A DNA stretch of 64,000 nt from Vitrella brassicaformis CCMP3155 (GCA_001179505.1 CDMY01000748.1:62001-126000); one strand, 5' to 3'. Shown: positions 1 to 64,000, counted from the first letter of the stretch. A program made the numbers and translations. Notes: generated by a model not told the origin, from the letters alone.

Positions 1-333
1 ACCAAGCTGGCTTGAGCTTGGATGAAATTATGCGATCAAGGTATGGGAACAGACGAACTTGTGCACTCACACACACGCCACTCATGCCCACCCACATCAT
101 GGATGCATTTTTGGTACCTGTCGCGGTCTCCCTGCCCACTGCTCCAGTCTGCCTGCCAGGAATCGGCAGCCCACATCATCCCATACACACGCTGCTACCT
201 TCATCCCTTCAAACCTCTCTACACACTGACTGGACAAATATCCGTCGGTTGGCACCAACAGACCACAGGCAGGCATATTCCAGTTGACATGAATAAAGAG
301 AGAGAGAAAGAGAGACACGTGCCCTTTGCTTTT

Positions 334-1898
334 TCAGTGGCGCCTGTCGTCCGCCGACACCATGGGCGACAAGGGCGGCGAGCTGGGCGTGTGCACCTGC
401 TCCTCTTCCCTCAGCTCACACGCTGCCGGGGAATCGTCATCCCCATCCTGCTGCTCCTGCTGGTGCTGGTGGTGGTGCTGCTGCTGTTGGCCAGAATGGG
501 TGCTGCTGCTATTCCGGCCTGTCTTACTTGATGACTGGCTGGAAGGGGGGAGGCGGTCCTCAGATGATGCCGACTGCGGTGGTGAGGTGTGCTGGTTGGA
601 CAGAGGGGTGATATCGTGTGGGGAGGAGTCGAGGAGGAAGGGGTGCTGCAGCGCCTCGGCTGCCGTCATCCTGTAGATGTTGTCCTTGACCAAAAGGCGC
701 CGGACCAAGTCGGCAGCCAGTGGAGACACCTGCTGCACAGACAAAACAAAACAAAACAAAACAAAACAAGACTTAGAATGGCCGCTGAGACGCGGGTTTA
801 TCTCACTCTTGTGGTGTAGGGCGGCTCCTCTGTCATGATTTTCTGCAGGACTGTCGTCTCATCGCCTCCATCGAAAGGCATGGTCCCATAAAGGATGCTG
901 TAGGCGATCACACCAGCCTGACGTAATGACACACAAACGCTGCGACCTCTCTCTTTCTGTGTCTCTCTCTCTCTCTCTCTCACTCTCCCCCCAAGGCATG
1001 AAATGAGTGCCTCACCGCCCAGACGTCGGCCGATGGGTCGATCTTTCGATAGACAGACTCTGGGGCGAAGTAGTGCAGCGACCCGCGGGCCTTGGCCTTC
1101 TTGTCATGCGAGTCAGCACCTGATGGCACCTCATCGACGTGTGTGGCAAAACCTGCATGGCCACACATACAGTGTTGAATGGTAGTAAGACATGGTAGAG
1201 AGGCAGCTCACGGACCAAAATCGATGATGCGCAGCAAAGAATCTTCAAAAACGTCATTGTCGAGCTTCAGTTTGCGACTGAACATCACGTTCTCCATCTT
1301 CAAATCCCTGTGGATCCACCCAAGGCCATGGAGATAAGCCAGCCCCTCCAGCACTTGTCTGATAAGCTTCCTGGCAATACTCTCGGGCACCGCGCCATTG
1401 TCATATCGCAGCGAGTACTCTAATAGGTCCCCGCCGGTGCACAAGTCGATGACGAGCACGTACATCGGGTCTCCCGTGTAGAAGTCGTGGCGTTGAATGA
1501 TGTTCTTGTGCTGGTATTTCTTGAGGCATTCGGCCTCATTCAATGCCGACCAGCTCTCGCCCTCATCGGTGTCCGGGGGCTGCTCTCGCGCCGTCTGGTC
1601 CTTCCTCTGCCGCCTGAACTTCTTCTGCCGATAAGTCGCGTCCGTCTGGTTGGTCCTCCTCGTGATCTTCGCCGCCCTCTTCTCGCCTGACTGCTTATGC
1701 TGCACCATGATCACCTTGCCGTATGCACCTGCAGAACGAGAAAGACACAATAGGCATCAACAGTGTCTGATCCATCGCCCGTTGCACCACACAGTGTCAC
1801 TCCGGCTGACCTTCGCCGAGCTCCTGTCCGATCTCATAGTCTTGCAGGAAGGCCGGGGGGAAGACTTCGAGCCCCGCCTTCGAGCCCTTACCGCCCAT
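334..1898 (-). CDS. N-myristoylated Ser/Thr protein kinase (CAMK/CDPK-like catalytic domain, no EF-hands), 5 exons
   Basis: Spliced reading gives MGGKGSK...ELGEG|AYG, AAK, IHRDLKMEN, IIDFG, FAPE, DVWA, GTMPFDG and RMTAAEALQHPF. ATG at 1896-1898 (minus), stop at 334, GT-AG junctions keep frame. Confidence 0.92.
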
Positions 1899-2001
1899 CG
1901 CTGAGAGAAAATCCTCCGAGACGGGGGGCGGGGGGGGGGGCGTTTTGCGAGCTCAGTCTCGAACAACGTCGCATTACCACTGCGCACCTCTCCGTGTTGA
2001 G

Positions 2002-4941
2002 ATGGACGTCAAGTCTTTCCTCCTCTCGTCCATCGTCGGCTTCCCGGCGTCGTGCTTTGTCACATCCATCGTCGCAGCTGCATTCTTCCTCTCACACAGG
2101 CTGGGCTTCCCCCAGTTCGCCCTCCTTCGGCAGATCCTGAGCTCCCTCGCCGCCAATCGCGAGGCAGATGGACGAGGGGGAAGGAGTCACCAGGTGCCAA
2201 ACACGCCAAAAACTGGCGGCTTCGAGGAGGTGCAGCGGAGTGCGGAGGAGACCCTGGGTCTGGCGCTGTGTGTCTTGCTGAGCGGGACTGGATTCATGAG
2301 CCCTTCCGGCATTCTCAAATGGGGCCCGCTACCGATTACACGTAAGCCGCACTACAGTCATCAATTCAGCTCCATATGCGTGCATTCACTCTTCCTGCCT
2401 TGCTTGTTCGTTTGTTTGTTTGTTTGTATCCAAATCACCGTCATGCCCTCTGCCATCATCCATATCAGTATCGGTGTAAGACACAACTATGCGCAGCCAC
2501 TCACTGGCCCTGCGAATACGTGTCGCTTTTCGCCTTCAGGTGTGCGACATACGGTGTCTTTTTCAGCATTTTGCGCTTTATCGAAGTCCATATGATTTGC
2601 TCCTTCCCCTGGAGGGGATCACGCAGACGCATCTCTCGTCTCTTGTCGCCGATCCACAGGCGAATGGCCAATAGAAACCCAGGCTTCGGCCCCGCTATCC
2701 GCAGGAGATCGTCGCTCGGCGCGAGAGGCATCACTCAGGGAATTAGGTAAGCCGGAAACCATGCAGCTGTCTGCTGTTCCACGGCTATTCCCCTTCCCTC
2801 CCTCTCTCCCTCCTTCCCTTGTCTGTGTCAGTTTCTTCGTGTCTCGTCTCGTGCCGTCGTCCAATCTTTCCCTCCTCTACTGCTCTCTCCTGTTTGTGCT
2901 CCTCGGCACGTCAATGGCGATCCAGGCGAGAGGGATTGCTGCCGTGGTCACCGTTCCCTCTCCTATTGTGGCCTTCACTTGCGGCCTGCTGGTGCTGACC
3001 CTTCTGCTGTGGCCGCCTGGGAGGATGTCGGGCCTCCCTTGTTGCGTGCTGAGCTGGTGTGGCTATGTCAAGCTTCTGGGAACGATGGCCTTGCTGACGG
3101 TGGGCTGCGCGATGCGGCTGATCAAGAGGAGCAATCAGGTAAGTCTGAGACTGGTTCTCACGGACGAAGCACGCTGTCTCCATTTCTCCCTTTGTGTGGC
3201 GGTGTAGGCTTGTGGTGTGAGCTGGCCGCCGCCTGCATGGACGGTGGAGAACATGCGGGAGACGCTGAGGGGCTGGGATGTCGCGGCCTACACTTTCTAC
3301 GTGAGAGACATCATCCTCTGGACCCTCATATCGTCCGAGAGCGGTCTGGGAACAGCTGCGCTGCTCTTCCAAGAGGCCGAAAACACCCCAAAGCAGCGCC
3401 TCGAGTTGAGCTCTCTAGCCACGCTCAGCAGCTGGCTCTTCCTGCCTGTCCCCGTGTGCCTTCTGGCTCTCGCAAGCCTGATGGACGAGGGATGCGATAA
3501 GGGGAAAGTGGCTCACGCAGGGGAGAATGGAGCTATATTTCTCAGTGACGTGCTGGAGTCTTCCCTGACGAGCCGACATGTAAGCGCCTTGAGAGTCCAA
3601 GCTCTGAGGAGAGACTACTCGGATGTGTGTGTACATCGCCTTCTAGAGCGGTCTTGTGAGGGCATGGGTGGGCGCAATGGCATTGACGTCATTCCTGACG
3701 ACAGCCCTCGTCATGAGACACTTCCAGACTTCACCAGGTACACCAATGCCGAGGATACTGAGACAAGAGAAGTGTCGATCCACCATTTTTTTGTGTGTGT
3801 GTGTTGGCTGCAGGCGGCTTCAGCGCCACAGTCGTGCTGGCACTGGTCCCCTTGATTGGCGTGGCATTCAGCGAAGAGGACCTGATGCTGTTCCACAAGT
3901 TGCTGGCCATCCCCCTCCTGTGTCTCACGGTGCTGACCATGCTCATCTGGTCAAAAAGAATACGGTCAGTGCACAGAACAAAGATGCCTCAGTGCAGCGA
4001 TACATACAATCATGTCTTCCTTGTCTCCTCTGTGTCTCAGTGAGAACTTGGAGTGGGATTGTCAGCCCAAAGACCTGCCGGCCATCAACCTCATCGAATG
4101 CGACGGCAACGTCAAGTCACTGGTGGCCCCAAGGATCCCATCACCTCGCATGGAGCACCCCTTTTACCCCCACACCGCCGAGGCACCTGCAGCGCCCTCA
4201 ACCCCTTCATCATCAGACGAGGCGGGGTCAGCCAGCGAGGACGAGCCGAGCGTTGTCAAGGATGCTTCGTTGGACACCACGAGACAGCGGGCTGTGCTGT
4301 TCCTGCCTCTAGGTGCCAACAAGGAAACCGCGCTGACTCTGCCGACGGCCGACGTCAGCCCGCAAGAACGAGAAAGCAATCCTGTCGAAGCACGCGTCAG
4401 CCCTTTCCTGCCGTCTCTGTCTTTGCCACTGATGGGGCCACCAGGCAATGGCGAGACATCATCGGAATCAGCAGCAGCAGCAGCAGGGGCCCCTCCCCCC
4501 TCCCTCCTCGCCCCCCGGATCGCCCTCAGCGGCACCTTTGCCACCCTTGCTGACGTGCCGACCGACTCTCCCACGCTGCGAAGGACGCTCAGTCATCCAC
4601 TGAGTGCTTTAAATGACGAAGAGGGGTCCCCATCGATGAGAAGGCGACACCCCGCAGCTGCCAACGCGCGTGCGGCCCGCCTGCGGCTTCCCACCACTCA
4701 TCTGTCTGTACAGCTCTTCCAAGACAAGTACGCCTCGGCTATGCTCAAGAAGAGAATCGCCAGCGGTATGGACGAGAAGAGGCCGCAGTCAGCTGAGCAG
4801 CGGCAGGAGGGGGAGATGGGGGCTGGAATGCCACCAGCCGCATCGGCCAAGAGAAGGCCCGTGCGGACACGGACGGCGCCGGCGCGGTCGCCGGTGGGCT
4901 TTCTGGCGAGGATGCTGACGAACGATGCTGACGAGACATGA
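2002..4941 (+). CDS. Multi-exon hypothetical multi-pass membrane protein with long Ser/Pro-rich C-terminal tail
   Basis: ATG at 2002. Several hydrophobic segments lie in consecutive exons (ORFs 1945-2595, 2761-3207, 3217-3855, 3795-4043), with GTAAG donors at ~2341, ~2747 and ~3138. Terminal exon is in ORF 4012-4941. No family recognised. Confidence 0.55.
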
Positions 4942-5367
4942 GAGTTGTGGCGGGGCGTCGTGTTATGCGTTTTGCTGTGCTGTGGTGTGTGTGTGCCCTG
5001 TCTGTCGGTTTTGTGCCTCTCTGTTTGCTGCCTGCGTCCTACTTTGGGGGCTGCAGGCGTCCATCTTTGTGGAATGGGTCGTTGACGATCGTCCGTGATT
5101 GGACTTTTTGACGCTTCATCCACTCGATTGATGTGCCAGACGACAGACGTCCGTCCATCCATCCACACATTGACCACCCGTGAAGCAGCCATGCAGGCGA
5201 CAGCACCTTCATATATACAGCCAGCCATGCAGCCAGGGTAGCAAGCTCTCTATCCAGCAAATGCACACACACACACACACAGACGCTCCCCCTCCAGGAG
5301 CAGAGAATCCGCTCACCCCACCCGATGACCACCCATTTCTCTCCCTCCCCCTTCCCTCCATCCTTGC

Positions 5368-6350
5368 CTATGTATCACGGTTGAGGGGCTCGCGCATGAT
5401 CTTGGTGAAGTCCTCCTTGGTGATGAAGTACTTGTCCTTGTCCTCTGTCTTGCCCTTATCTGTGCCTGTATACACACACGAACACACGCACATACGCACA
5501 GCGCCGGGAGGGCGGGTGCACATCTTCCCATCCATCCATCCATCTCGTTGTGTGTGTGCGTGTGGGTTACCCGATGCGAACATCTTGATCATTCCCGTGA
5601 GGTCGTCCTCGTCCATGGTCTCGCCCACCTTCTCCGCTACCTGCACCGACACACACACACACACACACACACATGCACACAGGAAGCCCTGTTCTTAGCG
5701 CCACTGCCTCTTCCCCTTGGCAGCACAGATGCACTCACGCGTACGTACCTTTTTGAGTTCACTGAGTGTGATCTTGCCGTCCGCTCCCCCGAAACTTATC
5801 CACGCCTTGTCGATGTCGTTGTCACTCGAATCGGGGCCCTGCATCAGCCACACACACGAGATTGACCATCCGCCGCTTATCCAATCCATCTCCCCTTTGT
5901 CTGTACCAGTTTGGCGCTCATGGTCTTGCGGAACTCGTCCCAACTGATGTTGTTGTCCCCGCCCTGGTCCACGTTGCCAAACACCCTCCCACACGCCTCT
6001 TCCGCCTGCGACTCGCTAAACCTGTGGACAAACAAATCCCACACACGCACTCACACATGCCACTTGTCCACGGAATGACGGACGACTGGAGTGGCCTTAC
6101 TACTGACTGCTTACGTACCCGATTTGCATCATCCGTTGCTTGACCTCCTTCTTCTCTATCTCTCCACTCTTGTCCTCGTCAAACAGGTCAAACGCACGCT
6201 CGATCTCCTTGCGCTCAGCCTCCTCCAGCTGCCTCTGCAACCACCACCGCCACACACGGAATGAAATTGGAGGTTGGTGTTGTATGCTCTGTTGCCTACC
6301 GCAGTGGTCGGCGGCGACGACACGTTGGAAGCCCCCTGCATCTCGGACAA
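5368..6350 (-). CDS. Centrin/calmodulin-like EF-hand protein, tandem copy A
   Basis: Exons read RAFDLFDEDKSGEIEKKE, VDQGGDNNISWDEF, FGGADGKITLSELKK, VAEKVGETMDEDDLTGMIKMF and ITKEDFTKIM. Four-EF-hand centrin-like layout. Confidence 0.85.
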
Positions 6351-7082
6351 CTATTCCTTTGTTATTCCCTCTTTTGCTTTCCCTCGCACTGCGAGCTTAC
6401 CAGAAAAGCTGGCGATCCACTCGCGGAACGGGAAAACGTCCACGAAAGCTGTATGCATGAGTACAGAAGCCAGCTTCCTGCCCAGACTCACACACCAGCT
6501 CCTGAGCCAAAAACAGCAGCTTTTCCATTGCAAATGACTGATTCTTCATCAGTGCGTGTTGCTGGACCACCCGAGTGCCTCTCCCACTCAAAAACATGCT
6601 GTTTGCGCCAATGACTGAAGGAGCTGGCTCCTTTGAACCACAGCTTTCTCATTGCAAGACACACACAAGACACCACACCACCCTTCGTAGTGCACAGGTG
6701 GCAGATGGACAGTCACAGACACGCCCGCGCGAAATGTCAAAAAGGTGGCTTATTGGTCCCCGACTCTCGTCCCAGTCGGTCATTGACGATCGTCTGTGAT
6801 TGGACTTTTTGACGCTTCTGCATCCACTCGATTGACGTGCCAGACGACAGACGTCCGTCCATCCATCCATCCGTCCGTCCATCCATCCACACACTGACCA
6901 CCCGTGAAGCAAGCATGCAGGCGACAACACCTTCATATATACAGCCAGCCATGCAGCCAGGGTAGCAAGCTCTCTATCCCAGCAAATGCACACACACACA
7001 CCTACACCTACACAGACGCTCCCCCTCCAGGAGCAGAGCCCATTTCTCTCCCTCCCCGATTGCCTCCCTCCTTGCCTGTGTA

Positions 7083-8034
7083 TCACGATGTGTCTGTCTC
7101 TGTGAGGGGCTTTTTCATGATCTTGGTGAAGTCCTCATACTTGATGAAGTTGCCATCCTTGCCTGAACAGACACATACACGCACATACGCACATCGCAGG
7201 GAGGGCGGGTGCAATGTCCACACATCCATCCATCCATCCATCTCGTTGTGTGTGTGCGTGTGCCCTACTCGCGAACATCTTGATCATTTCCTTGAGTTCG
7301 TCCTCAGTCACGGTGTCGCCCAATGTCTTCGCTGCCTGAATCGACACACACACATATACACAGGAAGCCCTGGTCTTAACGCCACTGCCTCTTCCCTTGT
7401 AGACAGCACAGGTGCACTCGAGCGTACGTACCTTTTTGAGTTCATTGAGTGTGATCCGGCCGTCCGCTCCCCCGAACTCCATCCACACCTTGCTGATCTC
7501 GCTGTCACTCGAGTCGGGGCCCTGCGCATTCATTGCACAGATGACATTGACCATCCGCCGCTCATCCACTCCATCTCCCCTTTGTCCGTCCGTCCCACAT
7601 ACTGCCTGCCTGTACCAGTTTGTCGCTCATGACACTGTAGAACTCCTCCCAACTGATGTTGTTGTCCCCGCCCTTGTCCACGGTGCTCAACACCTTGTCC
7701 AACGCACCTAAACTCTTGGCATCGCGAAACCTGTGGACAAATTCCACACACGCACACACGTCACACGCACACACCAGACGGATGGATGGATGGAATCCCC
7801 GACCGCTTACCCAAGTTCGTGCAGCCGTTCCAGTATCTCGTCTTTTTCTATCTGTCCGCTGCCATCCTGGTCAAACAGGTCAAACGCACGCTTGATCTGC
7901 TGGGTCTCGGGGTCCTTCAAATCAATATGATCCTGCAACCACAGCCACCACCGCCACACGGAATGAAATGGAGGCTGGTGGCTGTATGCCGTGTTGCTTA
8001 CCGCAGTGGTCGGCGCCCTACCGATCATTTCCAA
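7083..8034 (-). CDS. Centrin/calmodulin-like EF-hand protein, tandem copy B
   Basis: Exons read RAFDLFDQDGSGQIEKDE, VDKGGDNNISWEEF, FGGADGRITLNELKK, AAKTLGDTVTEDELKEMIKMF and FIKYEDFTKIMKK. Same intron positions as copy A. Confidence 0.85.
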
Positions 8035-8241
8035 CGACTACTCCTTTTCGCTTTTTTCCAGCAGCCGGTTTCGAGGATCCGCTTGTGCGAGCCGTAGGCC
8101 GACCGGCGGGAACCAACCCGCAACCATTTCACCTTTTCTCGCCATCGTAACTATCGTGTGGGGCATCAGGTGAGGCAAGGAAGCCAAAGAAACAAACGAA
8201 GTGCCGGATCCTTTCATCCTTGTGTGTTGTATTCAGGGTCA

Positions 8242-10058
8242 ATGGCATCCATGAGGCAGCTGACCCGCGTTGAGGCCACATCCCGCCTCGACACGCAGAT
8301 CGTCACTCTCCTCGAGGGCATCGACGCCCAGCGTGCAGAGATCGCATCCACTTACAACGCGGGCAAACTGCTGACTGACCACGGCGCCTCTGACGGCTCG
8401 GCGGCCTCAGCTGCTGACGACCTGCTGGGGCTCAACATCGGCGGGAGTCTGTGCTCTATGCGTCGGAAGCACATGACGCTGGTGGAGGGCACGACGCTCG
8501 CATCGCTCTTCTCGGGCAGATGGGATCGGCGATTCGTCCGCGACGGCGACAGCCGTGTGTTCCTGGACGTCTGTCCCGCTGCGTTTGAGGCCATCCAAGA
8601 CGCCATCTATGCCGATGGGAAGGAGGCAGTGGCGCATTTGATGGGCGAAGCCGCCAAGAGAAACCACCAAGGTGTGTGCGGGGGCAGAGAAGAAACGAAC
8701 TATGCAGGACGATGGCATGCATGTGTGTCCGTGTTTGTAGGGCCGCATGATTTCTGGTTCTTGAAGCTGCTCACGAGTCCAGCATCACAGCACCACCCGC
8801 GTGACGACGGGCCTGCAGATGACCACATCGACGCTGCAGACATGCCATCCATCTCGAAGGGCAAGGTGCCAAGGCTTCATGGCTTTGTCGCTGCCGTGGA
8901 GAGCTTCCTCAATGGATACCTCGCCAAACACGCGGAGGTCGAGAAAATGCGCCGTGAGAAGAAGGCGGAATGTGCCGAACTGATGGCTGAGATCAAGGTC
9001 AGGGTAGTCGCGATGAATGGCAGCAGTTCTTTCGTCACCGGTTGTGGTCTGTTGTGTGTTTTGCAGGCCTTCACATCCTTCCTGAAGCCGCTCGCTGGTG
9101 ATGGTGCCATCCGGTCGGTCACGGTGAGTGGCAGGACTCTCTCTACGACACAGGCGACCGTCGACGAGATGAGCGACACACTCAGGAACCGATTCGACTT
9201 GTATGCACACATGAAACGAACACGCAAGGTTGGTGCTTCCCTTCTGATGCTACATGTCTTTCCCTTCAGGTGGCCGGCTCCCATTGAGGACGTGCCTGTC
9301 GACCACGTCCGTCGACTGATCGACCACTACCGCCGCAAACGCCACGCGGCTGGGGCCGGTGGCGCACAGCTCAGTGTTGGGGTGGATGTGCCTCTCCGTA
9401 TAGCCGGCTCGGTCGAGCAGCACTGGTTCCGCAAGACAGCCACCATGTACGGCGTCGACTTGTCGATGCATGGGCTGTACGGCGTCGACGTGTCGATGTA
9501 TGGGCTGGAGAAGACGCTGCTCAGCGACAGCAGCCTCACGGCGAGCCTGATGGAGTGTCTACAGGGCGCAGGGGTCGGACATCCGACCAAGATCCAACAC
9601 CGAGGCAGGTCCGTGAGCTGAGGACATCAGTATATCTGCCTGTAGACGGACACGTACATATTTGGTGTCCCTTGATTGTCAGTGCTGGCGACTCATCGCT
9701 GTTTCCCTTCTTCGAACAAGCCGCGATTCCCTCCCACGTGTGCCTCATTCGCTTGGGCGAGGCGTCTGTCGTGGGCTGGATCTACAACAAGCCGGAGCAG
9801 GTGATCCACCTCGTCTCACTGAGCCCCGAGCCCAAGTGCGTGAGGCTGCCGATTGATGGGGACCACACAGTCGTTGTCGACAGGAACGCATCGATTCGGG
9901 TGGGAACGTTGGCACGGTACTTTGGGTTGAGGCTGTACGGAGGCGCTTTCACGTTTCACGGCTTTGGAGGCAATCCGGACGATCGTCGGAGAAGAGTTCA
10001 TGCTGTGGTTCCTGAACGGGGGCATTTCTCTGCTGCTGAGGTCTTTGGGCTGCTGTGA
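8242..10058 (+). CDS. KCTD-type BTB/POZ + coiled coil + degenerate second BTB + divergent TLDc domain protein
   Basis: BTB motif LNIGG...TLASLFSGRWD...RVFLD. Introns at 8672-8740, 8998-9066, 9201-9269 and 9609-9682 splice in frame into HRGSAGDSS...VCLIRLG...VVGWIY...FSAAEVFGLL, which resembles the TLDc pattern. Confidence 0.8.
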
Positions 10059-10369
10059 CAGCGCTTCTTGTCCATCAGTCGTTTTTCTCGTGTTGCATGG
10101 CTCGACGGACGAATCTGGGATCATGTTTGTTTCGAGTTTGTGTCTGCAAACGTGTTTGTGTCACTGTCGCACGGTGGCGTCACACGTGTGGCGCCGCTTT
10201 ATGGGGAAGTGCAGTGCAGTGATCTTGCTGTCGTGCTAAGCGGCTCACGCATGGATGTACGGGCGCTCCATCTCGTGTGCGTTTGGTTCTTATTTCTTTC
10301 ATTGAACAATGTGTACTCGATTGAATGAATCTTCGCTCGTGCGTTCGTGCGAATGTCTTTGTCGACTCA

Positions 10370-12739
10370 CTAGCTGGTGCCGAACATGGCCAAGAGCTTC
10401 GGATGCACACTCACGACACCACCACTACTACCACCATCACCACCGCCACGCCCATCCACAGCCCCTTCCCCATTCACCGACACGTCCACACGAGCACTCT
10501 CTGCTTTTGCAGCTGTTCCATCTGTCTGCCACCCCGTCGACAGATCAGCCAGCAGCTCTGGGCGGTGTGTCCTCAGAGCCTCCTCCAACTCCATCCACAA
10601 ACCTGCATGCCGACCTTCAGACACACCTGATGTAGGGATGGATGACCACGCACACAATCTCACACCGGGGAATAATACACGAGCCTCGCTCTCAGTTGAC
10701 AGCTCACTGACCTGAGACTTGTTCTGGCTTGAACCTGAGGAACTTTGCCGTGGCGCGGAGGCCCCTGGGGGAAACGAAGTTCTGAGTGATGGCAAAGGTG
10801 TCGTCCTCCAGGTTGAGGACGGCGTGCCACCATCCCCGTGGGATGAACAGCAGCTCCCCGGCACACACTGTGGCCTCCAGAGGCCTCACACCACCTGCAC
10901 AAAGACAGCACACACACAACGCACAGATGGGATGAATGCGTATTGGTGGAGTCCGCTTGCCACACCGCTTACCGTAGTCTGCTTGTTGGGTGGCGTCGTA
11001 GAAGTTGAGTAACCACTCGACGAGCGACACTGGCTGGGTGACCTCTGCCCCCCCACGAGATGGCGACACGCCAGGCGGCACGTGGCCGGGGGGAAGCATA
11101 AACCACTTCTTCGCACCTACAGGCAGCACAGCAACCGACAGGAACAAATCGCATCGTGTTGATGGATGGAGTCCCTGCACGGCCGTCGCTACTTTATCAC
11201 CCACCTCTAATGACGCCGTTCCACGCCGAAGTGGCGTTTGGGTCGACGTGCCACTTGCTGCCGGATCGACGGTTGCCAATCAACAGCCACCTGACATAGA
11301 CACACACAACCCACACACACGAACAGACGTACCGGTACAATGTGTCATCGATCCATCCTTTCTCTTCTAATGACCGGAAGTTTGGTCTTTGTGGTAGAAG
11401 TGCGAACATGTCCTCAGCGAAGTACTGCGGCGGTGTGTAGTCGTCGGCCATGAAGGGGGCCCTGTCGGCGAACTTGGGGTCGAATATGAAGAGGGGGTTG
11501 TCGTCCTCATTCGCATCGGCATACGCGAAGAAATCACGGAGCGACATATCAACTGACAGACAGGGGGTCGGCGAAGGAGGAAGGACACACATGCTATGAG
11601 GCTTTTGATTTTGTGTGTGATGTGCCTGCTACCTGGCCCAGCGGTGAATTTGACATGGCCGGCACGTTTGAGCAAGTGCTCACGGCTCCACTTGCCGTAG
11701 GCGGGCCACCTGTCAACCACACCTGACCGGACATCAATACACGGCCGGCGTGATCGTCTTTGTGTCTGCATCGACTGTGTGTTGCATTCTCACTCACCTC
11801 TAATGATGACAGGCACATTGGGCGTCTCGTACTCACGGATAGAATCACCCACAGACAGGGCGGCCGCATCTCGGCGATCAATTGTCTCAGTGCACAACCA
11901 CCTGGAACACAAAGGCACAACGCAGGAGTGTCGTCTCGGCGCATCCACCGACCACCACTCTTCTCACCGTCTCTTGAGGGGCACTGATGCACAGTGGAAG
12001 CGTTGGAAGAGCCAGTCGGAATAGAATGACGGCACGCGGACCGATGCAGGCGCCACCGAATTGACCCCTTTTCTGTGCGTCATGGTCAGCCAAGTGCATC
12101 GCCAGTCCTTGTGGTACTGAAAACCATCCCTGAAGTCATCCGTAACACGCTGAGCGAGGCGCAAAACGACACACGAACGAGGTGAGATACCACAGTGGGG
12201 GGGCGGTGTGCATCATGTGTATGCACTTCACCTGCATCCACAGCTCTTCGTGGTTGGCGAAGACGTAGAAGCTGCGCGACACACGGGCCACCCTTCCCAG
12301 CTCCACACACGTCAAGTGCTCAAACACGGTGCACACCTGACAACACAAATCATGCACACACATCAGCGGACCATCACAAGGCCACATGCATCCCTGTGAG
12401 TGCACCCACCGCAAAGTCACTGAGTGGCTTGAGCATTCCAAGGCCCGCATCTCGGCAGTTGCGGCCTCCATCGATGAGCAGGTTGCCCAGTGGCCGAATC
12501 TGATGGATGGACGAAACACACAAGCACACAAGCAGAGAGAGGCAGCGCATGAGGCGTTTGACTCATCCCTCTTTATCTTGCTGTACCCCGATCGGATGTG
12601 ACGATCTCGGACGCTTGCTGGGAGGCTCCACCGTCGCAGTATCGGCACGGGAGAGGTGCTCGGCTGCCTTTCTGACAGTGCTTGATGACGTTTTCGAGCT
12701 GCTCATGGAAGATCGCAGCCCAGTTTCTTCAAGTGTCAT
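10370..12739 (-). CDS. F-box + JmjC domain 2-oxoglutarate oxygenase (JMJD6/JMJ22-like); start approximate
   Basis: HP.G..PLGN...AGLG motif, F-box-like [22 protein letters not shown], Jmj[17 protein letters not shown] and [18 protein letters not shown]. The HxD...H iron triad is intact. Confidence 0.9.
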
Positions 12740-12986
12740 ACCCAAGATCTTTGCGGACGGCCCTCCTCTCGCGGTTTCCTTGGCGCGAGCTTGAGATTCA
12801 AACCCTGAACCCCAAACCCCACGCGACTGCGCGGAATCAACACAGGCGAGGACGGTAGATGGCGTCACACCGACAGCTGCCAAGGAGGGGCTGATCGTGC
12901 TGAGTGCTGCTGGTTTGTTTTGGAGCCGTGGGTGGTGCTGCCTGCCGTCGGTGGCGGTGTTTGAGTGTAGCGTTCCATCGTCAGTC

Positions 12987-13944
12987 ATGTTGACTGGGTT
13001 GCTGTATCTGTTTGTGTGGCTGTCTGCCCTGTTTGCGTGGATCTATCACACCTACCCCTTCCCCTTCTTCATCAACGGCAGATGGTACTGGGTCAGGTAC
13101 GACACACGCCGCACACACGTGCCTGACATGAAATGCCATCCTATCCCATGGTGTGTGGCTGTTCTCTTCAGATGGTACTGCTACCCGAACGGCGACGTGG
13201 CGCGCAAGCTGCAGAGCCAGATCAGCCAGATCACGGCGTCGACCATCGGGTGTCTGCTCGACTACCGCATCTTCCAGGACGTCAATGCGTTCAGCAACAA
13301 GATACTCGTCGTCGCGTTCGACTTCTGGACCGCTCAGCCCGTCTTCTTCAACTGCGTGTTCCGATCTGACCTGCCCACTGAGATAGAGGAGAAAATGCCA
13401 CAGGGGTGAGTGAGCAGACAAAGGGGAATGAAGACACATGCAGGCGGCAGAATCACGCTGGCTGTGGTGGTGTTCCTGTGTGTGTGGTGTGTGCAGGTTG
13501 CGCAATACGCCTATTCTTCATCTGGGCCTCGTTATGACGCTGCCGTCGCACCAGGCATGGACATCCATGAGCAGACGACAGCCGGGGAGAGAGGGGTCGG
13601 TCACATGTGTGCTGCTGTGTGTGTCTGGTGTGTGTGTGCAGGGTCGTCACTTGCAGCGTTTCTCGATACTGAACATATGGCTGTGGCTCTTCTTCAACAA
13701 GAAGACCAAGTGCATCCTCACGGACATCGGCAACTCATCGTCGAGCACCAGGTAGCCTCCCTACACACAGGCAAGAATGAGTGAGGGGCCACATGTGTGT
13801 GTCTATGTGTCTGTGTGTGTGTGTGCAGGTTGTGGGCTGACAATTTGTTGGATCCGTTCCCCAACTACCACAAGTGGGAGCTGGTGCCCAAGAAGTGGCA
13901 CACACTCACCGCACACTACATGCTGCAAAACTACAAAATGTAAA

Positions 13945-13979
<35 letters not shown>

Positions 13980-14344
13980 CTCTTACCTTCTCTGTGTATA
14001 TGTGTGTATCTGTGTGAATCAGTGAGTTCGGTAGCAGTCTGTCGGCGACTTTTGACCTGGAGAGTTTCGTGGTCCGCGGGTCGAACGCCAAGGAGGGCGG
14101 CGGCGCCCACCAGCTGATCAAGTTCAACAAGACCCGCGAGGCCCGCAACAGGAAGGTCCTCGACTTCTACCAGAAGCACCTCAAACTCTCTGCCGAAGAC
14201 GAGGTCTTCCACGTCGCCGTAAGTGGCACACACACGCGCACACACGAGATGGGCAACAATGCATCCTTTGTGGCATTTTGTGTGCAGGTCGCGTCTATCC
14301 CGCACTTTCTGTTCGGCACTGCGGCGGTGCAGGAGTTCATATGA
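12987..14344 (+). CDS. Hypothetical protein with N-terminal signal anchor, ~7 exons
   Basis: MLTGLLYLFVWLSALFAWIY hydrophobic N-terminus. Successive GT-AG exons give globular-looking sequence ending AVQEFI*. No family recognised. Confidence 0.6.
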
Positions 14345-16559
14345 GCCGGCAGGGGGCAAACGGATGGCCCTATTTCTCTTTCTCTTGCTTCCTCGGTCAC
14401 TTACTCGTCTGATGCGTGTGTGCGTGTGTGTGGGGGGGGTGTGGATGGGCAGGAGGGAGACGAGCAGGGGATCTTTATGCCTTTACGTCGCCCTGTCTGT
14501 GCGGCCGGCTGCCTCGATAGCTGACAGCCGCCCGCCCCCCCGCCTGCATATTTCTTTGTCCGGATGGATGTGTGTCTGTATGTTTGGGGTCGATTTAAGG
14601 GGTTTCGTGGCTGCACATGGATGCGCCCATTGCAGCTGTGGTCGATCATGGCAGCACACTTCAGCTAATGGATGGACGAATGGGAGATGAGCGGCTGGAG
14701 AGTCGGTGCTCTTTTTCGATGATGCAAGCAACCAATGCATGCAGCCAGCCGTGTGTGTACGTGTGTAAGGGTGTAGGTCTCTCTGAATCTGCGGACGGAG
14801 CCTCAGGGGGGCCAAGACACGAACGACTGAGAGGACGGGCCGGTGCGTGTTTCGACCTTCTTTTGTTTTTTCCGTTCCGTTGGGTTCGTTTGACCCCTCT
14901 TCGTAGCGATGGAATGATTGTGATGGCCCTTTTTCCCGTGTGGGCTGATCCCCTCTGTCTGGCTCGCCGACCTCACCTGTGTCGATAGCGTCCTTCTTAT
15001 TTGACCATGTGGCCTGCCGTCCTGCCCGTCTGTCTGTCTGTCTGTGTACTCTGTGCGTGTGTGTGACGTCGTCTCTTGTCGATCGCTCAGTTTTGTCGAA
15101 GTGTCCCCCCCTCCCTGCCCCTTCGTTCTTGTCTGCCTTGCTTCTATTCTACCTGGCCACTAGCTCATCTGCCATCTGCTGAACGACTTTGATCGACTGG
15201 TGCCGTTTGTGCGGATGCCCGGTTGTCGTCTTCGGTCTTGGTGTCAGGCAGTCATGGTGATGCAATCGGCAAATGGTTGCGGTACCTCGACGCTCGGCAT
15301 CAGGGCCACAGACGGAGAGAGGCAGCTGCCAAGGCATGACCTAAATCGATGTGATGGACATCCATCAATGTTGGCTTGTGGTTGACGTGTCATGCTGGGA
15401 GCGGTAACGGCTCCTTCGTGCCGGTGATCCCCGGCACTGAGGATCCGTTGCCCATGCCGGTGCAGACACATCAATCACAGGCCATGGGCTTGGGAGAATG
15501 GCAAAAGATATCCGCAGCGTTTTGCGATTCGTCGAGTGAATGTGTGTCTTGGCTTCCGTTGCTGTTTTGGGTAAGCTACTGGTACATGTCGTCACCCTCT
15601 CTGCATTCCTCCGTTTCTCGTGCTCGTCCCTCTCTCTCGCTCTCTGTCTCTGTGTCTGTGGGAAGGTACGGTATATTGCGAAGCGCAATTTAAGCTGTCA
15701 TGGTGCGTCGATTCGTTGATCGTGATGGGTGGACGGATGGATGGATGTGTGGATCTGTGGATGTCTGCATTCCTTCGTGTGCACGTCGAATCATTCCACT
15801 CACTCCATGGCATTCTCGCTTACGTGAATTTGTGTGTGCGTTTGGTGGCTGCATGGCTGGCGATGCGATGTGGCTATTGCGATGTGGCGCGATGCCGCAT
15901 CGATCTGACTCACTGACCCCCATGGACGGACGGACGGACGGACACTTTCAGTTCCCGTGTGCAATGATACTTATGGTCACTGTGTGGGCAGAGATGCGAC
16001 AAGCGCATTGCAAGGTGACCTTGGGATGGTCTGTCTGTGTGTGGTGGATGGCCTGCTGTGCGGCAGCGTCGCCCTCGTCGACTCGCGGCAGCTGGATGTA
16101 GCACGCCTCATTCACACCACTGGGGCGTCTGTGCCCGTCTTGCACACTGTCGCCCTCCGGCCCTGCACACCGGGGGCGCGCTGCGTGGGCAGCGAGCGGA
16201 TCACTTGCGGGGGGCGTCTCGGGAGCTCGTGTGGCTAAGATGTGGGGTTTCACGGAGAGATTCCTCGCAAAACAATCCAGTTTTTGCAGGGAACTCTCGT
16301 AGTTTTTCCCCTAGTCGCAGACCTCTCCTCCTCCTCCTCCTCCTCCTCCTCCTCCTCGCTCTCCAAGGAATACGACAGCCGTCCTATGGGACTCTGAGGA
16401 CTCATCGGCAGAGAGGGCCTGACGAGCGTTCCTGCTCACAAGAGCTTGATTCGACCCTGAAAGAGAGCCTCGGTGCTCTGCGAGGCTAAGAGAGCGCTGC
16501 GATAGTGCGTCCTTTGATAGTGGTGTTATTTGGTTGAGCATGGGAGGGAGGGCAGCTCA

Positions 16560-18256
16560 GCCGCCGTCTGTTGGTTGACGTGTCGGGTACGGCCTTGTGC
16601 AGCCTGACGGAGATTATTTATTATTTGGAGGGCGCCAGGCGCAAACCGCCTATCGCCGACGCTGACGTGGCCTTCCCGACTGAACCAACTGACTACCTGC
16701 AGGTAATTGCACTCCGCACTGAGAGCGCCAAGAGCAGTTTAGTGCAGACAGGACACAGGATGATGCCCATGCGTGCATGCAGCCAGGCAGCCTGGGATGT
16801 GATGTGCCCTTCCTTTTGCCTGTGTCGTGTGCGTTGCGTTGCGTTGGCCAGGTGTGGCGTGTCAAGGAGGTGGTGGACCCTTCAGCCCCGGAATCGTCCT
16901 CCCGGCGCGTCCGCATCGACGATCCCATCCCGCTGCTGTCCCCCGACGGCACCGCATTCGTGCCCCCCTGTTTGGACAGTGAGGAGGTCTACACCATCCT
17001 GCACATTCGGTGCGAGGCGAGCGGGCAGAGGAGGAGTGTGGGTGTGGGTGGTGCTGGCGCGCCTTGTTGCGTCGAGGGCGACCTGGCTAGAGTGCTCGAG
17101 GAGAGTGAGACCAACGTCAGGGAATACACCAGACAAACCACGGTCGGTGAGAGGGAGGGATGGAGGGAGGGAGGGAGATGTGCACTCCAGGGCATTAAGA
17201 GGTGTGGGTGTTTGTGTGGGTGTTTGTGTGGTCAGTCGTGGGCGTTGCAGCACAGCGATAGTCTGCATTCGCGGCCATCCCCCTCCCCATCCTCCCCATC
17301 TCCCGTGTCGCGTGTGATTCGGTGTGACTGCTATTCGTGGATCGGCACACACGCACCCGACCAAGTCGAGGTCAGTCAGCATCGCTGTCACTTATCCATT
17401 GATCGGTCTCATGCTCTCTCTCTCTCTCTGTGGTGTCATTGTCATGGTCTGTATGTCTGTGGTGGTGGGTGGTGTGGGTGCGGTGCAGTGTCATGGTGAT
17501 TTTCTGGCCACAAAGCTGCAGCAGGTGCTCGTAGATTGGGGACTGTTCAAGAGGTACGGTTTGTACTCACGTTGACCTCTTGAACACGGGCGTCATGTCA
17601 CGTGTTGGCCATTTCTGCTCTTCTGGTTTGGTTCGTTCGTTCGTCAGGTACTGGTGCGAGTTGGCCGCATCGTTTGTCCTCCTTCCGCCATCGCCCGACG
17701 CCGCATCGCTTACACCCCTCCATACCACATATGGTCAGCCAGCATACTACACACCCCACACAACCAACCGTCATGGCTGTAACAATGCATGTAACGGTGC
17801 ATCGCTCGTTCAGGCGCCCTGGCGTCCCGCAATTTGTTCCTGCACAATCTCTGTTCTCCCCACCCCGTCAACAACCTCACCGCCCATGACGACGGCGAGG
17901 CCATGCGGACGTACAGCAGTGGGCGTGGGGCGGGTGTGGCCTTGGACACCGATCGCACCATCGCCCGTCCGTCGCTGGGCACACCCCCGCCGGCGTCAGG
18001 CCAGGTGTGTGCGCGGTACGAGGAGCTGAGCAGAGTGCTGTGTAGTATGGTGGACCAGGGGGTGCACCTGACACCTTCCACCGCACCTGCACAAACACAC
18101 GTACGTATGCACTGACTGACTGATGAGCGGATGGGTGGACGGGCGTGGCGCCTGCGTCGATGGATGGTTCCTCTCTGTACGTGCCTTGGTCTGTGTGTGC
18201 AGAAGGGTGCGCCTGACGAGCGCGTGGCCTCAAAGACAAATGGCACCCGTCTCTGA
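16560..18256 (+). CDS. Hypothetical multi-exon coding region; may be the 5' part of the following gene
   Basis: Coding-like exons (LVDVSGTALCSLTEIIYYLEG..., VWRVKEVVDP..., VLVDWGLFKR|YWCELAASF...) with canonical splice sites. Start codon and junction to the next gene are unresolved. Confidence 0.45.
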
Positions 18257-21200
18257 GGCTCGAGAGACGCGCCGACAGAGACAGCAACAAAGCCGACACC
18301 CCCCCGCGCCCCTATCGGCCACCAGCTCAGATGCAAGCTCGGCATTCCAGACGCCTGGCCGCAACAAGGAGGCGGTGGTGGTGGGCGAGCATCAGCACCA
18401 GCATCACCACCCCGCCGCCGAGCCAGCGGCGCCGTATGCGGCAGCCCCGGTGCTGACGCGGGGTGGCGGGAAGAAGCCTGTGGTGCCCGCGGTGATGCCA
18501 CGGCTCAACCTGGCGGGGCTGGCGGACGTCAAACCCAAGATATCACCCAGACCCGCCGGAGCGCAGCCCACTGCCGGTGCTTCTCTCGGTGGTGGTGGCG
18601 GTGATGTGAGCCACAGGAAGGGGTCATCTCGGCAAGGGCGGCACCGTGCTGACGAGACGTCTGCATCTGTGTCGGCTGACATGATGGACACCGACATGGC
18701 AGACCATCACCGGTATAGATGCACCTCGCCGCCGCCCATTCGCCTGACGCCGCCAGTGGCGCAGCCGAGCGAGAAACGGCCGCAGAAGAGCGAGCCGCCC
18801 TCTCTCAGCCACCTCGTCAGCCCGCTGCCGCCGCCCAACACACCGATGGTGTCACGGCCGCCCTCTCCCCGCCCTTCCCGACAGAGCTCTTTCGAGGACA
18901 TGAGTAGCAGCACCCAGCAGCAGAGGGTGGGTGATTTTAGAATGTAACACAGACACGTGACGCGGATGCACTGTGTATGTCTTGCATTTTGTATGTCTGT
19001 ATCAGGCGTGTCTGAGCTTCCTTCATCCGCATCGCCTCGCCCCCCCTTCCAACCACATGCCCGGGCCGAGCAGCATCCTTTTCTCCAACGCGCCCACAAG
19101 TATGCGTGTCGAGTCACAACGCAACGTCCCATCCATCGCGCACACACATCGACCCGTGTGTGTGTATTCCTTCTTGTTCGTGCGTTCAGTCTATGAGCTT
19201 GGAAGGTCGCTGATACCCGCCCATGGATTGGTGCAGGAGCTGCTGGAGCTGCAGTTGAAACACAAGTATGAAAACCACACCAGCACCGTCACATTGCGGC
19301 ATTCGTATGCATGCCTTGTTTTTCTGCCGGTGTGTGTGTACCATTCAGGACACTGCAAAAGGCTTGTCAGCGCGTCAAGGAAGCCCAGAGAGCCCACAAG
19401 ATCGGGCGGCGCAACAGCTTCTCGTGAGTTCCGCCCGGCACAGCGAAAGGCACACGTGACTGACATCGACCGATTTGTCTTTCTCGCTTCCCATTTCTCT
19501 GCCATCAGGCGCCACACGGAGCAGCAGATACAGCAGCTGAAGGACCAAGTGCGGGCCCTCGAGGACGACCACTCGGAGAAGGGCAAACGCACCAGGTGAG
19601 CCCTTACACACACATACATATACACAATGCTCGCCCAGCCACAAGAGCGCACTTCGTCTTTTCCTAGGTTTATCGAGGCTCTCGAGGACAGCAAGGAACG
19701 GGCGGAGGCCGAGCTGCAGGTGGCCAGACAAAAGATCACCGACGAAAGCCGGTATGTCCGCCTTGCCAGCACACGCACCGACATCGCATTCGTCTCTGTG
19801 TGTGGCCTTTCTTCTGCTGTGTGTGCAGTCGAGTCGCAATGTTGGAGCGGGCCAAGCAGCAGCTCGAGCAGCAGCTGGGACAGCGCGACGCCGCCATCAG
19901 GTGACCACCACACACACATGTGAATGGACTCATTCCCACTCACACTTACACCCGCTCCCTCCCTCCCTCCCTCCCTCCCTCGTGTGTGTTGTGTGTGACG
20001 TCAGCCGTCTGACCGAACAGCTGGCCGACACCCAAATAAAAGTCACCGAGCTCGAGCACGAGACCGTGCTGCTCTCGGAAGCGGCGGATGAAGCGACGGA
20101 GCGCCAACTCGACACGATCAACACGTACGTGAGCGGGGCAAGCCGGGTCGACACACATGCACTCATTGAATTGATGTGTATGTGGGTGTGTGTGTGTGTG
20201 TGTTGCCGTGGGTCAGGCTGGAGGAGGAGCAGCGCCAGCGGCTCATGCAGCACCGCATCAAGATGCACAAGAAGGTGGCCAAGGTCGCGGCGCGCCGGAA
20301 GAAGCTCGCCGAGGGGTCAAAGCTGCTTGTCGGCCAGCGCACCAACCTCACACAAAAGCTGGTACGTTCCCTCCCTTGTGATTGCTTTCTATGCGTCCAC
20401 GTTTCCCTCCGTTGTGTATGTGTCCAGGAGACGTCTGCGAGCGCTCGATTCCTTCTGTCGGCCGTGTTTCAAGCCTGGAAACAGACCTCCCCGCCCACCA
20501 GACACCAAGTGAGAATATACATACATCGGTGTGCGTCGCCTCCTCTCTCTCTCTTGTTGGTTGCCTTACTTACCTCTTGTCGCTTCTTTGGTGTGTTGCA
20601 GCAGCAGGTCGACAGTGCTGCCGTCGACTGGCTGCTGGAGGAGGAGCGGCGCTTCTACAAGGGCATCATACAGGACTACAAGGAAGAGATCACCGCAAAC
20701 GCCCGTTACGTGGAGCGAGAGCTGGGGCACATGCGCGATGAGCTCGGCTGGACGAAAGCCGACCTGGAGGTGGCGCGGAAGGTGAGCGAGAGGCGCGGGC
20801 AGCTGAGATTCGTCATCCATGGGTCGACTGTGATGTGTGGGTATTATGTAGGACGCCTCGCCGGCCACGAACATCCATCTCGCATCTGTGTCGATGGCAA
20901 GAACTCTCAGCCAGGAGCTGAGAAGTCTCCTCGTCGAGAGGGAGGCGGAGATAGAGGTGGAGAGGGAGAGGAACGACTACGCTGCGTAAGCTTACTTACA
21001 CCCACACACCCACCCACACACGCAACTGATGGATAGATCGATGATGCATTCACACACTGTCTACCTTTTTGGTCAGGTTCGATAATGAGCGCCTGGAAGG
21101 GCGTGTTGCTGACCTGACTCAGCAGCTAGCGGCTGTGATGCAGGAACGTGACACACTACAGGTGGGTCCACAAAGCATCTGTCTCATGATGTGTCTGTCC

Positions 21201-24200
21201 ACACACACCTTGCCAACACCTGCACCTGCAGGCTCACCTGACCGAGGCGAGAGCTGCTGGTCCATCGTCAGCACCACCTCTTGCCGCCCCGCCCGCGCCA
21301 CCCGCTGGACCCTCTCCCCCCACACAGCAGACGGACGGAGGGCTTTTCGTCGAGCCAAACCCCCAGTCGTCGGTCGTGGCTGAGGAGGTAGAGGGGCCTG
21401 CCAGTAGCCAGAGGGGGAGTTTGGAAGGGGGTGGGGGTGGTGTGCAGTACCCCCCGCCGCATCTTGTGAGACGTGACCTAATGCCTGATTCGGAAGACTT
21501 GTTGCCGCCCGTCGTGCTGCCCGGCCTGCCCGTCAGCCGCGACCTCTCGCAGCAGCGGAATGGTGCATCGATCGCGCCGGAACAGCCGCAGACGTTCCAA
21601 CAAGCCCCAACTCTCGTCCAGGTCAGACAGCAGAAGACACACGTGCAGTGTAACCATACACACTTACATTCCTCATGACGCACGTGTCATGATGCGTTCA
21701 GCCTGACGATGCTCATGAGGAGGAGGATCTGCCGCCGCCCGTGGTCCTGCCCGACCACCACGCGCAGCAGGAGGCGCCCCAGCAGCTGTCAGAGGAGGCT
21801 CGCGGCAACGGCGAGATCCACGATATGGAGCGGGTACTCGACGGAGCCCAACAGCCCGACCAACGTCTCATCCAGGTACCTGACTTGCCAGCCAGCCAGC
21901 CAAAACGAGAAACACGCTCTCGCTCCAGCCAGCAGCTCATCTGTGTTCTCTCTGTGTGTGTGGATGTAGGATGTGGGTGGCGTGTCTGACATCCAGGAGG
22001 GCCCGCGCCGCCTGATTCAGCCACCACAGGAGGAAGAACAATACACTCAGGTCGGAGCTGCTGCAGCTGCCGCGGGCGGCGTGCAGTACGGCCTCCCACC
22101 TGCCGAACATCCAGCAGCACAGGATGTTCGACTCGACCAGGAGGAGGGTCATGCTGGCCTGCAGGAGGAGATCGAGCAGCAGCTGCTTCTGCATGAGGAG
22201 GAGCTCGAGGGACCAGCGGGCGAGGCGGCGGGATACCAAGGCGAGGATGAGGAACAAGTAGAGTACCGTGACGATGCTATCGCTCAGGTGAGGACACTGG
22301 AGAGATCAACGGTACATACAGATGTCATGGGTGTGTGTGTGTAATGTGTTGTGTTGTGTGTCATTCGTCAGCCGCTTGACATCGGCGAGGGTGCGGACCG
22401 CTTTGACGAGGAAGGGGAGGGCGAAGGAGAGGAGGAGGAGGAGGGCGACACACCAGCTGCCGAGCCCCAGGGGGCGCCTGGCAATGTCGAGATCAGCATC
22501 CCTGAGGAAGCGGGCATCAGACAGGACGGCAGATACACTGAGGCCGCCAGCAGTGGGGAGAAGTCTGTCGGGACGGAGCGGCTGGTGCAGCAGACGGTTG
22601 GCACTATGACAGCGGGCCTGATCTCGCTGGCCGAGAAGACCACCAACACTTACACGGGGCTCTTCCAGTCCACCATTGGCACCAACACGGCCAAAGCGTC
22701 CCTCCACAGCAGCACCACCCAGGCCAGCCCCTCTGTCCGCGCGAAGTCCACCGACACGGCCGCTCTGCCATGGGGGGAGGAGAAGAGCGTTCAGGCAGTG
22801 CCCCCGCCTCCTGCACCCACACACGAGGCGGCAGTGATGGCCGTCAGCACCATGCAGGAGGAGGGAATCAATACTGAGAAGGCTCACGTGAGGGAGGCGG
22901 GCACGGCCACCGTCAACGTGCAGACGCAGGAGGGGGGAAGCGACACACGAGGCCTGGTGGCTACAGCCACCAAACAGGTGAGCCAGCAGGACTGAGAGAG
23001 AGGGGGGGGGACATTCACGGGTAAATGGACGCTTGTATGACTTCGATCGCTTTCAGGTTGCTGCTGTTCTGTCGACCGAACCATTCTCGCAGCAAACCGG
23101 CGCGAGCGTCTTCTCTCTCCGCCACAGCACCACTGACCCACTCCCTTCGCCCCGCATCCCTGCCCTGCCCCTGCCGTACCCAGCAGCAGCAGCGGCAGCA
23201 GCAGCCAATGGGGCAGGTGACTCGGCTGTAGGATACCACGACAACGCTCCAGCGGTGTCACGGCCGAAGGAGGAGGCGTGGGAGATGCCGCGCATCCCCG
23301 AGTACATCCCGCGGCAGCCCGACATTCACGCCTACCCTGTGTTCATGACCGACAGCAGCGAGGACGGCCCCTCTGCCCCATCAGCCCAGACACAGACACA
23401 GCAGCAACAGCAGCAGCACCAGGAGGCTGAGCCATCGGCGGGCAAGAAGGACAGGGCCCCGTCGCGTGTGTCCAACGGCATCGCCGGCCCGCCCCCCAAG
23501 AAGCTGTCGGCGAAACGGCGCGTTGTCGGCAAGAGAGAGGAGGAGACCAACACCAACTCCAACTGCAACAGCAACACTTCCTCTGCCATCGTGTCGAAGC
23601 CCATAAGCGCGTTGAAGCTTCGTCTGGGACCGGGCGGCGGGATTGGGAGTGCAGAGGGCGTTCCTGTGGGTGTGGGTGTGAGTGCTGCGAAGGAGGTCCA
23701 TGTGCCGCGCAAGACGGGCGGGCTGCAGAAGAGCGTGACGACCGGCGATCGGGATCGAGACACCAAGGGCAGAGAGGGCAAGGGCAACGGGAGTGGGCCC
23801 GGCAGTGGGCTGAGCAAGGTGGCCGCGGCCATCGCCGGCCAGCAGCAGTCTCCCAAGGGGCCGCCGGGACAGCTGCAGCAGCCACATCTCAAAGTAAGGA
23901 GGACAGAACACCGTCGCAGGGCAGGCAAGCAGTGGGATTGTGTTGTGTCTCTGACTGACATTGATTGCAGCGTCTGCCGACAGGCCCGTCGGTATACAAG
24001 CGGATGGTGCCTGCAGCCCAGCAGCCACCCCAGTACAGACAGCCGCCAGCCGTCCGAGCAGCCCCCAAAGAGGCGCCGACCAAGAAAGTGGCAGCCCCCG
24101 CCCCCTCTACTGACACACACAGCAGCTACCCCCCTCCTCGCCCGAGCGCCCCCGCCCCAGTAGGCATGGGCATGCCAGTGCTGCCGCCTCCAGTGCTGCC

Positions 24201-24591
24201 GCCTCATTATCATGGCTTCCCCTTCTACCACCCGATGGCCATGCCGCCCCCGGGGTATCACCATCTGAATGAGGACATGGACCTCACGCGACGGTCGGTC
24301 GGCCCGCCAGCACCGCCGCCGCCACCGCTGCCGCTGCCGCAGACAATTTGGCCGCAGAGCAGCCAGTCGTTCTACATGAGCAGCGGCACAGCGCACACGG
24401 CCACCAGTGTGGGTGGGACTGTGCACCAGCACATGCCGGTGCTGCTGGGGGACTATCAGCACATGCCGTTGCTGCTGGGGGACTATCGTGTTGTGATGCA
24501 CCCACACCCCCCCCACCACCACCTGCAGCAGCAGCAGCAGCAGCCGGGGTCTTCGCACCTGCCATCGCAGTACCACGCCCACCATGGCTGA
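18240..24591 (+). CDS. Large multi-exon coiled-coil / low-complexity protein (acidic middle, Pro/His/Gln-rich C-terminus)
   Basis: More than 15 exons. Heptad-rich segments (QIQQLKDQVRALEDD, LTEQLADTQIKVTELEHE, ERELGHMRDELGWTKADLE) are followed by long disordered exons ending SQYHAHHG* at 24591. Confidence 0.7.
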
Positions 24592-25219
24592 GGGGTGGGT
24601 GTGCTGCACAGGACAGAGATAAGCGCGGCACACCATCATTTGTATGTGTGTGTGTGTGTGTGCGTGTGTGTGCGGACAGGCTGACGATTGAGAGGAGGCT
24701 GGTAGAGGCTGCATATGGATGGATGGGTTGTTCCGTTATCGAGACTGTGCGTGAGTGGGGTGTTTTTTAAGACCGATCGGAATGAGACCAGATCACCATT
24801 TCATGACCGTGATGCATCAGTCAGCCCACAAACCCAATACCCACGCCAGGCATTCACTGCTCAGTGCCTGCCACTGTGAGTAGAGTTGAGTCAGCCTTTG
24901 CCACATGCCAACACTCACTGGCAGACACACACCACAGCACAGCACTGCCGGCCCGCCGGCCCTTGATGGAAAACGCCGACCATCCCAGCCCTTAAGAGAA
25001 CAGCCTGGCTGACCATTTTGATCAGACCCGAACTCACTCAATCACGCAAACCTCATGACGAAAATGACACACACAACACGCACACACACTCAGAGAAACA
25101 CAACACTGCGGTGGGTTGAGACATCCATCAGACCAGACACACTCACACAAAACCCAGGCAACCGCCACATGCTCTTGTGTGGGGGCATTCACGCATCGGC
25201 AGGGTTGTGGGCAGCAGGG

Positions 25220-25590
25220 CTACGAGTGCTGTGTGGCAGCGTAATTGTAAGGGTTGTAATAATAGCCTCTGTACAGTGGGACGGTCGTCACGAGCGTCTC
25301 ATCGACGGTGGTGTCGACCCCCACGACCTCATCGGTGGGCGGCACGCGCTCGCCTGTGTTCTCGAACCATATCAGCTCGGCCCTTCACGGCACCGGGGGC
25401 GTGTTGTAGGGGTACAGGCTGTAGCACAACACCTGCATTCATCGCACCACACACACGATTGAATGGCAATGTCTGCCCAGTTATTTCTTCCTTACCAGCG
25501 ATACTACTGGGCAGACATAAGCGCACTCACACACACAAGCGTCTGCATGAGCTCTCACGTACCGTGGCTGCCCACCTCTCCGAGGATGAT
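25220..25590 (-). pseudogene. Gene fragment with an 11-nt micro-exon and an in-frame TGA
   Basis: ...GEVGSH|VVSL|VLCYSLYPYNTPPVP*RAELIWFENTGERVPP...YYYNPYNYAATQHS* using GTACGT..CAG and GTAAG..CAG introns. No upstream start found. Confidence 0.35.
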
Positions 25591-25889
25591 CACGTCTCTC
25601 ACACAAAAACACACTCAAACAGATCTTTCGACGAGCGGTCCCCCAGAGACTCCGGGCCGAGACGCCAGCCCCCAGACGACCCCCCGAGAAAAAAGAGGGA
25701 AAGGTAGTAGTGGTGCGGTGTGCTAACTTTGAAAGCGACGGTGGCCTGTCTGAACGCACATTTCTCGACAATGCGAGACAGAACCTGTTGTCGAGAAATG
25801 GCGACGAATGAAAATATAATCTGTTTCCGGTGACTCCCTTTTCATCGCGTTCGCCGATGCTCCGACACCTGACACCGCCACCGGTGGGG

Positions 25890-28308
25890 TTGGCATTCAA
25901 GCCTGGAAGCAGAACATCCCGCGCGGCAGACACCAGGTGAGAATGTACATACATCGGTGTGCGTCGCCTCCTCTCTCTCTCTTGTTGGTTGCCTTACTTA
26001 CGCCTTGTCGCTTCTTTGGTGTGTTGCAGCAGCAGGTCGACAGTGCTGCCGTCAGGTGGCTGCTCGAGGAGGAGCGGAGATTCTACAAGGGCATCATCTC
26101 AGACTACAAGGAGCAGATCACCGCCAACGCCCGATATGTGGAGCGGGAGCTGGGACACCTTCGAGACGAGCTGGGGTGGACAAAAGCCGACCTCGACGCG
26201 GCGCGCAAGGTGAGCAAGAGGCGTGGGCAGCGAGCGCAGCTGAGATTCGTCCGTCATCCATGGGTCGACTGTGATGTCATGTGTGGGTATGTATGTAATA
26301 ATTATGTAGATGCGTCGCCCGCCACCAACATGCACATAACGGCTGTGTCCATGGGTAGGACTCTCAGCCAGGAGCTGAGAAACCTGCTGGTGGAGAGGGA
26401 GGCCGACATTGAGGTCGAAAAGGAGAAGAACGACTGGGCTGCGTAAGTCTACACGCACGCACCTACCCACACACACAACCGCAATGGATGGATGAATGAA
26501 TGGACGACGCGTCTGTCTGTCTATGCACCCTGTTTTGTCAGGTTCGAGAATGAGCACTTGCAAGATCGCATTGCTAGCCTGACTGAGCAGTTAGCGGCAA
26601 TCATGCGGCAACGTGACACACTACAGGTGGGTCCGGTCCCACACACAAAGCATTTATCTATCTTATGCATGATGTATGTGTCTGTCCGTCCGTCCGTCCN
26701 NNNNNNNNNNNNNNNNNNNNNNNNNNNNNNNNNNNNNNNNNNNNNNNNNNNNNNNNNNNNNNNNNNNNNNNNNNNNNNNNNNNNNNNNNNNNNNNNNNNN
26801 NNNNNNNNNNNNNNNNNNNNNNNNNNNNNNNNNNNNNNNNNNNNNNNNNNNNNNNNNNNNNNNNNNNNNNNNNNNNNNNNNNNNNNNNNNNNNNNNNNNN
26901 NNNNNNNNNNNNNNNNNNNNNNNNNNNNNNNNNNNNNNNNNNNNNNNNNNNNNNNNNNNNNNNNNNNNNNNNNNNNNNNNNNNNNNNNNNNNNNNNNNNT
27001 CTTATGCATGATGTATGTGTCTGTCCGTCCGTCCGTCCGTCCATACACACCTTGCCCACACGTGCACCTGGAGGCGGACTTGACCAAGGCGATAGCTGCG
27101 ATGCCGCAAATGCCCGCTGGACCCTCTCCCCCCACACCGACATCGCATTCGACATCGCATTCGTCTCTGTGTGTGGCCTTTGTTCTGCTGTGTGTGCAGT
27201 CGAGTCGCAATGTTGGAGCAGCTCAAACAGCAGCACGGCGCCACCATCAGGTGAGCACCACACACACATGTGAATGGACTCATTCCCACTCACACCTACA
27301 CCCGCTCTCTCCCGCCCTCCCTCCCTCCCTCCCTCTCTCCCTCGTGTGTGTTGTATGTGACGTACGTCAGCCGTCTGACCACAGAGCTGGCCAACAGCCG
27401 CATCAAAGTCACCACGCTCGAGCACGAGATCGTGTCGCTCCAGGAAGCTGCCGACGAGGACCAAGAGCGCACCCTCTACGCAATGAATACGTACGTGAGC
27501 GGGGCAAGCCGGGTCGACACACATGCACTCATTGAATTGATGTGTGTGTGTGTTTGTGTTGCCGTCGGTCAGGTTCGAGGAGGCGGCCGAGGAGCAGCGG
27601 CAGCGTCTCATTCAGCAGCGGGCCAGGATGAACAAGAAGGTGAACAAGGACGCGGCGCGAAGGAGGAGGCTCGCCGAGGGATCGAAGGCACTTGTCAGCC
27701 AACGCGCCGACCTCACCGAACTCCTGGTTATGTCGCCTCCCTTCTCATTGCTTTCTATGCGTCCACGCTTCCCTCCCTTATGTGTGCAGGAGACGTCTGG
27801 GGCCCTCGGCTCCTTCTGGCGGCAGTCTTCAACGCCTGGAGGCAGAGCACCCCGCCCGCCAGACACCAGGTGAGAATATACATACATCGGTGTGCGTCGC
27901 CTCCTCTCTCTCTCTTGTTGGTTGCCTTACTTACGCCTTGTCGCTTCTTTGGTGTGTTGCAGCAGCAGGTCGACAGTGCTGCCGTCAGGTGGCTGCTCGA
28001 GGAGGAGCGGAGATTCTACAAGGGCATCATCTCAGACTACAAGGAGCAGATCACCGCCAACGCCCGATATGTGGAGCGGGAGCTGGGACACCTTCGAGAC
28101 GAGCTGGGGTGGACAAAAGCCGACCTCGACGCGGCGCGCAAGGTGAGCAAGAGGCGTGGGCAGCGAGCGCAGCTGAGATTCGTCCGTGATCCATGGGTCG
28201 ACTGTGATGCCATGTGTGGGTATGTATGTAATAATTATGTAGATGCGTCGCCCGCCACCAACATGCACATAACGGCTGTGTCCATGGGTAGGACTCTCAG
28301 CCAGGAGC
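25890..28308 (+). pseudogene. Truncated tandem copies of the coiled-coil exon module of the 18.2-24.6 kb gene (diverged paralog fragments)
   Basis: Exons homologous to 19770-21330 recur (QQVDSAAVRWLLEEERRFYKG at ~26030 and ~27960). The block begins mid-exon at ~25890, ends mid-exon at ~28308, and has an out-of-frame head-to-tail junction at ~27135. Confidence 0.7.
26700..26999. other. Assembly gap, 300 N
   Basis: Run of N. About 39 bp on each side are duplicated, suggesting overlapping contig ends. Confidence 0.98.
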
Positions 28309-28347
28309 TCCGAAAGCTCTCTTTTCGGTTTGGCATAGTGCGGCAGC

Positions 28348-29746
28348 ATGTCGCTGATGTCATCATTGGGGTTCCTTCGGCGGGGGGAGTATCGCCTCCA
28401 GATAAGCTCACAGGAAGACAACTACGGAGAGACACAGAGGGCCTTAGAACGGGTACGCGGGATGGATGGATGCATGGGGGAAGTGGGNNNNNNNNNNNNN
28501 NNNNNNNNNNNNNNNNNNNNNNNNNNNNNNNNNNNNNNNNNNNNNNNNNNNNNNNNNNNNNNNNNNNNNNNNNNNNNNNNNNNNNNNNNNNNNNNNNNNN
28601 NNNNNNNNNNNNNNNNNNNNNNNNNNNNNNNNNNNNNNNNNNNNNNNNNNNNNNNNNNNNNNNNNNNNNNNNNNNNNNNNNNNNNNNNNNNNNNNNNNNN
28701 NNNNNNNNNNNNNNNNNNNNNNNNNNNNNNNNNNNNNNNNNNNNNNNNNNNNNNNNNNNNNNNNNNNNNNNNNNNNNNNNNNNNNNNGGGATACGGAGGG
28801 ACGTGGAGACTCAGGGAGGAATGAGGGTGATTCGAGAGAGACCGTCTTCGGTTTCTTGTTGTGTCGATCAGGACTTGTGTCTCTTGCTGCCGCGGTTTCA
28901 TAACATCTGTCGTGTGCCGGGCGCGGCCGGGGTCCTCTGCCAATGGCTGGTTGACGTGGAAGTTGATGAAGCGGAGACAGGGGGCAGGCAGGAGCTGTTG
29001 CAAGCCGTCGACAGGATTGCTGCCCTAAACAATGTTACGATCACGACTAAGGCCTTGGTAAGACGACAGGAGCACCACAGTACGTCTCTCTCATGTCAAT
29101 TATGCGTTTGGCTGGCTGGCTGTCCATGTGAATATGCAGACGACTCTGCGAGTTTCCAACCCGATTGTGAGAGAACAACCACAAGAGAGGAGAAGACATT
29201 TGCACCACACAATCTCCTCTTCGTGTCCTTCCCTTCCTTGCATGTGTCCCTGCCCAGCGTGGCTTTCCCCGACAGGCTGCCGAGAGAGTGGCTGCAACGC
29301 TCAGCAGAGTGGGCGGGGGGCGGCAGGGCGGCGGCAACACGCAGCCTTTGCGCCACCGTCGCCCTCATGTGCCCGTGCCGGCTGAGGTGGGAACACACAC
29401 TTTCGATCAATTTGACTCCGACTTCTTCTGTGCTCTGCTTCAGCTGATGCGGCTGTCGGGCTCGCCATATGACATCCCGACGATAATGCCACGGGTGAGA
29501 CTTATGAGTGTCAAAACCTTCAAGCTGCCTCTCTCATCGCCGCTTCCTCTATGTGGTATGTGTGTTTGTAGACTGGGAGACACCGTCCGTCTGCTCAATT
29601 CGAGCGACGGCTCACGACTGCCGGTGGGCCAGCCCCCGTCCAGCGGCTGCAGCCTCCCTCGCCTTCGTACCAGGCCGCCTCACGAGCCCCACGTCCCAGC
29701 CGCCGTCCTCCAGCGTCCGAGTGTGCGGCCCGGCGGCGTGCGGTAG
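28348..29746 (+). CDS. Hypothetical spliced gene spanning the second gap
   Basis: MSLMSSLGFLRRGEYRLQ...ALER|GTACGC lies before the gap. After it come exons DLCLLLPRF...TTKAL|GTAAG, LMRLSGSPYDIPTIMPR|GTGAG and LGDTVRLL...GGVR*. Confidence 0.4.
28488..28787. other. Assembly gap, 300 N
   Basis: Run of N, same fixed length as the first gap. Confidence 0.98.
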
Positions 29747-30189
29747 TCTTTCAGGGGTGAGACAGAGTCGGGTGGCAGGCAGGCAGGCGCCCTACTTGTC
29801 CTCACTCGGTTCTGTCTGGCACTCGGTTCCCTGCTGTGGTGCTTGTAGGTGGGCCATGGGTGTGAGTGGGTCGGCAGGATGCATATTGCTGCCTACATTT
29901 TATATTCCAGAGACAATTTTCTGCTGAGATTTGCAAACTGAGCTCTGACGTGTGTGTGTTGGAGAGGCCATTGGACCAATCATAATGGACCAATCTCATA
30001 CAAATCTTGTGTTCAGGGAAGTCGGTTGTGTTCGCACACACGTGCACATCACATGCGACACACGTGTCCAGTGCACCCATTTCAGACTCTCATGCCACGT
30101 CGAGCACAGCATTGTCGATGCCAACCACACTCCGCGAGGACTTGGCCTGGACACACACCATCCATCCATCCATCCACACACAAAACAGG

Positions 30190-31875
30190 TAGAGATGGAA
30201 ACATCATGATCCACACTGACGAACACATTCCTGTACATATCCAAGGCAGCATCCTCTCTCACCTCATTCGCCTTGACGAGGTTGCTCCAGATGTAGTAGT
30301 GCAATATCCGCAGCCTGAACGAGACACGCACGGCGAACGCACCAACCAAATTGCACACACACAGCCAGCCAGCCAGCCGCGTTCACACGAGGGAAGTCTT
30401 AACTTACTTGTCTGGTTCGTCGTTCCATCCAAAGGACTCAGTGAGCTCTTGGTATTTCTGCGCCTTGGTCTCCGTCACATTCCTACACACACAGACAAGA
30501 GCGAGACACGTCAGCAGTTTCTTCGTCTGTGTCTTCATTCCCTCACTTTTGCACCTCCGCCTCTCGCACTTTGACCAGATAGTCGCCGAACGACGTCGCG
30601 TTGGCCTGGGATGGTTGACGGAGAGCGTCCTAACATGAGTGCTGTGTATCTGCGTCAAGTTACCAGGACGACTTGTGCGAATGCGGCTGCATCGGCGCCG
30701 ATCTTCTCTATCTCAGCTTGGATCAGGGCCACCTGTACACAGCAACAAGAAAGCCTCGCTGGTCCATGGACCGCCGGCTGCAGCAGCAGCCCACCCCGTC
30801 CCGCCCACCTCTCTGTTGTTGGCTTCCGTTCTCTGCGATTGTAGCGTGAGGATCTTATCAAGGATGGCATCCTCAAACTGACAATACATACATTCATCCA
30901 TTTGCAGGCAGGCGTGTAGGTTTGTGGGTTGGGTGTGCCATCTGTCCTCCTTGTTGGCCACTTACGGGGTCCTGCAGGTCGATCTCTCTCAGCTGCAGCT
31001 CGTGAACGATGAAGTAGCCCGTCCCCTCCAACTGAGACTTGATGTTCAGCAGCAGTGTCGCTGCATACACACCCACCCACACACATACATACACACACAC
31101 ACACACACCACGCACATGAAAGGGGCAGGGAGGCATGTGCGTGCACCCACCAGCAATGGTCTCTCGTTGTTCAAAGAAGTCCAAGGCTTCGAAGAGTGTG
31201 GTGGTGTCCTTGATGATCCTCTGTGTCCACCCCACCACCCAGTTCAGCCAGTGCTCGCCCCACTGCAGGTACAGACGCGGCAACTCCTCCCGACGCAACG
31301 ATATCTGACACCAATACCGACCCGCACAACAACACCAGCCCGCCATGAGCACATCAACGATTGTATGCGTCCTCTTTGTGCTGGCTTTGTGTGTGTGCGG
31401 ACGGAAGGACGAACAATCGCACCTGCAGTGAGAGGTCGAGGAAGACGTTCTGCCCGTTGCCTGACCAGCAGGCCAGCTGCGGGCTGTTGCTGTCGCCATT
31501 CTTGAACTCAATCGTCACATGCCCGCGGGGGTAGTGGATGAACGACCGCCCCAGCCCCACTGCGGACACAAAAGGCAATGTACACACATGGCCGCGAATG
31601 CTGCAGCCATAGGCAGCCATGCTCACCAAGGTAGCGGCCGCTGTCCTTGATTCGGTCGGTGAGGATCTTCTTGTAGGTGTTGTCGTAGACTATCTGCAAG
31701 CCAACAGAGGGAGGGAGGGGGATGCCATCCTTGCTCGCCGCGGCTGACCTACCCCATACTGTCTTGGTTCGACGACGCCCCAGCTGATGGAGAAGAGCAC
31801 AATGGATGTGATGAACAGCACACAGAAACACCCACCGGACGCAGAAAGGACCCGCCAGTCCGAAAAGTCCACCAT
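30190..31875 (-). CDS. SPFH/Band-7 domain membrane protein (3' end approximate)
   Basis: N-terminal TM (CVLFITSIVLFSISW), then VVEPRQYGIVYD...GRYLGLGRSFIHYP...SGNGQNVFLDLSLQY...DFFEQRETIA...VHELQLREIDL...FEDAI and a coiled-coil tail. This is the pattern of protist Band-7 proteins. Confidence 0.7.
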
Positions 31876-32526
31876 TTTCCCTTGGATAGAGTGTTTACAG
31901 ATGTAAGCGGGCGCGACTGATGGAACGCGCTGCGGCCTTGGAGAGGGAGCTGCAGCTCAGACACATCATCATGTTGCGCGAGAGGAACATCTACCTCGTG
32001 AGCAGCCGACAAAAACGATGCGCATGACAGATGACGTCGTCGCGCCTTGCATCTGTGTGTGCAGGACAAATTGCGGATGTTGGAGCGCTTTGGTGAGTCC
32101 AGGAAGTGGACCTCTGACGACCCCGTCATGCGCCAGACGCTGGCGAAGCTCAAGACCATTCTCTACGCCGAATCCACAGACATCGACAAATGAGATGGTG
32201 GGCACCACTCCAACACACGAAGAGGGAGCCTGCTTTTCATGTGGGATGCATCAGGCTGACAAGATTTCAAAAAGATCTCAAGACCCGTGGCTGTGCATGT
32301 TGTGGTTATAGAGACGAACGAAACAGGGACTGCGTGTGTGATATGTATGGAGCTTTGAATCAATCGTGAATGGCGTCGTCAACTAAGCCCCCACAGGTCC
32401 CCGTCTAGAGCTCATGCAAACCTATACACCCCTCACGCACACAGACGCTCCATGCATCTATCTAAGTGTCCCTCCGCTCCACCCCATCCCATCCCGCCCC
32501 ACTCCACTCCACTCCACTCCACTTCC

Positions 32527-35500
32527 TCATCTCTGCGAGAGCATCACCTGTGGGCTCCTCCACCCCCCGCCCACACCCCCATGCACGCCGCCCCCCACAC
32601 CAGCACCACCACCAGCAACCCCGCCGTCCATCATCAGCGGCTGCTGTCGCACCGGCGTCCCCGGCAGCGAGCTGCTCCCGTAATGGCTTGTCCGTTGCAT
32701 GAGTGTCAGCAGCGGTCTGTGAGTGGGGGCGGGTGGGCGAGGCATCAAAGGGTACGGCAGTGGGGGCACAGCCGCCGCCTTGGGGCTGGCGGTCTGCATC
32801 GTGGCCTTCGGTGGGTGGTAGATTGGGGGTGTGGGCATGCGGGCGCGGTGGGGCAGAGGGGGACGTGCCGGGCGCTCTTGGACGGCAGCACCTGGGGAGA
32901 AGAGACTGAAAAAGGTCAGAGAAGACACAAGGGCATGGATGCAGATGGATGAAAGGGTCCATCTGTGCAAGGTACCTCTTTGCGTCGAAGCTCGGAATCA
33001 TGCTGTTGATGTTCTGTCCGTCATCTCCCTGTTGCTGTTGCTCATCCTCCCTCCAGCAGACGCCCTCTTTCTCCCTCTCCTCCCCCGCCGCCTGCTGGCC
33101 GTCATCCGGCCGCTCGAGGACCAGCTCGCCATCCCCCTCCCCATTCATCATATTCATGCCCTCCTCCTCACTGCTGTCGTGCCCGTCAGACCACTCACAC
33201 GCCCGGCCGATGTCGTTGTTCTCCCTCCCCTTCTCGCCATCAGATGTCTGCTCTTCGTTGTGGAGCGTGCCGGACGGCACGGGGGGCAGGTAGATGAGCG
33301 GTGGGAGCAGACGGGGCGCTGGCTCATCCGCATCTTCCTCGTCAAGCCGCACCTGCTCCTCGCCATCTGAGTCTTCCTTGGCCGCCATGTCGTCAGGCAG
33401 GCGAGACGAAATCGGGGCGTCCTCGCTCTCGTTGGCGTCTTCCTGCACAGCCGGCAGACCGAAGGGGCCCGCCGGGTGCTGCCAGCCCTCCTGCCGCTGC
33501 TGGTGCTGGTGCTGCTTGGGCGCCTCGATGCCGTCCGCCTGCTGCTGCAGCATGGCTGGGCGGAAGTGGCTGGAGAAGGGGTGCTGGGGCAGCTGTGTGT
33601 GTGAGAGGGGGTAGGGGAGCATGTTCGTGTTGGTGCCGTCGTATCCGTGGGGTATGGGGTGGTCGGGCTGAGGCATCATGCAGTCGCGGGGAGTGGGGGA
33701 TGGGGGCAGGGGCGGACGAAGGTCATACAGCTGCACACAGGGATGCACAGCACACAGAAGGAGACGTGTTGGGGAGATGTCTCTGCCTGCCTGGCCGTCA
33801 GGCAGTGGGCGCTTGCCTGTGGGTATGTGTCGGGCTGCTCCTGCTGCTGTTGCTGCGGGTGTGTCTGTGTCTGTGTCGGTCGGATGAGCTTCTTCTTCTG
33901 TTTGATGGCGGCTCTCTCCGCCAACGCATCGCGCAGACTGGCATTCTCACTCTCCAGCTACATGTGCCTTACAACTCATTGGTCCATTGGCGGATTTGCG
34001 TATTGTCGTGCGTTCATTTACCCGTTCTTGTTCTCTGAGGGCCTCCTGCTCCCGCGTCTGGGACGTCATGCGCTTGGTGCGCTCATTGCGGGACTGACAA
34101 AGTCACACACAGGAAAACAGGCAATATGCACATCGAAAAACGAAGATGCCGGGGGAGAGAGGCTTGCTCACCAGTGCCCGCAGCTTGTGCATTTCCGCGT
34201 TGAGAGCCCTCACCTCACCCTGCAAACACACGGCCGCACGGCCGCAAAAGAGGCTGTGTGATGTGTGCTGTCTTGTGTGTCTTTGTTGATGCATCAGTGA
34301 GAGGGTACACACCTGCAGCACGGCATTGTCCTGCTCGAGGTTTCTGCACCGGTCCCTGCTGCGCACATACTGCACCCGCAGCAACTCCACATTATCCGTA
34401 CCAATCTGACAGACGTCATGCGACACAATAATAACATTTCCTGCCAATGCCCACCGACCCACCTACAGTACCTACCAGTCTCCTTATCGACCCAAGAGCT
34501 GGCGTAGAGGAGTCGCTGCCCCCAGGCTCCCGAATCCCATGCACGCCTCTGTTTCCCTCCTGCTCGCCATCCGTGTGTTGTTCGGAAGCCTCCTGCTGGG
34601 AGAGGGCCTTGTGCAGCGCCTCTGCGGTGGTTGTGGTGGTTGATCTGGCTGTGGAGGGGCGGCGCCGCCTCTCGTGCTCTTGCAGCTCTGCCGTCTTGGC
34701 CGTCAGATCCTAAGGAGAGAGAGGTGGACGGCGTGGGGCGGGGTGGGGGATGAGTGGATATGTGTGTGGATGTGACCTTCTTGCTCTGTTCGATCTGCCT
34801 CTCCAGCTGATGCACGCGGACCCTGCACACATACACACACACACACACACACAGACGCAGACCCATTGTTCGTCGCGCGTATCACACTGTTTGCCACGCA
34901 TCTCTCTGTGTGTGCATGGGTATGGTGTATGGTGTGTGGTGTGTGTGGCCTACCTTAGTGTACGATTCATATGGACTAGATTCACGTCGTGGCTGTCCCT
35001 CTCCTTGAGCCTCTTCTCTGCCGCATCGAGGTGGGCCAGCAGGTCGGCCTTCTCCACGGCGGCGCGGCGCGACTGACGCATGCTGCCGTGCAGTGCAGTG
35101 CAGGAAGAGAGAGACATTGCCATCGTCGAGGTGTTGGTTTTCCTCCCTACCTCTCGTCCAGCCGACGCCGCAGGTCGTGGTTCTCGCGCTCTGCTACAGT
35201 CCTCCACACCAACATCTGCACACACACACACAATGCACCCGCACATCCATGCCAATGACAACCCGCTTGTTCCTCCCCGATCTCACCTCCTTATCTCTCT
35301 TATTGGTGGCGGCCTCCCACTTGATGGCGACAAAGCACGCCCGCATGGCGGCCAGATGCCGCTCCCTGCTCTTGCGCGACACCCACGCCCACACGGCCTT
35401 GCCCACGTCGCTACGCCCCTCCGCCCCATCCCGGTACACGTGCACGCCCATGCTCATGCACTGCAACACCTGCACACGCAAAGGAACATGAAAGCAAGAG

Positions 35501-36633
35501 TGAGTGGGTGTTGGGGCGATTTGGTTCTGCTCCGTGTCCCACCTTCTCCTCGGCGTCCCGCAGCTCCTGCGTGACGCGCTCCAGCCGCGCCAGCAGAACC
35601 GCATGTACCCACCTGTGCCACCCCTCCCTCATGGCCCGCAGCGCCCCCGCCCGACTCTCCACCAGGCGCCTCAGCGCCGCCCTCCCCCTGCTCCCCGCCA
35701 CCTTCCACTGCCACCACACACCCCTGAGCATCCTCTGCTCCATCTGCCGAATCCACTGGGACAGCACCGCACAGAAGAGCCCGGACGACCGCGGCAGACG
35801 TAGCGGCAGCCCGCCCTTGGTGCGCCCGCGGAATGACGACACACGGAGAGGGGAGGACGATAGCGACGGGCTGGGAGTGCTGTTGAGCTTGTCATCGCCC
35901 TCGCCATTGGCGCCCGCATTGCCATTGGCATGGTGGCCATTCTTGCTGTCTGCCAGTGGGAGGGCCGATGCGAAGCCGTCACTGCTGTTATTGTTATGGT
36001 CGACTGCTGGCGGGGCGGGCAGGGATGTGTTGAGGGGTTTGGGAATGTGTGCGTGGGAGGTGACGGCCGAGTTGTAGTAGGAGGGGTTCTTGATCTGCTG
36101 CACCACAGGCAGGATGTCGGCCCGCCACTGGTAGCCGTTCTGCGATGGGGGGCCGCCGTTGGGGGACTTGGTTGTCGATGACGTGTGGTAATCCGCCTGG
36201 AGAATGGTGGCCTCGAGTGTGGCGTGGCGCTCGATGAGCTGTGACTCCAGCACCGAGATCTCGTCCTTCAGCGATGCAACTACAGTATTGAACCCAGGCG
36301 ACTGAACAACCACCCCCCACCCCCACACACATCGCAGAGAGTGTCTTCCCCCGCTCCCGTCTGACGCACCTCGTCCCGGCCGTTCATCATGGCCGCCTTC
36401 GTTCTGTATGGGCTCAGATCCACCTCGCCGTCATGACTACCATCAGCCCCCTCATGGTCATCCACATGCAGAGGGCATCGGCTCTGAAACAGATCCGTCA
36501 CGGTGGGGTCTGCTGCCGGCGCAGCAGCTCCGATATCACTGGGGAGTGCGGCGAAATTCGGCCGCTGGCGGGACGGCGATGGGTTCTCCAGACTGTCGAA
36601 CACTGCAGGCGGCTTGTCATGCCGCAAATCCAT
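32527..36633 (-). CDS. Large multi-exon coiled-coil / low-complexity protein
   Basis: In-frame exon chain from MDLRHDKP through VVASLKDEISVLESQL, LLAHLDAAEKRLKE, VHQLERQIEQSKK and LESENASLRDALAE to Pro/Gly-rich tail ending VMLSQR*. Confidence 0.7.
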
Positions 36634-36922
36634 CGCGCGGCAGAAGCGTTTACATATTTCGCGGCCGTTGCGCCGATCGCGCTCTCCTCTCTGCGTTAGC
36701 CATGCGACGACAGCCCTCCTGCTATCTGCCTGTCTCTCTGCCCTCTGTCTTAACGGCCTTCCCCCTCTCTGTCCATCTGCAGCATCCCTCGACTCCACTC
36801 TCATCGCTTGCATCGATCTCTCATCTCGCGGCTGCCCAACTTATTCTCTTCAGCAAGCCCCTCGTCGTTGTTGCCTGCCCGCTGCTCGTCTGCGCTTCCT
36901 CCCGTCGCCCGCTCCACGACAA

Positions 36923-37554
36923 ATGAAGGCCCTCTCCCTTTCGGTGCTGGTGTGCCTGCTCGGCATCGCACTGGTCTGCGCTGATGATATGAAGCGGGCT
37001 GCTCCTGCTGATGCTCCGTCTGCGGTGGCCCGGCGTTTGAGAGGCGGGATAGCTGATGACGCCGACGAAGTGACATCCGATGGTACGCACACAGGGTGGC
37101 TGTTTGCAGCTTGTCCACACGCTGCACACAAGTACGCCTTTCCTGTGTACCTGTGTGTCTGTAGGTGGTGTGCCTGATGCTCTTGTGACGGGGCCAGCGG
37201 CAGCAGACAGTGAGGACGCGGCTGATGAGCCGACGGCTGCAGCTACAGGTGGGTGTGCAGACATCCCCACCCTGCCCACACGTCATCCTTGCAATTTTGG
37301 CCACGTGTGTGTGTGTGTGGATTTGTGCGTGAACAGATGAAGATGAAGATGAGCCCAGTGGCCTGGAGGCCGTGGAGGAGTCATCGAGTCCCACAGAGCG
37401 GAGGCTGGGCCCGGGCTTCTGGGACAAGCTCAAGTATTACAAGAACAAGATCAAGAACAAGATCAAGCAGAAGTGGTATGGCTACAAGAACAAAAAGTAT
37501 GGCGGCGGTGGGTACGGCGGTGGCTACGGTGGTGGGTACGGCGGATACTATTAG
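36923..37554 (+). CDS. Secreted 153-aa prepro-protein: signal peptide, two RRL motifs, acidic spacer, cationic Lys/Tyr/Gly-rich C-terminal peptide (copy A)
   Basis: Exons 36923-37082, 37165-37248 and 37337-37554 splice in frame. MKALSLSVLVCLLGIALVCA...ARRLRGG...TERRLGPGFWDKLKYYKNKIKNKIKQKWYGYKNKKYGGGGYGGGYGGGYGGYY*. Confidence 0.88.
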
Positions 37555-38339
37555 ACACACCACAACACACATAGTGTGGGTGGGTGGGTGCGTTGACACA
37601 CACACAGTATGGCGTGTACATATCTCTGTCGATGGCTGTGTATATAAGTCACTATGTAAGTCGCTCGTGCGCTTTGTTCAAGCACGAGCACCGTACGTGT
37701 AGAGCTATGGATGACATCCAGTGGGGGGGCGGGTGGCTAGTGTGTGTTTGCCTCAAGGAACCGGATGGTCCATCCCATCCACGTGTCGGTTGTGTGCACA
37801 CACATGTACATATCTGGTCGTTCTTGGTTAGTGAGACAAGGGGTTCAGTACCGTACCCAAAGCGAGAGAGGGTGTGGTGTGGCTGATCCTGGCAGTATGT
37901 TCTGTCTGTCTAAGTGCCTGTCTGTGTGGCTGCTGCTCTGCCAGATGTGATCGATATCGATGCGCAAAAGTCTTTTGACCGGGATTCTCTGGTCCGACGC
38001 ATACATATACCGCACTCCCTCTGTGAGTGATCGGCGTCTTCTTGTGAGCTCTCAAATACGTGTATATGTGTGTGTGGGTGGGTGGGTGCATGTTGATACA
38101 TGTTGATATAGACCTTGGACAACACGCGATAGGGCGGTACAATAGATAGTGAGGACGCCTTCGCATCCAGATGTGATGAGATGAGCTACACAGAATGATC
38201 GCGCCGCACTCTACCTACCTCCATCATGGCTACTCATTTAGTCATCAGTCGTTGCGGTCCGTCCATCCATCCGTCCATCCGTCCATCCGTCCATCCCTTC
38301 CCTCGTCATATCACAATCACACACATCGACTCCCCCGTC

Positions 38340-38600
38340 TGATATGTGTCAGTCAGTCAGTCTGTCAGCTGTACACACGGAGAGGTCAGTCATTGCAGCC
38401 ACATAGCAGCCAAGGCCAGAACACGACACACCCACACACACCACTCCCACACACCTGCGGACGGGCAGCATCGCCCTTTGCCACGGCCAAAGACAATAGG
38501 ACCGTCAGACAGGCTCGCTCACAGAATGGCCACCAGCCTATACTCGAGGTATCTCTTGTCTGTCCCACCCGAAACAACGAAATCCATTCACTTTGTTCTC
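38340..38600 (-). pseudogene. Relic of the FKBP-like terminal exon plus its 3' flank (left arm)
   Basis: Reads ...RVGQTR / YLEYRLVAIL*. The following ~190 bp match 52840-53040 at nucleotide level. Confidence 0.6.
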
Positions 38601-38933
38601 TGCCGTATCTGTCGACGCTTGTGTCTTCCAGTCAGAGCAAGTCACACTTATGGTCTTCTTGCCTGGTGCACGCCTTCGCATCCAGACTCGATGTATCTAT
38701 GGTCGCCTGCACCACACGCACCACTGGCAGCCAGTCCTCGGCCCCCTGTGCACCGACCAAACTGCCGAAAGAATCAGTGAGTACTTTGACCGAACTGTTT
38801 GTTGACAGCTTTGACACTCATTGAGTGAACAGGTGGCGCAGATAACAGTCAGTGTCATGACAGCAGATGGTGACGGTCAGTGTCTCGCACTTATCATCAG
38901 TACGGCACACGGCACTCACCAGTCAACAATCGG

Positions 38934-41900
38934 TCAGACTGTCTCACCTAAGGCCTCAATCCACGTCCTGGATGCCATGGTCTCTATCCTCGCCACAAAC
39001 CGCTCAAACAGCTCCTTGAGCACTATGCGCCGCACCGGCTTCTCGATGAACGACGTGTCGAACAGAGAACTCGCATCGGGGTGAGACAAAATCACGTTCT
39101 GCAGAAAAAGGGATACACAGCAGAGGCTGCCCATCTTTGGCCCCCGTGTGTGGTGAGCAAAGAGCACATGGCCGTCTCACCTCTTTGCTCTGCGCAGTGC
39201 ACCTGTGTCCATTAACAACACGAGTGTGTGTGTCTCTCTGTGTGTGTGTGGTTTGCTCACAGGGCCATGAAGATGGGCGGCGCGCGTCTTGTCCGTTCCA
39301 TGTCGTGGAGCATCTTCCGAATGCTCCTCGCCGCCGCCACTCCGTCGCTCTCCGGCATCTCCAAATCCGTCAGCAGGAATATCGGCCTGAACGAAACACA
39401 CCAAACGCACTTGCAAGCGAGCAATCACATGTCTCTCTGTGTGGAGCCCTGGCGGACGCGTCGCTTTGGTTGAGCCTGTCTTTGACGGCGTTGACGAGCT
39501 CGACGCCGTTCAAGGCCCAGGTCATGCTCTCCTCGGGCCAGCCCATCTTTGTGATCATCAGCTCGAGCGACTGCCGGTTGATGAAGTCGTCGTCGGCCAG
39601 CACTATGTGGATCTTGAGGCGCTGCATCTTTTCCATAAGCTCTTTGAGTGCGGTGGCGTCGATGGTCTGCCGCAAGGGACTCCTGTCGCCCCTCCTGCCG
39701 ACGTTGAGCTCAAACACGCCCCAGCACTGGAAGCGGAGAATGGCTGTCGTGCCTTTGTCGATGCCCTCGGACTCCAGCCGGCAGTCGCCTCCCATCGCCA
39801 TGGCCACCATCCGCGCGATGGAGAGGCCAAGGCCAGTGCCGATAAGGGCATCCTTGGCTTGCACTTGCTGCGTTACAGAGCAATGGGCAGATTGACGTCG
39901 GCAGAGACAGACGCTCAGACCCTTTCCAAGTGGCTTGCTGACCTCAAATTCTTTGAAGATGCTTTGCAGCTTATCGTCAGGGATGCCCCGGCCGCTGTCT
40001 GCACAGACATCCGACAGATAAAGAAGAAGAGCTTACCAAGCCCAGCAAAGCTTCCACCGACCTTTGACCCTGATCTCGATGGCGTATTTCTTCATCGACT
40101 CGACATCACACGACGGATGCTTAGCCAGGTCAAAGGCGGGCGGCTCGCCGTCCTGACGACGGAGGGACAGACAGTAATTACACATGGGGGCCTCCAATTG
40201 ACATTACCTGGTCCGCTGCCAGCTCAGAAGTGACGGACACTTCAACAGACCCTACAGGCAGACAGACAGAGACACGAGGCACAAGGCAGGATCCACCCAC
40301 GGGAAAGCTTCGCCGCTGTCCATGGTGACCTTTCTCGGTCATCTTGACGGCATTCGACAGCAGGTTATTTGCCGCTTGTGAAATACGGACGCTGTCGCCA
40401 TAGATGAAGTAGGGCAGGTGAGACAGCGAGGGGACCTCATACGTCAGCTTCTTGAGTCTCGTGGTCGGGATGTGCAGGTGGAAGACCTTCTTCAGCGCTG
40501 CCCGGCAGTCCATCCAGTCGAGATGCAGGTCGAACACATCGCTAAGGGTCGTCACGTTCCTTCGTTCGTCGTCCTGCGAGGCCGCGTAGAGAAGTCTTGA
40601 TGCTGTCTTTTTTACTCCCTCCCAGCTGCAGCAGGTGGGCGTGACGTCGAGAGAGGACGATGGACGCCGCAAAGCGCCTCGGTCGATGCGGTCGATGCGG
40701 TCGAGGCTGAACTTGCGCTCCCGCTTCAGGGTCAGGCGAGATACCTCGAGGAGATTATTGGTCAGCAGCAGCATGTACTCGCCGGCGCTGCTCATTATGT
40801 CCACATAGCCGTAGACTGCAGTACGAATGCGGGGGGGATAGGCGTAGAAGCATGCAGTCACTTGTTCGAGAAATGACAGGCGTACTTGGGTGTTCTGAGT
40901 TTATTTTGAGGTTCTGGTCGAGGTCATTCCTCATGAAGTCTGCCGCGTTAATGACGCCATTCAGGGGGGTCCTGAGGTCATGTGTAATTTTCGCGAAAGT
41001 CGCATGCTGGGCCGCCAGGAACCTGTCCTTTTCTTCCGTCATCTTTTGGATTCGGTGTTTGTCTCGTATCACTTCTCGACAATTTCTCTCCATGGTGATG
41101 CTCACCCACACCAGCAAGAGCGCCGTCACTGGAGAGATACCAACGAAAGACCAAGAGAGATAACGTCGCATGCTGGTTGCGAGCCGTGTACTGCTTGTCA
41201 GCCAACCTACATCCAGGTGGGAACACCCTACGGCATCGTGCATGTGGGCAGCCACAGACAGATAGATACCCATGTGGGGACAGGAGCATAGGGCCTAGGC
41301 GTATGACATACCATACGTACCTGCTGAACATTCCTTCCCGATCGACGATAGCTTCAGCTACAATTAACCTGTCGGTGTGCAAACAAGACAGAAGGCGACT
41401 TATTGTCGTGCATTGCCGTATAGCTTGTGATACCAGGAAAACATCGACAGGCACACACACCTACAGGCAAAGAACCAAAAGCCAAAGAAGACAGGCCGTC
41501 CATTAAATCGATGTACAATACAGCGAGACACATACCCAGCGAGGAAGCTGTTCGCTTTGAACACTGCGAATGATGACACATCAGGGAGATTGCTCAACGA
41601 AGCCATGATGCGAGAACATGTGTGTGTCTCTACCTGTCCAGTAGGCCACCATGCCCAGTGCATAGCCGAAATCAGCCCCAGGTATTTCTTTGCACCGCGC
41701 TTCAGCGGGCAGGATTTCCAGCAGGGTACTGCGGCTGAAACGGTATCGCGAGTGGAAGGCGTTGAGGCATCCAACAGCACAGAAACAGATCGTCATGATG
41801 CGCAAGTCGATGAGACGGGAAGCGTGTGTCTTGTTGGGCCAAATCGCTCGGACGGTTAAGAAGGCTCCGAGAAGGCCCACAACCACACTGCATGACAACA

Positions 41901-42074
41901 GACGAATAGACGCCGCTGCATCTCACATAGGCGGACAGCTGTGCGCATAATTCTCTGCCTTACGCGTCGCGGACTAGCCGTGAAAAGAAGAAATCCCCGC
42001 TCTTCGCCAATCTGCCGGCCTCAGAGGCAATGTGCCCGACAAGCCCGGTTATAAAGACCAGTAGCGGGACCTGA

Positions 42075-42126
<52 letters not shown>

Positions 42127-42501
42127 CATGGTGAGAGAGATGTAGAGATGGCATGGGGCCGGCCCTGCGCCACTGCTTTGAACGTACCTTGATCCATCGA
42201 ATGAGATCATTGTACACCCACTTTTGGAAGGTCATCTCCATCTTCCGATCCACGAATTCGACCTTCAGACTGTAGGCAGCATTCAGCATCATACAACGGA
42301 TTCACACAGATCCACTGGACACAGATGAGAGTGCGGGGCTCACCAGGGCATTCCGCTCCACACGGGGTGGCAATCTAGGTCAGCCCAGTTCGCGGAGGCA
42401 TTCCGCAGCAGCTGTCGGGTCACAGTCTCATCGTCAGCTGTCTTGCCCTTCTCCAGGTCGGGGACCTCCGCTTTCGCATCTGCTTTCGGCTGCTCATCCA
42501 T
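38934..42501 (-). CDS. Membrane-bound hybrid histidine kinase (TM sensor-HisKA-HATPase_c-REC), copy A
   Basis: H-box KITHDLRTPLNG, N-box NNLLSNAVK, G1 DSGRGI, G2 GTGLGLSIA, receiver VLADDD / TDLEMP / IEKP. Several hydrophobic N-terminal exons. Confidence 0.93.
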
Positions 42502-42744
42502 CACGATCGACGAGAACACGAGTTCAGTGTATCTGCATGCATCAACACGACGCACGCGTCTTTTCCCCTCATTGTGCTGCCTCTCTTTTCTCCTCACCGC
42601 GGGATTCGCCGTGCGAGACTTGAGCCCCCAGCACGCCCCCAAGACGATCCGTCATCGGTGAGGCAGAGATGGAGGGAGGCAGTTGATGAGAAAGGTATAT
42701 GTGTTTTGTTGGTGCACATGCAGATAACTCGTGTTCTCGTTGTG

Positions 42745-45700
42745 ATGGAGCCGAAAGCAGGAGAGGCGAAAACAGAGGTGACGGTCCCGGAGGTGACTGT
42801 CCCTGTGGCAGCGGATGAAGAGGATGTGACAGACCGACTGATGAAGAGCGCCTCTGCGCACTGGGCCGATATAGATTGCCATCCTGTTTGGAGCAGAATG
42901 CCCTGGTATCTGTTATCACCTCTCGAGAGAGAATCAGCGGCGTGACAGCGCGTTGATGTGTGTGTGTGGCAGCTTGAAAGTCGAGTTCATTGATCCGAAG
43001 CTGGAGGTGGCCTTCCAGAAATGGGTGTATTCTGATCTGGTCCGATGGATCAAGGTAGCAGACTTTCTCTCTCTGGTGTTGCGATGTACGTTTCTGTATG
43101 TGTGTGGCAGGTCCCCTTGTTGGTTTTTGCGTTCGGCCTTGTGTCGCACATTGCCACGGAGACCGAAAGACTAGTTCGACACGGTGACTTTCTATTCTCA
43201 CGGATGCTTCGAGATGCGTAAGGCAAAACTATTCGCGCATATATCCGGCCGTATAGGCGTCCGTGCGCATGTAGGGTGATCGTCTCATTGCTTGGAAGCT
43301 TCTTAGCTGTCCGAGCGATTTGGCCCAACAAGACCCATGCGTCGCGTCTCATCGACTTGCGCATTATGACGATCTGTTTCTGTGTCATTGGAAGCCTCAA
43401 CGCCTTCCATTCGCGATACCGTTTCAGCAAGAGAACCTTGGTGGAAATCCTGCCCGCTGAGGCGCGATGCACTTCGATGCCGGCTGCTGATTTGGCGTAC
43501 TCCCTGGGCATGGTGGCCTACTGGACAGGTAGATACACACACACATCTTCTCGCATCATGGCTTCGTTGAGCAATCTCCCCGATGTGTGATTATTCACAG
43601 TGTTCAAGGCGAACAGCTTCCTCGCTGGGTACGTGTCTCGCTGTATTGTTCATCGATTTGATGGACGGCCTGTCTTCTTTGGCTTTTGGTTCTTTGCCTG
43701 TAGGTGTGTGTGCCTGTCGATGTTTTCCTGGTCTGTTATGCATTCACGGCTGCGTGCAGCGTGCTGACACAGGTGATCCTTTTCCCTGCTTTTAGGTTCC
43801 TCTTAGCTGACTCACTGGAGTATGGGTCAGACATGCTAGGCAGGTAGGCACGACCATCTCATTAACCCGCGTGGCCGACTACACACTGTTCTCTATCTGT
43901 CCCTTCTCTTCCACATGTGCGTGCTGCCGTATGATGTAGAATAACCCCAACTGGATGTAGGCTTACACGTATTGTCAATCGTCTGCAACTCATCTCACTT
44001 CAGCTTCTTTGTGTGTTTCTAGTAACGGCGCTGTTGCTGGTGTGGGTGAGCATCAACATGGAAAGGAAGACTCGGGAAGTAATCCGGGACCGCTCGCGTC
44101 TGCAAAAAATGACGGAGGAGAAAAACCGGTTCCTGGCGGCCCAGCATGCGACGTTCGCGAAAATTACACATGATCTCAGGACCCCCCTGAATGGCGTCAT
44201 CAACGCGGCAGACTTCATGAGGAATGACCTCGACCAGAACCTCAAAATAAACTCAGAACACCCAAGTACGAATGAATGTCATTTCACGAGCAAGTGACTG
44301 CATGCTCCTACGCCTATCCCCCCCGCATTCGTACTGCAGTCTACGGCTATGTGGACATAATGAGCAGCGCCGGCGAGTACATGCTACTGCTGACCAACAA
44401 CCTCCTGGAGGTGTCTCGCCTGACCCTCAAACGGGAGCGTAAGTACAGCCTCGATCGCATCGACCGCGGCGCTTTGCGGCGTCCATCGTCCTCTCTCGAC
44501 GTCACGCCCACCTGCTGCAGCTGGGGGCGAGTCAAAAAGACTGCCTCGATGCTCCTGTATACGGCCTCGCAAGACGACGAGCGAAGAAACGTGACGACCC
44601 TTAGCGATGTGTTCGACCTGCATCTCGACTGGATGGACTGCCGGGCAGCGCTGAAGAAGGTCTTCCACCTGCACATCCCGACAACGAGACTCAAGAAGCT
44701 GACGTATGAGGTCCCTTCGCTGTCACATTTGCCCTACTTCATCTATGGCGACAGCGTCCGCACTTCACAGGCGGCGAACAATTTGCTGTCGAATGCCGTC
44801 AAGATGACCGAGAAAGGTCACCATAGACAGCAGAAGCTTTCCCGTGGGTGGATCCTGCCTTGTGTCTCGTGTCCCTGTCCGTCTGCCTGTAGGGTCTGTT
44901 GAAGTGTCCGTCACTTCTGAGCTGGCAGCGGACCAGGTAATGACGCATCAGAGGCCCCCATGTGTAATTATTGTGTGTTTGTCCGTCGTCAGGAGGGCGA
45001 GCCGCCTGACCTTGACCTGGCGAAGCATCCGTCGTGTGATGTCGAGTCGATGAAGAAATACGCCATCGAGATCAGGGTCAAAGGTCGGTGAAAACCTTTG
45101 CTCGGCTTGGTAAAGTCTTCTGCCTTACCTGTCGGATGTCTGTGCAGACAGCGGCCGGGGAATCCCCGACGATAAGCTGCAAAGCATCTTCAAAGAATTT
45201 GAGGTCAGCAAGCCACTTGGAAAAGGTCAGAGCGTGTGTGTCTGCCGATGCCAATCTGCCCATTGCTCTGTAACGCAGCAAGTGCAAGCCAAGGATGCCC
45301 TGATCGGTACTGGCCTTGGCCTCTCCATCGCGCGAATAGTGGCCATGGCGATGGGAGGCGACTGCCGGCTGGAGTCCGAGGGCATCGACAAAGGCACGAC
45401 AGCCATTCTCCGCTTCCAGTGCTGGGGCGTGTTTGAGCTCAACGTCGGCAGGAGGGGCGACAGGAGTCCCTTGCGGCAGACCATCGACGACACCGCACTC
45501 AAAGAGCTTATGGAAAAGATGCAGCGCCTCAAGATCCACATAGTGCTGGCCGACGACGACTTCATCAACCGGCAGTCGCTCGAGCTGATGATCACAAAGA
45601 TGGGTTGGCCCGAGGAGAGCATGACCTGGGCCTTGAACGGCGTCGAGCTCGTCAACGCCGTCAAAGACAGGCTCAACCAAAGCGACGCGTACACGATGGC

Positions 45701-46220
45701 TCCACACAGAGATACATGTCATTGTTCGCTTGCAAGTGCATGGTGTGTGTTTCGTTCAGGCCGATATTCCTGCTGACGGATTTGGAGATGCCGGAGAGCG
45801 ACGGCGTGGCGGCGGCGAGGAGCATTCGGAAGATGCTCCACGACATGGAACGGACAAGACGCGCGCCGCCCATCTTCATGGCCCTGTGAGCAAACCATAC
45901 ACACAGAGACAGAGAGACAATCACACACACACGTGTTCTTTATGTGCACAGGTGCACTGCGCAGAGCAAAGAGGTGAGACGGCCATGTGCTGCTTGCTCA
46001 GCAGCCAAGGGGGCCAAAGATGGGCAGCCTCTGCTGTGTATCCGTTTCGCTGCAGAACGTGATTTTGTCTCACCCTGATGCGAATTCTCTCTTCGACACG
46101 TCCTTCATCGAGAAGCCGGTGCGGCGCATAGTGCTCAAGGAGCTGTTTGAGCGGTTTGTGGCGAGGATAGAGACCATGGCATCCAGGACGTGGATTGAGG
46201 CCTTAGGTGAGACAGTCTGA
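42745..46220 (+). CDS. Membrane-bound hybrid histidine kinase (TM sensor-HisKA-HATPase_c-REC), copy B
   Basis: Same motifs: HDLRTPLN (~44170), NLLSNAVK, DSGRGIP..IFKEF, GTGLGLS, ADDD, DLEMP, CTA, EKP. Head-to-head with copy A. Confidence 0.93.
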
Positions 46221-46569
46221 CCGATTACTGACTGGTGAGTGCCGTGTGCCGTACTGATGATAAGTCCGAGACACTGACTGTCACCATCTGCTGTCATGAG
46301 ACTGACTGCACTTATCTGCGCCATCTGTTCACTCAATGGGTGTCAAAGCTGTCAACAAACAGTTCGGTCAAAGTACTCACTGATTCTTTCGGGAGTTTGG
46401 TCGGTGCACAGGGGGCCGAGGACTGGCTGCCAGTGGTGCGTGTGGTGCAGGCGACTGTAGATACATCGAGTCTGGATGCGAAGGCGTGCACCAGGCAGGA
46501 AGACCATAAGTGTGACTTGCTGTGACTGGAAGACACAAGCGTCGACAGATACGGCAGAGAAGAAAGTGA

Positions 46570-46820
46570 ATGGATTTCGTTGTTTCGGGTGGGACAGACA
46601 AGAGATACCTCGAGTATAGGCTGGTGGACATCTTTTGAGCGATTGAGTCTGTCTGACGGTCCTATTGTCTTTGGCCGTGGCAAAGGGCGATGCTGCCCGT
46701 CCGCAGGTGTGGCTGTGGGGTGTGTGTGTGTGTGTGTGGTGTTCTGGCCTTGGCTGGTATGTGGCTGCAATGACTGACCTCTCCGTGTGTAAAGCTGACT
46801 GACTGACTGACTGACACATA
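46570..46820 (+). pseudogene. Relic of the FKBP-like terminal exon plus its 3' flank (right arm)
   Basis: Reads YLEYRLVDIF*, followed by the same ~190-bp flank seen at 52840-53040. Confidence 0.55.
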
Positions 46821-47617
46821 TCAGGCGGGGGAGTCGATGTGTGTGATTGTGATATGAGGAAGGAAGGGATGGAGGGACGGACGGACCGCAACGACTGATG
46901 ACTGAATGGGGAGTTATGATGACTAAATGAGTAGCCATGATGGACAGGTAGAGTGCGGCGCGATCATTCTGTGTAGCTCATCTCATCACATCTGGATGCG
47001 AAGGCGTCCTCACTATCTATTGTACCGCCCTATCGCGTGTTGTCCAAGGTCTATATCAACATGTATCAACATGCACCCACACACATATACACGTACTAAG
47101 CAGCTCACACGAGGACGCCGATCACTCACAGAGAGAGCGCGGTGTTGCATCATCGGAGGAGAGAATCGCGGTCAAAAGACTTTTGCACGGGCAGCATCGA
47201 TATCGATCACATCTGGCAGAGCAGCAGCCAGACGGCCAGGCACTTAGAGAGACAGGACATACTGCCAGAATCAGCCACACCACACCCTATCGCTTTGTGT
47301 ACTCACTTAGTGCTCACCATCTCACTTACAAAGAACGACCACCTAGGTGCATATGTGTGTGCACAATCGGAACCTGGATGGGATGGACCATCCGATTCCT
47401 TGAGGCAAACACACACTAGCCACCCGCCCCCCCATTGGATGTCATCAATAGCTCCACACGTACGGTGCTCGTACTTAAAACACAAAGACGCACGAGCGAC
47501 TTACATAGTGACTTACATACACAGCCATCAACAGAGATATGTACACGCTATACTATATGTGTGTGTCATCGCACGCACCCACACACACCCACACACACTA
47601 TGTGTGTTGTGGTGTGT

Positions 47618-48225
47618 CTAATAGTACCCGCCGTAACCACCACCGTAGCCTCCGCCATAGCCACCGCCACCATACTTTTTGTTCTTGTAGCCATACCACT
47701 TCTGCTTGATCTTGTTCTTGTAATACTTGAGCTTGTCCCAGAAGCCCGGGCCCAGCCTCCGCTCTGTGGGACTCGATGACTCCTCCACAGCCTCCAGGCC
47801 ACTGGGCTCATCTTCATCTTCATCTGCACACACACACACACACACGTGGCCAACACAAGGATGACGTGTGGGCGGGGTGGGGATGTCGTCTGCACACCCA
47901 CCTGTAGGTGCAGCCGTCGGCTCATCAGCCGCGTCCTCACAGTCTGCTGCCGCCGGCCCCGTCACAAGGGCATCAGACACACCACCTACAGGCACACAGG
48001 TACACAGGAAAGGCGTACTTGTGCAGCGTTTGGACGAGCTGCAAACAGCCATCGTGTGTGTGTACCATCGGATGTCACTTCGTCGGCGTCATCAGGTGCC
48101 CCGCCTCTCAGACGCCGGGCCACCGCAGACGGCGCATCAGCAGGAGCAGCTGGCTTCATATCATCAGCGCAGACCAGTGCGATGCCGAGCAGGCACACCA
48201 GCACCGAAAGGGAGAGGGCCTTCAT
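47618..48225 (-). CDS. Secreted RRL prepro-protein with cationic Lys/Tyr/Gly-rich peptide (copy B)
   Basis: Mirror of 36923-37554 with the same three exons. It lacks one KNKI repeat. Both RRL motifs and the GGGY tail are retained. Confidence 0.88.
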
Positions 48226-48499
48226 CGGTCGTGAGGTGGACGACGGGTGGAAGCACAGACGAGCAGCGGGCAGACGAACAACGACGAGGGGCTTGCTGAA
48301 CACGATAAGCTGAGGAGAGAGAGAGACTCGGAGTCAAGCGATGAGAGTGGAGTCGAGGGATGCTGCAGATGGACAGAGAAGGGGGAGGCCGTTAAGACAG
48401 AGGGCAGAGAGACAGGCAGATAGCAGGAGGGCTGTCGTCGCACGGCTAACGCAGAGAGTGGAGAGCGCGCGATCCGTAGCGCCGAAATTTGTAAACGCT

Positions 48500-48782
48500 T
48501 CTGCCGCGCGATGGATTCGGCATGACAAGCCGCCTGCAGTGTTCGACAGTCTGGAGAACCCATCGCCGTGCCGCCAGCGGCCGAATTTCGCCGCACTCCC
48601 CAGTGATATCGGAGCCGCCCACCGTGACGGTTCTGGGTCGAATCCCAGTGATATCGGAGCCGATGCCTCGGCATCAGACCCCACCCTGACCGAACTGTTT
48701 CAGAGCCCCTCTGCATGTGGATGCCCATGAGGGGGCTGATGGCAGCCATAGCGGCGGGGTGGATCTGAGCCCATACAGAACG
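48500..48782 (+). pseudogene. Frameshifted copy of exon 1 of the 32.5-36.6 kb coiled-coil gene
   Basis: HDKPPAVFDSLENPSP is retained. Small deletions after ATGGAT and near LFQS break the frame, and CCCAGTGATATCGGAGCC is internally duplicated. Confidence 0.75.
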
Positions 48783-48813
48783 CCGTGTGTGTGTGTGTGT
48801 GTGCGTGTTGCAG

Positions 48814-49300
48814 GTCCCGAGCACGCTGTGTCGTCCCTGCACCCGCATGACAAGGCGGTCGATTCTAGTGCGATGGGTCAGATTCTGCTGTGGGTGTCGT
48901 TCCTGGAGATGGTCGGCCTGGTGGCCCTCAGGCAGACCGTCAGCGGGTCGGGCAGAAAGCCGGGCGCATTCAGGTTCGACCCACTAGGATCCTGCAAAAA
49001 CAAAGACCCCGACTACGTGGTGAGTTCAGTCCGACGGAAGAGGGCTTGGTCGGGTGTGAAGAGGGCTTGGTCGTGTATAAGTGTGTGTGTGTGTGTGATG
49101 TGTCAGCGTGACATGGAGGAAAAAGAGTTCAACCACTGCCGAGCAGCCATGCTCGCCATCAGCGGTAAGCCAGTCAGAGAGACGTCGAGGCAGGCATCAT
49201 TCCAGCCAGTCACTCATCGTGCATCGTCCTTCCTGCAGGCGTCCTCACGCAGGACGCAGTCTTCAAGACCGGCTTCCCCTACATCGGCAGCTATACCTGA
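48814..49300 (+). pseudogene. 3' half of a light-harvesting complex (Lhcr-like chlorophyll a/carotenoid-binding) gene, 5' half missing
   Basis: HDKAVDSSAMGQILLWVSFLE...GRKPGAFRFDPLG...DMEEKEFNHCRAAMLAISG|VLTQDAVFKTGFPY* covers LHC helices 2-3. No helix 1 or targeting peptide lies upstream. Confidence 0.85.
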
Positions 49301-49812
49301 GTGAGAGCGGCGGCCCCAGGGTGCCTGTGGGGAGGGAGGGTTGCAGCGAGGAGGAAAGACGTATGCACGCAACGTTTTGCCGTCCCGCCATGATTTGTAA
49401 CGTAACACTCCCGTGCGGTTGCGAGAGGACGGGAGTGCGGCTGGCATGGATGCAGTGTTTTTGGGTAACTCTGCTCGCCGGGATTGCCTGCGTGCGAGCG
49501 TGTGTGTACATAGCTGCTATGCATTGGACAGAGAGAGTGGAACGGATGACACACGCACAGGCGGCGCAGCACACGCCACGATGGAATGCTATTATTGGTG
49601 GATAATGTCAGTCCATGAGCGAGTGGCAGGTAGTCCAATTGACAGAAATGGGTGGAACTAGGTCAGTCACGTTTGAACACGTGCAGCCAGCCAGCAATGA
49701 GCAGCCATCATGACATCTCCACTAAAGACTGACTAGAGACAAAAAGCCCTCACAGGATGGCCACAAGGAACCTCCCTCACGCAGGCAAAGCGGACGCACT
49801 AGCAGGCAGTGC

Positions 49813-51546
49813 TCACAGGATGGCCACAAGCCTGAGCTCGATGTAAGCCTCCTCTCCAGTGGCACACACTCTGGCTGGCAGGATGTATCGCCGCACCTCA
49901 CCCACGCGCATGTCAGTGAAGACCTGCTGCCACCACTCAGGTTCATCAGACACACGACCCTTCATCCCACGGTACTCGTCTTTCTTGTCTTGTCCGTCGA
50001 AGTCGTCAGCCCACCAGATGTAGTCGACCTTGACCCGCTGGTCACGTGTCGGTTTGGGTCCACTTCCCGGCCGCACCACTTGATAAAACACACCCGATGG
50101 CGACCGAACGAACACATCAGCAGGTCCCTGGCCGACAGCTGCTGGCTGGGAGACCTCCTGACGGCAGACGGCAGCACCCATCATGGCCACGAGGATGCCC
50201 ACACACACGAGTGCCACCAGCCACCAACGTCCCTTCAGCCATCCCCATGGCGACACACTCGAGGGGACACCGCCCACACTGATCGATAAGGGAAACGAAC
50301 GAACTGACGATGGGGGGGTGGATACTTGGAGTGGTGTTCACTACTCACCTGGTGTGGGCTGCGGCCTGGGCTGTGGCGCCAATGTCGGTCTTGACAATGC
50401 CGTACATGGCGGCATTGACGTCGAAGGCGGCCTGCTCTATCGTGCTTGTCATCTTGAGAGGAGCCACGATGTCTTTGGTCGACGCACCGAGCCGCTTTCT
50501 GCGGTAGTGATCGACCATACGGCCGATGTGGTCGGGCTGCATCACCTCAACTGCACGTGTCCGCGACCACCTACACCCACGACGAGACGGCGAACGACAT
50601 ATGCGTGTGTGCGTATCTATGTGGCTGCGTGTCGTTCTTACAGATCGAGTCGATGGCGGAGGGTGATATCGCCCATCTGGTCGAGGGTCGACTCAGTGGT
50701 AGCCACCGTCTGGCCGCACACCTCCACTGACCGAACGGCATCGTCGCCACCCAGCGGCTTGAGAAACGGCGTGACGGCCTGTCGTCGTCAAACACCCACA
50801 CACACCGCCACAGTGTTCGCAGTCTCGTCCCCTCTGTAGTTTTGTCAGTCGGTCAGCTTTATCTCCGTCTCCAGCCGTTCGTATTGTCTCTTGGCGGCCT
50901 CCAGCTGCCCCTCTAGCCGGGCCTTCTCAGCGGCGTATGCCTTCACAAACGCATCCACCGTCTTGCCCAACTCACCCAACTCGGCGGGGATGCCCGTGGC
51001 ACTCAGCTGAGGCTCCACAAAGGCCTCCTTGGTCTCTGCCGGCCCCTTGTCGATGGGTGCCGTCATGAGTCTGATCCAGAAGTCGTCGGGGCTGCCCCTG
51101 GCAGCATCATCCAGCAGGTGGCCGACGGACGCCGCCTTGCCCGCACGCCGGAGGGTCTCGGCGTCGAGGATGGCCCTGTGGATGGCCTTGAATGCCTCGC
51201 CGTCCATATCGATGAACACTCGACTGTCCTCGTCTCGTATCAGCCGCCCGTCCCATCGGCCACCGAACAGCACCGCCAGCAGAGAGCCCTCGATGCTCGT
51301 CAGGTGCTTGCGGCGGACCGACACGTGAGTGCCGCCCACGTTGAGCAGCAGCAGGTCGTCAGCAGAGGCCGCCGATGCGCCGTCACACACGGCCCCAGAC
51401 TCCGTCAGCAGGTTGGTGATGTTGTATGTCGTTGTGAGGGCCGCTTCAGTGTCCTTTCTTTGAGCCTGTAGTTCCTCCAGAGGGCCGAGAATGCTCCTGT
51501 CGACCGCAGAGAGGGCGTCATGGCGCGACAGCTTAAGGGCGGCCAT
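49813..51546 (-). CDS. BTB + coiled coil + second BTB-like + TM helix + FKBP-like domain; first splice donor appears mutated (possible pseudogene or truncated product)
   Basis: LNVGG...LLAVLFGGRWD BTB. Downstream exons splice to WWLVALVCVGILVAMMGAAVC and FYQVVRPGSGPKP...WWQQVFTDMRVGEVRR...IELRLVAIL*. The expected GT donor reads CT at 50856. Confidence 0.75.
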
Positions 51547-52159
51547 GGGAGATCAATGAATGCCTGATCAGCAGACGCAAACACTGGGTATGTTCAGCAT
51601 CGATACACGCCCCTCCCTTTTGCGAAAGATGGGCCGGAAAGGCCAAGCCTATGGCATCAACCACTGAGAGAGACCACACACAGACATGAAGAGCTCATCA
51701 GATCTCGGTCTGTTTTTGGTTTCTCGTGCTGTCAGCTGACCTTCCTGATGTCCTTCGTCGTTTTTTGAGCCAAACGCCAGTGAATCTGCGAGCCACAGGA
51801 CGATCGCCCTCCTTGAAGAAAGCCAATTCCTCACCGTCAGAGCAGCCGGGAGAGCTCCCGCCTGTAATTTGAAGGCATTTGATTCATCAACAACGGAGAG
51901 TAAGCGACAAATCTCGTGTGTGTCGACTGTTGCGGGATGGTCGTGTGGCTGTTTGCCGCCCTCTTGGTGCCCTGGGCGGCTGTGTCGATGGGTTCGTACG
52001 GCCACCACTCACACCACTGCAGCCGCAGATGCCGCCGACGTCGCGGCTGAATGGCTTCCACAGCATCAGCCGACTCAGAGGACGTCAGCCAACAAATGAC
52101 ACAAACCCAGATCTCACGGTGAAGTGAACATCACTCTGACTGTCTGCCTGTGTGTCTGT

Positions 52160-52840
52160 GTGTCTGTGTGTCTGTGCAGTGCGGTGTGCTGTCGCCATGA
52201 CCGGTGGACCAGTCGGGCTGTTGGATGGTCACTTTGTGTATGAGTTGGAGGTCACTGGGCAGCGGTTGGCCATCAAGCCGTCATTCCACTCGCACATCAA
52301 GTTCTGCATCGAACCCGACAAGTGAGTGACCTACACACACAGACACACAGGCACGTGTGCTTCCAACACCGACTTGCTGCTGGTGGTCAGGTCGGCTGTC
52401 GGCACCGATAAAGGCCAAGACAGCGAAGAGGAGGACGCCGATCAGCCGCCACCCTCACCGCCACCCTCAGTCGCACTGCCCGCAGCAGCAACAGACAAAG
52501 CGGCGGACGCGAGGACGGCATCAGCTGTGAGGGGTTCTTTCGGCTCTCCCCCTCTGGCGCCTATCATCAAGTGGTGCGACCGGGTAGTGGACCCAAACCC
52601 ACACCTGACCAGAGGGTCGAGTTCGACTGGATCGAGTGGGCCGACGACATCGACGGCCAAGACAAGATAGACGAGGGCCGTGGGGAGGAGGGAAGTGTGT
52701 ATGATCAGGATGAGTGGCTCCAGAAGATGTGGACTGACGTGCGTGTGGGTGAGGTGCGACGAGTCATCCTGCCGCCCAGAATGACCCCGGCTGGAAAGGG
52801 GACTTCGTTCACTGAGTTCAGGCTGGTGGCCATTCTGTGA
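52160..52840 (+). pseudogene. FKBP-like terminal exon with an unrelated upstream exon, apparently out of frame
   Basis: SPSGAYHQVVRPGSGPKP...MWTDVRVGEVRRVILP...EFRLVAIL*. The canonical splice from the upstream exon (~52323 to ~52391) gives a different frame, and the FKBP frame has a TAA near 52408. Confidence 0.6.
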
Positions 52841-54034
52841 GCGAGCCTGTCTGACTGTCCTATTGGGTTTGGCCGTGGCAAAGAGCGGTGCTGCCCGTCC
52901 GCAGGTGTGTGTGGGGTGTGTGTGCGGTGTGGGGGTGTGTGGTCTTCTGGCCTTGGCTGCTATGACTGACTGACCTCTCTCTCCGTGTGTATAGCTGATT
53001 GACTCACCGACTGTCTGACTGACTGACTGACTGACACAGGTGGGTCGTACGTGATTGTGTCAAGGAATGGATGAAGCGATGGATGAGCGGACGGATGGAT
53101 GGATGGACGCATCGCAATACTGCAAATGGCAACATTTCATTTGCAATATGGGTTTGCCTGACACACAGAGAGGAAGACAGCCAGGCTGAAGGGGTCCACC
53201 ACTCATGCATCACGCGCAGCACAAAAACGACTGCATGCCGGTGCAATGGTGGTGTGGAAACACTTACTTACACCATGGCGTGTGTCCTAGGGTCACACGG
53301 CTGGTTGGTCACAAACCCGCATGTGGCCACCCGCCGAGTGGACACACACGACATGTGCATATCGGTATACAAGCATAGGAACGAAGGCAAGAGGAGGGGG
53401 ACACAGGCGCACTCCACCCACACGCATGTCAGTCAGGGTCTGCTGGAGCCACCCAGCCCAATCAGACAAGAGAAACACCAGCTCCGGTGATTCACTGAGC
53501 CAGGTGCCGCCCGTCACACGTTGGCAACACACACAAATGACACGGGGAGACATGGAGAGTTACACATCGGCAAACACACTTTTGACACTGAGTTCTCAAG
53601 ACCACACACAGCAGAAAGATGAGCGCCAGGGAGACACATCCAGACAGACGACCGCACTAACCACCTGCCTCCCTCCCTCCCTGGTTAACGCAGATGCTAA
53701 AAGCGTGACACACTCGTGCAGGCCGCTGCGCTTCGGAAAATCAGCTGGCTCGGTGTGAGCCTTTGAAGACGGAATGAACCGACCTTGCTGTGGTATCTGC
53801 ATGTGCGGTGGTCACGAGAGCCCAGTGTCTGAACTCTCAAGATCTCCACTCATGCCGCACACGGCTGTGTCCTCGTGGCGAAAGCAGCACGACATACAAC
53901 GAAACACCCGAGACACGTGTACTCAGAATGGGTGAGCGATGCACACAGCAGGCTGACAGTAATATACATAGACGCCCGCCACACCGTGGCGAATGCACCA
54001 CCCCTCCACACCCTTCTGAATGCACGGGCCCCAC

Positions 54035-54580
54035 TCATAAACTAACGACCTCGGCCGTCTCCGCTGCTTGCGCTGACGGCTTGGCCACGTCATAGCAGCC
54101 ACGTGGCTTGCCCTCCGACTGCTCCAGGTACAGGCAGTACCACAGCAGCGCATTGATGTTCTCAGGCACATCCATGCCCACCTCCTGTTCATTCACACAC
54201 ACACACAGAGGCAATGCATTGGTGCGATGAATGCCACGGTTCTGCTCTGCTGACCTTGTTTTCCCGCCACACATCAGCGAAGGAATCGGTTCTGTCCTGA
54301 CCTGACACACACATACATGCAGAGACCGACAGACAGATGGCCAATGCAGCAATGGACAGGCCACTCCCCATTGACTCAGTGCTGACCGTGGCCGCAGTGG
54401 AAGTACAGCACGCGGGAGACAAGCACAACGTCGGATCCAGTCCACCGATCGGCAAGATGAGCACAGCATTGGGCAGTGCAGGCAGGCAGGATAGGCAACG
54501 TGATGTGGCGTGGCGTGGGAGACACGAGTGTTGGCACATACGGTTGAGAGATCCACTTGAATAGATTTCGTCATGTCCGA
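54035..54580 (-). CDS. Small hypothetical spliced gene or fragment
   Basis: Exons GQDRTDSFADVWRENK|EVGMDVPENINALLWYCLYLEQSEG...VVSL* join in frame through GT-AG. The 5' end is unclear. Confidence 0.35.
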   Translation of the reverse strand, partial: SDMTKSIQVDLSTVCANTRVSHATPHHVAYPACLHCPMLCSSCRSVDWIRRCACLPRAVLPLRPRSALSQWGVACPLLHWPSVCRSLHVCVCQVRTEPIPSLMCGGKTRSAEQNRGIHRTNALPLCVCVNEQEVGMDVPENINALLWYCLYLEQSEGKPRGCYDVAKPSAQAAETAEVVSL

Positions 54581-55061
54581 TTCAAGAGAGAAAAAGGACC
54601 CCCACCGATACCACAGATGCCATCCACCTACATGCATCGTGAGACAGGCAGGCAGACAGGCAGACCATTAGACAGACAAAAAGGCGTCTTGGGGTCTTAC
54701 AGGCCTCATGGATAAACAGAACCAAACGAACGTCACATTGGCTATGGCAGGCCTGGCTCACGGGTCATGGATAAAGCCATCACATCACATCACGTCACGT
54801 CCATCGGTCGCCGAGAGATACAGCGACGGCACCACACCCAATGCACTCACACATGTGTGTGTGTGTGGGTGGACGTGAGCAGCAGCCAAGGCACACCGAC
54901 ACAGATGACCAAAGCACACACACCGACACCCCATAGCAACTCTAGCAGGACCATGCAGCAGAATATACCGACGCAGCAGCAGGCCACAAAAATCAGACAT
55001 CGCTGCCGGACGGTGCCTCACGAACAAGGGCACACACAGGGGACGCACTAGGAGTCAGTGC

Positions 55062-56744
55062 TCACAGGATGGCCACCAGAGTGTACTCACCGAACAGGGT
55101 CACCTCTCCCCTGACGCTCAGTCCGGCTGCCACAATGACCCGCCGCACCTCACCCACACGCATGTCAGTGAACACCTCCTGGACCCACCACTCAGCGAAC
55201 TGAGACACGAGAAACTCCCGCGCACGGACCTCCCCTCTCTTGTTTTGTCCGTCGAAGGCGTCACGCCACTCGATGGCGTCATACTTGATGGTCTGGCCAC
55301 GTGTCGGTTTGGGTCCACTGCCCGGCCGCACCACTTGATAGATCATACCCGACGGCGACCGAGTGAACACATCACCGCCGCCGCCCTGGCCGGCTGCTGT
55401 GGTTGGCGAGGAGACCTCCTGACGCCGCAGTGGCGACACAACGAAGCCGCCATTCCTGCACGCGAGGCAGGCACGACACGTCGGCTGACTAAGGATCAGA
55501 CACCTGCCGCATACACGCTTACTTCTCCGTGTCGACGCCGTACATCTGTGCTGTCTTGTTGAAGGACTCCTGCCGGGCGGCCCTCTCCGTCAGCAGCGGC
55601 ACTCGCACCCCGCCCAGCAGGTGCGTGTCGGGCAGTGAGGCCGCGAGGCATTTGCGGCGGTAGTGGTCCACCAGACGGCGGACGTGGTCGACAGGCACAT
55701 CCTCAATGGGAGCCGGCCACCTGATGGAGGACAACACATCACACATACCATATGCCCGTGTGGTTGTGTGCTCTGTGTGCTGCTCACATATCGAATCGAT
55801 TGTGCAGCCCAATGTCGCCCATTTCGCCCAAAGTGGACTGCACCGTCGAGACAAGGTGGCCACACACGTCGACAGACCGAATGGCATCACCGCCTCTCAG
55901 AGGCGCCAGAAATGGCACGACGGCCTGACAGGCAGACGGACAGACAGACCGACGGACGCACCCATTGACAACCGTGTGCTTCGGCTGTCCTCCTTTCTCT
56001 CACCGTAATCTCCATCATCGTCTGGTCGTATGCGCCCCTCTTGGCCGCCCGCTCGCCGTCGAGTTCCTTCTTTTTTGCAGCGAATGTCTTGACGAAGCTC
56101 TCCACCTCCGCCACGACCCCTCTCAGTTCTGCCGGCAGCCCGTGCGATGTCACCGTAGGCTCTTCCGAGTGGCCCTGTGCAGCCGAAGATGCGTCGGTGG
56201 ATGGCTTGTCGATGGGGGACAGCAGCACTGCTGTCCAGAAGTCGTGAGCGCCTGCACACAACACACACAAACGGCCACACACATGCAGGTGGACAAGAGG
56301 AGAAGGTTTGCATGCGCCCTAATTACCTTGGTAGTTTCTCGTCTTTGCCTCGTCCATCAGCCGGTCCAACGCATCCTTGCCGCCCTCCAGCAGGCCCTCC
56401 AGCATCGCCTCAAACGCACGTGGACACACATCGATGAAAACGCGGTTCTCCGCATCACGAATGAGCCGCCCATCCCATCGGCCACCGAACAGCACCGCCA
56501 GCAGTGTGCCCTCGACGCTCGTCAGGTGCTTGCGGCGCACAGACGAGTGGCTCCCGCCGACATTGAGCTTAAGCAGGTCGTCGCCAGAGGCCGCCGATGG
56601 GTCGGAGGCGCCGTGGTCAGTCAGCAGTTTGCCGACGTCGTAGGTCGATGCGATCTCTGCCCGCTCTGCCTCGAGGCGCTCCATCGGGCCGAGTAGCTGC
56701 CTGTCCAGCCGGCAGAGGGCCTCGTGGCGAGTGAAGGGCTCCAT
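55062..56744 (-). CDS. BTB + coiled coil + second BTB-like + FKBP-like domain protein, apparently intact
   Basis: LNVGGSHSSVRRKHLTSVEGTLLAVLFGGRWD. Five exons splice in frame to SPSGMIYQVVRPGSGPKP...VFTDMRVGEVRR...EYTLVAIL*. Confidence 0.82.
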
Positions 56745-57099
56745 AGACGACCAGACCAACGAATGCTGACGCACACACAAATGGCAGGAGGATGCGTGCG
56801 TCAGATCTTGTTGCTGCTCGCTGTCTGTGTGTCGTTCCTGAGCCCTCTCTCACCTGTTGCCCTTTTTCTGCGCCTGTGCGTCTGCAAGCTTAGCCGAGGA
56901 GAAGATGACCAGAAGTGCAGCTTCGTTCCCTCTGTTTGCGTCGAGATCTTGGCGGAATGGAGCTGTGAGACACGACCCCTGCTGCGGGCTAGGACCAAAC
57001 CAGTGGAAACCAGTTTTGCGAGCTGCATGGTGAGAACTGCCGAGGTGAGTTCAGTTTGTTCGTGCAGTTCGAGATGACTGAGGCGAGAGAGCTAGCACG

Positions 57100-58675
57100 T
57101 AAGCCCATCGAGAGAGGAAACCCACGCCTGCGTGATCGTGTGGTCGAACGACAGCAATGGCTTTCCTCTGCCTGTCTGGCTATGTGTGAGTGCAGTTGAT
57201 ATCCTCTTCACGCTTGGGGACGATTCGCGTGGGCTGTCCTTTGGTGCCCACGGGACGGTTGCTTGTCGGGGGGTCGTGAGGAAGGCCCCTCCCCAGCCCT
57301 CACCCTCGTGTTCCCCCGACTCCGATGAGCAAACGGCGGTCAGCGACTCGAGCCGGGGAAGCGACAGTGAGGCGTCCGGCAAGACGCCCAGCAGCCGCGG
57401 CAATGGCGGGAGGTTCGTTCCACAGCTGGCAAGACTGGCTGACTGTCTGAGAGTGCTGCAGGAGGGCCACCTGCGGCTGCAGCAGGGTGAGTGACCGCAC
57501 TAGTAGTAATATGCACACGGACATCAAGACAGCCGGGGGCCTTGACGCTTGACGTGTCCTCGTCTGCCTCTCCTGTGCTGTCTGTGACTTAGGAAGCCAC
57601 AAGGTGTATCTTCCTAACAGCATGGGGATCGAGGACGCACCAGTGGCGAGCAGCACAGACGACACAGCCGCTGACGGCGCCGCGCCAGATGGGCAGGGCC
57701 ACGTGGCCACACTCCGCGAGACCAAGCGAGCCGTCAAGGGGGCGGCCGGCCCGTCAACCTCCACCACCTCCAGCAGCCCGGACAGCAGCGGCAGCATCAC
57801 GGCCTTCTGTGAGTGGATCGAGGTGCAGGAGGACAGCCTGGGGCCGTTCGTGCAGCTGCAGCTTGCCAAGGTGCCCGTGGTGTCCTCTCAGCGGTCAGGG
57901 GGCGATGCAGAGATGGCGAGAGAGGGCAGTGCGGGCCGCAAGGGGGCGAAGAGTCGCCGACAGGGAGCGGTTGAAGAAGACGCCACTCATACCGGGGCGT
58001 ATGGCGTGAAGGTGAGTGACGGAACTATACAAAAAAGGCATAGCAAGCCGAATCAAGATGTTCCCGTGTGTGTGTGTGTGTGTGTGTGCAGCGGGTGGCG
58101 GGCGAAGACATGTCGTCTGCGCCGCTGGCCCCATCGCAGCCATCGGGCCAGTCTTTGTGTGTCGACACGGCCCCAGCCGTCATAGAGCAGATCAGGAGTA
58201 CGCAGAGACTCAAATCCAGAGGCAGCAAACCCGCACAAAGCATTGTTCTCCTGTTCCCTTCTTCCAGACAACCGTGTGCCATCGTCCCCGGCCAAGCTGA
58301 GGAAGCCCGCAGTGTCGGACGCACTTTCCCCCCAGTCACGGCAGGCAGACGATGAGACGCACAGCCATGGCGCGGCGGCAGACGCGCACCACGAGGGCAA
58401 ACTGGACGAGAAAGTGGCTAAACGATGCTCAAGTGAGTCAAGGAGGGAGGGAGGGGACGGGGTGACCTCTGTGTGGATGCGTTTGTACGTGTTGTTTTTG
58501 TTTGGTCTTGTCATTGCTCCTCCTCTGCAGCGTTGGGCGACTGGCGTCAGAGGTTGGCTGCGGTGGCGCAGTACCGCGCCACACACACCATGCGCATCAC
58601 AGAGGTGTGCAAGATGGTCAACTGGAGCCAAACACGGTACTATTGCGTGTGTGTGTGCCTGTCTGTGTGTGTGTC

Positions 58676-58708
<33 letters not shown>

Positions 58709-60094
58709 AGCGCAACTTGACCGTTGTTGCATGGCGGATGTGTTGTGTTGGGTTGTGTCGCTTCTGTTGGCTGCAGGTATTCTGACGCCAACAAGTATCT
58801 GAAAGAAGCGGAGGAATGCATATCCAACGTCAAGTAAGCCCAGAACACCCTCCCCCCACCCCCACACACACGCACACACAGACGTCGGCAAGCGCATGCT
58901 CTTATGTGTTATGTGTTGTGTCATCTGTCAGTTTGGACTACCAGCACCGTCTGAAGCTGCTGCAGCTGCTGGAGAGCGACTCGACGCTCATCAGCGAGTT
59001 CAAGAAGTTCGTCGACAAGCTCACACAAGAGGCCCCACCCGACCCCAGATTCCCCTCGGCCATTCGAAAGAGAGCTCGGTCGCGCGGCGGGCAGCGGTCG
59101 GCGCCACACTCACCACCACCACAGGCACCACATCCACCAGCAAGCGACCACGTTGACGCGGCAACGGCGGCATCAGCAGCAGCACCGACGGCCGCAGATC
59201 CCTCGGCCATGCATATGGGCGGCATGCATGGCTATCACGGCGGCTATGTGCCATATCCGCACCCTGCGCATTCTGCTGCTGCTGGGGGGATGGATGGGTC
59301 GTTCGGGGGCTATTATGGCTACGGTGGCGCCATGGGGGGCGGGGGGTATGAGTGCGCTGGCGCTGGCAGTGGTGGCGGGGGCTGGTATGGGCAGCCGAGT
59401 GTGGGGGGCTACCGACCACACCACCTGCCACACTCACATGCGGGCTATGGTCGCCCCGGGCCTTACCAAATGCCATACCACTCTGACGGTAAGACACACG
59501 CACACACACACACAGATACACAGACACAGAGAGGGTGTGGATCCATTTGTGTGACGGTGGCCGTGTTCCTCCGTGCCGTGTGTGTCCGATGTCTGTCTGG
59601 TTGGTCTGTCAGGGATGTACACCTACGGTACTGTCGGCCCTCACTACGGCGTGGTGCCCAGCCCGTATGGCGGCTACCCCCCCTCCCTCCCCCCCTACCT
59701 CCCCCCATCCAACCCCTCACAGCCGCCATTCGACTTCTCCAACACACTCAGCCCATACTACACCCGACGCGACACACACCAGCCGTCGCACCAAGCGCCC
59801 GAGCCCTCCGCCTCACCCAGCCCGTCCCCTCCCATGTGGCTCGCCGATGGTGCCGCAGATGCTGCTGATGGTGCTGGTGATGACGTCGGTGACGCTGCCA
59901 ATGGTGCAGGTGTCAAGGAGGAGAGCGAATCGGGCGGTGGCGGCGGCAGCAGCGGGGATGCCGCCAATGGCAATGTGTCGACACAGGAGGGCGAGGGGGC
60001 GTCGGTTTACGCCACCGGCAGTGGCAGTGGGAGTGGCAGTGGCAACGGTGGGGGGGTCAACGGCTCGATAGCGAGCGTCTGTGGTGAGGCATGA
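57100..60094 (+). CDS. Hypothetical multi-exon protein with possible helix-turn-helix segment and Gly/Tyr/Pro-rich disordered C-terminus (start unresolved)
   Basis: In-frame exon chain includes DWRQRLAAVAQYRATHTMRITEVCKMVNWSQTR|YSDANKYLKE and ends SVCGEA* at 60094. Confidence 0.6.
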
Positions 60095-61601
60095 AATGGG
60101 CTGGGAATGTGGAGGGGGGGAGGGATCATGTGTGTGAACGAACTGGCGATTTTTGCCTCTTGTGCAGTGTAGGGAGGGATGGGGCGGGAGTGGGGCGGGC
60201 GTGGGATTTTTCCGTGTAGTGTATTGCTGCGGTGTGTTTTGATTGTGTGATGTGGTGATGTTCTGATGGTCACAGTTCCCAAAGGGACGACCATACAGAA
60301 GAGATATGGATGGCCTGCTCGGATGCTCAGTGAGAGTTTTTGCCTGAACCCGCTTACCTCTGTGGCTGTCTGTCTGTCTGTCTGTGATATCAGTGTAGAA
60401 AAGGGTCATTCAGGGGGTGGCATACAGTACATCAAGGCAGGTGCTCTTCTCTGCCACAATGCTGCTGTGCTAGGGGTATCTGAGACGCGATGGATGGATG
60501 GATGGATGGAGTTGTGCCGCTATTTTTGCGTCGGTCGGCTGATCCAGTGCAGCGGCAGTGTGTAGACAGAGTGACTGCCTGGTGTCACGAAGCAAGCCGC
60601 CCCGCCCCTCTCTCTCTCTGTCTTGTCATGCGCGTGTGGGGGGGGGGGTATTTTTCTCCTCTCTGATGGTTGGTTGGCTCGCAATTCTTGAGAGGAGCAG
60701 GTCGCTGTGTGTGTGTGTGTGTATGGGTTGATTGGGTATCGTCATGCATATCTGCATGCATTTATGCCTGGTCGTTCGTGTGTGTGTGTGTGTGTGTAAG
60801 TAAGGGACTGTGTGTGTGTGTGTATGACAAGGACTATGACAAGGACTCACACCGAGGTGGTTTGTCGGTCAACAATTGGGCCAAGGTGTGTCTCATGCCA
60901 GCCAACGTCCGCCAGATCGTGAACCGACGCACACATAGACGCGCACCACGTCCGCGTGTCAATAGGTCAGCACGTCTCGGCAAATATAAAATACAGGCAG
61001 CAATGATTCTTTGATGTGCTTCATGGGCTCACTTTTTCTCCCCTCTTTGAGTCCTTCGTGTGCATCCATCTGTCGAGAGAGGATGGCAGGAAGAGCCAAT
61101 AGCCGGAAAGCTTTCCGGAGACGGAGAGGGGATCTGCCTAAAGCAACACGCACTCTACGCCCCCCACCCCCGGTATATCTGTCTGTCGTCTGAGTGTGAT
61201 AGAGTCGGTCGTCCTCCGACTCTATCACAGACTCTCAGACTCTCACTCACATCATCAGAGTCTCACTCACAGAACGAGCCCACACACACATGAGTGAGTC
61301 CTTCCTTGGTGTGCATCCATCCATCTGTACGTCGAGAGAGGAGAGGATGGCAGAAAGAGCGAGCCAACTAGCCGGAAAGAGAGACAGACGGGGATGACTG
61401 ACGGTAGAATGAATACTAGGAAGGATATGTGGGATTGTCGCAGCTAGCCCCTTCTTCTCTGCACTTGTGTGTCTGTCCCTTACTTAGGCGGATGGATCTA
61501 CCTACACGTGTGCACACGCACTCTACGCCCCACCAGAGCACCCTCTTGTGGTATGTCTGTCTGTCGTCTCTGTGTGTGGTGTCATCGATGGAGTCGACCG
61601 A

Positions 61602-62095
61602 TCAGTCGTCCTCCTCCTCGGCTCCGGTGCTCGCGTCCTCCATCTCGGCATCACTCTCGTCGCTCTCCTCCTCGTCCGACGGCTCCTCGTCGGTGTACAC
61701 CTCCACCTTGAGGGACTCGTCGACGGCGTCCTCGAGGTCGGAGGACCTGCATGCATGCATGCAAGAGAAAGAAAAAGCATGGCATGCATGCATGCGCACT
61801 CGTCAGGTGGGTGCATCCACATTGCATGCATTCCTGTGTGTCTCCTTGTGGCGTTCGGTGGATGGATGTCTTACTCGAACTTGTCGATATCCATTTCGTC
61901 CAGATCGAAGGGTCCCGCTATCAACTCCCCGCGCTTGCCGTTGCCCTTTCTGTCCCACAGGGTGGCCTGGAGGTACGTTTTCTTGTTGGTGGTGCCCACC
62001 ACGACCACCTCGCCCCTCCGCCACTCATCCCGCCGGCCTCCCTCGAACCACCAGGCCTCCCCCCACCTCGCCGGGAATGTGTACGTCATCGACAT
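61602..62095 (-). CDS. Small Trp-rich beta-barrel-like (Tudor/SH3-like?) protein with acidic tail, copy A
   Basis: MSMTYTFPARWGEAWWFEGGRRDEWRRGEVVVVGTTNKKTYLQATLWD...KFE|SSDLEDAVDES...EEEDD*. One GT-AG intron at 61747-61874. Confidence 0.55.
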
Positions 62096-62303
62096 GTGTG
62101 TTGCAGTAGTCAGGTCGTCTGCTGGGAATGAGAAATGCGCAGCTTCTGCCTTCGCCGGTAAACATCCCCCAGTTGATGAAGTTTTCGTCGACGACGACAA
62201 ACGGGCGCACACTTGTTCTCGTTCGTTCTGGTCCAACAACACCCGCCCACCACAGCAGCGATCAGCGACACCGTGTAGAGGGTAGCTGGTGTGATTGATG
62301 GGC

Positions 62304-62813
62304 TCATTCTTCCATCGCCTCATCGCCCTCCTCGTCGTCCGAGGCCTCATCGTCGGTGTACTCCTCCACCTTGAGTGTCTCATCGACGGTCTCCTCGAGA
62401 TCGGAGGACCTGCAGGCAAGGCAAAAGGCATTGCACGGGGCACTCGTCAGGTGCATCGATGCATTTCTGTGTGTCTTTTCGTGGCGTATGGTGGATGTCT
62501 TACTCGTACTCGCTCCTCAGAGAGACGCCCCGATTCGAACGGATTGTCGGATTTGCGCTGGCTGGCTTCGTTTGGTGCTGTGTTGAGCGCGGTTGACTCT
62601 TCGTCGGTCTCTTGTGTCCTAGTACAGCTACAGGTCGAACGGTGCCGCCCGCGCTTGCCGTTGCCCTTTCTGTCCCACAGGGCGCCCTGGAGGTACGTTT
62701 TCTTGTATGGTGCCCACCACGACCACCACGCCCCTCCGCCACTCATCCCGCCGGCCTCCCTCGAACCACCAGGCCTCCCCCCACCTCGCCGGAAACGTCC
62801 GTGCTGCCGACAT
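62304..62813 (-). pseudogene. Tandem copy B of the Trp-rich/acidic-tail gene, frameshifted
   Basis: Same RWGEAWWFEGG exon and acidic exon. A 2-nt deletion at GGCACCATACAAG and a later TAG disrupt the frame. Confidence 0.6.
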
Positions 62814-63321
62814 GTCGAAGCTGTCAGGTCGTCTGCGGGGGGTCTCACAGGAAAAGCGCGGGCGCCACAAGTATGTGCCGCAGTGGCTGAGGCCATGTGC
62901 TCTCCGGTCCTCGGTCGCCCCGGTGCCGTTCCCAATGGATGCGCTGGCCATTGCTGTGGTGTGGCATCCCTTGGCACCTCGTCACCACTTCGGCCGAAGC
63001 GCCGGAAGACGCGCACACGCCAAGGCGATGCTGTGGTGCTGTGGGTATGGTGACGTGCCGAGTATGGGCGTCAGCGCGTCGAATGAAAGACCCAACTGAG
63101 CCTCGTACACTTAGTTTGTGGAATGGAAAATTCAAAAAAGAAAGTAGGGTTTGCGGGGTTGTCTCTTCAGCGATTTCGCGACACCCTAAGCATACGGGCG
63201 GAGAAGAAGGTGGAGGCAGGCTATGCTTTCACGCTTACGCTCCACGCCTGCATGGCTTTTGATCGCAAACTGAGCGAAAGACCGCCGCTTTCCCTCCCCT
63301 TGGCTGACTTGGTGGGCATCG

Positions 63322-64000
63322 ATGTCTTGCCGGCTGCTGTTCGAGGGTCTGCGGGGTGATCCGGTGTCTGCCATATTCCTCACGTCACAGGGATGCTGCG
63401 CAGGTCAGAAACAAGGCCAAACACGGACGCCTGGAATGGTCACCGGCTGCAGTGCGTGGGTCTGTCTGTCTGTGTCTGCTTTTGGGTGTTCAGGAACGCT
63501 CTGTGGTCGTGTGGTGGCTCACTTTTTTGAGGGGCTTCACAGTGGGCGAAACCTCGTTATCTGCTCCTGGAGTGAAGACGCCGTCAGAGGGGTGGGGTCA
63601 GCCCATTCACAACGTGTCAAACCCTGGTGATCTCTATGTGCTTTCCCCCGCCCTCCCTCCCTCCCTCCCTCCCTCCCTCTGTGGTCATCCAGGTGTGGTT
63701 CACCGAGCACTGCATCACTGTGACAGTGGGCGACTCCCTGTGTCGGCTGTACCCCCGGGCGCTGACAGCGACTGGCGGTGTGCCGCAGGAGATGGCCTTC
63801 GAGAAGAAGGCCGCAGCGTCCGTCAGGTTTGTCCTGCAGAGGGCCAACAACGTCATCGTGCTCTCTAATGGTGTGTGAGAGAGGGAGGGATGGGAGGGAG
63901 AGGTGGGAGGGAGAGGGAGGGGTGGTTTTCCTCGAGATCTCCTGTATGTGTGTGTATGTGTTGTGTGTGTGTGTAGGTGTGACGTTGGTGTCTGACCTAA
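63322..64000 (+). CDS. 5' part of a probable WD40-like beta-propeller protein (runs off window)
   Basis: Spliced MSCRLLFEGLRGDPVSAIFLTSQGCCA|GTLCGRVVAHF...SEDAVRG|VWFTEHCITVTVGDSLCRLY. Repeated beta-strand blade-like pattern. Confidence 0.45.

Follow-up and report, generated by a model that had tools for sequence, protein, structure and literature searches.

The gene at positions 36923-37554 (plus strand) of the window encodes a small precursor protein of an orphan family with 12 members in the genome of Vitrella brassicaformis. The window is the whole stretch of DNA analyzed, 64,000 nucleotides of strain CCMP3155 (G000:C748:62001-126000; genome 72.7 Mb, 1064 contigs, ~57% GC). Judged from its sequences, the family appears to belong to a known class, that of secreted propeptides with predicted processing at R-x-L sites. 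Our best explanation is that its members are precursors of processed, defence-type cationic peptides, a reading to which we give a probability of roughly 0.45.

Gene structure and expression

The gene consists of three exons, begins with an ATG at 36923 and ends with a TAG at 37552-37554. It is real, spliced and expressed. Its parts and the second family gene in the window are as follows.

36700-36922, plus strand: 5' UTR / upstream block kept among paralogues, covered by RNA-like contigs of runs X4 and X7
36923-37082, plus strand: exon 1, with the predicted signal peptide (36923-36982), a 16-residue linker, site 1 and the start of the spacer
37083-37164, plus strand: intron 1 (GT..AG, phase 1), joint present in X4 and X1, no coverage in X4, X7 and X1
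37165-37248, plus strand: exon 2, acidic Ala/Pro-rich spacer
37249-37336 or 37249-37342, plus strand: intron 2 (GT..AG), 94-nt skip in X4, X7 and X1, in contigs with mismatches
37343-37407, plus strand: pro part of exon 3, ending in site 2
37408-37497, plus strand: N-terminal part of the predicted mature peptide, a cationic Lys/Trp/Tyr-rich helix
37498-37554, plus strand: C-terminal part of the predicted mature peptide, a (GGGY)n tail with a YY end, then TAG
37555-37900, plus strand: 3' UTR peculiar to the window copy, with mismatch-free contigs of X4, X7 and X1
47618-48225, minus strand: paralogue L003, same layout, in the mirrored arm of an inverted duplication

Contigs from four public runs were placed on 36700-37900, and X4, X7 and X1 come from three different studies. 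X3 covers both introns and thus behaves as DNA, whereas X4, X7 and X1 show no coverage in either intron bin. In these RNA-like runs, GT..AG joints were found at 37082/37165 and 37248/37343. For intron 2 there are two candidate acceptor AGs (37335-6 or 37341-2), which lie 6 nt apart and are both in frame; a start of exon 3 at 37337 gives a protein of 153 aa and a start at 37343 one of 151 aa, the difference being a Glu-Asp pair in the spacer. The contigs that carry the intron-2 joint have mismatches and may originate in paralogues, and the annotated paralogues use the AG corresponding to 37336. The block at 36700-36922 is 86-90% identical in six paralogues and 72-74% in L004 and L005. The 3' UTR of the window copy is at most 84% identical to that of any paralogue, and because mismatch-free RNA-like contigs span this distinctive region, the window copy itself must be expressed. 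The expression presumed in the preliminary description of this DNA is thereby borne out.

A further skip, of 66 nt at 37696-37763 in the 3' UTR, occurs in contigs from each of the four runs, X3 included, and lacks splice-site ends. It is an indel variant or a difference between paralogues, not an intron.

The region around the gene forms an inverted segmental duplication (36700-41900 / 43250-48300) with 81-95% identity in 12 collinear blocks and its centre at ~42.6 kb. In each arm, a single peptide-precursor gene is accompanied by a single gene for a hybrid histidine kinase. The kinase at 39370-41780 (minus strand), mirrored at ~43300-45800 (plus strand), has HisKA-like, HATPase-like and receiver-like stretches in open reading frames; apart from the mirrored gene, the genome has no close copy of it, and weaker relatives are found on C1028, C182 and C321. 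A cassette of peptide and histidine kinase as a feature of the family was considered and rejected, the kinase being co-duplicated only in the inverted repeat of the window and absent near the other family genes.

The precursor and its predicted peptide

By heuristic criteria, the precursor starts with a signal-peptide-like leader of 20 residues, comprising an N-terminal MK, a 16-residue hydrophobic core and a V-C-A end followed by DD. The mean Kyte-Doolittle value of the core is ~2.65 (calculated on the identical leader of a paralogue) and ranges from 2.2 to 3.0 across the members. Site 1 reads A-RRL-RGG, with the RRL encoded at 37031-37039; RRLR occupies residues 37-40, 17 residues past the predicted end of the signal peptide. 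A spacer of 64 aa with 19 Asp/Glu against 3 Arg follows, and site 2 reads E-RRL, with the RRL at 37399-37407. The remainder (37408-37551) is a predicted peptide of 48 aa with 11 Lys, 1 Asp, 10 Tyr, 2 Trp and 15 Gly and a net charge of +10. This length presumes a cut straight after the Leu of site 2, one of three possible cut positions. In composition, the peptide is 23% Lys, 21% Tyr and 31% Gly; it ends in YY and has no Ser clusters. The preliminary description had proposed this same layout, from the signal peptide through ARRL, acidic spacer and ERRL to the basic peptide; its counts are all right, and the leader is consistent with the secretory start that it had assumed.

AlphaFold2, run on an alignment of nine exon-3 units, predicts that residues 23-51 of the exon-3 piece form a helix (core pLDDT 77-84) and that both the acidic part and the Gly/Tyr tail are disordered, the latter with pLDDT <50. 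The helix of subfamily A is very hydrophilic, with a mean Eisenberg hydrophobicity of -0.41. The maximum hydrophobic moment of the window-copy peptide is 0.46, a value matched by 8.8% of shuffled sequences (p ~0.09). Significant moments were obtained for four of the nine A units, and amphipathicity is absent in some paralogues.

An orphan family of twelve genes

A genome search with exon 3 and exon 1 revealed a family of 12 genes, eight of which belong to the type of the window copy (subfamily A) and four to a second type (subfamily B). Five of the subfamily A genes are on C748, and the others are on C738, C582 and C366. The peptide of L003 has 44 aa, with one K-N-K-I unit fewer, and the gene at C748:31204-31994 contains two consecutive units of spacer, RRL and peptide in its last exon. 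The subfamily B genes form two tandem pairs.

G000:C342:49885-52558 and G000:C338:108799-111484: subfamily B genes L019-L022

The leader is 84-100% identical in eight paralogues and 57-60% identical in subfamily B, and the heptad ARRLRGG is invariant. The two subfamilies have only the signal peptide, ARRLRGG and the acidic spacer in common; the last exon of subfamily B encodes unrelated cationic peptides, which lack the Gly/Tyr tail and each have a C-terminal Cys pair. The hydrophobic moments of the subfamily B peptides are 0.47-0.70, with shuffle fractions of 0.004-0.049. As a general leader motif of Vitrella, ARRLRGG was rejected, since the genome gave 25 pattern matches against 29 for the control. 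It is family-specific because the signal-peptide context occurs only in the 12 family genes.

A relative of the B type was found on a metagenome contig of ENA (L074; ERZ893782, 2849 bp) and in the Logan assembly of ERR3274946. The gene on L074 has the same leader but differs in its mature peptide and reads DRRSL at site 2, so the samples behind ERZ893782 and ERR3274946 contain a relative or a strain of Vitrella.

The sequence searches used exon references or stored paralogue proteins, not the joined three-exon protein of the window copy. With this scope, a profile of eight members retrieved nothing beyond the family from 1.84 billion protein representatives, and word searches of protein sets gave matches only from Vitrella or MMETSP. 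Pfam searches with exon pieces and eight full-length members detected no family above threshold, a sequence search of the PDB with both mature peptides gave no match, and a search for look-alikes in the ESM Atlas gave no usable match. Paralogues are represented among the public Vitrella gene models and by an MMETSP transcript. Of the five genes on C748, four (the window copy, L002, L003 and L006) are missing from the public protein collections searched and are probably unannotated. The layout is more than a chance pattern in one reading frame, because eight paralogues keep it, four more genes share the leader, and public models and a transcript exist. In the literature searched, we found no description of the family, in agreement with the preliminary description, though UniRef automatically names several members 'RxLR effector protein'.

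The MMETSP transcript, P0001, has a leader like that of L002, an exon 2 like that of L005 and a mature part like that of L007. It reflects either a strain difference or a chimeric assembly of near-identical paralogues.

Conservation pattern

The mean pairwise nucleotide identity of the eight subfamily A genes differs strongly from segment to segment.

Exon 1: 0.916
Exon 2: 0.918
65 nt through the end of site 2 (the pro part of exon 3): 0.965, the highest of all segments
Introns: 0.81 and 0.84
Mature part: 0.785, gaps at 37% of positions

From these values we conclude that the pre-pro part is constrained and that the peptide changes no more slowly than the introns. A conserved pre-pro part combined with a fast mature part is a signature seen in gene families for secreted defence peptides and toxins. 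Repeat slippage contributes to the indels of the mature part, and in low-complexity repeats it can produce indels without selection. The Gly/Tyr tail is present in eight of the nine subfamily A units, and its length varies among paralogues.

The charges of the spacer and the mature part are opposite and scale together: spacers of -16 to -20 go with peptides of +8 to +12, and spacers of -3 to -7 with peptides of +4 to +7. The preliminary description had cited it as established that acidic pro-pieces mask cationic antimicrobial peptides. The charge relation holds across the two subfamilies and suggests such masking here.

Processing sites and candidate proteases

The RRL of site 1 is present in all 13 genes. 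At site 2, which was compared in 14 units, strict RRL is found in 12, whereas R-x-L and RR are each found in all 14. Conservation of RRL in homologues, on which the preliminary description relied, is thus observed, with two variants at site 2. The sequence SSPTERRLG is invariant in the nine A units, and site 2 of subfamily B reads RRRL (three times), RRGL (once) or RRSL (once). Within subfamily A, however, conservation of RRL is not independent evidence of a protease site, because the whole surrounding block of 22 residues is conserved. Every site also fits R-x-L-x (RRLR, RRLG, RRLL, RRLI, RGLQ, RSLL), and the Leu is at a fixed distance in all 27 sites. Because all sites fit each of them, an aspartyl-type cut after Leu, a dibasic cut and a cut of the site-1-protease type are indistinguishable by sequence.

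The genome encodes a clear predicted orthologue of plasmepsin V/ASP5. Its gene is located at G000:C688:131100-134591 (L062); an open frame of 388 aa (L062:1468-2631, minus strand) has plasmepsin V structures as its best PDB matches (4zl4 and 8tyf, E = 4e-39, next best 3e-7), contains a Cys-rich insert and both catalytic motifs (DTGS and DSG), and is followed by a downstream exon with a hydrophobic, TM-like stretch. Another aspartyl protease candidate, on C266 (L055), was rejected as being of the pepsin/cathepsin type instead. The preliminary description had taken RRL as a signature of ASP5 cleavage. The presence of a PMV/ASP5-type protease in the genome supports this assignment, whereas RRL is not unique to ASP5, since the silaffin, RXLR, dibasic and site-1-protease patterns fit as well.

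An alternative to the aspartyl protease would be a subtilase, acting on the same layout and releasing the same products, either by a dibasic cut after RR or by a site-1-protease-type cut one residue past Leu. RR is as invariant as R-x-L (14 of 14 at site 2) and all sites fit R-x-L-x, so a dibasic-specific or another subtilase is compatible with the sites; furthermore, the genome has more than 20 generic S8 subtilase loci. That Tyr-rich wall proteins of coccidia are processed by subtilisin is established. The B variants RRGL and RRSL also break the strict RRL needed by Toxoplasma ASP5 (PMC6212819). Against a subtilase, the Leu that is invariant at a fixed distance in 27 sites would be needless for a purely dibasic enzyme, and the genome contains the clear PMV/ASP5 orthologue described above. 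Moreover, neither the P-domain of kexin/furin nor any of three site-1-protease-specific Pfam domains was found in an exon-wise genome search, in which controls matched nowhere or hardly at all; these absences count only lightly, because the exon-by-exon searches had no positive control. Taking both sides together, we regard cutting by a subtilase as possible but somewhat doubtful.

Function of the released peptide

For the reading as a processed defence peptide we propose the following pathway. Guided by its predicted signal peptide, the prepropeptide would enter the ER and be cut in the secretory pathway at the two conserved R-R-L sites, one 17-19 residues past the signal peptide and the other directly before the basic part, most likely by the encoded membrane aspartyl protease of the plasmepsin V/ASP5 type. 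The match of charges suggests that the acidic spacer would neutralise the basic peptide until release. The product of the window copy would be a 48-residue peptide of net charge +10, composed of a Lys-rich helix with Trp, Tyr, Ile and Leu and a floppy Gly/Tyr tail. Once secreted, it would bind anionic surfaces, and its most probable role would be to defend the alga against, or help it compete with, bacteria and other microbes of its biofilm habitat. The family would diversify the peptide through duplication, indels and doubling of units.

We favour defence or competition because both subfamilies share a cationic, helix-prone peptide that is predicted to be secreted and charge-masked. However, the hydrophilic helix and marginal amphipathicity of the window copy would suit polyanion binding, and with it a structural role, in addition to membrane attack, and its Lys/Tyr/Gly composition would also fit a polycation that binds minerals or serves in a wall or an adhesive. 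If the defence reading is true, these would be the first gene-encoded cationic defence peptides in a chromerid, and a family of such peptides would be added to the microalgae, where few are known.

A structural role ranks second for function. In this alternative, the released peptide would be a structural or adhesive polycation of the laminated cell or sporangium wall or of an adhesive, whose Lys residues bind anionic polymers and whose Tyr residues form dityrosine or DOPA cross-links. The Lys-, Tyr- and Gly-rich composition with its YY end, the very low hydrophobicity and the retention of the Gly/Tyr tail in nearly all subfamily A units agree with it, and parallels exist in diatom silaffins and cingulins, coccidian Tyr-rich wall peptides, plant Gly-rich wall proteins and marine cements rich in Lys, Tyr and Gly. 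The precursor architecture is the same as that of diatom Sil1p and Sin1 (PMC4557024, PMC5525289). Subfamily B, on the other hand, uses the same precursor without a Tyr/Gly tail and resembles soluble amphipathic peptides; a fast-evolving mature part would be unusual for a building block, and the profile and Pfam searches revealed no sequence relation to any wall protein family. Nor is Vitrella known to silicify. On balance, we consider a structural polycation unlikely. The wall cross-linker suggested by the preliminary description is accordingly weakened as a common role of the family, although the composition of the window peptide still fits it.

It is also conceivable that the precursor is never cleaved and is secreted whole as a disordered block-polyampholyte, for example a self-coacervating one, with RRL serving in sorting or binding. 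Cleavage is so far a prediction, the acidic part and the Gly/Tyr tail are modelled as disordered, and the conserved 22-residue block at site 2 exceeds what a protease site needs. In contrast, spacer and site are duplicated along with the peptide in the two-unit gene, and experiments have shown that R-x-L is cleaved in Toxoplasma, Plasmodium, oomycetes and diatoms (PMC6212819, PMC11754927, PMC4557024). Taken together, these points make an uncleaved precursor quite improbable.

Finally, the signalling peptide of the preliminary description, here a pheromone or density cue sensed by the adjoining hybrid histidine kinase, found no support and is highly improbable: small processed peptides commonly act as signals and the kinase gene lies tail-to-tail only 2-4 kb off and was co-duplicated with the peptide gene, but of the twelve family genes only these two have kinase relatives beside them, the other kinase-like matches (C1028, C182 and C321) sit on contigs without family genes, and a ligand that has to keep fitting a receptor would not typically combine a net charge of +10 with low complexity and fast turnover of indels.

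Comparison with known systems

In animals, the prepropeptides of amphibian skin peptides and those of the defensin/cathelicidin type combine a conserved signal and acidic propiece with a basic processing site, a hypervariable cationic peptide and a balance of charges. The Vitrella precursors have the same pre-pro/mature pattern and the same charge balance, and subfamily B even has a C-terminal Cys-loop. However, the lineages are unrelated, the site is R-R-L rather than K-R, and lytic peptides are typically much less hydrophilic than the window peptide.

The NLP and CNC (caenacin) peptides of nematodes are infection-induced, Gly/Tyr-rich secreted putative antimicrobial peptides whose in vivo role is argued (PMC2453101). 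Secretion, Gly/Tyr richness and organization as clustered, recently expanded and diversifying families are shared with Vitrella (PMC2453101). There is no homology, and the Gly/Tyr repeat of Vitrella occurs only as a tail behind a Lys-rich helix. The Tyr-rich wall proteins GAM56/82 of coccidia recall the 21% Tyr of the window peptide, yet neither the profile search nor Pfam revealed relatives.

In architecture, the silaffin precursor of diatoms is the closest known system. Precursors of this type have a signal peptide, an early RXL (often RRL), an acidic domain and Lys-rich basic peptides bounded by RRIL/RRNL, which are removed in maturation by a protease that is unknown (PMC4557024, PMC5525289); in Sin1, the RRL is located 30 residues past the signal peptide (PMC4557024, PMC5525289). 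The signal peptide, an RXL ~20-30 residues further on, the acidic domain and Lys-rich peptides bounded by RR-x-L are thus common to Vitrella and to Sil1p of Cylindrotheca, Sin1 and the cingulins. In contrast to the silaffins, which are associated with biosilica and carry polyamine-modified Lys and phosphorylated Ser, the Vitrella peptides are not Ser-rich or prone to phosphorylation and consist of a Trp/Tyr helix and a Gly/Tyr tail, there are one or two units per precursor instead of seven, and the host, an alveolate, is not known to produce silica. The two groups lack homology, and the profile search of 1.84 billion representatives found no relation to silaffins or cingulins.

Oomycete RXLR proteins are cut between L and R before secretion, and only if the motif is part of the disordered segment that follows the signal peptide (PMC11754927). 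Site 1 of Vitrella (R-R-L-R) is likewise within ~40 residues of the signal peptide, in a disordered stretch and followed by acidic residues. The automatic name 'RxLR effector protein' in UniRef probably arose because site 1 fits RXLR in sequence and place. Nevertheless, the Vitrella proteins have no EER, no WY-type domain and no Pfam match, the organism is free-living, and the pay-load is a cationic peptide of 30-60 residues. No oomycete protein was retrieved in the family profile search.

The ASP5 of Toxoplasma cleaves behind RRL, accepts different P1' residues and acts at N- or C-proximal positions. A substrate may be cut at several sites, GRA44 having an additional RRL whose use is unproven, and a change of RRL to ARL blocks cutting by ASP5 (PMC6212819). 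Vitrella has a signal peptide (by heuristic), a conserved RRL and a protease of clade D (PMV/ASP5) in its genome, with cleavage as a prediction. It differs in that the known substrates of TEXEL and PEXEL processing are dense-granule proteins of the host-parasite interface rather than small peptide precursors, and in that two relatives have RRGL or RRSL. Unlike the PEXEL of Plasmodium (RxLxE/Q/D), the Vitrella sites (RRL-R-G, RRL-G-P, RRL-G-K, RRL-L-G, RRL-I-I) do not have the P2' residue.

Research on ASP5 and plasmepsin V treats them as gatekeepers of the export of parasite effectors and as drug targets. With a bearing on their role before parasitism, the family described here offers a compact set of candidate substrates in a culturable, free-living relative of the apicomplexans, with two short conserved motifs, a protein of 150 residues and an easily detected product. 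As a speculative extension, which we hold to be doubtful, cutting at R-x-L by the plasmepsin V/ASP5 lineage may originally have been a general propeptide-convertase activity of free-living algae that matured small secreted peptides, in Vitrella lineage-specific cationic defence peptides, and PEXEL/TEXEL, perhaps along with diatom RXL and oomycete RXLR, may be later uses of it. The shared precursor architecture links three R-x-L systems that have been studied separately, those of apicomplexans, oomycetes and diatoms.
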